DNA of 64,000 nt from Octopus sinensis. Its lineage: Eukaryota. The notes under the pieces are model-generated. The model saw nothing but the letters and a program-made list of their open reading frames with translations. It was not told the DNA's origin and made no database searches. Every line of letters starts with the position of its first letter. Within the stretch, counting starts at the first letter, position 1. A program made the position numbers and the translations under genes. Below are positions 1-64,000 of this stretch, piece after piece. The stretch is taken from NCBI RefSeq assembly GCF_006345805.1, contig NC_042997.1, forward strand, positions 212,040,001-212,104,000. Direction: 5' to 3'.

Positions 1-1471
1 CAAATGGACATTACTCAATGACATCTGTTGTATAAGAAACAGAGCCTCTACCACATTAGGCAACTGCTAGAAATAGCAATTAAATCAACTTGAAATCACA
101 GCTTATCATCTTAAAGGACACAGATGTTATCTTGGATACATCATGCTCAACAGGATAGTCACAACTGGAATACTTTGCTGAAAGAAGCTAAACAACAAAT
201 CTGTGTATAAAATACAGACTTGGTGCTGAGTTCCACTTTCATAAAAAGAAATGAGAAGTTGTGACATTCATACCTTTCTCAAGTGATGCATTTCTAACAA
301 TCAAAATAATTTCCCAGACTTTGCTGACAACTTTGGACTCTAAGATATTGTTTTGTTATTTACATAGGTCTAGGTACACTGGCAGCTAAATACTTCAGTA
401 CATAGGTACCTAGGTACATTGGTAGCTAAATACCTAAGTACATAGGCACATCAGTACTTAGGTACAAGGCTGCCCAGGTATATTAGTACCTAGGTACTGC
501 AGTGCCTTGTTACATTGGCACCTAGGCATATCTGTACCTGGGTACATCAAAACCTAAGTATGTGCAAAGGACAATCAGTAAAAGTCCTGATGGTTTTGTG
601 ACATTACCCAAGATGCCTTGCAACAGATTTGAACTCAGGATGAGATGGTCGTGAAGCAAATGTCCCGAACAACAGCAGCCATGCTTGGTCCACCAAAAGC
701 CACTCTAACCAGGCTAGCGGGGAAGAAAACATGAACGAAACCTTTCACAACCAAGGAGAAAGAAACATTTTATATTTGTCTGTCCCTGTCTGTAGTTTGC
801 TGAAGGTCAACTTTGATCCACCAGGCTTAGGATTAAAGGCTGATCCTGATTCAGGCTAAATCCCCTAATGTCTCCTTCCTATTGTAAAATGTGATTGGAG
901 GGAGATCTGGCTGCTCTTTCTGCTATTCACTGCTCTAGAGATAAGCCATTGCCATCACGTTCTGAGTTCAAATTCCACCGAGGTCGACTTTGCCTTTCAT
1001 CCTTTCGGGGTCGATTAAGTAAGTACCAGTTACGCACTGGGATCGATATAATCGACTTAATCCATTTGTCTGTCCTTGTTTGTCCTCTCTGTGTTTAGCC
1101 CCTTGTGGGTGGTAAAGATATCTCATACGAGTGCAAACCCAGCTTAAATAATACCACACACTTATGGTTTGAGTTTTTGATGTTTGAACACAACAGGAAA
1201 AGGCTGAGACGAATTGGGGGGGGGAGCACAGTAGAAGAAAGAAAGGGGAAAGATGAAGAAAAAGAAGGGGAGAAAGAGGCAAAAGAAAAAAGACCAAGAT
1301 TAGAATGAAATGAGAAATGCTGCATGCAAACCTCCATCCACCCCACCAACCTAAGTTATTTACTCCTTCAACCCCCAAACTGAATATGTGACGGGGGGGG
1401 GGAGCAATTTTCCACAATAATAGTAATTAGTTTATCACTACTGAGCATAGTTGGTAAATTGAATCTGAGGC

Positions 1472-1506
<35 letters not shown>

Positions 1507-2549
1507 AAGCCATTTATTAAAATGTCTGTGTTTTTCATAAATCATCTGATCAGCTTCTAAGAAATCATTTCAGGGAAAATAACAATCATACACGTACGTA
1601 TATACATGCATACATACACACATACACATACAGTGACACCATTTCGTTTGAAGACAAGAGTGTACTGACGAGTAAACAATAATTACCTGTTTTTTTATTT
1701 AATTATTTCTGATTCCAACTATTAAACTATACGAGAACTTTTGTCTTTTAAATCAAGTAAATTTAAACATTTCAAATTAGCCTAATGCAATTACTGATAG
1801 TATCAATAACTTCCACAAATTGATTTACCAACAAACTGGATTCCGATGCATTAAAGAAAGAGAAGTGAGAAGAATAAAGCACTAAGTATTGGTCAGGGAC
1901 CGATTACCCAGTGAGGCACCTGAAATTTCTCAGAATGGAATCATATCTATAACTTCAATGGTCAAATTGTCTGGATTTTTTTCTTATTTTCTTCCTATTA
2001 TAAAAACCATACAATTTATTCATTTTCACGGATTCCTTTTGTCAAAAATACACATCAACTGATTATCATTAGATTTTCATTGGATTTAAATCCAAAGTTC
2101 ATTGTAGCCCCAGCAGCAGCAGCAGCAGCCATTCAAGAATTTGGACCTGGAGATCTCCATTTCCAGCGACTTCGAGGGCCACCTCCCAGTGGTGTTGGGC
2201 GTCAACGAAGAGCCCTCGACTACAACAAGACGACCAAAGTTTTTTTTTCCAAGGTCTGGGGTCTCCTGCCCCTAAGCCCTAGACCATCACCTAATCACCC
2301 TTACCCGTCTTGTTGCTTAACAACAACAACAACAACAACAGTAGCAGCAGCACTTAGAACTGAATTTCCTTGCATTTGATGAATTCGTTTATTCTTGTGA
2401 TGTGCTTCCGATTGCCATGGTGAGAAATCCATGACTGGCCCAAAATGACTCTTGGAAATAGTCTTCTCCAATGTCTCCTCCATAGGAGCTGTATTGCCAA
2501 CATTGTATTTCAGCTGATGCTTGGGCCTGGCCCTTTTCCAGACATGCAA

Positions 2550-2758
2550 CATTTCACTACCAACCCGGCTGAAACCACCTCTGGCTCTGAGTACAAATGT
2601 CTTGTTTCCATAAGTTTTTAATGAAAATCTTCCACCAAACCTTAGTCACAATTTATGTTCTTTACACCAGCTGAATGAGAACTAAGTAATTCTTTGTTAT
2701 ATTTAAAGTAACTGAAAGAAACACAGAGCATCGCAAAATAAATACAGTAATGAAAGGG
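2550..2758. mobile_element. piggyBac-type MITE copy
   Basis: Same body as 18967-19186; right end GAAAGGG|TTAA, left end decayed. Confidence 0.75.
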
Positions 2759-4916
2759 TTAAATCATATAATTGGCACCCATTAAGTTTAAGTACTGGGT
2801 TCATACAGCCAAAGTGAGATTCTCCTCCTGTACAACACTGGATATACACTTGGCTGTCAGAGGTGAATAATTAAATTTACACTCATCCAACCTTGAGATT
2901 TTGAGACTAATTTCATGGCAAGTAATTCTTGTGTTCCTGAAAGAACTGAATGTGGAACACCTTGGTTCTACTTTTGCTGTAGAATTACAAATCTAAACTT
3001 TGCCTTTCTGTTGAGCATCATTCAAAGAGCCAGCAGTGATAGCATTTGTCTCCTGTCCAATGGTGAATGTCCCAGACTCTCTTTTCAGTGGATTTTCACA
3101 TCTGTCCTGATCAAGAATGGTCAGAACCATAACAAATTTCCCTGATAATGCGTACAACATAGCAGTAATTCCTAAACATTGAACCCATTCCAGCATAGAA
3201 AACTGACGTTAAACAATGATGATGAACCTCACCAACATGTACTGAGCATTTGTTGTTCCTTGATTGTATAATAACAGACTGACGCACAGTGGGAATGAAC
3301 CTAGAACCAGGAGGTTGGGAAGCAAGTTTCTTACTTCACAGCCATGCTTGCACCTATATATTTGTACGAGCAGCTAAGCCCGGTTTCACCCAGTCTGTTT
3401 GGATGATGTGGCTGTGATCGTTTTCGGTTAGGCATAATCTATGACAGCGTTTGTCAACCTTATCATTTCGGGTCCCCTCTTTCGATTGGAACCTGCAGCT
3501 GTATGAAAATTTCCTGACCCCACCCCATCCTAAGCAACTGGTTGTTTTAATGGCAGAAGAAAGAAGGAAATTCCATTAGAAAAAGTTTTAATCGATTTTC
3601 TCGGTAAGTAGGGGGGGGGGTTAGGAAAAAATACAAACTGCATTCCAATCTATGCACCCGTCTCCACAGGTGTGCCATTTTTCATGTGAATCTACCCAGC
3701 CATTGACTGTGAACCTCAAGACAAGAAAGAATACAACGATCGCTCATGTCAAATTTATATTATAGATTAAGTACTGTACATTGTTTTTCAGACTTGATAA
3801 CACTTGATAACACACACGCACACACACAATTCAAAAATATGACAAAGCTTTAAGTTTGAAATATGTACCAATTTTAGCACCAAAATTAGAATCTCAACAT
3901 TGTGCTCTGTTAGGAGTAATACTTTTATTAATATGGATGTATTGTCTATTAATGTTTTCTTGCCTAGATTTGGGTAATACTGTGAGATATAAAGTGACTA
4001 TGAGGAAGTGTTGCAACAGTTGAAGTCATGAAGTTTATAACCACAATGTTCATAGGTGAATTTATGATATTAATCATGTGAATTTCTAGTATCACATTAG
4101 TTATTTGAATTTAGACACAACGTTAAATAATTTGTAGCTCGTCCTTGGGTTTATACGACTGTGGTTTGTTGTTGACAAGATTTTGCTTTGAGTGATTTCC
4201 ATAGGGTAGTATTATTGTCAGCTTATAATTTGATATGTTCTCTTCTACAGACAAAACACTTATGAAACTCCCAGAATAAAATTTACTAATCAACAATGTA
4301 TGTTCTAGCAGACTAACAGACAAACCAAAGAAGAACACAGAAACAAAGACATCAGATGGGACACATTAAAAAGAACCAGATCACATGTGAAGTGCATCAT
4401 ATGAATCAGTTGCAAAAGACATGGATACATTATAAAAAATCTTATAAGATGGACCATAAAATACGTCAGACAGACCTCTACTTAAAGCACACACACACAC
4501 CCAGGCCTATTTAGCTACATCTAGTCATATAGACAGTTTCTGTAGTTAATAATATACAGAAAATATAGCAGGACTCTATATTGATGGAAAATGTAGAGTG
4601 TAGACTCTTGTCTTGAGTTGTACTAAAATGCAGATAAAATTTCAGAAACGACTGCTGGTAACTGTCAGTGTGAGAAAGGGAGGAGAAGACCTTAGGGACT
4701 GTGAGGGGCTGTGATCAAGGTATTGGTAGGGTCTCAATGTTAGAGGTTCTTATGATAGCAGCAGGAAATATGGTGGATGGGTGACAATTCTAAAGGACTT
4801 GGAGAGTGAAGTTGAAAAATTGGGATTTGGTGAGGAGGTTAGTGTAGAGGGGGGAGTGAGGAGCCGAGTCAGACCAAGATGGAGGTGGTGGTTGCAGCTA
4901 GAGGGGTTACAAAATG

Positions 4917-5124
4917 AGAGGTAGTGAGAGTGTATGTTTGAAGATCAGAAGTGATGGTTGTAGAGAGGTCAAGAGAGGTAGTGAGAGGTGAGAATGTATG
5001 TTTGAGGGTCAGAAGTGATGGTTGCAGAAGGGTCAAGAGAGGTAGTGAGAGGTGAGAGTGTATGTTTGAGGGTCAGAAGTGATGGTTGCAGAGAGGTCAA
5101 GAGAGGTAGTGAGAGGAGAGAGTA
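4917..5124. repeat. 64-bp minisatellite, about 3 copies
   Basis: agaagtgatggttg recurs at 4947, 5011 and 5075. Confidence 0.9.
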
Positions 5125-6712
5125 TGAGGTAGTAAGTTAATTAGTGAGTTTTTGCCAGTTGGTCAGCTGGATTCCTTGAAGATGCCCCATGAGTGTGGAG
5201 TAGGAATGGCTCTGTCTCACATGCGGGACCAATGCAATGGGTCAGTGATGTCCTTGTGTGTTTAGCAGGACACAAGGACAGAAATAGAATAACTATTTGG
5301 AAATAATTTGTTAGGATCTTTTCTGTTTGAATTGATTTCATATTCAGTGTAAGGATACACTTTTATTGACTAATTAATGACGTGAAAGTAATTTTCACTG
5401 TAAATCAATAAATAAAGAGTTATTTGTGATTAAATTTTGAAAATTTTGGTAATTTTAGCCAATCGTAAGCCAGACACATTCATGGCTGTTTTGATAGTAA
5501 GAAGCTGAAATGAGAACACTTGTCTCTCAATGTGCCCGTTGCCATAGTAACATGTGAATCTGAGTAGTCTTTGAATAGTCTTTTATCTGCAAGGAAGCAC
5601 GTGTTGATAAATTTGATGCTGTGTTCTGTGTGATTATGGCACCAAGCTCCAGTGACTTCGCTTCTATTACGGAAACTTTGAAAACAGAGGAGGATATTTT
5701 TAAAATTAAAACCAAAAGTTAAATGTTTGTTTTTTAAACATATTTGAATTGTAATTAAACATTTTAACAAATTGTTTGTTTAATGTTTGTTTCTTTTTGT
5801 CATTGAGCATTGAGATGGTTGTGAGGTGGGCTAAAAATAATGGCTAAATAAGACTTTTTGGATAAATCTTTTAAATTAAGTTTATTTGCCAACATCTCAC
5901 TCAGAGATTGAAAACTGTTTTTCTTTTTTAAACAAAGATAAACATTTATTTACATGAAAGTTCACCAGTAATTTTCTTTCATCTAATTCTTCTAAATCTT
6001 TCTGATAAAAATTGTAATGTGTTTATCACACTTGCATTAAACACTAGTGGTTATGAGGTGTGCTAAAAATAACAGCTAAAAAAGATTTAGTTACATGAAA
6101 GAAAATTACCAGAGAGATAGCACATGCTGTCTTCAGGATGTTAACAAAATGTGCAGTCACATACAAAATGGCAACTTCTAAACCCCGTTTCCTGACTGGG
6201 TGAAAATGATCAAACTTTAAACCTCTATAACTTTTTAAAAACATTTTTCTAGAAGAACTGAAATAACTCCAACAATTCAGTTTGGGCAAGTGTATTATTG
6301 AGCCAAATTTTACAATTTTTGGTAAACTTGAATTTTTGGAACTGCAACCAAACAGAAAAGATTAATTTCTTATAAGAATAACCTAAAATTTAGAAATTTA
6401 AATCAGAAAATATTTTAACAAAATCTGAATTTGTTGTTCCTGAGTGAGTAATTCTTAAATTGGTTTTTATTTATTTTCAACTGTCAAAATATTCTAAACT
6501 AAAAATGTTTTAAAATACTTTTAATCTCACATAAAAAAAAGGAACCAACTTATCTATGAGTATAATCCGTATTTTATGTTTTTAAATAAGACTTGGTTTT
6601 ATAGAGTTGCTGGTTTCTAAACCATAAAACATGAGAATCAGTTGGGAGAGAAATGGAGAAAATAATATAAAAAGAAAATCAAAGACTGATTCACAAACTG
6701 CAGAATGTCAAC

Positions 6713-6764
<52 letters not shown>

Positions 6765-8305
6765 AGGGAGAGGGAGAATTGGTTGGGAATAATGTATCAT
6801 GAATGTAGGATCAATGGTTCCTTTAAACAACAACAACAAGAGCATATCGAAGAGAAAGCTGGAAACAAAAGTGATTCCCTTTCATCAGCAACAACAAACC
6901 ATAAACCATGTTGTGTAGAAAGAAGAAAAAAAAACCCCACTAAAACACAACAAACAACAACAACGGACCTGATGAAACATCAACATACCCACACATATAT
7001 ACACACACATAAACACACAAAATATCTACACATAAATATTTATACACGCAAACATAAACACATAAATATCACAGCATCAACAGCAGAGATATATCTACAC
7101 ATAAACATCAACAGCAAAGCTGTATATCTACACATATACACACTTGAAAGCAAGAGTTTTTTCTTTTTATTTAACAGGATTTACTGGGGAAATTCAATAT
7201 CAAGTTTCTCTGCAGAATTAATAATAAAAATCATTTAAATGTAACAAACTTGGAAATATGCTTTTAAACAGAGAAGAGGTTTCGTCTTCGTTAAAACTGC
7301 ATTCATTATAAGAGAACAATGATTAATTCCTTATATATAATTGGCATTTTCTGAAATAATACACTCCAAACCAAAAGCAAAAGAAAATTAGAAAACAGAA
7401 TGGTGGCTGCACAGCATTACAGAGAGTTGGAGAAACTTCATCAGAATTAATCACAAAGTTTACAAGATGCTCATTAAGCTAATGATAATTTCTCATTAAG
7501 CAGGGATGTATTTTTAATTAATTAAAATATTTTGGCTCCGTTCATTATGTAAGCACTTTACAAAAACTACACAATTTTGGTTCTAACAGGAAACATTAAA
7601 AGTAGAAACTTGGTGTAGGTATGAACCAGCATTAGATTAAATTAGTCATCTATGTATCATATTTAATGTATAAACATTATTCACAGTGTGGAGAGATGCA
7701 TGGCTTAGTGGTTAGGGTGTTGGACTCATAATTGTAAAAGTGTGATTTCGATTCCTAAACACATTTCATGATGCTCCAGCTGGCCCAGTTGGTAAAAATG
7801 AGTCCTCCATGGCAACCCATCCAGAGAGAAATATGTACAACACAGAAACCAAAAAACTAGCTCTATGAGTGTCTATGTCTGAGAAAAGAGCTTTATCCTT
7901 TAACCCACCATTGACAAGTAGGATGCTGTGGGTTTTGTCGGAGAGAAAATCTCTGTGTAGACATGTGTTAAAAATAGCAGAGTCATTGGAGCAAGGCAAA
8001 GATTATTCGCACCAGTGATTCACAAGAACGTCTCAAAGATGCTTCAACTTCTTAGAGTATTGTCAATGGCATGTATTCACTAGTCTCATGCAGAGATGAA
8101 GTCTGTCTCTTCCAATATACAAGAGTGAATAACATCTTCAGTGGCATTGTGGAAACCTAAAGAAAGCCAAAACGTGACTGATATGCTCATAGGTCACTGC
8201 TGGGATGATGTTTGTCTCATCCTGATACGGTTCTAATGTCTATGAAGAGATTTTCTCTCACATGAGAACCACAGCATAAAGGCCTGTCAACAGTGTGTAT
8301 ATATA

Positions 8306-8612
8306 TCATCATCATCATCATCATCATCATTTAGCGTCCGCTTTCCATGCTAGCATGGGTTGGACGGTTCAACTGGGGTCTGTGAAGCAGGAAGGCTTCA
8401 TCAGGCCAGTCAGATCTGGCAGTGTTTCTACGGCTGGATGCCCTTCCTAACACCAACCACTCCGTGAGTGTAGTGGGTGCTTTTTACGTGCCACCTGCAC
8501 AGGTGCCAGACAGAGCTGGCAAACGGCCACGAACGGATGGTGCTTTTTATGTGCCACCGGCACGGGGGCCAGACGGGGCGCCGCCGACAACGACCACGAT
8601 TGGATGGTTCGC
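8306..8612 (-). mobile_element. RTE 3'-UTR fragment
   Basis: (ATC)n followed by ttagcgtccgctttccatgctagcatgggttggacgg. Related copies at about 9990-10470, 14049-14590, 20715-20935, 21216-21620, 21937-22345, 22805-23378(+), 28193-28510, 28622-28781, 36110-36343(+), 42185-42385(+) and 48228-48570. Confidence 0.85.
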
Positions 8613-9937
8613 TTAACCACAGCTGCAATTTCCACTGATGTTGATCGACCTCAATTTTGGTTCTGCTTTCTGATATCTGATTTGATTTTGACTGTTATAT
8701 ATATATATATATATATATAAAAAATATAAATTAGAGACAAAAACCACCATTATGCAACTCAAACAGTGATAGACATGAACCAAAAACATAAATAACAAAT
8801 ATATTTTTATAAAACATATAACTAGATCTCAAAAAGTATAAAAATGAATGAACAATATATATATGTAAGTATATATATGTATATATATATAAAATGAGGG
8901 TTGATGTTTGATTGATTTAAGTATGTTTCTCCATTTTCTAATTTTGTATATATATATATATATATATATCATCATCATCATCATCATCATTTAGCGTCAT
9001 ATATATATATATATGTTAGGTACGATGCATACAAGCCTTTTAGATGTAACATTTCTTAATATTACAATCTTATATCATTGCAATCCATGTAAATTGTTTT
9101 AGGTTCTCATTGTAAAATAGTTTGTAATTTACAAAACAGAACCATGGCAAACTTAATGTTTCAAACACTTTTGTTCTCAAAGAATATTGATAAGTTTGGT
9201 CTAAAATGAAGCCAGCATGATAACTAGTTGTTCTAAGATTTCTCAAGATTGCATTGCTGTTGGTCTAAAGAATAACTGCTGGATTAGGTTTATCTCAAGT
9301 TTTATAAACATTGTTCAGCCAAACTGTTTCGTTTGTGTTCAGTGTTTTCATTAGGAGACTGTTGTTCCATACAACTCTTCTACACCCTGGAGCTAATATA
9401 CACTTTGTAACTCTTATACACCCTGTATGTTTCGAAAGACAATCATTGGAATGGAATTAATAATTTCCCTGATAACGAGTCTAATTAAAATCAAGTTGCA
9501 AGTATGAAGGTCAATTGGCCTAGAGCTTAGGGTGATGACCTCAAGATCATAACATTGCGAGTTCAATTCCAGGAATGGGCAGTATATAGTGTCTTTGGGC
9601 AAGTCTTCATTTCACACTGCTCCAGTCTACTTGGTGGTAAATGTGCACCAACAAATTGATGGTTTGGCTCTTTCTTTCTTTCTCTCTCTCACTCCCACTG
9701 CAGCTTTCACATCCTTGATGTTCCCCTGGGTGCAGAGTGTGGGAGGGCTCATAACTACAAAATCACCTAAAACATTCATAGTAAAAGCATGGTACAAATT
9801 ATAATTGTTTGTGAGTGACAGATGTGTACTTCAGCCTCTAAAGTACCCCCATAGAAACTCTATGGTTTTAAACATTGAATTCATTTCATTTTCTGTACTG
9901 AGCTACTAATAATGGTGCATATATTACTGAAGATGTG

Positions 9938-9987
<50 letters not shown>

Positions 9988-10490
9988 CAACATCATCATC
10001 ATGATTTAACGTTCCTTGTCCATGCTGGCATGGGTTGGATGGTTTGACCAGACTGGCATACTGCACCAAACTCCAGTCTGATTTGGCATAGTTTTCTATG
10101 GCTGGATGCCCTTCCTAATACCAACCAGTCTGAGAGTGTAATGGGTGCTTTTATGTGCCACCGGCATGGGTGCCATTTGCATGATACCAGGGAGATTTTT
10201 ATGTGCCACCAGCATTGGTGCCATTTGCGTGACACTGGTATCTTCCATGACTGCAATTTTACTCGGCTTGATGGATCTTCTTTTCAAGCACGACATAATG
10301 CCAAAGGTCTCGGTCATTCTGCCTCTGTGAAGCCCAACACTCGAATTGAATTCAGACACTTTGCCTCCATGAGACCCAACGCTTGAACGCTGTTCCTTAC
10401 ATGCCACCCACATGGGTGCCAATTACCATGACTACGATTCCACTTGGCTTGATGGGTCCTCTCAAGCACAATATAGAAATATATGTATAT

Positions 10491-10874
10491 ACTCTTTACT
10501 CTTTTACTTGTTTCAGTCATTTGACTGCGGCCATGCTGGAGCACCGCCTTTAGTCGAGCAACTCGACCCCGGGACTTATTCTTTTTGTAAGCCAAGTACT
10601 TATTCTATCGGTCTCTTTTTGCCGAACCGCTAAGTGACGGGGACGTAAGCACACCAGCATCGGTTGTCAAGCAATGCTAGGGGAACAAACACAGACACAC
10701 ACACATACATATGACAGGCTTCTTTCAGTTTCCGTCTACCAAATCCACTCACAAGGCATTGGTCGGCCCGGGGCTATAGCAGAAGACACTTGCCCAAGAT
10801 GCCACGCAGTGGGACTGAACCCGGAACCATGTGGTTGGTTAGCAAGATACTTACCACACAGCCACTCCTGCGCC
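10491..10874 (-). mobile_element. SINE family A
   Basis: Reverse complement of 62818-63237. Confidence 0.9.
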
Positions 10875-12474
10875 TATCTGGAAGATATATTACTAAAGTA
10901 TTTTTATCAAGTCGGGGCCTGTCGCTCATCAATAATTGATGTTTGCCATTGAAACAGCACCCTGAAATACCTCAATTCTTTAAGCTTGTAGCTTTACCAT
11001 GGCTCAGATTCTTCTGCAGGAACTATAATAGTTATTCCACTGCTGTAAACCTATCAAGAACAGAGGTGTTACAATGAAAATAGTTCTAAATATACCTATA
11101 ACAGTTTTTCTTGATAGTAATATGTGATCTCAAAATTACTAGGTAAGCCTGTTCCACTTTCAAAAGAGAAAAAGAAAAGAAAAGAAAAGAAAAGAAAAGA
11201 AATATTCTCTCTTCCCCTTTCTCCTCCCTCACCCCATTGTTTACTGCTAATTTGTGACTCAATACAAAAGTTTGTAATCATGTTGGAAACACTCAGCAAG
11301 CCTTTGTCTCGCAAACCCACTTCACTCTTTCATTCACACAAAGCCACTATTAGCATTTCCAACTCCATTGATTTTGTATTTCTACAGTTTCAAAGGAGAC
11401 TCCACTCAATACAACAACAACAACAAAATAGGTCACTGTTCTTGTTGTTGTTGTTCAGCCACAGCCCAGCTTTGACTAAATAGGCCTATAATCAAATATA
11501 TTCCACCAATGACCATCTTGTCTGTTTTTTTTTCCTTCTTCTTAGCTATGGTGTGTATAGGAACTCATTATCCAATGTATTTATAGTTAAATGCAGTGAA
11601 GTGTGGTTTGAGGGAGATCTGGCTGCTATTTCTAAAAGGCCGAGTGGTCATATGGTGGCATCTGCTGTGTAACACTGGCTGTTCTTCTGACCAGAACAAT
11701 TCGTCACAATCAGAAGAGAATTTTATCAATAAATACAGACTAATTAAAGAGGGCACCACTATGCAGTCTACTGAACAACAAGAAATAACAGCCAACTCTC
11801 CTTCAAATCAGTTCTTAACATCTTCAAAATGGAAGGACACACAGGAAAATGTAGACTTGGATAAATACAGACAGAAGACAGTTATGGCTGGAACACAATT
11901 GATTATCCATGTGCTGGATGAGGGCTATCCCATGGTTAAACACCACCAACAACCAAGAATAAAGTGACAGACTCTATCCCACCATTATTGAATATATTGG
12001 ATATTCTGGAAAGCAGAAATATTTAGAGTTTAATAGAGAATTGGTCTCAGCTGGATTGAAAGGGAGCCAAGGTCATCAGTGATGGTCAGCGTCAACAAAA
12101 GATGTGGACAGTAGGAAGAGGTGAGTTCTAGTCTCAGACAAGAATAGTTTGAAAGTGGTCAACCTTTGAGCCAATTTGCTAAAGTGTCTCCAACGAAACT
12201 TCTCTGGGATTGGATAGCCATGGGAGTAAAGGCTACTTTGTTGATGACCAGCATTGAAAAGTTATGTGTTTGAGGAAGTTTCTGATCAGTTGCAGAGAAA
12301 GGATTTAATGGTAAGGAGAAATTCTTGTAAAATGTCATTCTATTTTGTTCACCAAGTAGCTTTCTTGAACAATCAACATTGTCCTTCACAGACTTCCATT
12401 TAGATGTTCTAAGAGGACAATGGAGTTGATTCAGCTTGGATATTATTATTATTATTATTATTGTTATTTTTATT

Positions 12475-12885
12475 ACTCTCTTTTCTCTTTTACTTGTTTC
12501 AGTCATTTGACTGCGGCCATGCTAGAGCACCGCCTTCAGTCGAGCAAATCGACCCCGGGACTTATTCTTTGTAAGCCCAGTACTTATTCTATCGGTCTCT
12601 TTTGCCAAACCGCTAAGTTATGGGGACGCAAACACACCAGCATCGGTTGTCAAGCAATGCTAGGGGGACAAACACAGACACACAAACATATACACACACA
12701 CATACATATATATACATATATATGACAGGCTTCTTTCAGTTTCCGTCTACCAAATCCACTCACAAGGCGTTGGTCGGCCCGGGGCTATAGCAGAAGACAC
12801 TTGCCCAAGATGCCACGCAGTGGGACTGAACCTGGAACCATGTGGTTGGTTAGCAAGCTACTTACCACACAGCCACTCTTGCGCC
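12475..12885 (-). mobile_element. SINE family A
   Basis: Full-length copy. Confidence 0.9.
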
Positions 12886-15239
12886 TATTATTATTATTCT
12901 CTTCAAAAGAAACAAAAATATCTCTCAACAAAATTCAGAACCTTCAGCTGAGTGGATTGAAACTGGAATATTAAGAGCATGTGCCACACTGGACTCACTT
13001 GTATTCTCTTTAAACATATTCCAAAGGAAATGGCAAGTTCTCATGATGAGGTTCCATCAAAACAATGTGCTCAAAGAAATGGTTCCACTGTCAATGTGTC
13101 CAAAGATAGTTTCTAGTTCAAGTCATGAAAGGAATGTTTACCGAGTTTCAGTTAAATAAATTAGTATTTTTAGAAACAATTGCCAAGAATTCATCATTTT
13201 TATCTGAAATGTTCTATCTCAGTAGTTCAGGTACAGCAATAGACATGGTGTCTTTTATTAGAAATGGTGGCATTAACCTTCAACAAAAAAAGACCACAAG
13301 GTACCAAAACCAAAAGTAAAGCACAACTAAATAATAAACAACCAGAAAGGAGTAAGAACTGTGTTGTCGCATGATGGGTGAGAAACACAGATGCTCCTTG
13401 CCCAGGGGCTCAGTGACCATAGAGACAACTGTTTACTCTTTTGCTGGCTTCACTCATTGGATTGCAGCCATGATGGAACATTACCTTCAGGGTTTCTACA
13501 CACTCACTACACTGACTCCAGAATTTGATTTAGTCAGATAATTATCATAATGATCTCTATTGCTACATTAATTACGAATCAAGGTAATTATCAGGTAGAT
13601 ATAAATCAATTAAACACGAAATTAATTATTGTTACCTTGAGTGTTGGTCCTGTATTCAAAACTGGTTTACTGCCACAATAGAAGCTTACAACTATGATAA
13701 TGATTTGCTCTTTATCTCTCCTTCTCATATATATACACATACATACATACATACATACATACACATACACAATCTCACTTGCCCTCATTCACACATAGAC
13801 ACACACCATTCTCACATACACACACATGCTTGCATACCTCAGTTCGTTTGGATCACCATTATTATCTCCCTTTCATTCGACCTCTTTTTTTCCCCAGTCA
13901 TCTCACCATGTTGGACTGCTGAACTCAGCACAGTTTTTCTCTCCCCATTTTTTCCCCTCTTATTCCTTTCTGTCAAAGAGCACAGACTCAAAATGTGAAA
14001 GACTTTTCTATTTCTCCCAAGTGTTAAACTCATACACCTGCTTATTGTTCATCATCATCATCATTTAACGTCCGCTTTCCATGTTAGCATGGGTTGGATG
14101 ATTTTGACTGAGGGCTGGCGAACCAGATGGCTGCACCAGGCTCCAACTTGATCTGGCAGAGTTTCTACAGCTAGATGCCTTTCCTAATGCCAACCACTCT
14201 GAGAGTGTAGTGGGTGCTTTTTACATGCCACTGGCCAGTCAGGCGGTACTGGCAATGACCTTGCTCGAATCCTTTTACACATGCCACCGGCACAGGTGCC
14301 AGTAAGGTGACACTGGTAACGATCACGCTTGAATGGTGCCCTTTTACGTGCCACCGGCACGGAAGCCAGTTGGCTGCTCTGGCAACGATCATGCTCAGAT
14401 GGTGCTCTTGGCACCCTACTAGCATGGGGCATGAGTGCCAGTAAGGCGATGCTGGTAACAATCACACTCGAGTGGCGCTTTTTATGTGCCACTGGCATGG
14501 ATGCCGGTTAGCTGCTCTGTCAACGATCACACTCGTATGATGCTCTTTGCACCCCGCTAGCACGGATGCCCGTCATCAAATGTGATTTTGGTTGTTCCTA
14601 CACCTGTTTTTGTCTTTTATATATACACATACACACACATACACATGTATCAATATAAAATGTGTGTGAATTATTCAGTGGTTGTTGTGGGGTTGTGAGC
14701 TGTTGTATGCTACAAAGCTTAAGTCTGAGACAAACCATGCAGCACTTTCATCCACTTCAGATGACATACATTAACAGTTTATGATGTGTGTGTGTGTGTA
14801 TGCGTAAATACATACAGACATATACATGTGAACACACATGTAACATTAAATAAAGCCTGTCAGTTGCATTTTTAAACATGAAGCAATTCTATTCAGTTTT
14901 ACACGTTTCATGACTGAAGGCAAGCAACGATACATTTGTTGTTTCTATGAATTATTCAATAGTTGTTGTTGTTGTTGCAATTATTTTAGGTTTTTTTTGC
15001 CTCCAAAAACTGTAATACTTTTAATGTGAGGATTTATGACAAAACATGTACCCCTCTTTCTCTTTTTATGTCCAACCCACTCTACCCTACATCCAGTGAG
15101 TCTTCCATGATATATTCATTCTGTGTGTGTGTGTGTGTGTAAGTACATGGTGTTTCAGTTAAATTTGGTTTGTCGAAAACAAAATCCCATCCAAAACTAA
15201 AATTATTTTTAGAAAATCAAAAAAATATCAAAAGGCCAT

Positions 15240-17148
15240 TAGAGTGAAGCAACAGGCCTGGAAAGGATTGGCAGGTAGCTAGGGTTATTAGGGCTAGAAG
15301 ACAGATATACTTAGCCAGGGGAGAAGCAGAAGGTGGGGAAGTTTGCCACTGTTCTGCAGCATGAGGACCAGGGGCCTTTACGTGTTTTAGATTACAAGAC
15401 AGTGTGTGAGAGAGAATTGTGATGTGGTAGGAGAGAAGTGTGTCTGCATGGATGACGGGTCACTTGCAGTTAGTGATTCTGCAAAGAAGGAGGCATGGAA
15501 GTGGCACTATGAAAGGCTGCTAAATGTAGAGAATGCATGGGAAAAAGAGAGCCTGCCCAATGTGGGGCCAATGGAGGGGTTGGCTATTCGAATTGACAGT
15601 AGCTGAGTAGATAAAGCAATTAAGGATATGAAGACAGGGAAAGCCTCCAGCCCACTAGAAGTCATTGCTGAGATGCTTAAAATATCTGGTATAATGGGAT
15701 ATGGACCTTATCACCCATACAGTTAATCAGGTTGTCCATGGAAGGAGTCATACCCAACGATTGGTGTGGCAGCATCAAAGTCAACTGTTACAAAGGAAAA
15801 GTGATGTCTCAGACAGGAATAGTTAGAGCAACACCAAATTGCTGAACCAGGTAATGAAAGTTGGAGAAAGGGTCACAGCTCAATTAATCAGGAAGAGTTA
15901 GCATAAATGAGACGCAGTTTGGATTTGTGTCTCTTGGAGAGGCAACTACAGAAGTACTTGACCAAAAAGTAAACCTCTATTTCTAACTTTTGTTGACATG
16001 GAGAAAGCCTTTGATAGGGTTTCCCTTTCCCTTATCTCATGGGCAATGTAGAAGATAGGAATAAATGGATGGCCAGTGAGAGCTGTACAAGCCATGTACA
16101 TGGATGCTGTCAATAAGGTGAAGGTCATCAATGAGCATAGCAAGGAATTTAGTGTACAAGTAGGAGTCCACCAAGGATCAGTTCTCAGCCCCCTCTTGTT
16201 TATCATGATCCTCCAAGTTATAACGGAAGAATTTAAGGCTGGCTGTTCTTGGGAGCTCCTCTATGCCAATGACCTTGTTCTTACTGCTGAATCACCACCA
16301 GAACTAGAGAAGAAATTTCAGGTATGGAAGCATGGATAGAAATCAAAGGGAGTTAGAGTTAATTTAGCAAAGACCAAAACCCTAATAAATAAGAGAGCTG
16401 ACAAATCACTGATCCCTTCAGGCTGATGCCTCTGCTTGATGTGTAGAAAAGGTGTCGGGAGAAACTCCATACGGTGTACTAAGTGCAAGCTATGGGCACA
16501 TAACAGGTGCAGTGGTATCACTGGAATATTAACAGAGAATTTAGTTCTTACATGTGGCAGATGTGTAGCTACATTAAACACCTGGAATACACAAAAAACA
16601 GCCTCCCTCAAATGTCAGAGTGTATCCTCGGAAGTGGTAGAGAGTTTCTGTTACTTAGGTGACCAAGTTAGCAGAGGTGGAGGTTGTTCTGAAAGCATAG
16701 CTGCTAGAATGAGAACAGGCTGGGCAGAGGTTAGAGAGCTACTACCTCTGTTGGTAACAAAAGGCCTCTCTCTTGGAGTGAAAGGCAGATTGTATGATGC
16801 CATTGTATGAACAGCTATGCTACGTGGCAATGAGACATGTGAAGTTTGAAAGAAAGGAAGCCAGTGTGGTTAGCTGGATGGGTAATGTCAATGTGTATAT
16901 ATGGCAGATTTGAGAGAAGAACTCGGTATATGAGACATCAAATGTAGAGTGCAAGAGAGGAGACTGCACTGGTATGGTCATGTGATGCGTATAAATGAAG
17001 ACAGCTGCATCAAGAGGTGCTGATCTCTAATTGTGGAGGGAAGGAGTAGACCCAGGAAGACATAGGATGAAGTAGTGAGAAAGGATCTTCAGATGTAGGG
17101 TCTCACAGAGGGGATGACAGGGGACCAAGACTCCTGGTGGTTTGTTGT
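15240..17148 (+). mobile_element. RTE-clade LINE, degenerate reverse transcriptase with PHD-like finger
   Basis: Fragments VGVHQGSVLSPLLF, ELLYANDLVL, FVDMEKAFDRV, CRKGVGRNSIRCTKCKLWAHNRCSG and FCYLGD; many stops and frameshifts. Confidence 0.92.
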
Positions 17149-17258
17149 GCTTGTGTGTGTGTGTGTGTGTGTGTAAATCTTTGTTGTCATAAGAAATGAG
17201 AAGCTTCAAGAGAATGTGAAGTAATTAATTTTAACTGGTTGAACTTGAAGCAGTAAAG

Positions 17259-17657
17259 CTCTCTCTTTTACTCTTTTACTTGTTTCAGTCATTTGACTGC
17301 GGCCATGCAGGAGCACCGCCTTTAATCGAGCAACTCGCCCCCGGACTTATTCTTTTTGTAAGCCTAGTACTTATTCTATCGGTCTCTTTTGCCGAACCGC
17401 TAAGTAACGGGGACATAAACACACCAGCATCGGTTGTCAAGCGATGCTAGAGGGACAAACACACACACGCATATATATATATACATATATACAACGGGCT
17501 TCTTTCAGTTTCCGTCTACCAAATCCACTCACAAGGCTTCAGTCGTCGGCCCGAGGCTATAGTAGAAAAGACTTGCCCAAGGTGCCACGCAGTGGGACTG
17601 AACCCGGAACCATGTGGTTGGTAAACAAGCTACTTACCACACAGCCACTCCTGTGCC
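17259..17657 (-). mobile_element. SINE family A
   Basis: Full-length copy. Confidence 0.9.
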
Positions 17658-17840
17658 TGTATATAAGCTATAAATAATAGGATGTAAATAAGGTATTAAA
17701 AAATGCTTTGGATAAAAAAAAGTTTAAGGCTGCCCCTTTATACATCATTTGTAAGCGTCTTAATATGTAAGCAAGTCTGTCACTGTCTCTGCAGGTTCTC
17801 CTGTTAAGAAGTGATTAGCAATTGCTAATAATAATAATAA

Positions 17841-18503
17841 CAGGGAAATACCTAAGGGTATTTGAAGGGGACGGGGACTTGCCCCATGATAAAAACTGGT
17901 GGGAACACAAACCACCTCCAGTGCTTGAAAATGTTCACATCTCACTCCCCTGGAACTTCACCATTCAAACTGACAGAAAGATAGATGCAAATAGGCCAGA
18001 CATCATACTGAAAAACTTCAGACAAAGAACATGCCTCCTCATTGATATGACTGTCCCAATCGATATAAACGTATCTGTGAAGACCTACCAAAAACTGAGC
18101 AAATATAAAGATCTTGAAATAGAAATCAGCAAAATGTGGAACCTGAAGACTAAAACAATACCTGTTGTCATAGGTGCCCTGGGAATGATAGTAAAAGGGG
18201 CTGATTGCTACCTAGCTCAGATACCAGGAAACCCCAAAATGGCAGAAACTCAAAAGATAGTGCTCATGGGAACTGCTCATATCCTACACAAAATACTTTC
18301 TATGTAATCTCTAGTTTTAAAACAAACACATAATTTTCTTTTGGTTTCTTAAACATTCTCTAGAACAACACTAAGTACAAAACCAAATATATGGCACCCT
18401 AGGCATAACACCAACATGAACTTCTAACTTGTTGTCTCTTGAGGTCTCTGGGTGAGACTTGGAGCCAACTTGTACAAATGCAAAGCAAAAGTCAAACATA
18501 AAA
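17841..18503 (+). mobile_element. Dong/R4-clade non-LTR retrotransposon 3' end (restriction-like endonuclease)
   Basis: ORF ...DRKIDANRPDIIL...LLIDMTVP...KLSKYKDLEIEI...IPVVIGALG... is a PD-(D/E)xK RLE domain. Flanked by (TAA)n on both sides. Confidence 0.88.
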
Positions 18504-18966
18504 TACTACTACTAATAATAATAATCTATACTATAATGAAGAAAGCTGCTTATTAATTAGGAATGTAATAATTACTAAAAGCAATTATTAAAAACTTGAC
18601 CATCTGGAAATATTTTTATAAACCTGTTTTAAAAAATTGCCTATAATTTAGATTTCTGAAGTTTATTGAATTTTTTAAACTCAAAATTCTCACAAATTTA
18701 AATATTCATAGCATTCACTGCAGAATAGATTTTAATGCTTAACAATAAACACTATTAATTCGTTGCAGGCAACAGTTTACACTTTTATTTGCAACTGTCT
18801 CTCATTGTCACTCACCTCTATTTTCATTAATGAAAATTTAATAACAGGCTATTTAACTTCGATATGAGACACAATTTCCAGAATATTATCAGTTTCTGGA
18901 GTTTGTTAAATGAATATTTTTGATAAAATGAAAATTCTTTAATATACCAATAAAACTTTTTTTTAA

Positions 18967-19186
18967 CCCTTTCATTACCAACCCGGCTGAAACCGGCTCT
19001 GGTTCTAAATACAAATGTCTTGTTTTCATAAGTTTTGAATGAAAATCTTCCACCAAGCCTTAGTCACAATTTATGTTACTAACACTAGCTTAATGATAAC
19101 TAAGTTATTTTACTAAATTCTCTGTTATATTTAAAGTAATTGAAAGAAACACAGAGCATCTCAACAGAAATACAGTAACGAAAGGG
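18967..19186. mobile_element. piggyBac-type MITE
   Basis: TTAA|CCCTTTC(A/G)TTAC...GTAACGAAAGGG|TTAA; three copies in the window. Confidence 0.85.
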
Positions 19187-19689
19187 TTAAATGAAGAAGT
19201 GATTTTGTTGGTATGGCTACTTGGAATGCTATAAGCTTTTCGATAATAACTATGTGATCGCTGCTATTTCTAGCACGCTAAAGAAGATTAATTTTTAACA
19301 AGCTTTCATTTACATAAAACACTAGACTTACTACCCAGCGTTGCCCGGTAATGCATTCATGGAATTGTTTGCCATTTTGTAGAATGGGAACTCATGGTAC
19401 TTATGCATGTATGTGTATTTGACCTAACTTCTGGACTTATCTAATTGGAACTGTCCAAACAATAGTAATCAATTTACACGAGTTGAAGCTTTTTTTTAAC
19501 AATTTTTATCCTGAAAATCACCTGTCCATTTTCCCATGCTTATAAGGGTCTAATGGGATTTATTGAGGCAAATTCCCTGCCACTGGATATTCTCCCTCTC
19601 AGCAAACTTCACCTGATTCCAACCAATGTAACATTTTTTTACAAGATGTGTTTATGTAGAATATTGGAAATGAATGACCTCACTTGTAT

Positions 19690-20105
19690 ATATTTCTTTA
19701 CTGCCCACAAGGGGCTAAACACAGAGAGGACAAACAAGGACAGACAAATGGATTAAGTCGATTACATCGACCCCAGTGTGTAACTGATACTTATTTAATC
19801 GACCCCGAAAGGATGAAAGGCAAAGTCGACCTCGGCAGAATTTGAACTCAATGTAAAGACAGATGAAATACCTATTTCTTTACTACCCACAAGGGGCTAA
19901 ACACGGAGGGGGCAAACAAGGACAGACAAACGGATTAAGTCGATGATATCGACCCCAGTGCGTAACTGGTACTTATTTAATCGACCCTGAAAGGATAAAG
20001 GCAAAGTCGACCTCGGTGGAATTTGAACTCAGAACGTAGCAGCAGATGAAATACTGCTAAGCATTTCTCCCGGCCTGCTAACGATTCTGCCTACTTACTG
20101 CCTTT
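19690..20105 (-). mobile_element. SINE family B with internal tandem duplication
   Basis: Head plus gagttcaaattcc..gaggtcgactttgcctttcatcctttcggggtcg core present twice, about 180 bp apart. Other copies at 955-1112 (+), 41888-41978 and 44790-45120. Confidence 0.85.
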
Positions 20106-20940
20106 GACCTCACTTGTATAACCACACAGAAACACCATTTAATGAATTACATTTTGGTTTGTATCTATTTGCAGGGTGATACATATTTATGGTGTAATTG
20201 ATTGGCACCAAGCTGTTGTTTATCTAAAAATGCCATTATTTCTTATAATGAAGACCGTTTGCTATTGTTTTGTTATATCGTATTTCATTAGTGTCATTTA
20301 ATGTAACAAACGAAAAAGAGAGAGAAACAACCTTTGTAAATATGGAACAACACCTGGCAGTGGCAGTTCGTTCGTTCGTTCTTGAAAGATGAAACACACA
20401 CAAAAACAAAATAAAAACATGTTCCTACAAGTTTCAATGGAATTGCAAACATAAGAAGCAGCTGAGAGAAGCAACAATCAGAAAGTTTGTGAAAACATTT
20501 CACAAGCAAGAAGCATGCAGCAGTAAGAGAAGAAACCATTCTCTACATAACTCTGCTGAAATCCTTTCTCACTCAAGGCTGTAATAAGACGGCTGCATTT
20601 AGAAGCCTTCGTTAGACAATAAGGAATTGTGCAAAACACTTTGGAACAACGAAGAAAATACAAAAATATTAAGACAACTGGATGAGGAAACTAAATACTT
20701 TCTCTCTCTCTCACACATCATCATCATCATCGTTTAACGTCCGCTTTCCATGCTATTTTGACTAAGGGCTGGCAAGCCAGACGGCTGCACCAGGCTCCAA
20801 TCTTGATCTGGTAGTGTTTCTACAGCTGGATGCCCTTCCTAACGCCAACCACTCCGAGAGTGTAGTGGGTGCTTTTTACATGCCACCGGCATGGGGTCAG
20901 TCAGGCGGTACTGGCAACGACTTCGCTCGAATATGTCTAC

Positions 20941-22400
20941 ACACACACTTTTAATTCCTAAACACTGAGATAAGTTATTTGGTTGAGACTTCAACAGTCC
21001 AACTTGTTAGGGATACACTTTTTAAAATATCAATGAGACAAAAATTATGATGAAGGCAAGGAGGCCAAAACTTCAAAGTCACTGTCAGATTTTTCTGTGC
21101 AAAAGTTAATAAAGACTCTACTAAAAAGTTTTAATTTAATGTTAAATTATCTTTATAAGTAGCATGACATAAGAACAATGTGTGTGCATGTGTGTGTGTA
21201 TATATATGTATATATCATCATCATAATCATCTAATGTCTGTCGTCCATGCTGGCATGGGTTGGACGGTTTGACCAGGGCTGGCAAGCTGGAAGGTTGCAT
21301 CAGACTCCAGCCTGATTTGGCATGGTTTCTACAGCTGGATATCTTTAACACCAACCACTCCAGGAGTGTAATGGGTGCTTTCAGGTGCCAGCGGCATCTG
21401 CCACTTTGCCCCCTTCAGGCTCAATGTCGAAAGGTAGTTTTTATGTGCCATCAGCATTTCACTTGGTCTGACAGGTCTTCTCAAGCACAGCATTTCACCA
21501 AAGGTCCTGGTCACCTGTCATTACCTCTGAGGCCCAAAGTTCGAAGATCATGCTTCACATGTTTTCCTGGGTTTGCCTCTACCACAGATTCCCTCCACAG
21601 TTAGAGATTGGCACTTCTTTACATAACTCTCTTTCTCTCTCTCTTCTCTCTCTACACACACACACACACACACTTTTAATTCCTAAACACTGAGATAAGT
21701 TATTTGGTTGAGACTTCAACAGTCCAACTTGTTAGGGATACACTTTTTAAAATATCAATGAGACAAAAATTATGATGAAGGCAAGGAGGCCAAAACTTCA
21801 AAGTCACTGTCAGATTTTTCTGTGCAAAAGTTAATAAAGACTCTACTAAAAAGTTTTAATTTAATGTTAAATTATCTTTATAAGTAGCATGACATAAGAA
21901 CAATGTGTGTGCATGTGTGTGTGTATATATATGTATAATCATCATCATAATCATCTAATGTCTGTCGTCCATGCTGGCATGGGTTGGACGGTTTGACCAG
22001 GGCTGGCAAGCTGGAAGGTTGCATCAGACTCCAGCCTGATTTGGCATGGTTTCTACAGCTGGATATCTTTAACACCAACCACTCCAGGAGTGTAATGGGT
22101 GCTTTCAGGTGCCAGCGGCATCTGCCACTTTGCCCCCTTCAGGCTCAATGGTCGAAAGGTAGTTTTTATGTGCCATCAGCATTTCACTTGGTCTGACAGG
22201 TCTTCTCAAGCACAGCATTTCACCAAAGGTCCTGGTCACCTGTCATTACCCCTGAGGCCCAAAGTTCGAAGATCATGCTTCACATGTTTTCCTGGGTTTG
22301 CCTCTACCACAGATTCCCTCCACAGTTAGAGATTGGCACTTCTTTACATAACTCTCTTTCTCTCTCTCTTTCTCTCTCTATACACACACACACACACACA
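20941..22400. repeat. Tandem duplication of a unit of about 725 bp bounded by (CA)n
   Basis: Near-identical units start at about 20949 and 21674; each ends in (CT)n(CA)n. Confidence 0.92.
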
Positions 22401-22405
22401 CACAT

Positions 22406-23657
22406 ATACTGATAATAAGGAAAATGAAGAATTTGAACATTCAGACTTTCTACTTAGTTTATTCAAACTAATTGTCCGACACGTGTTTCGATTGTATTAA
22501 TTGCAAATTGCTGCATATTTCTATGCAGGGATTTGTACGATCTTTTGAGGGTCAATAAATATGTCCTTGTTCAAAGAGTAATTCTCCCTGTAAATCAGGC
22601 TCGGTAGTAGTAGTAGTAAATTATGTTGTTCAACAATGAGTTGCTATTCACAACTGATTGTGTAAAATCTACTGAAATACCACAAGACTAGAAGGAATGT
22701 AGAATGATTCAAAGGGAAAATGTTCTAAAATTAACCACTCCGAAATGGTCCAGTAAAATTTGTCAACGTCCACAAACACTGCTGTTGGTGCTCCCAGATT
22801 TTTACACAAACAACCAAATCAAAATCAAATTCAATGACTGGTATCTGTGCTAGCGGGGTGCAAAGAGCACCATACAAGTGTGATCGTTTGACAGAGCGGC
22901 TAACCGGCTTCCGTGCCAGTGGCACATAAAAGGCACCATTCGAGTGTGATCGTTACCAGCGGCGCCTTACTGGCACTTGTGCCCGTGCTAGTAGGGTGCC
23001 AAGAGCACTATCCGAGCGTGATTGTTGCCAGAGCAGCCAACTGGCTTCCGTGCCAGTGGCACATAAAAAGGCACCATTCAAGCGTGATCGTTACCAACAT
23101 CAACTTACTGGCACCTATGCCGGTGGCATGTGTGAAAGGATTCGAGCAAGCTCATTGCCAGTATCGCCTGACTGGTCCCTGTGCCAGTGGCTCGTAAAAA
23201 GCACCCACTACACTCTCGGAGTGTTTGGCATTAGGAAGGGCATCCAGCTGTAGAAACTCTGCCAGATCACGATTGGAGCCTAGTGCAGCCATCTGGTTCG
23301 CCAGCCCTCAGTCAAAATCATCCAACCAATGCCAGCATGGAAAGCGGACGTTAGACGACGATGATGATGATGATGATGAACCAGTTGTGAACAACAACTC
23401 ATTGTTGAACAACATTATTTACTCCTACCTTTGTCAAGCCTGATTCAAACTAATAACAGGGGTGTGGGGTCACTCCTTCAACAATGGCATATTTATTCAT
23501 CCTGAAGAGATCGTACAAAGATCATGCAGAAGTCCCTGCATAGAAATATGCAGCATTTTGCAGTTGAAATGACCAAAACTCTTGTCAGACAATTACTATG
23601 AACAAACCAAGTGGAAAGTCTAAACGTCTGAATTCTTCCTTTCCTTATTATCAGTAT
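22406..23657. mobile_element. Older foldback element with decayed hammerheads and an RTE tail in the spacer
   Basis: 22406-22656 and 23382-23657 are diverged inverted repeats (atactgataataagg...ccttattatcagtat). The left arm keeps GAAAC-ACGT-GTC; the right arm keeps CTGAAGA. Confidence 0.75.
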
Positions 23658-23821
23658 CGTAATTTTACACTCTAAGCAGCCAGGAAATAAACCATAACAT
23701 CGGATGGCAGTTTTTAGGAAATATGTCTTAAAATGGTCCACTGGAAAAAACCAGCCTTGGCACTATATCAAGAGAGCAACATGTTATCTGCCTCCTTGGT
23801 ATTCATATGCCTACTCTTACT

Positions 23822-23897
23822 CTATACACACACATACATATACAAACACACATATATATATATACATATATACATATATATATACATATATACACAC

Positions 23898-23929
<32 letters not shown>

Positions 23930-24011
23930 TACACATATATATACATATACACATATATATACATATACAATATATATACATATATACATATGTGTATATA
24001 TATATATATAC

Positions 24012-24057
<46 letters not shown>

Positions 24058-24309
24058 ATACATATATACATATACATATATATATACATATATACATATA
24101 TATATACATATATATACATATATATATATATAGATATATACATACGTATATATATATACATACGTATATATATATATATACATACATATATATATACATA
24201 TACATACATATATATATACATATATACATACATATATACATACATATATACACACACATATACATACATATATACACACATATATACATATATATATATA
24301 CATATATAT
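23822..24309. repeat. (TA)/(TACA) microsatellite
   Basis: Direct inspection. Confidence 0.98.
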
Positions 24310-24923
24310 GTCCTAAGCCGCCTGGACTACTGCTCCCAACTGTGGTCACCGCATAGTGTCAAACTAACCACAGAGCTTGAGACAATCCAAAGACATTTCA
24401 CCAAGAGGATTTCCACCATGAAAGAAAAGAACTATTGGGAGAGGCTTAGGGAACTCAATTTGTACTCCTTGGAACGAAGACGAGAGATATGCAGTGATAT
24501 ACATATGGAAAATCCTGGAGGGACTAGCACCAAATTTTGGAATTGAGAGCTGTTCCAATCCCCGTACAGGACGTCACTGTGTGGTGCCAAAGGTCCCGTC
24601 TTCCACATCCAGGTAAGGAGCAGATACTGTAATAGCCTGGGGTTCAGGGGCCCTCAGCTTTTCAACAAACTGCCAAGAAACTAAGAGATCTGCATGATGC
24701 GGATGTGGACATTTTCAAAAAACATCTAGACAAGCTGCTTTCCGGGATCCCAGATGAACCCACTGCAAGGTACGAGGGTAACCTAAGGGCAGCAGCTACA
24801 AACTCTCTCTTAGATCAGTGGCCAGCCACGGCAAACTGGACTTAGAGAGGGTAGCAACAAGGGCGGTGCCCCAGCATGGCCTCAGCCGGATGGCTGAAAC
24901 AAGTAAAAGAGTAAAAGAGTAAA
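24310..24923 (+). mobile_element. CR1-like LINE 3' fragment
   Basis: [14 protein letters not shown]...[13 protein letters not shown]...[18 protein letters not shown]; tail (AAAAGAGT)n. Confidence 0.85.
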
Positions 24924-25364
24924 TATATACATACATATATACACATATACATACATACACATATACATACATATATATATACACATATACACACATATAT
25001 ATATACACATATACACACATATATATATACACATATACATACATATATATATACACATATACATACATATATATATACACATATACATACATATATATAT
25101 ACATATATACATACATATATATATACATATATACATAAATATATACATATATACATACATATATATATATATACATATATACATACATATATACATATAT
25201 ACATACATATATACATACATATATATATACATATATACATACATATATATATATACATATATACATACATATATATATACATACATATATACATACATAT
25301 ATACATACATATATACATACATATATACATACATATATACATACATACATATATACATACATAT

Positions 25365-25395
<31 letters not shown>

Positions 25396-25530
25396 CATAC
25401 ATATATACATGTATATACACACATACATAAAGATACATATACATACATATATATACATGCACACACATACACATATATACATGCACACACATACATACAT
25501 ATATACATATACACGCACACACACATACAT
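24924..25530. repeat. (TA)/(TACA) microsatellite
   Basis: Direct inspection. Confidence 0.98.
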
Positions 25531-26079
25531 ACAGTTTCATTTATTGGACTGTGGCCATGCTGGGACACCTTGAAAGGCTTTGGTCAAATAAACCAATTCC
25601 AGAACTTTCTTTACATTTCTTACTTATTCTATCAGTTTTGATTTATTCTTCACAGTTCCTTAAACTGGCCATTTTTTTCAATGCTCCAATTTGTTCACAT
25701 TTTGTCTGAGCTGCCATATTTAATTAAAGCTAAACAGTAAAATAAAATAATGTTTTTTCTTGTGGTACAGCTCATGAGGTACCCACTTCCCTTCTCTATA
25801 TACATTGTCAATCTGCTTCAGATGACCTTCCACAATGCACCAAGGTTTATTAAACCTCCAGTACGTGTCCCCACCCCATTACTCCCCCAATACTTTGATG
25901 TCTACATTGTGTCATTGAGAAGAGTTGGTCTTTTCGGTCGATTCCCATCTAAAAGATCAAAATCACGTATAGATTGTAATATGGGTGATTTTGTTTTCTG
26001 AAAACCCTAGCTTTCTTAAATTGTCCCCTAGACATTTATTCACAAAACCAAGTGTACCAATTATTATCAGTATAAACGC

Positions 26080-26620
26080 AAACATGCAGCCTGGACACAA
26101 AGCAGTTGTCCACAGTTTTCCTCTTCCTCTTTGATTCACATCAGCAGAGAACTGTCTCCATGACAGCATAAACTGTTCCTTGTCTCTCACAAACAACAAC
26201 ATCAGACCTTCCACCAATAGTCTTCACGCTGATGTGTACGTATTCAATAACGGGCATATTTATTCCAGGACAGTCCTTTTTGCAAATGGCACTGCTGCAA
26301 CAACTTTGTGTTGCACAAGGAATTTTGCATCCTGGAAGCCCTTGGAGTTCCAAGATGGATCTCTTCCTTATTAGGTGTTTAGTAACAACCTCCTGTGCTT
26401 CTATTGAAAAGGTACAATCTTCAAAGTGTGATGTAGTGCTTACAAGTTCAAGAGGGGCTGCCCTTTATGCTGATATGATGGTAATCTTCAAGTCTTTAGG
26501 GAAGATATCCATGCGCAGTCTACTTTTGATATGGTGAATGTTCCACATCCAGGTCTTCTATCAGATGTCTTCATGTTAGTCCAGCTGTTTTGGGGTTGTA
26601 TGGGAGGCGACCAGGAAGAG
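26080..26620 (-). mobile_element. Highly decayed RTE-like LINE remnant
   Basis: Only loosely alignable C-terminal motifs (KDLKI..., QRGRGKLW) with many stops. Confidence 0.35.
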
Positions 26621-26697
26621 AGAACTTCCTGGTGCTCTCACTGGCAAGGATGTTGTTCTATTCACATTTCAGTGTGTGTGTGTGTATATATATATAT

Positions 26698-27003
26698 ATC
26701 ACGTGATTACGTGACTGACCAGACCATCAGATATTGTTACACATCACTAGTCACAATGCGTTTGCATTGTTTTAGCCTTCGAATGATGCCACCCAACTGG
26801 CTAAGTGAGCAGGCCAACAGAAGAAAGAGTGAGAGAAAGAGTGGTGAAAGAGTACAGCAGGGATCTCCACCCCCTGCCGGAGCCTTGTGGAGCTTTTAGG
26901 TGTTTTCGCTCAATAAACACACACAACGCCTGGTTTGGGAATTGAAACCGCGATCCTATGGCTGTGAGTCTGCTGCCCTAACCACTGGGCCATTGTGCCT
27001 CCA
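26698..27003 (-). mobile_element. tRNA-headed SINE family D, tail type 1
   Basis: Head gaggcacaatggcccagtggttaggg...tttcaattcc; same family as 53076-53358. Confidence 0.85.
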
Positions 27004-27414
27004 CAAATATATATATAATTGCATGTAAAATTCAGATTTGTTCTTCAGGGTGATTGGTTTCAAGATATTTAGCTTTCTGAGAATGTTAGGCAAAAAAAAA
27101 AGAAAGAAAAAAAATGCCCCACAATATTCCATATGTTAAACAAGAACTGGAATCAATTGTGAATTTCTGCAATATTTTGAGAGAAACTCCAGAAAGTTAC
27201 CATTTTCTTAGTGCAGCAGAAATGCTTGAATAGTCTGAGTTACAAAAACTTGGTTCAAAGTTAGGAAACTTTTCACAGAAAATGAAACATTTCTTTAATA
27301 TAAAAATAATAGGAATAATGATAGAAATAAAGAAAATAGAGGAAACGGAACAGTGAAAACATTTTGAAAAGGTTTTGCCAAGAACATTATCTTTTGAAAG
27401 AACGCACAAACTAG

Positions 27415-27456
<42 letters not shown>

Positions 27457-27847
27457 CAGTGCAGTTGTTTAATCTGTAGACAGCCATATTAAAAACTTCT
27501 CTTCAGTTTGGTCAATGTGTCTCAAGTGTATAGATTCAGAAATTGGTCTCTCTTTTATGGAACCGGCAGTCTGACAGTCATTGTTTTCCAAGTTTGCAAC
27601 TCAATTTTATTGTATTGATCAAGGAGCAGGAAAGAAATTGTATGAGCATTTGTAAATCCCTTTTGCAAGTAATGTTAGAGTTAGCAATAGGAAAAAGTAT
27701 TGATCTTTACAACCAAGAATCAATTGGTGTGCGATGGGACACACTGGGAGTGATTGGCCCTCAAGCAGCAAAGCGAAGAATTTCAAACAACATCTCTGTT
27801 AATAATGAACAATGTGATCACTAACCAAACTTTGTTTAAAATTGGCT

Positions 27848-27881
<34 letters not shown>

Positions 27882-29194
27882 TGGAAATTGATTCAGATAC
27901 ATATGAGGAATTGCAACGAGAAATATAGCTGCTTCTATGTATGTATACCTACATGTACATCTGTATGCAGGTATGTATTTATATGAGGAGAGACTTGTTT
28001 GAAGCATTGTGATACAGAAGTCAACAATCATTGTTTGGTCGTTGACTTCTGATGATGGGCCATTGTGCATCCAGCCATAGAAACTTTGCCAAAGCAGACA
28101 TTGGAATCCCATACAACCAAAAGGCATGGTTAATGTTGATGATGATGATGATGACGACAATATATACAGACATGGAGATATATGTATGAGATATCATCAT
28201 CATCGTTATTTAATGTCAGTTTTCCATGCTAGCATGGGTTGGATGGTTTGACTGAAAACTGGTGAGTCAGAGGCTGCGCCAGGCTCATTCTGATCTGGTT
28301 AGGTTTCTACAGCTGGATGCCCTTCCTAACGCCAACCACTCCAAGAGTGTATTGGTTGCTTTTACGTGCCACTGGCATGAGAGCCAATCAGGCAGTTCTG
28401 GCAATAACCATGCTCAAAAGGTGTTTTTTTTATGTGCTAACTGCACGGGAGCAGTCTGGCGGCACTGGCAACGACCAAACTCGGATGTTGTTTATCACAT
28501 GCCACACTTACCAAAAAAGAATTTTACTAAGTATCTTGATTAAACTGTATTAATAAGATTTAATTAAGACATTCAGTAACGAAGCTATTTAAAAGTGCTC
28601 TACCAATACTGCTTGGAGCAAATATCATCATCATCGTTGTTTAACGTCCGTTTTCCATGCAGCATGGGTTGGACGGTTCGATCGGGGTTTGGGAAGCCAA
28701 GAGGCTGCATCAGGTTCCAGTCTGATCTGGCAGTGTTTCTACAGCTGGATGCCCTTCCTAATGCCAACCACTCCGTGAGTGGTTCCTCTTTCATAATCTA
28801 TATTTGATGATTCTGATTCAGAATCTTCCCAGAAAATTTAGAAGAGCATCTTTCGATTATTTTCAACCCAATCTCGAAAAGTAGTCCGAGAAACTTAGAA
28901 ATAATCACGACAGAAATGTCCAAATTGCTGTTTTGGAACATTGTGTCCATTGAACTGATATTGAGGTCTTTCTCACTCCCCACATCATTTTTCTCCTCAC
29001 CCCCCTGCCCCACCCCCACTAACTCATGCCATCTAATCGGATTTCTTTTATAACCAACACTCCAAAGAGGTTTTACGTTTGATCAAAGTTCTGATATGGA
29101 ATTAACAGAAAATAAAGAAAAAACTACTTTTTTTTAACAGCATTCAAGATGTAAATAACTCATATTCTCTGATGAAATACTTGACACAAAGGAG

Positions 29195-29239
<45 letters not shown>

Positions 29240-29240
<1 letters not shown>

Positions 29241-29330
29241 ACACACGGTGGAACCTTCATTTACAAACACTTCTCATCATAAACAAATCAGTTTATGAAC
29301 AATTTTTTTGAACAAAAAGTGTCTTGGATA
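29240..29330 (+). mobile_element. Tigger/pogo-like terminal fragment
   Basis: cacggtggaaccttcatttacaaac resembles CAGTGGAACCTCG-type TIRs; no partner end found. Confidence 0.35.
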
Positions 29331-29580
29331 AGGAAGAGTGTCTTGAGTAATAAACAGGCGAATGGCAACCACAGCTGGTTACAGTCTGGCAATATGAGTG
29401 GGAGGTGAGTGTCAGTTATGGGTTAGTCTTAGCTTAGTGCACATCCCTGTACAAATTCACTGGGTATTCTCTTTAATTTCTGGTGGGAATAATCGTCTTA
29501 GTTTACAAGTATTTTGGGTGAGGAATGGCCCTTCAGGAATGAAGTAAATTCTGAGATTCTACTGTGTGCATATATATATA

Positions 29581-29626
<46 letters not shown>

Positions 29627-29663
29627 ATGTATGTATGCAAAGTTTAGGTTAAACCAAATATGC

Positions 29664-30099
29664 TTGTGACATATTCCAACTGCTAAAAGGCAAATTCACT
29701 GCAGTTACCATCCATGGAGAAAATTTTCTTTTATGGTAAAAAAGTGCAAAAACACCATAATCTGTCCAGTGTCACCCCCTGTCAGGATTCAGAGATATCA
29801 ATGGTTCTAGCTCCCTAGCTGTTATCAATGGGAAATACTTAAGAGAGGCAACTCTGTACAGACCTTATCAAAGCTAGAGGTTTAACTAAAATACAGTCAA
29901 CAAGATGGACTGATTTGTGCCATTAGACCACCAGGTCATGGGGATTACTGTAATATTAGCATCAAGCTGTGTTTAGACATAATCACAACTTAGGACAGTT
30001 ACAATCTGTTTGTGACATATTTCAGCTCCTAAAAGGCGAATTCACTGCAGTTACCAAGAAGAAAATTTTCTCTTATGGTAGAAGGTGTAAAAATACCAT
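29664..30099. repeat. Diverged direct repeat of about 90 bp
   Basis: tgtgacatatt..a.ct.ctaaaaggc.aattcactgcagttacca...aaaaacaccat at about 29664 and 30010. Confidence 0.7.
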
Positions 30100-30314
30100 G
30101 TGTGTGTGTGTGTGTGTGTGTGTTGTAATAATGCTTGATTTTCAAGGAGAAATCCAGAGGAAAAGTTACCAGAGCAGCCAAAGGTCGCGTAAGCGCTTAA
30201 AGATATTAGCAGCCACGTGTACATAGGTAATAATTCCAAGAAGAAGTGAGATGTGTTTTGGAGAATGTAAGAGAAATGGAAAATAACATATGTTGTGTTT
30301 GTCTCCATTTCTCT

Positions 30315-30356
<42 letters not shown>

Positions 30357-30417
30357 TATATAACATTATTGGTGAATTGAAGAAATGGAGCTGAACGCAG
30401 ATTGAACAGAAATCGTT

Positions 30418-30510
30418 TTATTTCATTCTACACGTGTTTCGAAAGCACAAATTACCAAAATCCGATTGAATAATGGGACCATATTGTGTCTTTCTCTTCA
30501 GGAGAAAAAA
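30418..30510 (-). ncRNA. Minimal type-I hammerhead ribozyme motif (mirror copy)
   Basis: Minus strand reads CTGAAGA-gaaagacacaa...ttgtgctttc-GAAAC-ACGT-GTA. Stem I is weaker than in the right arm. Confidence 0.65.
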
Positions 30511-30769
30511 GGAAATCCGTTGGAAAACAAAAACAGAACAGAGGCGGAGCAAAAACAAATCGAACTATGCTCCTAAGAGCCCATGGCGAAACTGTTTATC
30601 AGTGTATGTTGAGACCGGTGGATGAAGAATTCAGCCTGACCCGTTGAATTCTTCAGCCACCGGTTCTCAACATACACTGATAAACAGTTTCGCCATGGGC
30701 TCTTAGGAGCATAGTTCGATTTGTTTTTGCTCCGCCTCTGTTCTTTTTTTGTTTTTCCAACGGATTTCC

Positions 30770-30865
30770 TTTTTTCTTCCTGAAGAGAAAGACACAATAT
30801 GGTCCCATTATTCAATCGGATTTTGGTAATTTGTGCCTTTCGAAACACGTGTAGAATGAATAAAA
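30770..30865 (+). ncRNA. Minimal type-I hammerhead ribozyme motif
   Basis: CTGAAGA (30780-86); stem II gaaagacacaa/ttgtgcctttc (10/11 pairs); GAAAC-ACGT-GTA with a palindromic helix III; bulged stem I. Predicted cut after 30853. Confidence 0.75.
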
Positions 30866-31067
30866 CGATTTCTGTTCAATCTGCGTTCAGCTCCATTTCT
30901 TCAATTCACCAATAATGTTTTAATTTCAATTATCCGCACCAACGCACGGTTGCAACACCATATGGTTGTACCTCCAACCGTGCTGTTTACTGCTGTGATT
31001 TTTGCTACTAAGGTATCGGTAAACTTTGGATTAATCTACTACAAGATTATTCATCTTTCTATTTCAC

Positions 31068-31070
31068 ATA

Positions 31071-31133
<63 letters not shown>

Positions 31134-31194
31134 GTATATATATGTATATATATATATATATGTATATGTATATATATGTATATATATATATATA

Positions 31195-31225
<31 letters not shown>

Positions 31226-31458
31226 ATGTATAGTATATATATATGTATATATATATATCTATATATATATATATCTATATATATATATGTATATGTATAT
31301 ATAATTATATAATATATGTATATGTATTATATATGTATATGTATATATATATGTATAGTATATATATATGTATATATATATATGTATATATATGTATATG
31401 TATATATATATGTATATATATATTAATATGTATATATATATATATGTATATATATATG

Positions 31459-31489
<31 letters not shown>

Positions 31490-31729
31490 GTATATATATG
31501 TATATGTATATATTATATATATGTATATATATATGTATATGTATAATATTATATATGTATATATATGTATATGTATATATATGTATATGTATATATATAT
31601 ATATGTATATGTATATATATGTATATATATGTATATGTATATATATGTATATGTATATATATGTATATGTTATATGATATGTATATGTATATGTATATAT
31701 ATGTTATATATGTATATATATGTATATGT

Positions 31730-31771
<42 letters not shown>

Positions 31772-32049
31772 ATATGTATATATAGTATATGTATATGTAT
31801 GTATGTATATGTTATGTATATGTATGTATATGTAAGTATATGTATATATATGTATATATATGATATGTATATATATGTTATGTATATATAGTATATGTAT
31901 GTATATGTATATAATGTATATGTATATATATGTATATAATATGTATATGTATATATATGTATATGTATATATATGTATATGTATATATATGTATATGTAT
32001 ATGTATATATATGTATATATATGTATATATATGTATATGTATATGTATA

Positions 32050-32084
<35 letters not shown>

Positions 32085-32343
32085 ATATGTATATATATGT
32101 ATATGTATATGTATATGTATGTATATGTATATGTATATGTATGTATATGTATGTATATGTATATATATGTATATATATGTATATGTATATATATGTATAT
32201 GTATATATATGTATATGTATGTATATGTATATATATGTATATGTATATATATGTATATGTATATGTATGTATATGTATATATATGTATATATATGTATAT
32301 GTATATATATGTATATGTATATATATGTATATGTATATATATG

Positions 32344-32374
<31 letters not shown>

Positions 32375-32385
32375 GTATATATATG

Positions 32386-32416
<31 letters not shown>

Positions 32417-32434
32417 GTATATATATGTATATGT

Positions 32435-32480
<46 letters not shown>
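31068..32480. repeat. 1.4-kb (TA)/(TATATG) microsatellite
   Basis: Direct inspection. Confidence 0.98.
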
Positions 32481-32483
32481 TAC

Positions 32484-33476
32484 GTGAGAAGACCAGGCAG
32501 GACAAGTGAGCCCAGCCCACTTATGAATGCCTTTCCTCCCTTGGACACAAAGACCGGTTGAGGCAAGCGAAGTCGATATAGAACCTCATCCGACGACAGA
32601 CAACCCATCCCAACCCCATGCTTGCGAAGACATGTTGGGGCAAGCGAAATCGAAACCGAATTGAACCAGCCAGGATCCCTGGCCTGGTGGTACGTAAAAA
32701 GCACTATCCGACTCGGGGCCTGGCACGTAAAATACTCCAATGCGACCAGTACGACAGGCACCCATGCCAACCCCCTTTGCTTGTGAAGACATGTTGGGGC
32801 AAGCGAAATCGAAATCGAATTGAACCAGCCAGGATCCCTGGTCTGGTGGTACGTAAAAAGCACTATCCGACTCATGGCCGTGGCACGTAAAATACTCCAA
32901 TGCGACCGTACGACAGGCACCCTTGCCACCCCCTTTGCTTGTGAAGACATGTTGGGGCAAGCGAAATCGAAATCGAATTGAACCAGCCAGGATCCCTGGT
33001 CTGGTGGTACGTAAAAAGCACTATCCGACTCATGGCCGTGGCACGTAAAATACTCCAATGCGACCGTACGACAGGCACCCTTGCCAACCCCCTTGCTTGT
33101 GAAGACATGTTGGGGCAAGCGAAATCGAAATCGAATTGAACCAGCCAGGATCCCTGGTCTGGTGGTACGTAAAAGCAAGCACTATCCGACTCGTGCCGAT
33201 GCCGCACACCACCTCGACTGGCTTCCGTGCCGGTGGCACATAAAATACACCAATCTGACCGTGGCCGTTGCCAGCCCCGCCTGGCACCTGTGCAGGTGGC
33301 ACGTAAAAAGCACCCACTACACTCACGGAGTGGTTGGCGTTAGGAAGGCATCCAGCTGTAGAAACATTGCCAAATTAGACTGGAGCCTGGTGCAGCCTTC
33401 TGGCTTCCCAGAACCCCGGTCGACCGTCCAACCCATGCTAGCATGGAGAACGGACGTTAAACGACGATGATGATGA
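32484..33476 (+). mobile_element. RTE LINE 3' end with a 158-bp tandem array
   Basis: Starts at the ORF end (LREKTRQDK*); about 3.6 units of 158-159 bp starting at 32621, 32780, 32938 and 33096; ends in (GAT)n. Confidence 0.85.
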
Positions 33477-33477
33477 T

Positions 33478-33514
33478 ATATATGTATATATATATATATG
33501 TATATATGTATATG

Positions 33515-33547
<33 letters not shown>

Positions 33548-33816
33548 GTATATATATATTATATAGTTATATATGTATATTATAGTAGATATATATGTAT
33601 ATATATATATATATGTTATATAATATATATATGTATATATATGTATATGTATATATATATATTGTATATATATATATATATGTATATAATATAGTATTTA
33701 TATATATATATATATGTATATATATGTATATGTATATATATATATATGTATTATATATATAATATATGTATATATTATATATGTATATATATTATATGTA
33801 TATATATAATATATGT

Positions 33817-33849
<33 letters not shown>

Positions 33850-33885
33850 TATATGTATATAATATATATATATATATATATATGT

Positions 33886-33937
<52 letters not shown>

Positions 33938-33964
33938 TAATAGTATATATATAATATATATATA

Positions 33965-34022
<58 letters not shown>

Positions 34023-34100
34023 GTTCTATATGATTATATGGTTATATGTATATATATATATATATATTATGTATATATATATAATATATATGTTATTATA

Positions 34101-34174
<74 letters not shown>

Positions 34175-34197
34175 TACATATATATATTATATACATA

Positions 34198-34239
<42 letters not shown>

Positions 34240-34243
34240 CATA
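33478..34243. repeat. (TA)-rich microsatellite
   Basis: Direct inspection. Confidence 0.98.
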
Positions 34244-34915
34244 TGGTCCTATGGAAAACATTTGTCCACTGATGGTCCTATGGAAAACATTTGTCCTCAG
34301 CCGCTTGGACTACTTGCTCCCAACTTTGGTCACCACACAATATAAAACAAACAGCAGAACTCGAAGCAACTCAGAGAAGCTACACAAAGAAAATCGTCTC
34401 AATGCAAAATGTCAGCTACTGGGAAAGACTGAAGGTATTAAACCTCTTCTCCCTGGAGCGGAGGCGGGAGAGATATGCAGTAATATACATCTGGAAAATC
34501 CTGGAGGGTCTTATCCCCCAACTTTGGCATTCAAAGTTACTCCAACCGCAGAACGGGGCGCCGCTGCGTGGTGCCAAGGATTCCAACATCACCATCAAAA
34601 TACAGGTCCAGATACTGCAACAGCTTGGGTTTCAGAGGACCACAGCTTTTCAACATCCTCCCTAAATGCCTGAGAGACTTACATGGGTGGATGTGGGTTT
34701 CTTTAAAACTAAACTGGATCTCTTCTTGTTGGAAGTCCCAGATGAACCTACCTCACGACAGGAGACGCGGATGCGGGCAGCAGCATCGAACTCCCTTGTT
34801 GATCAAGTGCCACGTATCAGAGGTGGATTCACAAACTAGTGTGGCTCATTCAGCGGTGGTGCCCCAGCATGGCCGCGGCCTTCGGGCTAAAACATTTTTA
34901 AGGATTTTAAGGATT
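34242..34915 (+). mobile_element. CR1-like LINE 3' fragment (different tail)
   Basis: LWKTFVLSRLDY...ELEATQRSYTKKI...[33 protein letters not shown]; tail (aaggatttt)n; 29-bp duplication at the 5' junction. Confidence 0.85.
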
Positions 34916-34919
34916 TATA

Positions 34920-35005
<86 letters not shown>

Positions 35006-35338
35006 CACATACACATATATACATATATATATACATATATATATATATACATATACATATATATACTATATATATATATATACATATATATAATATACGT
35101 TTTTATTATTATTATGCAATTTACATAATCATCAGTATATTTTGTTATTTTAATTTTTATATTTCTATTATATGTAATTTTCTAGATGGTGTGATTTATA
35201 TTGTTCATTTTGATTGATAAAGGTGTTTTTTTCTAATTTTTATATATACATATATTATATTTTGTGAATTTGATTTAGATTTCTAAATTGAATTTTCCCC
35301 AGTAAGTCAGGAATAATATTCCCTCAAATAATTATTTT

Positions 35339-35369
<31 letters not shown>

Positions 35370-38216
35370 GTATTTATGTATGTATGTTTGTATGCATGTA
35401 TGTATGCATGCATGTATGTATGTATGTATGTTTGTATGCATGCATGTATGTATGTATGTATGTACAAATGGGGCCATAACTAATACTTTGAGTCATATAG
35501 TTTGTCTTCTCTCTTCCATGCTGTGATACATTTTTTGTCAAAATTGCTGCATAGCAAACAATAAAGAAGGAGAATGGGTTATGTTGTGAGCATGTGTGTT
35601 TTGCACCTGTAGGTACTAAGCACTAAGAATCTCAAGTGCCAAGTCTTGGAATATGCCATCTATCCCATTTGGGTTAATGCCCCCCCCCCACTGACACCGC
35701 CACCACCGCCTATTGCCAATGGAGTTGATGTCTGTGTAAAACAGGCAAACAGAAGACAATTTGGTGTAATTAGAATTCTAAATATAACAAAGCTGATAGT
35801 TCTTGAAACAGAGGGGGAGGGGGGAGTATGAAGTAGAGAGCCATGTGTAGTAGAGCTAATTAATTAGGTATTTCACATATTTATAACAGTTCTTCGTTAG
35901 CTACATCAGGTTTCTAAATTCGATACCCCACATGTACACAAGCAGAAATAGAAAATCGTATCAAATTTTCTTTTTACTGGTTTTTTTCTTACATATTTTT
36001 GATTTGGTCATAAAACAGGGTGTTCCTAGGCCATAGCCGTTTACAGTGGATTGTCACTAAAGAGGTCAGGTACTTAGTCTTTAGTTATGAGTTATAAGGA
36101 AAATATGGTGTGGGAAGGATACAGTTGTGTGGTAGAAGGACTGGGATATGGTCTGCGAGATAACAGCATTAAAGCACTGGTGCTGGCACTCTGTAAAGTG
36201 GTTAACATTAGGAAGAGCAACCATCTGTAGAAACCATGCTGAAACAATGGAACCTGGTATGACTCCTGGCCTTTTAAGCTCTGGTCAAACTGTCCAGCCC
36301 ATGCCAGCATGGAAACAGATGTTAAGTAAAGATAATGATGATGCTATCCGTGTTCCTTTTGATTGCGAATATTTTACCATCATGCCATCGATCAAGAGAG
36401 TTTTCTTCCAAACTTAAGAGTTATCTGTCTTGAGTTTGTCTCATAGCTCCCTTCCACTCCTTTCTCTCTCTACTCTCCCTCCACTTCCCTTAGCTTTTAC
36501 TCAATGGCAAATACAAGCCCAGCCACTTAACATGTTAAATGTTATACATGAAATGACATATTTAACATTAAACACATCAAATCAATAGAAAAATCTTTGA
36601 GAAAATTCCCAGAAAACTGCGCTTTATTACTGGTAGGAATGGGAGAATATTTAGATATCATTATCTTTAATTAATTACCAATCAGAGTTTGAGATATAAT
36701 GAGCTATATTGAAAAATGCAGCAGAAGTGGTTGGTATAAAGTTTTGCTGACCAAGAAAGTGTTCTCTGGCTGCTGCTGCTGTCTGGGATGATAACAAAAT
36801 AAAAGAACAATTGTAGAGAGGAGAGTAAACCATTCCATGGTGGAGGGTCATGGAGAAACAGTTGTTATTTCACACAAGACTCATTTGTTTAAAATTTCTT
36901 GAAGTAGATTTTGGCATTGCAAAAAATGTGAAACTTGTACAATGAATTCTGAGTTTCATCATCATCCTTGTCATCATCCTTGTCATCATTTTATGCCTGC
37001 TCTCTATGCTACCATGGGTTTGATGATTCAACAGACATGCTTTCTATGGCTGGCTGCCCTTCTAAACACCAACCACTTTACAAAGTGTACTCGGTGCTTT
37101 TCAGGGCACCATGACTAGTGAGGGTCACCTTGCTCCCTCTCCATGACTGAAAAGGGAATAGGGGACAGAGTGATGATTTGAAGAGATGTCATTAGAGAAG
37201 ATAAAGTATGTTGAGAAGAAGAGATTTACTGTTGTGACAAGATAATAGTGGAGAGGATAATAGGGAAGGAGGGAGGAAGAAATGGTTATAATGTGAGATC
37301 CTCGTCCATTTGTATGTTATTGATGGCACTGTAACATTCTTGTCACCACTATTACGTTGTGGCAGTATTCTGCATCTTACTATCTTTGACTCGTCTATCA
37401 TGCTATCACTGACAGCTCTGCAATGACTTTAAAATGACAGTAATGATTTTAAAATGTCTGCTTTGATGGTAATTTGAACTCATATGTATCACATAACTGA
37501 CTCTACTATTACTGATCACCTACAATGACTGTCTGTCTTTATAGTGGCTGTACCATACCACTTTGTCACATGGGGAGGGGAATACCATTTTCACTACAAC
37601 AAAAATGGAGAAAAAATGTACTGTTTTTTTTCCTTTTAGGCTAAGCGCAATTAATGTTTGTAGGGAAAGAATTAATAGTTTTAGCAGATTACTTATTAAT
37701 CTGGAGAAATGAAAAACAGAATAGAACATAGTAAAAATGTTGAAGAATTAAACGTAAAAGTGAAATGTAATTTATCTGGTTCTGTATGGTGTCTGTCATT
37801 TCAGCAGGTTCGTTCACATCAAAAGTGTCAGGTATTTTGGTATTTCAATTCTTTACCAAAAACTGTCAGAATATCTCCACAACGAGGAAATATTGAGAGT
37901 TTCCATTGTTAGAAAGAATTTCAAAGACACGAGAGAAGAGAGCTTTGTGTCACCAGGAGAGGAATGTGTAAAGTTGATAACAGAGCAGCAAGATCAAAAA
38001 TGAAATGAAAAAGGGGAACAGGGAGATCCTTAAGGGGATACTGAAATAGAAAAGGCCAGACAGCTCCTTGTCTACAACCATTGAGACATTGAACCTTACA
38101 AACTTTATAGCCAAGTGATTAACACCAAATCTCTAAAAGAAGAGATTTTTAGCCAGGATTCTTTGCCAAAGAATAAATTAAAGTACCATAACTGCCAATT
38201 ATAAACCCACGTGGGT

Positions 38217-38614
38217 TTACTCTTTTACTTGTTTCAGTCATTTGACTGCGGCCATGCTGGAGCACCGCCTTTAGTCGATCAAATCGACCCCGGGACTTAT
38301 TCTTTGTAAGCCCAGTACTTATTCTATCGGTCGCTTTTGCCGAACCGCTAAGTGACGGGGACGTAAACACACCAGCATCGGTTGTCAAGCAATGCTAGGT
38401 GGACAAACACAGACACACAAACACACACACACACTTATATATATATATACATATATATGACAGGCTTCTTTCAGTTTCCGTCTACCAAATCCACTCACAA
38501 GGCATTGGTTGGCCCGGGGCTATAGCAGAAGACACTTGCCCAAGGTGCCACGCAGTGGGACTGAACCCGGAACCATGTGGTTGGTTAGCAAGCTACTTAC
38601 CACACAGCCACTCC
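38217..38614 (-). mobile_element. SINE family A
   Basis: Near full-length copy. Confidence 0.9.
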
Positions 38615-39567
38615 TTTCTGTAGAAAAAAAGAAACCCTTTTCTCCCACCCCTAACCCTAACCCTCCATATATATATATAAAAAAAACTTTACGGAGAGTG
38701 ACGATCTTCTTCTTCAAATGTAAACAAACAGACATGGCAGTTATGGTACTTGTACCGAAAGATGGCCAATTAAAGTCATCAAATGTTTATGTACATCATT
38801 AACAACAATGTTTATTAATGATGAAAATTAGAAAAGATTTTTCAGTAATTATTCAGGGAATTACTACATGGAATTACATTTCTTTCTTTCTGTCTGTCTG
38901 TCTGTCTGTCTTTTCACTTATTCTACATAGATTTGCAAGACCAGAAAAGCCAGAATTGCAATCAAAATTTGGAAAGTAATCAAGAAACTACTTTGTTAGG
39001 GTCACTTGTATACAGTGTGAGCTGAGTATTTGTGAACCCAATTTACTGGGCCCCAAAACGAAAGATGTCCCAACATAATGTCGTGTGGTAAGGTAAAAAA
39101 TTTGTACTTTCTAATTCCTCTTTCAGATAATATGACTATGATATATAATTAGCATAAACATGGCAGATTACTATCTGGAAGAGGAAATGAAAAGGTATCT
39201 CAGGTTCATGGCTCTTGCTACCAATCCCAGTGAAGCAGACATCATCAGCTGCTTGAACCAAGCCGGTTCCTTTGTGTTCAGGATTATGGAAAGAGCTGGA
39301 GCCCTTTAGCAAGGACATGCCATCTGTGTGAAAGAGAGAGAGTAGCATTAGCGACAGCGTGACACTATCAGGACAGCTGCGTTTGCCCAGCAAGTTTAGC
39401 ACATCACCAACAACATCCCTGGTGGGGGGGGGGGGTCAAGGGCCATCACTTAGCAGTATAAGGGGTAGGAGTCCAGGATTGAATTTGTGGCGCATGAGGA
39501 CATCAGGGACCAATTCTATAAACTACAAATAAAATGAAAGAAATTCCTGACTGACAAAACCTAGGAG

Positions 39568-39672
39568 AATGTGACCATGTGACTTCCAACATGTGATCAC
39601 GTGACTTCCAACATATGATCATGTGACTTCCAACATGTGATCACGTGACTTCCAACATGTGATCATGTGACT
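39568..39672. repeat. 22-bp minisatellite rich in E-boxes
   Basis: Unit ca(c/t)gtgacttccaacatgtgat, about 4.5 copies. Confidence 0.9.
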
Positions 39673-40552
39673 CCCAATTCTCGTTATTTGAATTCCCTCG
39701 ACTGCTGTGCTGATAGAATCATTGATGGTTGGGCCAAATTACAGTTCCACAATTGTTGGTAGGAGTTCACCTGAATGTGGAATACAGTCATTCTCGTAGT
39801 CTCATAGGGACCATTGTAGACAGTGAGGGTTGTTCTGTTAAATAGTCTGTTTCTTTAGTCTATCCTACTTGAATATGGCTGCAGTTTTTAGCTGGGAGTA
39901 TGTTTTCTTTTCTTTGGTTCGTCTTATTCTATTCTGTGTTTTGTCTCCAAATAGCAATGGGCCTTACCCTCCTCCATATATTTCGATGACGCTTTCAGAA
40001 ATGAAGACAATAAAAAAACAAGATCATTGGCTTCAACTAATACCATGTTCAGTAACCTTGCACTCAATTTCGATTTCTTTTTTTTTCTTTTAAATTAAGA
40101 GTCCTGATTCTATTTCAAATTATCCTTTAATTAGATTAGTTTGTTTCAATGAAAGAACGATATGTTTGGTTAGAGACAGCAGTTCCTTGTCAATTAGGAT
40201 TAGTCACCGTAGATCACTTAGTTCCATAAATACAAACAGAAGTAGAATGCTTGTAATGTGGGATTACGGACTACAGAGTGAGCAATCCACATCTTGTTAA
40301 AGTTGCTGAAGTAAGCCAAGTACCGACCTTGCCACCAACACCGTGGACCAGGCTTAGGAGTAGAAGGGTTTCCTCTAAAACTGTAATGAAGTTGAAAAAC
40401 AGCAGTTCTATCGATATATGCAAAAAAGCCAATTTGGAAAAGTAGCCAACTCACAGAAATGAGGTGAAAATAGTAAAATGAGAAATAAAAATAGAAATGA
40501 AAATGTTTGCTTAGTTATTCTGAAGAAATGTTTCTAAAATAATATTACTTAC

Positions 40553-40649
40553 CAACAAAACCAATGCCAGTGGTCCCAGGTAAACAATGAAAGCGAAGAA
40601 AAGGATCATGAGCCAAGTAAATATGCCACGGATAACCCAGTTCCTCCAT
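40553..40649 (-). CDS. CdsA: CDP-diacylglycerol synthase exon (first transmembrane helix)
   Basis: 97-nt exon between tttctaaattacag and gtaagt. The first A completes Arg, then [32 protein letters not shown], matching the RWKNWxIRGIxTxxMI...IIYLGP motif of CDS1/CDS2/CdsA. Confidence 0.93.
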
Positions 40650-43451
40650 CTGTAATTTAGAAATCAAAAATCAGTTTGGAACATTGGAAATCCATTATAA
40701 ATATTGGAAGACATCAAGCCGACAACTGTTAAGCAAACATCAGAACAACATAAGAAATACAGAAGGAAAAAAAAAATCTGAAAAAAATAAAAAACCAAAC
40801 AAAATCAATTAGGTTAGACAAACATAACAACGTTTTGTGAATCCATTAGAGAGGATAAAAGAGAGGAGGAGGAGGCATGGCTGGAGAGACACTCACTCAC
40901 TGATGCACTTTTCAAAGAAGCTCCACTTCCATTTAAGAAATAAATGGCAGTTCCAGTCTGCATGTATCAGAGTTTTCTTTAAGAACAGCCACGGCTTGTT
41001 TGGCAGATGGAATTCTTGAAGAAATAACAGACACTCGTTGATTCCTTTCAAAACATTTTGTATTGCATTGAATTCCACCAAAATAATTGACGACACAGTT
41101 TTGGTTTACTTTGCCCGTAATTATATATATATATGCGGATGTGCACATATACAATGTGTGTATGTGTGTGTGTATATGAGTGTGTGTGTGTGTGTGTGTG
41201 TTTGTGTTTGTGTGTGTGTATGTGTGTGTGTGTGTGTGTGTGTACACTTTTTCCTGTCTTATAAGAATTAAATACTCAATCTTTCTGCTATTTTCACAAC
41301 TATACTCTGTTTGAAATTTACTTTCTTGTCTGTAATACACACACACACGCACACACACACACATACACACACACACACACACACACGCACACACACACAC
41401 ACATACACACACACACACACGATAGAACATTGGTTTACAAGTTAATTTGTTCCTGAAGGCTGTTTGTCATCTGAAATGTTGGTAAATCGAAGAGAAGGCA
41501 ATTCAGGAGACGAAGGTAAATTGGATCAGTGATGTGCACCGAGAGAAAGCATAAAAGCTACGACAGTAAGAGATGCTCCCTCACCCCACAGACACAGCCA
41601 GCCTGTCCCCAACAGTTGTTGCCCCCTTGCATGTTCATTACTCGAGACACTGCTACCTAAGATATTGTTTGTGATGTGTTTGTAAACGAAGGTTTCACTG
41701 ATTGTATATATGTGTGTATATGTATGTATCATCATTACCATCCCAACTCCTCCCACCCCCACATCCACTCTTTCAACCCTTCCCAATCTTTACAAAGGTT
41801 GTCTACTTCTCTTTCTCCCATTTCTCTTGTCTCTTTCTCCCTAAACATTTTTGCAAACCCCACCCATGACTAGTCATCTACTACCTATTTCTTTACTACC
41901 CACAAGGGGCTAAACACAGAGGGGACAAGCAAGGACAGACAAACGGATTAAATCGATTACATCGACCCCAGTGCATAACTTACCTTGAGATGCCATCTGG
42001 ACACCCCATCACTGCTATTTATCTCTTCAGAGATCCACCAATTTATTCTCTCTCTCTCCTAAATGCCTGTTGCAATGTAGCTCCTCCACAACAAACCCTG
42101 CTCTACCCCAACCATTTCTCTTATACATTGCCCCAATCTAACATAGAGACAATGTCCTCTGCTTGGGTTTTGTGTTCTTGCTAGCTGGATGGCGACCTCA
42201 CTGCTGCTGGTGCCACATCATAAAAAGCACCCAGTCCATGCTGTGAAGTGGTTGGTGTAAGGAAGGGCACCCAGCTGTAGAAACCATGTGAAAGAGGACA
42301 CTGGAGCCTGATGTAGTTCTTGGGCCTATTGGATCCTGTTGATCCTATGCTAACATCAAACATGGATGTTAACTGATGATGGTGGTATGTATGTTGCTCC
42401 AGCATGGCTGCAGTCATATGACTGAAACAAGTAGTGAAATAATAGAATACATATGCACACACACACACTTACTTCCATAGGGCGCTGGCCCTTCTCTCTT
42501 TCTGACCCATCATGCATTGCTTACATCTCATCTAACACTCTTCAATCTTTCAATCTGTCGTAGGACTTGGCTGCCATAAAACCTGTGAAGCCGGCACAAT
42601 TGCCACGTATTAGATCTCCTTCTCCCTTGTTTTGCTCTTCTGGTTACTGCCCTCTCTTCCCTTTCCCCTGGAACCACTTCCATCCCTCATTATCATCCCT
42701 GCCCACACTATTTCCACCAATTACTATAGCCTCTTTTGTACCTCTAGATCTGCCCACCTCTCCTACTTCTTGCACATCATCCCACTGCTTTCTGCTCCGG
42801 TCCCTTTCCTGAACTGCTAACATTTCTCTGCAACAGCACTTCCACCATTGTTCATCACTCTCCTCCCCACTCACCCCCTTTATGAAAATACCCATTCTCT
42901 CATTCTCCCTCCCACCACCCTCTCTTATGCTCCCCTTTTCCTTCCTTCAGAGTTTGCCCTTTGACCCTATCGCAAGGCTTCCTCTCTACCTCCCTTAGCT
43001 ATGTCTCTCCTCTATTGCCGTGTAAGCCTCCCAACACCCAGCATAAATCCATAGAACCACTCTCCCTCCTCCCACTTTTGAATACGCACCCCCACCTCTT
43101 TTAGTTGAGGGGGTCCTTTTCCATTTTCTGTCTTCTTTTCTAGGAAGTCAACTGGTGACCTCACAAGGGCCAATGACATGGAAAAAGCATTGAAACAGAG
43201 GAACCGTGCCAAAGTTGGCATTGGAGTTTGCTGTAGCACCGTGGCCTGCAGGGTCGAGTCAAACTGTCCAATCCATGCCAGCATGGAAAATGGATATTAA
43301 ATCATGATTCACACACACACACACACACACACGCATTTATATACATATAGTAATGTAACAAGATTATGTTTTAAGGATGATTATGATGATGATAGTAGTG
43401 GTAATGATGCTGATGATTATTGGTCTCAACAACAACAAGAATTACATTTAC

Positions 43452-43573
43452 CTTGGATTGAGATTCGCCAATGCAGAATCTAAAATCTCTGTAGTTTTGT
43501 CGCTTCCTTGTGGAAGACTGCCAGCGGCACCAAGGTCTTGCGGTAATGGTTCTGCATCATCTTCCTCAGAGCG
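43452..43573 (-). CDS. CdsA: CDP-diacylglycerol synthase (phosphatidate cytidylyltransferase), internal exon in the N-terminal region
   Basis: 122-nt exon between tttctttgcag and gtaaat. Encodes RSEEDDAEPLPQDLGAAGSLPQGSDKTTEILDSALANLNP plus AG. Resembles the LPQGTDxTPEILDSAL segment of insect CdsA. Ends in phase 2, matching the next exon. Confidence 0.9.
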
Positions 43574-44399
43574 CTGCAAAGAAAAACACACAATTTCTAA
43601 GACACAGATACAATTATTGGAAGCAGGCACAAACATTTTCGGTGCTCGGTCACCACTTTTGATAATTTTCAAATAACTTTTCATAATCTGAATGATTGTA
43701 TTGCTGAAATTGTCAAAAGGAAGGACCAATGTGCAGAGGTGTGACAGAACAACAACAACAACAAACACACATATAAACACCAAAAAGGAAAAAAAAACCC
43801 CCAAAACCCAACCACAACAAATCCTCAACCATTGTTCGGTGAGGAGTTCCATGATTTTAGAAACTGTTTTAAGTGAAGAAATAGACTTTCTTCCAGCTGA
43901 CCGACCCTTCTTTCAGAGAAACATTGAAGAAGGGACAGCTAAAAGGAGGAGAGGCGGCACCATTACTAGGCTGGTACTTATCTCAGCTGAGCAGACTGAA
44001 GCAACATGAAATGAACTAACTTGCTCAAGGATATAATGAACCACTCAGTGTAGGAATCAAAACTGACAACTCATGATCTTGAGCTGAACCACCGGGCCAC
44101 GCATGCATGCACACACACAAATTACATGAAGATGAGAAAAGCTGTGGGTCCTTTAAATTGGTTGGCATCCTTTCTGTCTCGGGAGACAATGGAGTTGCGC
44201 ATAAAGTAGTCTAGTCCGGCTTTTATATTTCATGTCCTGATACATTTCTTGCTGTGGCTGTGTAGTCCTATCTGGTTGGTTGGTTGGCATCTTAAAATAC
44301 TTTAAGTCCTTTAAATACTGTCCATGATATTCTAAAGGAGACTTAGCAAAATAGGGCTTGAGATAATCCCTGATATAGTGAACCAGGGAACAGAGGTGG

Positions 44400-44740
44400 G
44401 TGTCGTTATCTAATGACTAGTTTAATAGCAGTAAAATAATCAAGTGTTAATGAGAGCAAAGGAGGGTCTTCAGAAAGAAGCAGCCACAGAGACATCAAAC
44501 GGATGGAGGAAGTTTTGAAAGAAAGAGGTGTGTTGTAGCATCACTGATGCAGTTTGGATTTCACCTGGGTAAGAGTAGCACTGGTCCTCTATCTACAGAG
44601 AGATGTTAGTTAAGAGTTGGCCTCTCTCGTATACGCTGATGTGGAGAAGGCCTTCAACAAATGCCATGGTCTACAGTCAGGTGGTCTTTAAGAAGACAAG
44701 TTATCCAGTGTACAGAAGAGACAAACAGAAAACGAGAACT
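44400..44740 (+). mobile_element. Degenerate RTE reverse transcriptase fragment
   Basis: Readable remnants MQFGF and VYADVEKAFNK (compare FVDLEKAFDRV). Confidence 0.5.
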
Positions 44741-45790
44741 CACTCTGGTGTATCCAGGGTGAACCCTGGACAGACCAGAAAGAACGGAAAAGTCAACCTT
44801 GGTGGAATCTGAACTGAGAACATAAAAACAGATAAAAGGCCCCTAAGCATTTTGTCCGACACCCTAAGGATTCCACTGGGTTGCCAACAACAACAACAGC
44901 AGCAGCAGTAATAATAATCTTTTCTGCTTTCGACATAAAAAAGGAAATTGTAGGGGAGGGGATAATTAATTATGTCTACCCCAGTACTCAACTGGTACTT
45001 ACAGACCCTGAAAGAATGAAAGGTAAATGTGACCCCCAGCAGAATTTGAACTCAGACCATAAAGAAGGAGTAAATGCCTTTTGTCTGGTATGCTAACGAT
45101 TCTGCCAGCCTGCCATCTTAGCCGCGGCATTGGCAGCGGCATGGTAATGGATGACATTGTCAACAGCAACGAAACAGCTGTCATCAGAAGGAAGCTGCAA
45201 CTAATTCATATCTCTGTAACCATTGAAGTTGTAGACTGAACACCAATCTGTTTGGTCATAGCAACCCTTCACAAGCAGACGATTCAGTCTTTGCAGTCCT
45301 CATGACACATTGCATCATACATTAGTAAATAAAATTACGTAAATCGGAGAAGATAACACCAAAATTTTAGTAGGTTTCCTCAACAATTAGTCATGGAAGC
45401 TATATTATAAGTAAAATACAATAAAAGATAGTGACAGCACAGTATCAAACTAATTCCACTTTTTACTGCAAAAATAAACCTGGAATTAAAGATAAAAAGT
45501 TTGAAATTCTCTGATATTGATATCAATGTAATTGCAACATTATTCTCATGATTACTGCTTCACAGAAAATGGCAAAAACACACACACAACAGAGAGATGC
45601 TTCATTCGGAAGAGAGGAAGAAGAAGATTTAGAGACATCAATACAGCAAGGAACTTTATTATTGCACCTGTTGAAATATAAAGGATTAATAGAGAAGTGT
45701 ATGAAACATCGTTAAATTAACGAGAAAGGCTGTCTCTTGTATATACTGGATGTATGTGTGTATACTGAACTCACATGCTCAGCATGTCAT

Positions 45791-45839
<49 letters not shown>

Positions 45840-46564
45840 AGAGAGAGAGAGAGAAGAAAGGTGATATGGAAATAGATTCTGAGTAATACTTTCTGATAAC
45901 AAAACCATTTGTAACTGTGCAAGAGATTTTCCAATTGATTGGTGATAATCCGCTTCGATTAACAACTCCTTCCATGTTAACAAAAGCTATCATCAGCAAT
46001 ATGGATTATTAGATCCTACGCACCACTGTGACCCAATTCCTTCTCACAGTTTAACACAATTTCAACATGGCTCCTTCCTGCAAGCTGATCCTCCATCCCA
46101 GCCCTAAAAAATGTGGGTTCTTCAACAGCTTTTTAAAGGAGAGAATCAACTGTAAAGATGTCTTGTAGAAGTGAATTCGTCTGAGAGAGATGAAAATATA
46201 AGTCTTACAAATCTGTGCACAACACAAATGTTTATGGTTATCAGCATGAGAAGGTTCATGCTCGTTACTATTAAGGGCACAAGGTAAAGGAATGGGTTGT
46301 TGGGTTTATTTAATGAAAAAAAGATGTCCATAACCTACAGAAACACTTGTTTAAAATCATTCCCACTCTTCTGTTTATGCTTTAAGATTACAATATAAAG
46401 CGGCAAGCAGAATTGGTGGGGTTGCTGGTGGAGAGAAAGGCTGGGTGGCATTTTCCTCTGTCTTCAGTCTCTTCCCCCCTCCCCCACCCCACCAAAAGGT
46501 GACTTTGTGCCAGACTTTGAAACACCCCCCCCCACCTGCACTGCTGTCCCTGTTGCCCTTCCAC

Positions 46565-46978
46565 AAACTACCTCCTCCAGGTACTTGATGTAGGCCTCTG
46601 TATTGGTTCTGAGGCCATACTGGAAGATGACTGAAGGCATTACGTTGCCCTCACTGGTGATCACTCCAAACACCATGATGTTGACTGGATGTTTGATTTT
46701 TATCACTCTTGGTACATGTTTTGGGGACACAGTAAGACCTCAGATCCACACCCAAACACTCTGAAATGTTCATATTGGAGCTTCCGGTGTGAATGCCAAG
46801 CAGTACAGCAAGTTGCTTCCAAATTTTCGGCAGAGTGAATTGCATCACGGTGCTGTTGTCTTCACAGATAGTCCCCAACTGACCCTACTATACTGTGTAG
46901 TCAACAAAACAAAAACAGACAGTGTGCATGCATGAAATTAAAAATATAAAATGACGACAATTTACCCATTGCACCGTG
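46565..46978 (-). mobile_element. Tc1/mariner element, internally deleted and truncated
   Basis: TA|CACGGTGCAATGGG end; N-terminus MQFTLPKIWK..LLGI..GSSN.NISECLGV fused to KHPVNIMVFGVITSEGNVMP...NTEAYIKYLEEVV. Confidence 0.8.
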
Positions 46979-47006
46979 TATGTATATATGTATATAAGAG
47001 ACCAAG

Positions 47007-47745
47007 ACCTTTGGAGGTACGGCTGTGATTGAGAAGACCCAGCAAGTAAAGTGAGATCACAGCTGTGACCGATACTAGTGTCACATAACCAGTCCACTTA
47101 GCCCTTTCGTTACTACCCCGGCTGAAACCGGCTCTAGATCTGAGTACAAATGTCTTATTTTCATAAGTTTTGAATTAAAATCTTCCACCAAACCTTAGTC
47201 ACAATTTATGTTACTAACACTAGCTAAATGATAACTAAGTTATTTTACTAAATTCTTTGTTATATTTAAAATTAATTGAAAGAAACACAGAGCATCTCAA
47301 AATAAAAACAGTAACGAAAGAGTTAAAAGTACCCTTGAATTGTTGGGCGATATGCTGTGCTTGAGAAAACATGTGGCATCAGGTGAAATTGTAGTCATGG
47401 CTGATGCCAGTGCCACCTGACTGGCACACATGCTGGTGGCATGTAATAACCACCATTCAAGTGTGGGTCAATGCCAGTGCCGCCTGACTGGCTCTCTATG
47501 CCAGTGACACATAAAAAGCACCATCCAAACGTGGTCGATGCCAGTGCCACCCCCACCCCCCACTGGTGGCATGTAAAAACAGAGACTACACCCTCAGAGT
47601 GGCTGGTGTTAGGAAGGGCATCAAGCTATAGAAACCATGCCAGATCAGATTGGAACCAGGCGCAGCTGCTCTCTGGCTTGCCAGTCCTCAGTCAAACTGT
47701 CCAACCCATGCCAGCATGGAAAGCAGACGTTAAACGATGATGATT
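47007..47745 (+). mobile_element. RTE LINE 3' end
   Basis: RDQDLWRY...EKT..K* remnant plus UTR and (GAT)n; contains the piggyBac MITE. Confidence 0.8.
47102..47322. mobile_element. piggyBac-type MITE nested in an RTE tail
   Basis: TTAG|CCCTTTCG...CGAAAGAG|TTAA; removing it restores ccacttaaaagtacc of the RTE tail. Confidence 0.85.
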
Positions 47746-48579
47746 TATCAATACACACATATATCTATGTGTGTATGTGTGAGTGTGTGAATATTTACAT
47801 TTGTTTTTAATTTAAGCACAAGGCCAGCCATGTTGAGGGGGAGGGGGTTAGCCGATACTGTTGACTCCAGTGAGATTTGAACACGGAAACTTAGAGCCAC
47901 AACAAATAGCACAAGACATTTTGCCAACACTAACGCTTCTGCCAATTTGCTGCCTCAGAAACCATTAATAATAAAAGCTGGGAGTTGTGCAAATTATGGG
48001 CTGCACAGAAATTATACAAGAAGTCAAGAGACATGTTGACCATGGCATGTTGTTGTTACATTTGAGAAAGGTGAGTTGGCAGGGAGGGGTGGGTGGGGTG
48101 GAAAGAAAACAACCCCTGCTGCCACCATGTGGATTGGACTTTTGAAGTCTAAATCAATATGGCTAAACTGGAGCCCTGAGGGTGGGAAATGTGGGCTTTC
48201 ATGAATAAACTGACTGGATCAAGGGACATCATCATCATCATCATCATCAACATTTAGCGTCCGCTTTCCATGCTAGCATGGGTTGGACGGTTCAACTGGG
48301 GTCTGGGAAGCCAGAAGGCTGCACCAAGCTCCAGTCTGATCTGGCAGAGTTTCTACGGCTGGATGCCCTTCCTAATGCCAACCACCCTGAGAGTGTAGTG
48401 GGTGCTTTTTACGTGCCACCTGCACAGGTGCCAGACGGAGCTGGAAAACAGCCACGGACGGATGGTACTTTTTACGTGCCACCAGCACGGGGACCAGGCG
48501 AGGCTGGCAACGGCCACGAACGGATGGTGCTTTTTACGTGCCACCAGCACGGAGGCCAGTCGGGGCACTCAATAATAAA

Positions 48580-48611
<32 letters not shown>

Positions 48612-51600
48612 TAATAATAATAATAATGATAATGAATACTTTTTCCTTTTTCTCTGTCTTTCTTCCCCTTTTCTCTATCACATGACTTTGTAAATGAACA
48701 ATCTGCTGTGTTTATTTTAATGGCCTACCTACCAATGTATACAGTGTGTTTTTCTGCCCTAGGTGTCAGGAAGACACTTGGCAAGAAATGGGAACAGAAG
48801 TGAAAGATGATGACAATGATGATGATGATAATAATAATAATAAAAAAAATAACAACAACAACAACAACAACAATTGTTCCAAATTTTGAATAACAAAGAA
48901 AATGAAAAAAAAACAGGATGAGTGTGAGGATGGCTATGTGGTGAGAGCAAAATTCCTGTTGATTGTAACATTACTGAGTGAACTTTATTAGATGTAGAAA
49001 ACACTTCAAAGTGTTTTTCAAGTGTTGGGGGTGGGGGTGGGTGTGCCGACACAGCCATAAATTCTCGTTATCTGACTTGTTTGACCTTAGCAGAGGTGGA
49101 AATTATAAAAGAGAAGATTCAATCCATTCTACTTGTGACAGATAAAACCTTAAGTTAGGAATAAAACCTTGTTAAGACAGGAAAACAGCTGTTGTGTGGA
49201 ACCAGAGGTCATTTCTCAATGACAATATCATATGGAGCTGTCTTCACTAAACTGGACCAGAGAAACAGTATTAAATCAAAGGTGGAGACAAAACAGAGGC
49301 GCCATGAAAATATCTCTAATATCAAATAGTTGAGACACTACTTCTACAGCACCGTTTAAAGGAAGGATGAACATTTTGTCTGAAGAAGCAGACATGATGG
49401 TCTTTAGTCATTGCTACCTGTGTTCTTAATCAACGATAATGAAGAAGAAGGAGATTTCAAATCAGAAAGAATATTTCACTGGAAAATTTACAATTTTTTT
49501 TTTGTCTAATAATAAAACATTTTGGTTTAGAGGCTATTTCAATGACAGAGGGTATAATTAATTAGTGTCATTTACATTAATTATGGTTGTTATTCTCACT
49601 CGCTCTCATCACCTTGTCCCAAAGTAGAAAGAAAACAAATGGAGTAATTTGTATTTTGTTTAGAGAAATGAAAATCCTGTATTTTTGGTTTCTAAAATAT
49701 TTCACTCGAAATAAACGTTTGAATAAACACTTAAGAAGAAACTGAGAAACTGTCTGCAGAGCAGTTTCCTGTTAGCATCAAAATCTGATCATTAATATAG
49801 GTCTGTACAATTACATTGAATATATTCGTACACATTCAAATGTAGAAAGAAAGCATGCGAAAAATACAGCACTGGGCCATGAATTATGTTACTGGAGTGT
49901 AGGAGATGCTTTTCTGCGTTGTTAGGCATCATCAGTTATGGGCAGTGAATCTGTTGTTTGGAGCCCATTAACAACTGTTCTTATATTTAAATAGCAAACA
50001 ATATATTTGCTGATGTGTGCAAAGTTTTGTCAAGCTAGAATTAATAAATTAAAAATGCACTAAACATGGGGTTGATTGGAATATAGATGTGTACAATATT
50101 AAATGCTTTGTGTGGACTTGAAAGTGGAAAGACCTTTGCTGGTAATTAAACATTTAGTTGAATTTAGAGACAACGGCTAGCATTCTGCTTCTCACAAGGT
50201 TTAGATCATTGCTGTGACACAACCAGAATTAACTGATCCGACCCAAATATATTATTGAGATATAACTTATTTACTTCTGGAGTGATATGCAACCAAATTG
50301 ATTCTGGTAAATTCAGAACTCCAGACAAGGAGTTAATGGAATTAGTTAAACAGCTTCATATTTTCTTTCAGTGGCTATTTTTGAGGGACTTAAAATAAAA
50401 TATTAATTAATTATTAACAAAAGAGTAAATCCTTAATTGGAAATTATGAATATGGAAATACTTATGAAAAATTAAAACAAAAAGAAGGTTAGTGAAATTT
50501 TGGGAAGCCCATAGCCCTCTGTGAACTGTATTATTGTTTTTAACCCTGAGTAAACAGAGCTGCTTAGCTCTGGGTCAACTGTGTTGTTTAGTTGTCTGGG
50601 TTAAACAGAAACATTTCAGGGTTACAGATGACCCCTTCTATGAATGCCAGTTTTTACTAAGTTGTGGTCAATGAAAAGTCTTGGAGATGTTAGGAGAATT
50701 AATATCCAAGTGTCTAATCATCACAGCTGTTTGAGTGGCAGCAGCAGATGGTTTCACTCATTGCCAACATCAAATATTTATGAACAACTGCACACAAGAC
50801 GAAATATCATCAATCTAGATGACAGCAGAAATAAATTTAATTATTTCATTTCTTTTGATTAAAATCAATGGATGTTTCGACCGATGAACTGACAGCGATT
50901 TCAAGAACTAATGGTCACAAACTGCTGCCATATAAAGGATAGAAACCAAAAAAGGAAACAGTTTGCTTAATCTGATTAGATTGAAGTAGAAATCAGAAAG
51001 AGTGTAAAGTTGATTAAAAGTTGATGACAAAACCCTAGATTTTCGTTTCTAGATTCTTTTGATAAAAAAAAAAATTTTTAAATTGTGAAATTGTTGGGAT
51101 TCGTTCTTGTATATAATTAACCTGAATTTGGCTGGAATAAAAGTTGATAATTAGAATTGCTGACCCAGTTTGTATAGTTTGATGTAAAGATTGAATGTTA
51201 CGGTTACTTTACTGAATGAAAAGAGTAAACGGTTGATCAAAAACGAAACAGAACAAAACAAGGATCACGTCAGACATCTGCCGATCACTGCAATTGACCC
51301 TCTTGATGGAATGGAAATGAAATAATCACCTGGTTTACAAGAGGAATATTGTAGCAAAAATTATTTGGAAGATAAATCAGAGAAACTCCATTATTTGTAG
51401 TTATCTTTCAACTGGCACTGAGACAACCTATTTTTAACATTGGTAATATAGGGACTACTGTCATCAACCAATCTTATATTACACACCTGTAGTCATAGAT
51501 TACAGGTGTGTAAGTCATTCATCTGAAAAGTATGGTAACCATATTAGTTGTGAGAAAGCCAACCCTCCATTAATACAAGCTTTGGCTCATTAACAATTAA

Positions 51601-52145
51601 GCAACGATGCTAATTTTTACAGTTGTTAACCTTAGAAGCTATTTTCAACGAAGGCTGCCAATTCTCATGGCAGTGTTTGCAGTGTTGAGATAGTTTTCGA
51701 AGAGAGAGGAACTGAATGAGACGGAGGAATTGGTTTGCAGTTCAACAACACAAAAGAAACGATTGTGTAGAGTTTGTGAAAATGGTTTTATGAGTGGAGT
51801 GATGGGGGTTGTAAGGATGTGGAAACGGACAGAAGATGAAAACAGTCCCTAGGCATGGAAGTGAGCTAATAGTCAAGGTATGGAGTGCATCATAGCAGTT
51901 ACTATTCCTGAAATATATACTTATGGTGCTACAAGATAAGGCAGTGGGCGGGGTGGGTCGGGTGGCAGTGGTGGTGGGGGAAAAATATATTTCAGCACTA
52001 ATAAGACGAAAATAGTTTTCTAGGAAATGTAGCAGTGGTGATAGGCAGTAGTAGTAGTAGCAGTGGTAGAAAGTAAGTTGAAATGAATACAGAAGAGAGA
52101 TTTCATAGTTAACAATAGATGAGTTCATAAAGTCCAGATGTGTGC

Positions 52146-52178
<33 letters not shown>

Positions 52179-52442
52179 GATACATACATCGTATATATAT
52201 TACACTGCATCTATCATTCCACACACACACACATGTACTATAAACACACCACAGAAGTTATTGCAAGAGAAATATAATCTTGATGGAGAGAGAGGGGGGT
52301 GGAAGATCTTTCAACACAACGAAGCAATGAAGTGTTTAGTAAATATTAATGTTTTATAATGAGAGGATTAACGAGGAAGAGAGGAGGAGAGAAGTGAAGA
52401 GCAAAAGGAAATCAATGGGAAATAGAATAGAGTTGTTTGGTA

Positions 52443-53035
52443 ATCATCATCATCATCACCATCATTTAACATCTGTTTCCCATGTTGGCATGGGTTGGAC
52501 AGTTTGACCAGAGCTGACAAGGCCAGGGGCCATACCAGGCTCCATTGTTCTGGTTTCTATGCCTGGATGCCCTTCCTAATGCCAACCACTCCACAGAGTG
52601 TACTGGGTGCTTTTTTTTTATGTGGACACTAGGACTGGTCCCAATTCTGTTGTGGTAGACAGGTATTCTTGAGTACAGCAAGGTGCCAGATATCTGGGTC
52701 CTTTGTCATCTCCTTTGTAAGGCTCAGTGTTTTCAGACTGACCCTTCAATACTTCAATACTCTCTCTCTCTCTCTGATGCATGATGCATGTATATGAATG
52801 ACAATGCTACATGGTAGTGAGACATGGACCCTGAATGCAGAAGGTGCACAAAGTTTAGAGAGGAATGAAGCTAGTATGCTCTGCTTGATGTGCAATGGAG
52901 TGCATTGAGAGAAAAGTTGGGCATAAGAGGAATTGGATGCAGCGTGCAAGAGAGAAGAGTTTACTGGTTTGGTGATGTGATGCAAATGGATATCGACAGT
53001 CGCATACAGATCTGCTGTCACTTAAAGTGGAGGGA
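52443..53035 (-). mobile_element. RTE insertion with an inverted 5' segment
   Basis: Tail and ORF end on the minus strand (52443-52755); the preceding ORF segment (MLHGSETW...) is on the plus strand (52795-53035). Confidence 0.75.
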
Positions 53036-53075
53036 GACACAGTATGATAATAATAATAATAATAATCATCACCAT

Positions 53076-53358
53076 CACGTGACCGACCAGTCCATCAGAT
53101 GTAGTTACACATCGCTGGTCACAATGTGTTTGCATTGTTTTAGCCTTCAAATCACGCCACCCCACTGGCTAAGCGAGCAGGCCAACAGAAGAAAGAGTGG
53201 TGAAAGAGTACAGCAGGGATCACCACCCCCTGCCGGAGCCTCGTGGAGCTTTTAGGTGTTTTCGCTCAATAAACACTCACAATGCCCGGTCTGGGAATCG
53301 AAACCGCGATCCTACGACCGCGAGTTAGCTGCCCTAACCACTAGGCCATTGTGCCTCC
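53076..53358 (-). mobile_element. SINE family D, tail type 1
   Basis: Well-preserved copy ending ggtcggtcacgtgat. Confidence 0.85.
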
Positions 53359-56300
53359 ACAATAATAATAATAATAATGATGATGATGATGATGATGATG
53401 ATAATAATAATAATGATGAAAGTTTTAAGCGCTTGATAGACTCTTGAAAGCTTGTGGATGCCTAAGGTTCGAGGTAGTAACCCAGTACCCACATAAATTC
53501 TACCAGGAATAAGACCGAACCTGAGTAAAATCCTCAATAATATTAATAACGATTGTATTGAACTTCCTTTCATATCTTTGCATAATTATCCAGTGAGAAT
53601 CTCACATCTTCATTATACCAGGTCTGAGGTAATTACTGCACATGGTGAGAATTGTTATGAAGATAGTGACTGACTGGCTGTTATTTAGCCCTAGATCAAA
53701 CTGAATTGGACAAAATTGTGATAAAAAAAGTTCCAACCATGACCACCCCATCCTTTTTGCATATGCAGGATTGTACTGTCTGGTGTATTTTTAAGATGGT
53801 AGGGCATGATTTGAGGAGTGTTTGGCTGTTATTTCAACAGACCATTCAGATGTTATGATGTTAGGTGTCTGGAAAGTGATCTAAACTTGAAGAATGTTAT
53901 CAACAACAGCTGATTGTTAGTGGCGAATTGAATTATTCCATTTATAAACCACATTACAACATAAAAGAGAACTAGATGCAAATGCACTGAGGCTTGTATA
54001 TACACACATAGCCAAATGTCTGTATGTATATATATATAGCCAAACGTGCATGTATACAGATATCTTACAGGGTGACAGTGCCAAGCAGTGATGTGTATAA
54101 AGACACACTCACTACCTGTCCAAACATGCTTCAGGTACAATTTCTTGACCTATTTGTTGTCTACAGTGGGAAATTTTCTCCCTGACGAAATACAATGAGT
54201 GGCTTTGTTATGGGTTCAAATGTCCGTCAAGCATGTTTGGACTTGTAACGAGTTTGTACATATATGTTAACATGCCTAGCCATGGTTACACATCTGTGAG
54301 CATACATCCATAATGAAACCTGCCAACAAACAGAGAGAAAGTGGAAGTGTTGACATGAGCAAGTGAGAACAGCACCCCCCCCCCCATGGAGCTGGATTCC
54401 AAACACATGCAGAATCATAGACATTTGAGTGTTCAATAGAAAATCAATGAATGTGAAGAAGAAGGAGAAATAAAAGAACACATATAGACCAGCGCCACAT
54501 TTACCATTATTTGGAAGATTCAAAGAAGATTCATAGACAAGACATTGTTGTCTTGTCTTTGTTTTGGCTGCAACTAATCCAGTTCCAGTCTCAAAGATTA
54601 ACCCCAGTCTTCATATCAGTTCTACGTTTGACTACTGAGATTAGGTGACTCATAGAAAGATCAATTATCTCGTATATTTGCTGATAATACATTGAAGAGA
54701 ATAGCAAAAAGAAAAAAAGAAAAAAAAGGCGTAAGAAAAAATTTCCTGAAAGCAAATCTCACTTGGATTATATGATTTGTCTTCTCAGAGCTGTTTGTAA
54801 AGTTTGAAAATATAGAGAGAAGACAATTATTCAATAAGCTTATTATGGTAGGCAAGAAAGCTAAAATGTTGTGCCTGCTTGCTCTCTCTCTCTCTTTCTC
54901 TCTCTTTCAACAGACTCACATGAAGCATATGATAGGCTTCTTTCAGTTTCCATCAGCCACAACACTTTGATAGGCCTGGGGCCTAGAGTAGGTGTCACAC
55001 AGTGGGACTGAACACGAAATCCTATGACCAGGAAGTAAACACCTGCATCTTACTATCCTAACAGCTGTTGATGGTGACACAATCCTACATCAACCTTAAC
55101 ACAAATAGCCATTTAGAAATAGATTAAACAAATTTTACAGCTAAAGCTTAATTAAAATTATGGCGATTTACTAAAATTTATTAAAATTTCAAATAAAAGA
55201 ATATTCTTTATATTTGTGCAAAACTTATTTTTATTAGTATTTTTATAAATATTTTTATTAGTACCTTTATTAGTACTTTTATTAGTATGGTCATTTGTTG
55301 TACAAATGAATAAATTACGACATTTGACTATTCTTGCTTTCTTTCAACTTGTTTAGTACAAAAATCAGATAAAATTTTTAAAAGAAATTTTAATAAAAAT
55401 TATGTTGAATGTGTGAAGATAATTATATAATTTCACCATATTTCCAGATAGAAATGCTCAATATTTTACCTGGCTTATATTGTATCAATAATCAACATAT
55501 AAGATATTTATTGATTTTTATTATTAGCCATAGCACAACACTAACTTTTTAATAGACCAATATTGATATTTTGTTCATGATGGTTAACAACTGAGATGCT
55601 ATTAGAATTTTATCAGAAATAAACAAAAAGTTTATTCTTGGAGAAGCACGGAATTGAAGAGGTTCTTTAAAGTAAGCAGTTTATGCTGAGAAAAGAACAT
55701 TTTGAAACCATTTTGGTTGAAGATAAAACTGCTTGTACAAACGATAAAAGAAAGAAGCTTGCATGGAATAGCAGACAAAAACATGACCGCTTTTAACTAA
55801 CATTTTCTATTCTTTCTGCTTAATTGGATGAAATAAGTTGGTTAACACTAGAATATCGACACTTTGATGTTTATGAAATGAAATTTTAGATTCTATTTCA
55901 CACACATTTTGAACATTTTTTTCTCTTCAAAATAAAGAAAAAACAAAATAATTTCTAAGAAGTTTTCTTTTATGAAAGAAAATTAGGAAATCAAGTATTT
56001 AAGTGTCTGATAAAAGATTCTTTCTGCCAGTTGTGAATACATCAATAGACATGGCACAATTTCCATAGTTTAATATGGAAAACAACTGCAATAACAACAA
56101 CAATGGCAGTAATAAACAAAAGTGTACTGAAATGGGGTGGGTGGGTGTTGTTCTTTGGAAGGATTTCAATCTAAGAAGAACAACAAAATGGTTATCAGAG
56201 CAGATTACTGGAATTCATTGATAAGAAAAATATTTGGTATGTAAAACACAATGAGGAAATTTTGTTGATCAAATTTCTTAACCGAAATCAAATTTGAGCA

Positions 56301-56671
56301 GGAAGCAAAAAAAGATGGGCTGCAACGAAACACTGATCATAGAATTTCTCAGAGTTGAACTTTGGTTTTTGTGTAGAGAACTGCAGTATGCTGCAAATCA
56401 AAATTTCATCTTTGCCAATCAATAAATGCTACAGAAGTCAGCTTCTTTTGTCTTTCATGTTGAGAAGTGTGCATGGGGGTGTGTGAGACATTGAAAATGA
56501 CTTGCACAAACACAACATATCTAATTATCTAGAAAAAAAAATTAATAAAGATAAGACCACACCTCTCTCTCTCTCTCTCTCTCTCTGCACCACATCAATG
56601 AAACACACTTGCATGCATGTCTGTATATTATATCACAGCAATTACTTTCCCCATTGAAGTGTATACAGGAA

Positions 56672-57055
56672 AGAGGCGCAATGGCCCAGTGGTTAGGGCA
56701 GCGGACTTGCGGTCATAGGATCACGGTTTCGATTCCCAGACCGGGCGTTGTGAGTGTTTATTGAGCGAAAACACCTAAAAAAGCTCCACGAGGCTCCGGC
56801 AGGGATGGTGGTGATCCCTGCTGTACTCTTTCACCACAACTTTCTCTCACTCTTACTTCCTGTTTCTGTTGTACCTGTATTTCAAAGGGCCGGCCTTGTC
56901 ACTCTGTGTCACGCTGAATATCCCCGAGAACTACGTTAAGGGTGCACGTGTCTGTGGAGTGCTCAGCCACTTACACGTTAATTTCACGAGCAGGCTGTTC
57001 CGTTGATTTGGATCAACCGGAACCCTCGTCGTCGTAACCGACGGAGTGCTTCCAT
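56672..57055 (+). mobile_element. SINE family D, tail type 2
   Basis: Same head and core to tactctttcaccac, then an unrelated 3' half of about 210 bp. Confidence 0.8.
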
Positions 57056-57313
57056 TCAGTAAACAGGAGCATGTTAAAGACAAGTGTACACAGCTCCACA
57101 TTGATAATGTTTCTCGTTTTCTCTACTTAGGAACAAAAGTTCCATCTTAGTTCCAAGTGAACATCAGTCACAGATATATGATGTCACAAATCATGTTATG
57201 TCATATATGATCTGTCCAATCCAGACATTCCAGCCTGTCCACTTCACTTCTTAACTCCAATTCTCAACCAACGACAAACATGTTGCTATTAACATGACAG
57301 GAATCAAGACAAT

Positions 57314-57695
57314 ACTCTCTCTCTTTTACTCTTTTACTTGTTTCAGTCATTTGACTGCGGCCATGCTGGAGCACCACCTTTTAGTACTTATTCTATCGGT
57401 CTCTTTTGACGAACCGCTAAGTGACGGGGACGTAAACACACCAGCATCGGTTGTCAAGCAATGCTAGGGGGACAAACACAGACACACAAACATATACACA
57501 CACACTTATATATATATATATATACATATATACGACAGGCTTCTTTCAGTTTCCGTCTACCAAATCCACTCACAAGGCATTAGTCGGCCCAGGGCTATAG
57601 CAGAAGACACTTGCCCAAGATGCCACGCAGTGGGACTGAACCCGGAACCATGTGGTTGGCTAGCAAGCTACTTACCACACAGTCACTCCTGCACC
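57314..57695 (-). mobile_element. SINE family A with an internal deletion of about 40 bp
   Basis: caccaccttttagtac junction, shared only with the 63488 copy. Confidence 0.9.
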
Positions 57696-57714
57696 TTATA
57701 TATATTATATAATA

Positions 57715-57972
57715 GTGTACATTTAAACACAAAAGAAAACTACCCTTTAACAGGTAATTTTTATATGCTAGAAAGAGCAGCCAACATGTCCAAAACCACG
57801 ATTTAATAGCAATTTTCGAAGTAAATGAAAAATAAAAAAATAACAAGGTAAAAGTTTTTTATTTACTTCGAAAATTGCTATTAAATCGTGGTTTTGGCCG
57901 TGTTGGCTGCTCTTTCTAGCATGTAAAAATTACCTGTTAAAGGGTAGTTTTCTTTTGTGTTTAAATGTACAC
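57715..57972. mobile_element. Palindromic MITE with TA target duplication
   Basis: TA|GTGTACATTTAAACAC...GTGTTTAAATGTACAC|TA; arms about 115 bp. Second copy starts at 63862. Confidence 0.85.
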
Positions 57973-58391
57973 TATTTTAAAATATGAATATGTTGTCTGT
58001 TGACCATTTATACATGCTAGGTTACTGGTGGTGATATTTTATAACGAATATTCACTACCCTATATATGTATGTATATATATACGGTTAAGTAATTGAGAT
58101 TCAAGTGAATTCTAATGAATTCACATGAATATGGTCCTTAACTAGGATGCACCGGAAATCTATATGGTGTTAACCATACGACAAGTGGGGTGATTACAAA
58201 TAGGAAAAAAGCAACAAGAATGGATTAAAATCTCGGTACAATCGTTTCGTACGAGGACATCTTTAATAAGCTACAAAAAATGCAGTGAATACAGATGGCT
58301 CGTACTCGTCAGCCGAAAAAACATCAGAGAATTCCCAAACATCAAAAGGGGTAGATACAAAAGAGGGTGTAAGATTAACTGCATTGAAGAA

Positions 58392-58732
58392 AGTTCGATT
58401 CATGGAGATCCGATGAAAGGTTTTAAACTTACAGAATTTGTGCATGTCTACATATAGCTCATATTGAATTGCTAATCAAGTTGTGTGAAGAAATTTTCGG
58501 ATACAGTCATGCAAAATTTCTGAAAATCCGAGTAAGAAGCAAAGTGACTGTCATATCGTGTAGAGGAACAGATTGTTATTGAAATTTACAAGAATCGCAG
58601 ATAAGTTCGATTCTTGGAGATCCGATGAAAAGTCTTGAACTTACAGAATATGTGCATGTCCTTATAGTTCATAATCCAGTTTTGTGAGGAGATTTAGGGT
58701 ACAATCATGCGGAAATATCAGGGAATCCGATT
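58392..58732. repeat. Diverged direct repeat of about 130 bp
   Basis: aagttcgattc(a/t)tggagatccgatgaaa...gaaaatccg/ggaatccg at about 58392 and 58604; abuts the helicase fragment. Confidence 0.7.
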
Positions 58733-58739
58733 CCCTGAT

Positions 58740-59028
58740 ATTTTAGCATTTCATCATTAATATGGTGAACAGTTTTATTCCTCGGGGCCAGTATAGCCTT
58801 TTCGCCAATCCAATCCATATTCTGATAATTAGCTTGTAGATCTGGGAACACTGCATCTCTGAGATCAGAAGGTGTCTTAACAATGTTACAAATGGAATCG
58901 ATGGCAATATTACCATTTTCATCCCCTGGTATTTTGCCTTCGCCAAGTGCAAGGAGGGTGTGAGGAAATGCTGCTGATGTGATATTACGTCGCATATGAG
59001 CACGCATATTGGTGTGAAGTTTGAGAGT
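58740..59028 (-). mobile_element. Helitron/Helentron PIF1-like helicase fragment
   Basis: TLKLHTNMRAH...LLALGEGK...VFPDL...WIGEKAILAPRNKTVHHINDEML matches the LxxNMR, LLxIGEG and RAILAPxNxxVxxIN motifs of Helitron helicases. Confidence 0.85.
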
Positions 59029-59039
59029 TACTTCCCTTT

Positions 59040-60043
59040 ATTAAAAAAAATATGCATTAAAAAGGAAAAAAATGATGGTAAATTATTTGTAAACTCATAG
59101 ACTCATCGTAGACGTGCGCTAATACCCAGAAGGGCTCGATATGAATCACGACTATAAGATACCCGGTTTTGGTTAAACTGCATCGCAAAATGTGGGAGTA
59201 GTTAGGAATCTAAATCGGAGTAGACAGACACACAACCTTTCTTTTATATATAAATATTTTCGTCCTAAAAAACTTTGTATGGATTGAATGGTTACCTCTA
59301 TGGAAATATATACACGTACATCATACATACATGTGTGTATAGATGAATATATAAATACATTTAAATATCTATATACACTTTTGGGCGATCTTTCTGTTTC
59401 TTAGAGATAACTTTATCCCGTCCGATTCGCTCCAAAATTTACAGGGACATGTAGAATGAGGTGACGATGCTCGTGGGCTACCTTAGAAATCCCTATCTTA
59501 AAAGGTGTGGTTGCTAGGGGCCATCTTCCTCACTCACCCTATTTCCTCCAGTACCCTCTCACTCCTCTACATATGACAGGCCACTACGGTTATTTAATGT
59601 AAAGTCTTCCTCAAATCACTCTCTCGCTATTTACTCTCTTCCAAGAACATTTTCACTCACTCTTATCTCTTAGCTGCCCATACATTTTACTCATGTATCT
59701 ATCAGCGTCATAGACAGAAACAAATATTACATCGCCATCGCCTTCTATTGTCTACCTGTCAACACACACACAGTGAATTACTTTCACTTTATTCGTTGCA
59801 CACTGTGTGTGTGCGTGTGCTGTATCCCACACTAAGAAAAGCACTTGACTCATACACCACAATGTGAGTTTTCTCTAAATTTTGCTTAATTGGGGTTGAA
59901 ATTTTAAAAAGTGGACCTGGCAAGACCCGATGCATTCTACTCTTAAAAATGCTAGGTAAATTGTAATTGAAGAAATCCTATATTGTAGATTTCTATAAGA
60001 GACAAAGGGAGGCAGATAAAATCTGCCTTTTATAATAAGAGAT
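59040..60043. mobile_element. Nested Helentron/HINE-like non-autonomous ends
   Basis: One end reads ...acagacacacaacc...ttttatatataaat (about 59235). Another has hairpin ggcagat-aaa-atctgcc (60011-27) followed by ttttataataagagat. Both resemble DINE-1/Helentron termini. Confidence 0.45.
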
Positions 60044-60209
60044 ATACAACGGGCTTCTTTCAGTTTCCATCTACCAAATCCACTCACAAGGCTTTGGTCG
60101 ACCCAAGGCTATAGTAGAAGACAGTTGCCCAGGGTGCCATGCAGTGGGACTGAACCTGGAAGCATGTGGTTGGTAAGCAAGCTACTTACCACACAGCCAC
60201 TCCTGTGCC
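60043..60209 (-). mobile_element. SINE family A, 5' half
   Basis: tRNA-like head and core up to the central microsatellite. Confidence 0.85.
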
Positions 60210-60479
60210 CTGTTCAGGCTTGGATATAAACATGTAGTGTAAAACATTCAGACATCATCATTATCTTCCCATATCCTGTGGTACATTCTTTCGCCATAGC
60301 CACAAGAATGATGAAAATAGCTCTTCCTTCCCATTTGAAGGAAGGAGGCGTGACAATATTGACGATAGACTCGGCTGATAAACCGACTCGTCCCACACAC
60401 GACAGCAGTCGTTCGACATAGATAGAAAGATAGATATAGATAGAAAGATAGATCGATGTAGATAGAAAGATAGATAGAT

Positions 60480-60783
60480 AGTGGGTGGCACAAAGTGTAA
60501 AGGACGTAAATAGCGCTATAAGCAAGGGAGATAACTAGAAACATATTTGCGTTTCTAATAAGTCGAGGAAGTAAACTGTAATACGGAGATGTACTTGCAT
60601 AGCAAGTAATTTGATCTGAGATCGTGTGCTGAAACGAAAACAATTGCAGCGTGGAAGGTGTTTGTAAGCCATTTAAGAAACACACAAAAGCCGTTCGATT
60701 CACTTCAACATTTAAGTTTAATTTGTCAAAATATTTTCGTCGCTAAAATCCGCGACCTGTTCACTGACAAAGTCCGTGCTGCA
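60480..60783 (-). mobile_element. Penelope-like terminal-repeat fragment
   Basis: Repeat-like non-coding segment that contains a hammerhead-like fold at 60722-60771. Family assignment is inferred from that motif. Confidence 0.45.
60722..60771 (-). ncRNA. Hammerhead-like variant with G3-C8 swap
   Basis: TTTGTCA-GTGAACA-G-GTCGC-ggatttta-GCGAC-GAAA-ATAT-TT-TGACAAA: 7-bp stem I, 5-bp stem II, palindromic helix III. Confidence 0.45.
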
Positions 60784-60827
60784 TCTCTGTAAATATTTCC
60801 CGCAAAATCTTACGTATTTGAATCACT

Positions 60828-61410
60828 ATAGCAGAAGGTACTTCTGTTAACGGTGTTGCATCAAGCACGCATAAGCGGCGAGGTTACCTTGGATGGGATG
60901 AATACTTCATGTCAGTGGCTTTCCTCTCTGCTCAACGTAGCAAAGACCCAAGAACTCAGGTAGGAGCTTGTATTGTTAATGAAAATCAACGTATTGTTGG
61001 CACCGGATATAACGGTATGCCTCGAGGTTGTAGTGACGATGGAAAAACATCGTCACTACAACCTCGAGGCATACCGTTGGTGCCATAACAGTCCCACTGA
61101 GCTAGATAACAAATATCTCTACGTATGTCATGCTGAGCTTAATGCTGTTCTCAATAAGAACTCTGCAGACGTTCGCAATTGCACTATGTATGTCGGTTTG
61201 TTTACTTGCAATGAATGTGCTAAAGTCATTACACAGTCTGGAATTAAAGAAGTCATATACTTTTCGGATAAATATAAGGACCGAACTACCTCTCAAGCTT
61301 CTCGAAAAATGTTTAAACATGCTGAAATAAAATATCGCCAGTATCAACCTACAGACGAACAAATTGTTATAGATTTTACTTCAATAGAAGAAAAGAAAGA
61401 CCGATTATAA
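60828..61410 (+). pseudogene. DCTD: Intronless dCMP deaminase copy with ATA in place of the likely start codon and an internal frameshift
   Basis: The first frame reads (I)AEG...[56 protein letters not shown], then stops at 61086-61088. A second frame continues [66 protein letters not shown] to TAA at 61410. HAE and CxxC zinc motifs are present; no introns. Confidence 0.92.
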
Positions 61411-61655
61411 GTCCAGTTTCGCACCTTCCTTCTAAAGTTTCAACTTTAATCAGATGCGAACATAAACACTTGGAATTCATTATATTGCCACCACTGCCTT
61501 TTCATAATGATATCCTGTTATATTTTCTAGCTAAAATATTAACTGTTGTATTTTTAACGAACATTTTTATTCCATTTTGTTTTCGTTTGTGTGTACATAA
61601 CATTTTAACTTCCTCTTTCTAAGAAAGTGAAACTATCCACATTTGCTCCAATACG

Positions 61656-61849
61656 CAGTAGCGTAGCTGGGGGGTGTGTGTGCATTTTGGGCCGCACTTT
61701 TAAAGAGGCTAATGTGTGTGTGTCTGTATTTATTGTATGTGTGTATAAGTAGTTATATGCTTATATTATCTATTATAGTAATATTTTTCTGTTGAAATCC
61801 GTTTTAAGGCGGTCAATAGTTTAATTAAAGATGTGTCTATAAATGTGTG

Positions 61850-61880
<31 letters not shown>

Positions 61881-62360
61881 ATATATATATATTACATATT
61901 ATATTTTATATTTCTATTTCCTTGTCTATTATATTTACTATATATGTTGTATAATGCCTTTACTAATATGTAATGGTGTAATAAAGTATTGATTGAGTAT
62001 CATCTGATGGTTGATGTTTTATTGATTTAAGTATGTTTCTCCATTTTCTAATTTTGTTACATATATATATATACATGTGTATACATATATATATATACAC
62101 AAGTGTATACATTACACATGAAATGTATTTATTTATAAACTTTAAACTGAACTTCAATTGTTTTATAAACCTAACAGCTTGGTGTACGTAAATAAACGGC
62201 GTAAATTAACGAAGGTATAAACCTGACGGAAATACACGAAGTTGACTACTTTCACTTCTAACAACCAAAGGCATGACTGCCGTTTTTTTTTTTTGTGAGG
62301 GTCCGGGGACAGCAACTAGAAAGGCCTCCCCGGGCAGCACAGATTCTAGCTACGCTAGTG
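61656..62360. mobile_element. hAT-type non-autonomous element
   Basis: Ends CAGTAGCGTAGCTGG and CTAGCTACGCTAGTG (13/15 inverted); 8-bp flanks ccaatacg/ccaatatt. Confidence 0.65.
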
Positions 62361-62618
62361 CCAATATTCCCTCTAACTCCATCTAATAAAAAGTTATCCG
62401 ACTTCCACCCAGCATGTTGCGTCTTCTCACTAGCTTTTCTACTACATAGCCACTATCCACTGGAGCTGGTTGATCTCATACCTATTCTACTCAGGATCAC
62501 CCGACTCCTCTACCCTCTCGTCTCTTATTCATTTGCATAAAACACTACACCTCATCTTTCTCAGACGTTAACTCTTGGAATATCTTTTCTGGAGTTGTTC
62601 AAGAACATCAGTTACATC

Positions 62619-63353
62619 GGTTCTACTAGCGAACTGTGGTCCGGGTGCGCGCAGTCGCGCATCCGCGCTAGCTAGTCGTAAGTAGTCGATCCTACAACGA
62701 CTTTTTAACCCTAACCCTAACTTGTTTATAAAAATAATTTATTTACTTAGTTTAAAAAATCATTTACTTTGCGTTTTATTTACTTAGTTCGAAAAATATT
62801 ATTTAATATTATTTAATGGCGCGGGAGTGGCTGTGTGGTAAGTAGCTTGCTAACTAACCACATGGTTCCGGGTTCAGTCCCACCGCGTGGCATCTTGGGC
62901 AAGTGTCTTCTGCTATAGCCCCGGGCCGACCAATGCCTTGTGAGTGGATTTGGTAGACGGAAACTGAAAGAAGCCTGTCGTATATATGTATATATATATA
63001 TATGAGTGTGTGTGTGTCTGTGTTTGTCCCCCTAGCATCGCTTGACAACCGATGCTGATGTGTTTAAGTCCCCGTCACTTAACGGTTCGGCAAAAAGAGA
63101 CCGATAGAATAAGTACTGGGCTTACAAAGAATAAGTCCCGGGGTTGATTTGCTCGACTAAAGGCGGTGCTCCAGCATGGCCGCAGTCAAATGACTGAAAC
63201 AAGTAAAAGAGTAGAAGAGAGTAAAGAGTAAAGAGTAATTTTCTTTGATCTGTATTCAGCCTTGAAATACAAACATACGCGGAAGTCGTTGTAGGATCGA
63301 CTACTTACGACTAGCTAGCGCGAGTGCGTGCACCACTGTTCGCTAGTAGTACC
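62619..63353. mobile_element. MULE-type MITE carrying a SINE
   Basis: TIRs of about 80 bp starting with GG; perfect 9-bp TSD agttacatc at 62610-18 and 63354-62. Confidence 0.85.
62818..63237 (+). mobile_element. tRNA-headed SINE family A (sense copy)
   Basis: A-box tggctgtgtggtaag, B-box ggttcagtcc, central (TA)/(TG) tract, tail (AAAAGAGT)n. Confidence 0.9.
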
Positions 63354-63487
63354 AGTTACATCAACTTAAACAGTTTCGGAGTCGCCTACGAAAGGTCACC
63401 AGTGCAGACCCTCACAGGTCAAACCAAACCATAAAAAAAAAAAATTAGTCTTATTAGGTTAATTATGTCTTTTTTTTTTATTTTTGA

Positions 63488-64000
63488 TACTTGTTTCAGT
63501 CATTTGACTGCGGCCATGCTGGAGCACCACCTTTTAGTACTTATTCTATCGGTCTGTTTTGACGAACCGCTAAGTGACGGGGACATAAACACACCAGCAT
63601 CGGTTGTCAAGCAATGCTAGGGGGACAAACACAGACACACAAACATATACACACACACTTATATACATATACATATATACGACAGGCTTCTTTCAGTTTC
63701 CGTCTACCAAATCCACTCACAAGGCATTAGTCGGCCCGGGGCTATAGCAGAAGACACTTGCCCAAGATGCCACGCAGTGGGACTGAACCCGGAACCATGT
63801 GGTTGGCTAGCAAGCTACTTACCACACAGTCACTCCTGTACCTTATATATATTATATAATAGTGTACATTTAAACACAAAAGAAAACTACCCTTTAACAG
63901 GTAATTTTTATATGCTAGAAAGAGCAGCCAACATGTCCAAAACCACGATTTAATAGCAATTTTCGAAGTAAATGAAAAAAAAAAAAATAACATGGTAAAA
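63488..64000. repeat. Segmental duplicate of 57335-57853 (SINE plus MITE)
   Basis: Same deletion, same diagnostic substitutions and same flanking MITE; offset 6153 bp. Confidence 0.9.

What the first reader, a model, noticed from the sequence alone, without database searches (positions are those of the whole stretch)
30362..30919. Foldback element with two outward-facing, self-masking hammerhead ribozymes
Seen: a near-perfect 558-bp palindrome in which each arm has an intact hammerhead core (CTGAAGA, stem II, GAAAC-ACGT-GTA). Established: minimal type-I hammerheads with a palindromic helix III occur in Penelope-like element pLTRs and cleave as dimers; PLE insertions can carry inverted pLTRs. 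Inference: on either strand a read-through transcript makes the antisense arm first, so the ribozyme is sequestered in about 270 bp of dsRNA. A transcript starting in the centre would leave it free. If this lies in a CdsA intron, it would be an orientation-independent ADAR/Dicer substrate and a conditional self-cleaver. It may represent a non-autonomous double-hammerhead foldback family.
Basis: partly seen in the sequence, partly recalled or inferred. Interest (0 to 1): 0.8.

Follow-up and report, generated by a model that had tools for sequence, protein, structure and literature searches.

The report
Inverted pair of hammerhead retroelement copies
A 558-bp near-perfect hairpin in an octopus genome is two head-to-head copies of a short retroelement that carries a hammerhead ribozyme, inserted into a TA microsatellite; this layout is already described for Penelope-like elements, so it is a tidy example of a known kind rather than a new one.

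Summary
Positions 30362-30919 form a palindrome with arms of about 272 nt, 2 substitutions, 5 one-base homopolymer indels and an 11-nt centre. Each arm carries an outward-facing type-I hammerhead with an intact core, and the predicted cut after 30853 is correct. The motif is not chance: a descriptor of equal stringency gives fewer than 0.001 hits per shuffled window. An unrelated third hammerhead at 58231-58318 (-) has the same unusual build, with a 55-57-nt helix II hairpin, a 2-bp helix III closed by a 4-nt loop, and A17. Five helix pairs differ on both sides between the two. Rfam detects none of them.

The window is from Octopus sinensis or a very close relative. The element sits between (TA)24 and a 1.4-kb (TA)n array, has no poly(A), and has its 5' ends at the centre and 3' ends outward. 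This matches published Penelope-like element (PLE) insertions: 5'-truncated, often with an adjacent inverted copy, biased to AT-rich or (TA)n sites, with the hammerhead near the 3' end.

The most likely reading is a young PLE-type, non-autonomous or truncated insertion made as an inverted pair at integration. The ribozymes are passengers, buried in a hairpin of about -476 kcal/mol. I found no evidence for a foldback family or a CdsA intron. Copy number could not be tested.

The parts
30315..30362 (.). (TA)24 microsatellite directly abutting the left arm; probable target sequence
   Evidence: Tandem Repeats Finder, period 2, 24 copies; sequence
30362..30633 (-). Left arm: element copy whose sense strand (the one carrying the hammerhead) is the minus strand, with its 3' end pointing outward to the left
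   Evidence: 97.1% identical to the reverse complement of the right arm
30416..30511 (-). Left-arm type-I hammerhead: core intact (CTGAAGA 30501-30495, GAAA 30440-30437, A17 = 30429). Helix I is degraded by two indels, and helix II has a bulged A
   Evidence: Descriptor scan; constrained fold -11.5 kcal/mol against an MFE of -18.1
30634..30644 (.). 11-nt non-palindromic centre (GCCTGACCCGT), the junction of the two 5' ends
   Evidence: Alignment; predicted hairpin loop
30645..30919 (+). Right arm: element copy in sense orientation on the plus strand, with its 3' end pointing outward to the right
30770..30865 (+). Right-arm type-I hammerhead: helix I 30770-30779 with 30854-30865, CTGAAGA 30780-30786, helix II hairpin 30787-30841, GAAA 30842-30845, helix III ACACGTGT 30845-30852, A17 = 30853
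   Evidence: Descriptor scans; shuffles; helix II present in the MFE and centroid folds; homodimer forms an 8-bp intermolecular helix III
30920..31070 (+). 151 bp of unique sequence between the right arm and the next (TA)n array. It is either a one-sided 3' extension of the right copy or original target DNA; this is unresolved
   Evidence: No other copy in the window or the fetched loci; no significant similarity to the sequence downstream of HHR2 (P = 0.1)
31071..32480 (.). 1.41-kb (TA)n-type microsatellite on the right side
   Evidence: Tandem Repeats Finder, score 1588
58231..58318 (-). HHR2: an independent, solo hammerhead of the same build (CTGACGA 58312-58306, 7-bp helix II closing a 57-nt hairpin, GAAA 58248-58245, helix III C-GATT-G, A17 = 58237, 6-bp helix I). 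It serves as a comparator showing that this hammerhead class recurs in this genome
   Evidence: constrained fold -24.0 kcal/mol against an MFE of -26.3, and the homodimer MFE adopts the full double-hammerhead fold; pair counts

Best explanation
This is a young insertion of a hammerhead-bearing retroelement of the Penelope-like (PLE) type. The copy is either a 5'-truncated PLE 3' end or a short non-autonomous element mobilised by PLE proteins (retrozyme-like). It landed in a (TA)n microsatellite and was laid down as two head-to-head copies in a single integration event.

Shown: each arm reads, from the centre outward, about 125 nt of non-coding sequence, then a type-I hammerhead, then 66 nt to the end. 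So the two 5' ends meet at the centre and the two 3' ends face the flanks. There is no poly(A).

Inferred: reverse transcription was primed on the cut target. The cDNA either snapped back on itself and copied itself, or two cDNAs primed from the two cut strands met. Snap-back is favoured, because the two arms stop within 11 nt of each other.

The hammerheads are inherited from the parent element, where tandem sense copies can pair through the palindromic helix III. At this locus they are passengers. A read-through RNA from either strand folds into a duplex of about 270 bp that buries the single sense ribozyme, so self-cleavage here is unlikely. The main consequence of any transcription would be a long double-stranded RNA.
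For: 1. The hammerhead is real and of the metazoan PLE/retrozyme type.
- The core is intact, G10.1-C11.1 is present, and helix III is 2 bp closed by a palindromic 4-nt loop.
- Chance expectation is below 0.001 per window.
- The unrelated HHR2 shares the build. On the structural alignment 90.5% of cells pair and 5 of 15 pairs change on both sides, against 33-60% paired and 0-1 double changes when the partners are slid.

2. The layout matches published PLE insertions.
- They show a high degree of 5' truncation, often with an adjacent inverted 5'-truncated copy that forms inverted repeats, a tail at one end only, and an insertion bias to microsatellites including (TA)n (PMC8557442).
- Paired minimal hammerheads 100-700 bp apart on opposite strands were seen in Schistosoma mansoni (PMC4209133).

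3. The flanks fit. (TA)24 abuts the left arm and a 1.41-kb (TA)n array lies 151 bp to the right.

4. The biochemistry fits. A purified PLE protein cuts and extends both DNA strands and prefers AT-rich sites (5'-ATT-3'). It starts reverse transcription 85-92 nt downstream of the hammerhead cut site, so genomic copies end shortly after the ribozyme (PMC11167929). Here the arms end 66 nt after the cut site.

5. The host fits. The window is Octopus sinensis or a close relative, 98% identical to CM016859.1. Octopus vulgaris has 30 Penelope families with 329 recent insertions (PMC13282606).

6. The insertion is young. There are 2 substitutions in about 272 nt.

7. Animal hammerhead repeats (retrozymes) are reported to derive from PLE terminal repeats (bioRxiv 10.64898/2026.07.22.740005).
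Against: - No reverse transcriptase or GIY-YIG coding remnant lies in or near the element, or anywhere in the window. The link to PLEs therefore rests on the ribozyme type, the layout and the target.
- No homologous copy was found, so neither 5' truncation nor family membership could be shown directly.
- The hammerhead departs from the published PLE minimal consensus. It has no unpaired base between positions 9 and 10.1, and helix II is a 55-nt hairpin rather than 7-8 bp (one search compared).
- The near-equal arm lengths are not expected from two independent truncations, so a snap-back step has to be added.
- A second foldback without a hammerhead lies at 57692-57995, also beside a TA run. 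This shows that this genome makes palindromes by some route that needs no hammerhead element.
- (TA)n is very common in this window, so the flank argument is weak on its own.
Confidence: 0.6

Rival explanations
1. A non-autonomous foldback or MITE-type DNA transposon family that carries a hammerhead in each arm and moves as a whole palindrome.
For: Near-perfect long inverted arms with a tiny loop are the hallmark of foldback elements. A TA dinucleotide can be read on both sides if the ends are shifted by one base (30359-30360 and 30921-30922), as for Tc1/mariner-type MITEs. Tc1-Mariner elements and MITEs are annotated in Octopus vulgaris.
Against: There is no second copy in the window or in about 70 kb of other octopod DNA. 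The putative TA duplication is uninformative inside a (TA)n run. Metazoan hammerheads are documented in PLEs, retrozymes and satellites, not in DNA transposons. The outward 3'-end orientation and the short distance from ribozyme to end are predicted by the retroelement model, but would be arbitrary for a MITE.
Confidence: 0.15
2. A solo hammerhead element was inserted first. It was later duplicated in inverted orientation by a DNA-level event, such as fold-back repair of a break or replication template switching at the fragile (TA)n tract.
For: (TA)n tracts are self-complementary and are known from general knowledge to be prone to breaks. The symmetric arms and the 11-nt centre are typical of fold-back priming. 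A second foldback without a hammerhead at 57692-57995 also abuts a TA run, so a route independent of any element exists in this genome.
Against: The symmetry stops exactly 66 nt after each ribozyme and does not extend into non-repetitive flanking DNA on the right, as a break-induced fold-back often would. The inverted pair with 3' ends outward is already a described product of PLE integration. With these data the two models cannot be told apart.
Confidence: 0.15
3. An assembly or read artefact, such as a chimeric fold-back read from long-read sequencing.
For: All five indels between the arms are homopolymer-length differences. That is the error profile of noisy long reads, so this region may be poorly polished. 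The PLE literature warns that such structures trouble assemblies.
Against: The symmetry is bounded. Both flanks are unique and are not reverse complements of each other, whereas a missed-adapter or fold-back chimera mirrors everything beyond the junction. The arms also differ by two substitutions.
Confidence: 0.05
4. The hammerhead-like motif is a chance match inside an ordinary inverted repeat.
For: No Rfam hammerhead family matches, even at E <= 10. Helix I is weak.
Against: Expectation is below 0.001 per window at equal stringency, with 0 hits in 1500 shuffles once the palindromic helix III is required. An unrelated second locus has the same build with compensatory pairs.
Confidence: 0.02

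Closest known systems
Minimal and type-I hammerheads in the pseudo-LTRs of Penelope-like elements (Cervera & de la Pena 2014, PMC4209133)
   Same: Type-I topology with a CUGANGA...GAAA...UH core, a G10.1-C11.1 pair, a short AU-rich helix I and a longer-than-usual helix II. Helix III is reduced to 2 bp with a palindromic loop, so activity needs a dimer. The motifs occur mostly as dispersed single copies, and sometimes as pairs 100-700 bp apart on opposite strands.
   Different: Helix II here is a 55-57-nt three-segment hairpin rather than 7-8 bp. The unpaired base between positions 9 and 10.1 is absent. No PLE reading frame is attached. Rfam models do not detect it.
PLE insertion architecture: 5'-truncated copy with an adjacent inverted 5'-truncated copy, inserted into microsatellites (Craig et al. 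2021, PMC8557442; Frangieh et al. 2024, PMC11167929)
   Same: Head-to-head copies with 3' ends outward, a (TA)n or AT-rich target, no poly(A), the hammerhead a few tens of nucleotides from the 3' end, and possibly extra sequence at one end only.
   Different: Published cases usually flank a full or partial reading frame and have arms of unequal length. Here both arms are only about 272 nt and stop within 11 nt of each other. The one-sided extra sequence would be 151 nt, not 30-40 nt.
Animal non-LTR retrozymes (Cervera & de la Pena 2020, PMC7229834; bioRxiv 10.64898/2026.07.22.740005)
   Same: A short (170-400 nt class), AT-rich, non-coding unit with one type-I hammerhead that has a short palindromic helix III. 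Retrozymes are proposed to be non-autonomous derivatives of PLE pseudo-LTRs, and monomeric dead copies are common.
   Different: Retrozymes are head-to-tail tandem repeats that give circular RNAs. Here the two units are head-to-head, so one RNA never carries two sense ribozymes. No overlap beyond one unit length was detected within the arm (P = 0.17).
Foldback elements and palindromic MITEs
   Same: Almost the whole element is an inverted repeat with a tiny loop, it is small and non-coding, and it sits in an AT-rich site.
   Different: No multi-copy evidence, no clear target-site duplication, and ribozyme cargo that is otherwise tied to retroelements.

Membership tests
Hammerhead ribozyme, type I | Conserved core C3-U4-G5-A6-N7-G8-A9, G12-A13-A14, A15.1-U16.1 and H17 | tested here: met
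   CTGAAGA...GAAA...T-A in both arms and CTGACGA...GAAA...T-A in HHR2
Hammerhead ribozyme, type I | Three helices around the core, with helix I open and a G10.1-C11.1 closing pair | tested here: met
   Helix II is 5 bp (arms) or 7 bp (HHR2) with a G-C closing pair. Helix I is 6 of 6 in HHR2, 5 of 6 in the right arm and 4 of 6 in the left arm. Overall 90.5% of cells are paired, against 33-60% in slid controls
Hammerhead ribozyme, type I | Match to a curated Rfam hammerhead covariance model | tested here: not met
   No hammerhead family at the gathering threshold or at E <= 10 on either locus. My reading is that the cause is the insertion of about 45 nt in loop II together with the minimal helix III
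Hammerhead ribozyme, type I | Compensatory base changes across independent examples | tested here: met
   5 of 15 pairs change on both sides between the palindrome's hammerhead and HHR2; 5 of 500 shuffles reach this. Only two independent sequences are available, so the evidence is thin
Hammerhead ribozyme, type I | Site-specific self-cleavage | not testable with these tools
   Energetics only. The monomer hammerhead fold lies 2.3-6.6 kcal/mol above the MFE, and homodimers form the 8-bp helix III
Penelope-like element (PLE) insertion | Reading frame with a telomerase-like reverse transcriptase and a GIY-YIG endonuclease | tested here: not met
   No GIY-YIG or PLE reverse-transcriptase motifs in the six-frame translation. 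Pfam hits in the window are a LINE-type RVT_1, a PHD finger and a dCMP deaminase only. At most this is a truncated or non-autonomous copy
Penelope-like element (PLE) insertion | Hammerhead in the terminal repeat, a short distance upstream of the 3' end | tested here: met
   The arm ends 66 nt after the cut site. The reference PLE starts reverse transcription 85-92 nt after its cut site
Penelope-like element (PLE) insertion | 5' truncation with tandem and/or adjacent inverted copies | tested here: inconclusive
   The inverted head-to-head pair is present. Truncation cannot be shown without a longer relative
Penelope-like element (PLE) insertion | AT-rich or microsatellite target, without poly(A) | tested here: met
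   (TA)24 on the left, TTAATTT... on the right, then 1.41 kb of (TA)n; no A-tail
Penelope-like element (PLE) insertion | Sequence homology of the arm to the terminal region of an autonomous PLE in the same genome | not testable with these tools
   No octopus genome could be searched by DNA. Probes found nothing
PLE minimal-hammerhead consensus (Cervera & de la Pena 2014) | [quoted passage not shown] | tested here: not met
   G10.1 follows A9 directly. Helix II is a 55-57-nt composite hairpin. This is closer to the variants with a small palindromic helix III described for flies, rotifers and shrimps
Non-LTR retrozyme | Head-to-tail tandem repeats of one hammerhead-bearing unit | tested here: not met
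   The two units are inverted, not direct, and there is no direct repeat of the arm in the window
Foldback or MITE DNA transposon | Multiple copies with constant termini and a fixed target-site duplication | tested here: inconclusive
   Single copy in 64 kb plus about 70 kb. A possible TA duplication cannot be judged inside (TA)n

The most novel reading that the evidence does not exclude
Octopus genomes may hold an unannotated class of hammerheads with a helix II hairpin of about 55 nt, invisible to Rfam and to standard descriptors. These would be carried by short PLE-dependent elements that regularly integrate as snap-back foldbacks. Each insertion would then create a perfect double-stranded RNA of about 270 bp when transcribed, a recurrent source of ADAR and small-RNA substrates in a lineage known for extreme RNA editing. 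Ribozyme activity would be possible only from transcripts that start inside the element.
Probability: 0.12. Interest if true: 0.55.

Novelty: new member of a known kind. Interest (0 to 1): 0.3.

Why it matters
The locus is a clean, young example of how Penelope-type elements lay down inverted copies. The arms end within 11 nt of each other, which argues for a snap-back step and could inform the still unresolved integration mechanism. It also shows that octopus carries hammerheads with a very long helix II that current Rfam models and common descriptors miss, so ribozyme counts in cephalopods are probably underestimates. Beyond that it is an ordinary piece of repeat DNA. Nothing here indicates a host function, and the RNA-editing and Dicer ideas apply to any transcribed inverted repeat.

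Tried and rejected
- Rfam at the gathering threshold on the whole window, and at E <= 10 on both hammerhead loci, gave only generic microRNA-hairpin hits on the palindrome and no hammerhead.
- I used the 91-aa spurious ORF inside the palindrome as a probe for other copies in 5.8 billion proteins. No candidate was found.
- Exact-pattern scans for the two core boxes found nothing in JGI metagenomes or IMG/VR.
- I tried to sample octopus DNA through proteins. The dCMP-deaminase loci of O. sinensis, O. bimaculoides and Argonauta hians (about 70 kb non-redundant) held no hammerhead and no arm homologue. The transposon-ORF search returned octopus proteins only from UniRef, without contigs, and the look-up failed.
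- A relaxed descriptor (U3-A8 cores, hairpin helix III, one core mismatch) found no further copies.
- Tests for homology between the palindrome element and HHR2 outside the ribozyme, and for the 151-bp right-hand segment belonging to the element, were not significant (P = 0.1 and 0.93). A shared AACACCATAT 10-mer looks like chance.
- A test for more than one unit length within an arm, which would suggest a circular or tandem template, was not significant (P = 0.17).
- Searches for a CdsA gene, a CBF-domain gene syntenic with O. bimaculoides, and PLE coding remnants were all negative.
- The supplementary PLE consensus sequences of PMC8557442 are not held.

Full report
**1. Observation**

Reading 30100-31200 and aligning 30362-30919 to its own reverse complement confirms a near-perfect palindrome, with 542 identities in 563 columns. 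The arms are 30362-30633 and 30645-30919, around an 11-nt non-palindromic centre (GCCTGACCCGT). blastn gives 97.1% identity between the arms over 279 nt (E = 5e-129).

The arms differ by two substitutions and five one-base indels. All five indels are homopolymer-length changes. Three of them fall inside the hammerhead region and weaken helix I and helix II of the left copy.

The symmetry is bounded. The left flank is (TA)24 (30315-30362). The right flank is 151 bp of unique sequence followed by a 1.41-kb (TA)n-type array at 31071-32480.

**2. The hammerheads**

The right arm, on the plus strand, reads as follows.

| Part | Sequence | Coordinates |
|---|---|---|
| Helix I, 5' strand | TTTTTTCTTC | 30770-30779 |
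| Core | CTGAAGA | 30780-30786 |
| Helix II | GAAAG...CTTTC closing a 55-nt composite hairpin | 30787-30841 |
| Core | GAAA | 30842-30845 |
| Helix III | ACACGTGT (2 bp plus the palindromic loop ACGT) | 30845-30852 |
| A17 | A | 30853 |
| Helix I, 3' strand | GAATGAATAAAA | 30854-30865 |

The left arm carries the mirror copy on the minus strand, with A17 at 30429.

A structure descriptor run on both strands of the window returned three hits: the two arms and an unexpected third motif at 58231-58318 (-). This third motif, HHR2, reads TTTCGG / CTGACGA / GTACGAG-(43 nt)-CTCGTAC / GAAA / C-GATT-G / T-A / CCGAGA. It has a 7-bp helix II, a 6-bp helix I, a 57-nt helix II hairpin and the same 2-bp helix III with a 4-nt loop.

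Dinucleotide-preserving shuffles give these expectations:
- 0.26 hits per window for the loosest descriptor;
- 0.0007 with helix II of at least 5 bp and G10.1-C11.1;
- none in 1500 shuffles once a palindromic helix III of at least 6 nt is required.

Relaxing the core to U3-A8 variants, hairpin helix III or one core mismatch adds nothing in the window or in four octopod loci.

The palindrome's element and HHR2 share no significant sequence outside the ribozyme. On a structural alignment, however, 90.5% of cells pair and 5 of 15 pairs differ on both sides. When the partners are slid, 33-60% pair and 0-1 pairs show double changes.

The motif is therefore a genuine hammerhead class that recurs in this genome. 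Rfam does not see it at the gathering threshold or at E <= 10. I attribute this to the very long helix II and the minimal helix III.

**3. Folding**

| RNA | Energy (kcal/mol) |
|---|---|
| Full 558-nt transcript, plus strand | -475.8, a single hairpin |
| Full 558-nt transcript, minus strand | -472.8, a single hairpin |
| One arm alone | -50.6; keeps helix II but not helix I |
| Right arm, hammerhead fold vs MFE | -13.1 vs -16.8 |
| Left arm, hammerhead fold vs MFE | -11.5 vs -18.1 |
| HHR2, hammerhead fold vs MFE | -24.0 vs -26.3 |
| Right-arm homodimer vs two monomers | -45.3 vs -33.6 |

Homodimers form the 8-bp intermolecular helix III, and for HHR2 the dimer MFE is the complete double hammerhead.

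The 'self-masking' inference is therefore thermodynamically sound. But a read-through RNA contains one sense and one antisense copy, so the dimer the motif needs cannot form within one molecule.

**4. Organism and context**

The window's right end, from 60225, is 98% identical to units of an intronless dCMP-deaminase-like tandem array on Octopus sinensis chromosome CM016859.1. The window is O. sinensis or a very close relative. It is repeat-rich, with SINEs, a LINE carrying RVT_1 and PHD domains, CR1-like fragments and a PIF1-like fragment.

I found none of the following:
- a CdsA (CTP_transf_1) signature;
- a Pfam domain in any 45-95-aa ORF between 18 and 44 kb;
- the CBF-domain gene that neighbours the array in O. 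bimaculoides;
- a PLE reverse-transcriptase or GIY-YIG remnant.

Whether the palindrome lies in an intron cannot be decided.

**5. What it is**

From the centre outward, each arm has about 125 nt of non-coding sequence, then the hammerhead, then 66 nt. The two 5' ends meet at the centre and the two 3' ends face the flanks. There is no poly(A).

This matches the literature on Penelope-like elements (PLEs) point for point:
- PLE insertions are strongly 5'-truncated and often carry an inverted 5'-truncated copy immediately adjacent.
- They can have extra sequence at one end only.
- They prefer microsatellites, including (TA)n (PMC8557442).
- Hammerheads with a short palindromic helix III sit in their terminal repeats, mostly as dispersed single copies and sometimes as opposite-strand pairs 100-700 bp apart (PMC4209133).
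- A purified PLE protein cuts and extends both target strands and prefers AT-rich DNA. It starts reverse transcription 85-92 nt downstream of the hammerhead cut site (PMC11167929).
- Animal hammerhead repeats (retrozymes) are now argued to be non-autonomous derivatives of PLE terminal repeats.
- Octopus vulgaris has 30 Penelope families with recent insertions.

I therefore read the locus as one young PLE-type integration that produced an inverted pair.

Because the arms stop within 11 nt of each other, I favour a snap-back of the first cDNA on itself over two independent truncations. An alternative is two run-off copies of a short RNA of about 280 nt with a fixed 5' end. These mechanistic steps are inference.

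**6. Rivals**

- A DNA foldback or MITE family (0.15) cannot be excluded without a genome search. Nothing requires it, and hammerheads are not known cargo of DNA transposons.
- Palindrome formation after insertion at the fragile (TA)n tract (0.15) is supported by a second foldback without a hammerhead at 57692-57995, beside a TA run.
- An assembly artefact (0.05) is unlikely, because the symmetry is bounded by unique, non-mirrored flanks and the arms differ by substitutions. The homopolymer indels do suggest imperfect polishing.
- Chance (0.02) is excluded by the shuffles and by HHR2.

**7. Limits**

No copy of the arm was found anywhere else:
- the window;
- about 70 kb of other octopod DNA;
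- a protein-space probe with the internal ORF;
- exact-pattern scans of metagenomes and viral contigs.

No tool here searches cephalopod genomes by DNA. Copy number, 5' extension into a PLE reading frame, target duplication and the status of the 151-bp right-hand segment therefore remain open.

**8. Verdict**

The 'new foldback family', 'CdsA intron' and 'conditional self-cleaver' additions are not.

The locus is a new member of a known kind. Its modestly unusual features are a 55-57-nt helix II, invisibility to Rfam and near-equal arms. Interest is about 0.3.

Noticed in passing
window 58231-58318 (-): An independent, solo type-I hammerhead (HHR2). It has a 7-bp helix II closing a 57-nt hairpin, a 6-bp helix I, helix III C-GATT-G and A17 at 58237. 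It is a better-formed ribozyme than those in the palindrome, and is unrelated in sequence outside the core. A TA-rich run begins about 145 nt downstream.
   Followed up: yes
window 57692-57995, and 63797-64000: A second foldback (141-nt arms, 93% complementary, 22-nt loop) without any hammerhead, directly beside a TA-rich run and a SINE. Its left arm and loop recur at 98.5% identity at the window's end, so it belongs to a duplicated SINE-containing segment.
   Followed up: partly
window 60225-64000; loci L001, L002, L003: The window ends in a unit of a tandem array of intronless dCMP-deaminase-like genes. ORF 60964-61407 (+) matches PF00383 and is 76% identical in protein to the Octopus sinensis copies, while flanking DNA is up to 98% identical. 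The array is present in both O. sinensis and O. bimaculoides.
   Followed up: partly
window 31071-32480: A very long (1.41 kb) imperfect (TA)n-type microsatellite. Further TA-rich arrays lie at 23.8-25.5 kb and 33.5-35.4 kb, next to CR1-like 3' fragments.
   Followed up: no
window 16052-18304 (+): A LINE remnant with a reverse-transcriptase fragment (RVT_1), a PHD finger and a conserved C-terminal ORF. The ORF is 85% identical to an O. bimaculoides protein and has 57-65% relatives on long ENA contigs of unidentified origin, plus matches in cnidarian (Exaiptasia, Oculina) and shrimp proteins.
   Followed up: partly
window 58391-58448 and 58603-58660: A 58-nt direct repeat (91% identity, 212-nt spacing) just upstream of HHR2 on its sense strand. 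It contains no second hammerhead, so it is not a pseudo-LTR-like duplication of the ribozyme.
   Followed up: no
window 58708-59037 (-): A fragment of a PIF1/Helitron-like helicase, only 40% identical in protein to the PIF1 gene that neighbours the dCMP-deaminase array in O. bimaculoides.
   Followed up: partly
window 32480-33470: Several overlapping ORFs share repeated peptide blocks (for example RIVLFTYHQTRDPGWFNSISISLAPTCLHKQ). This points to a tandemly repeated, SINE-like satellite directly after the long (TA)n array.
   Followed up: no
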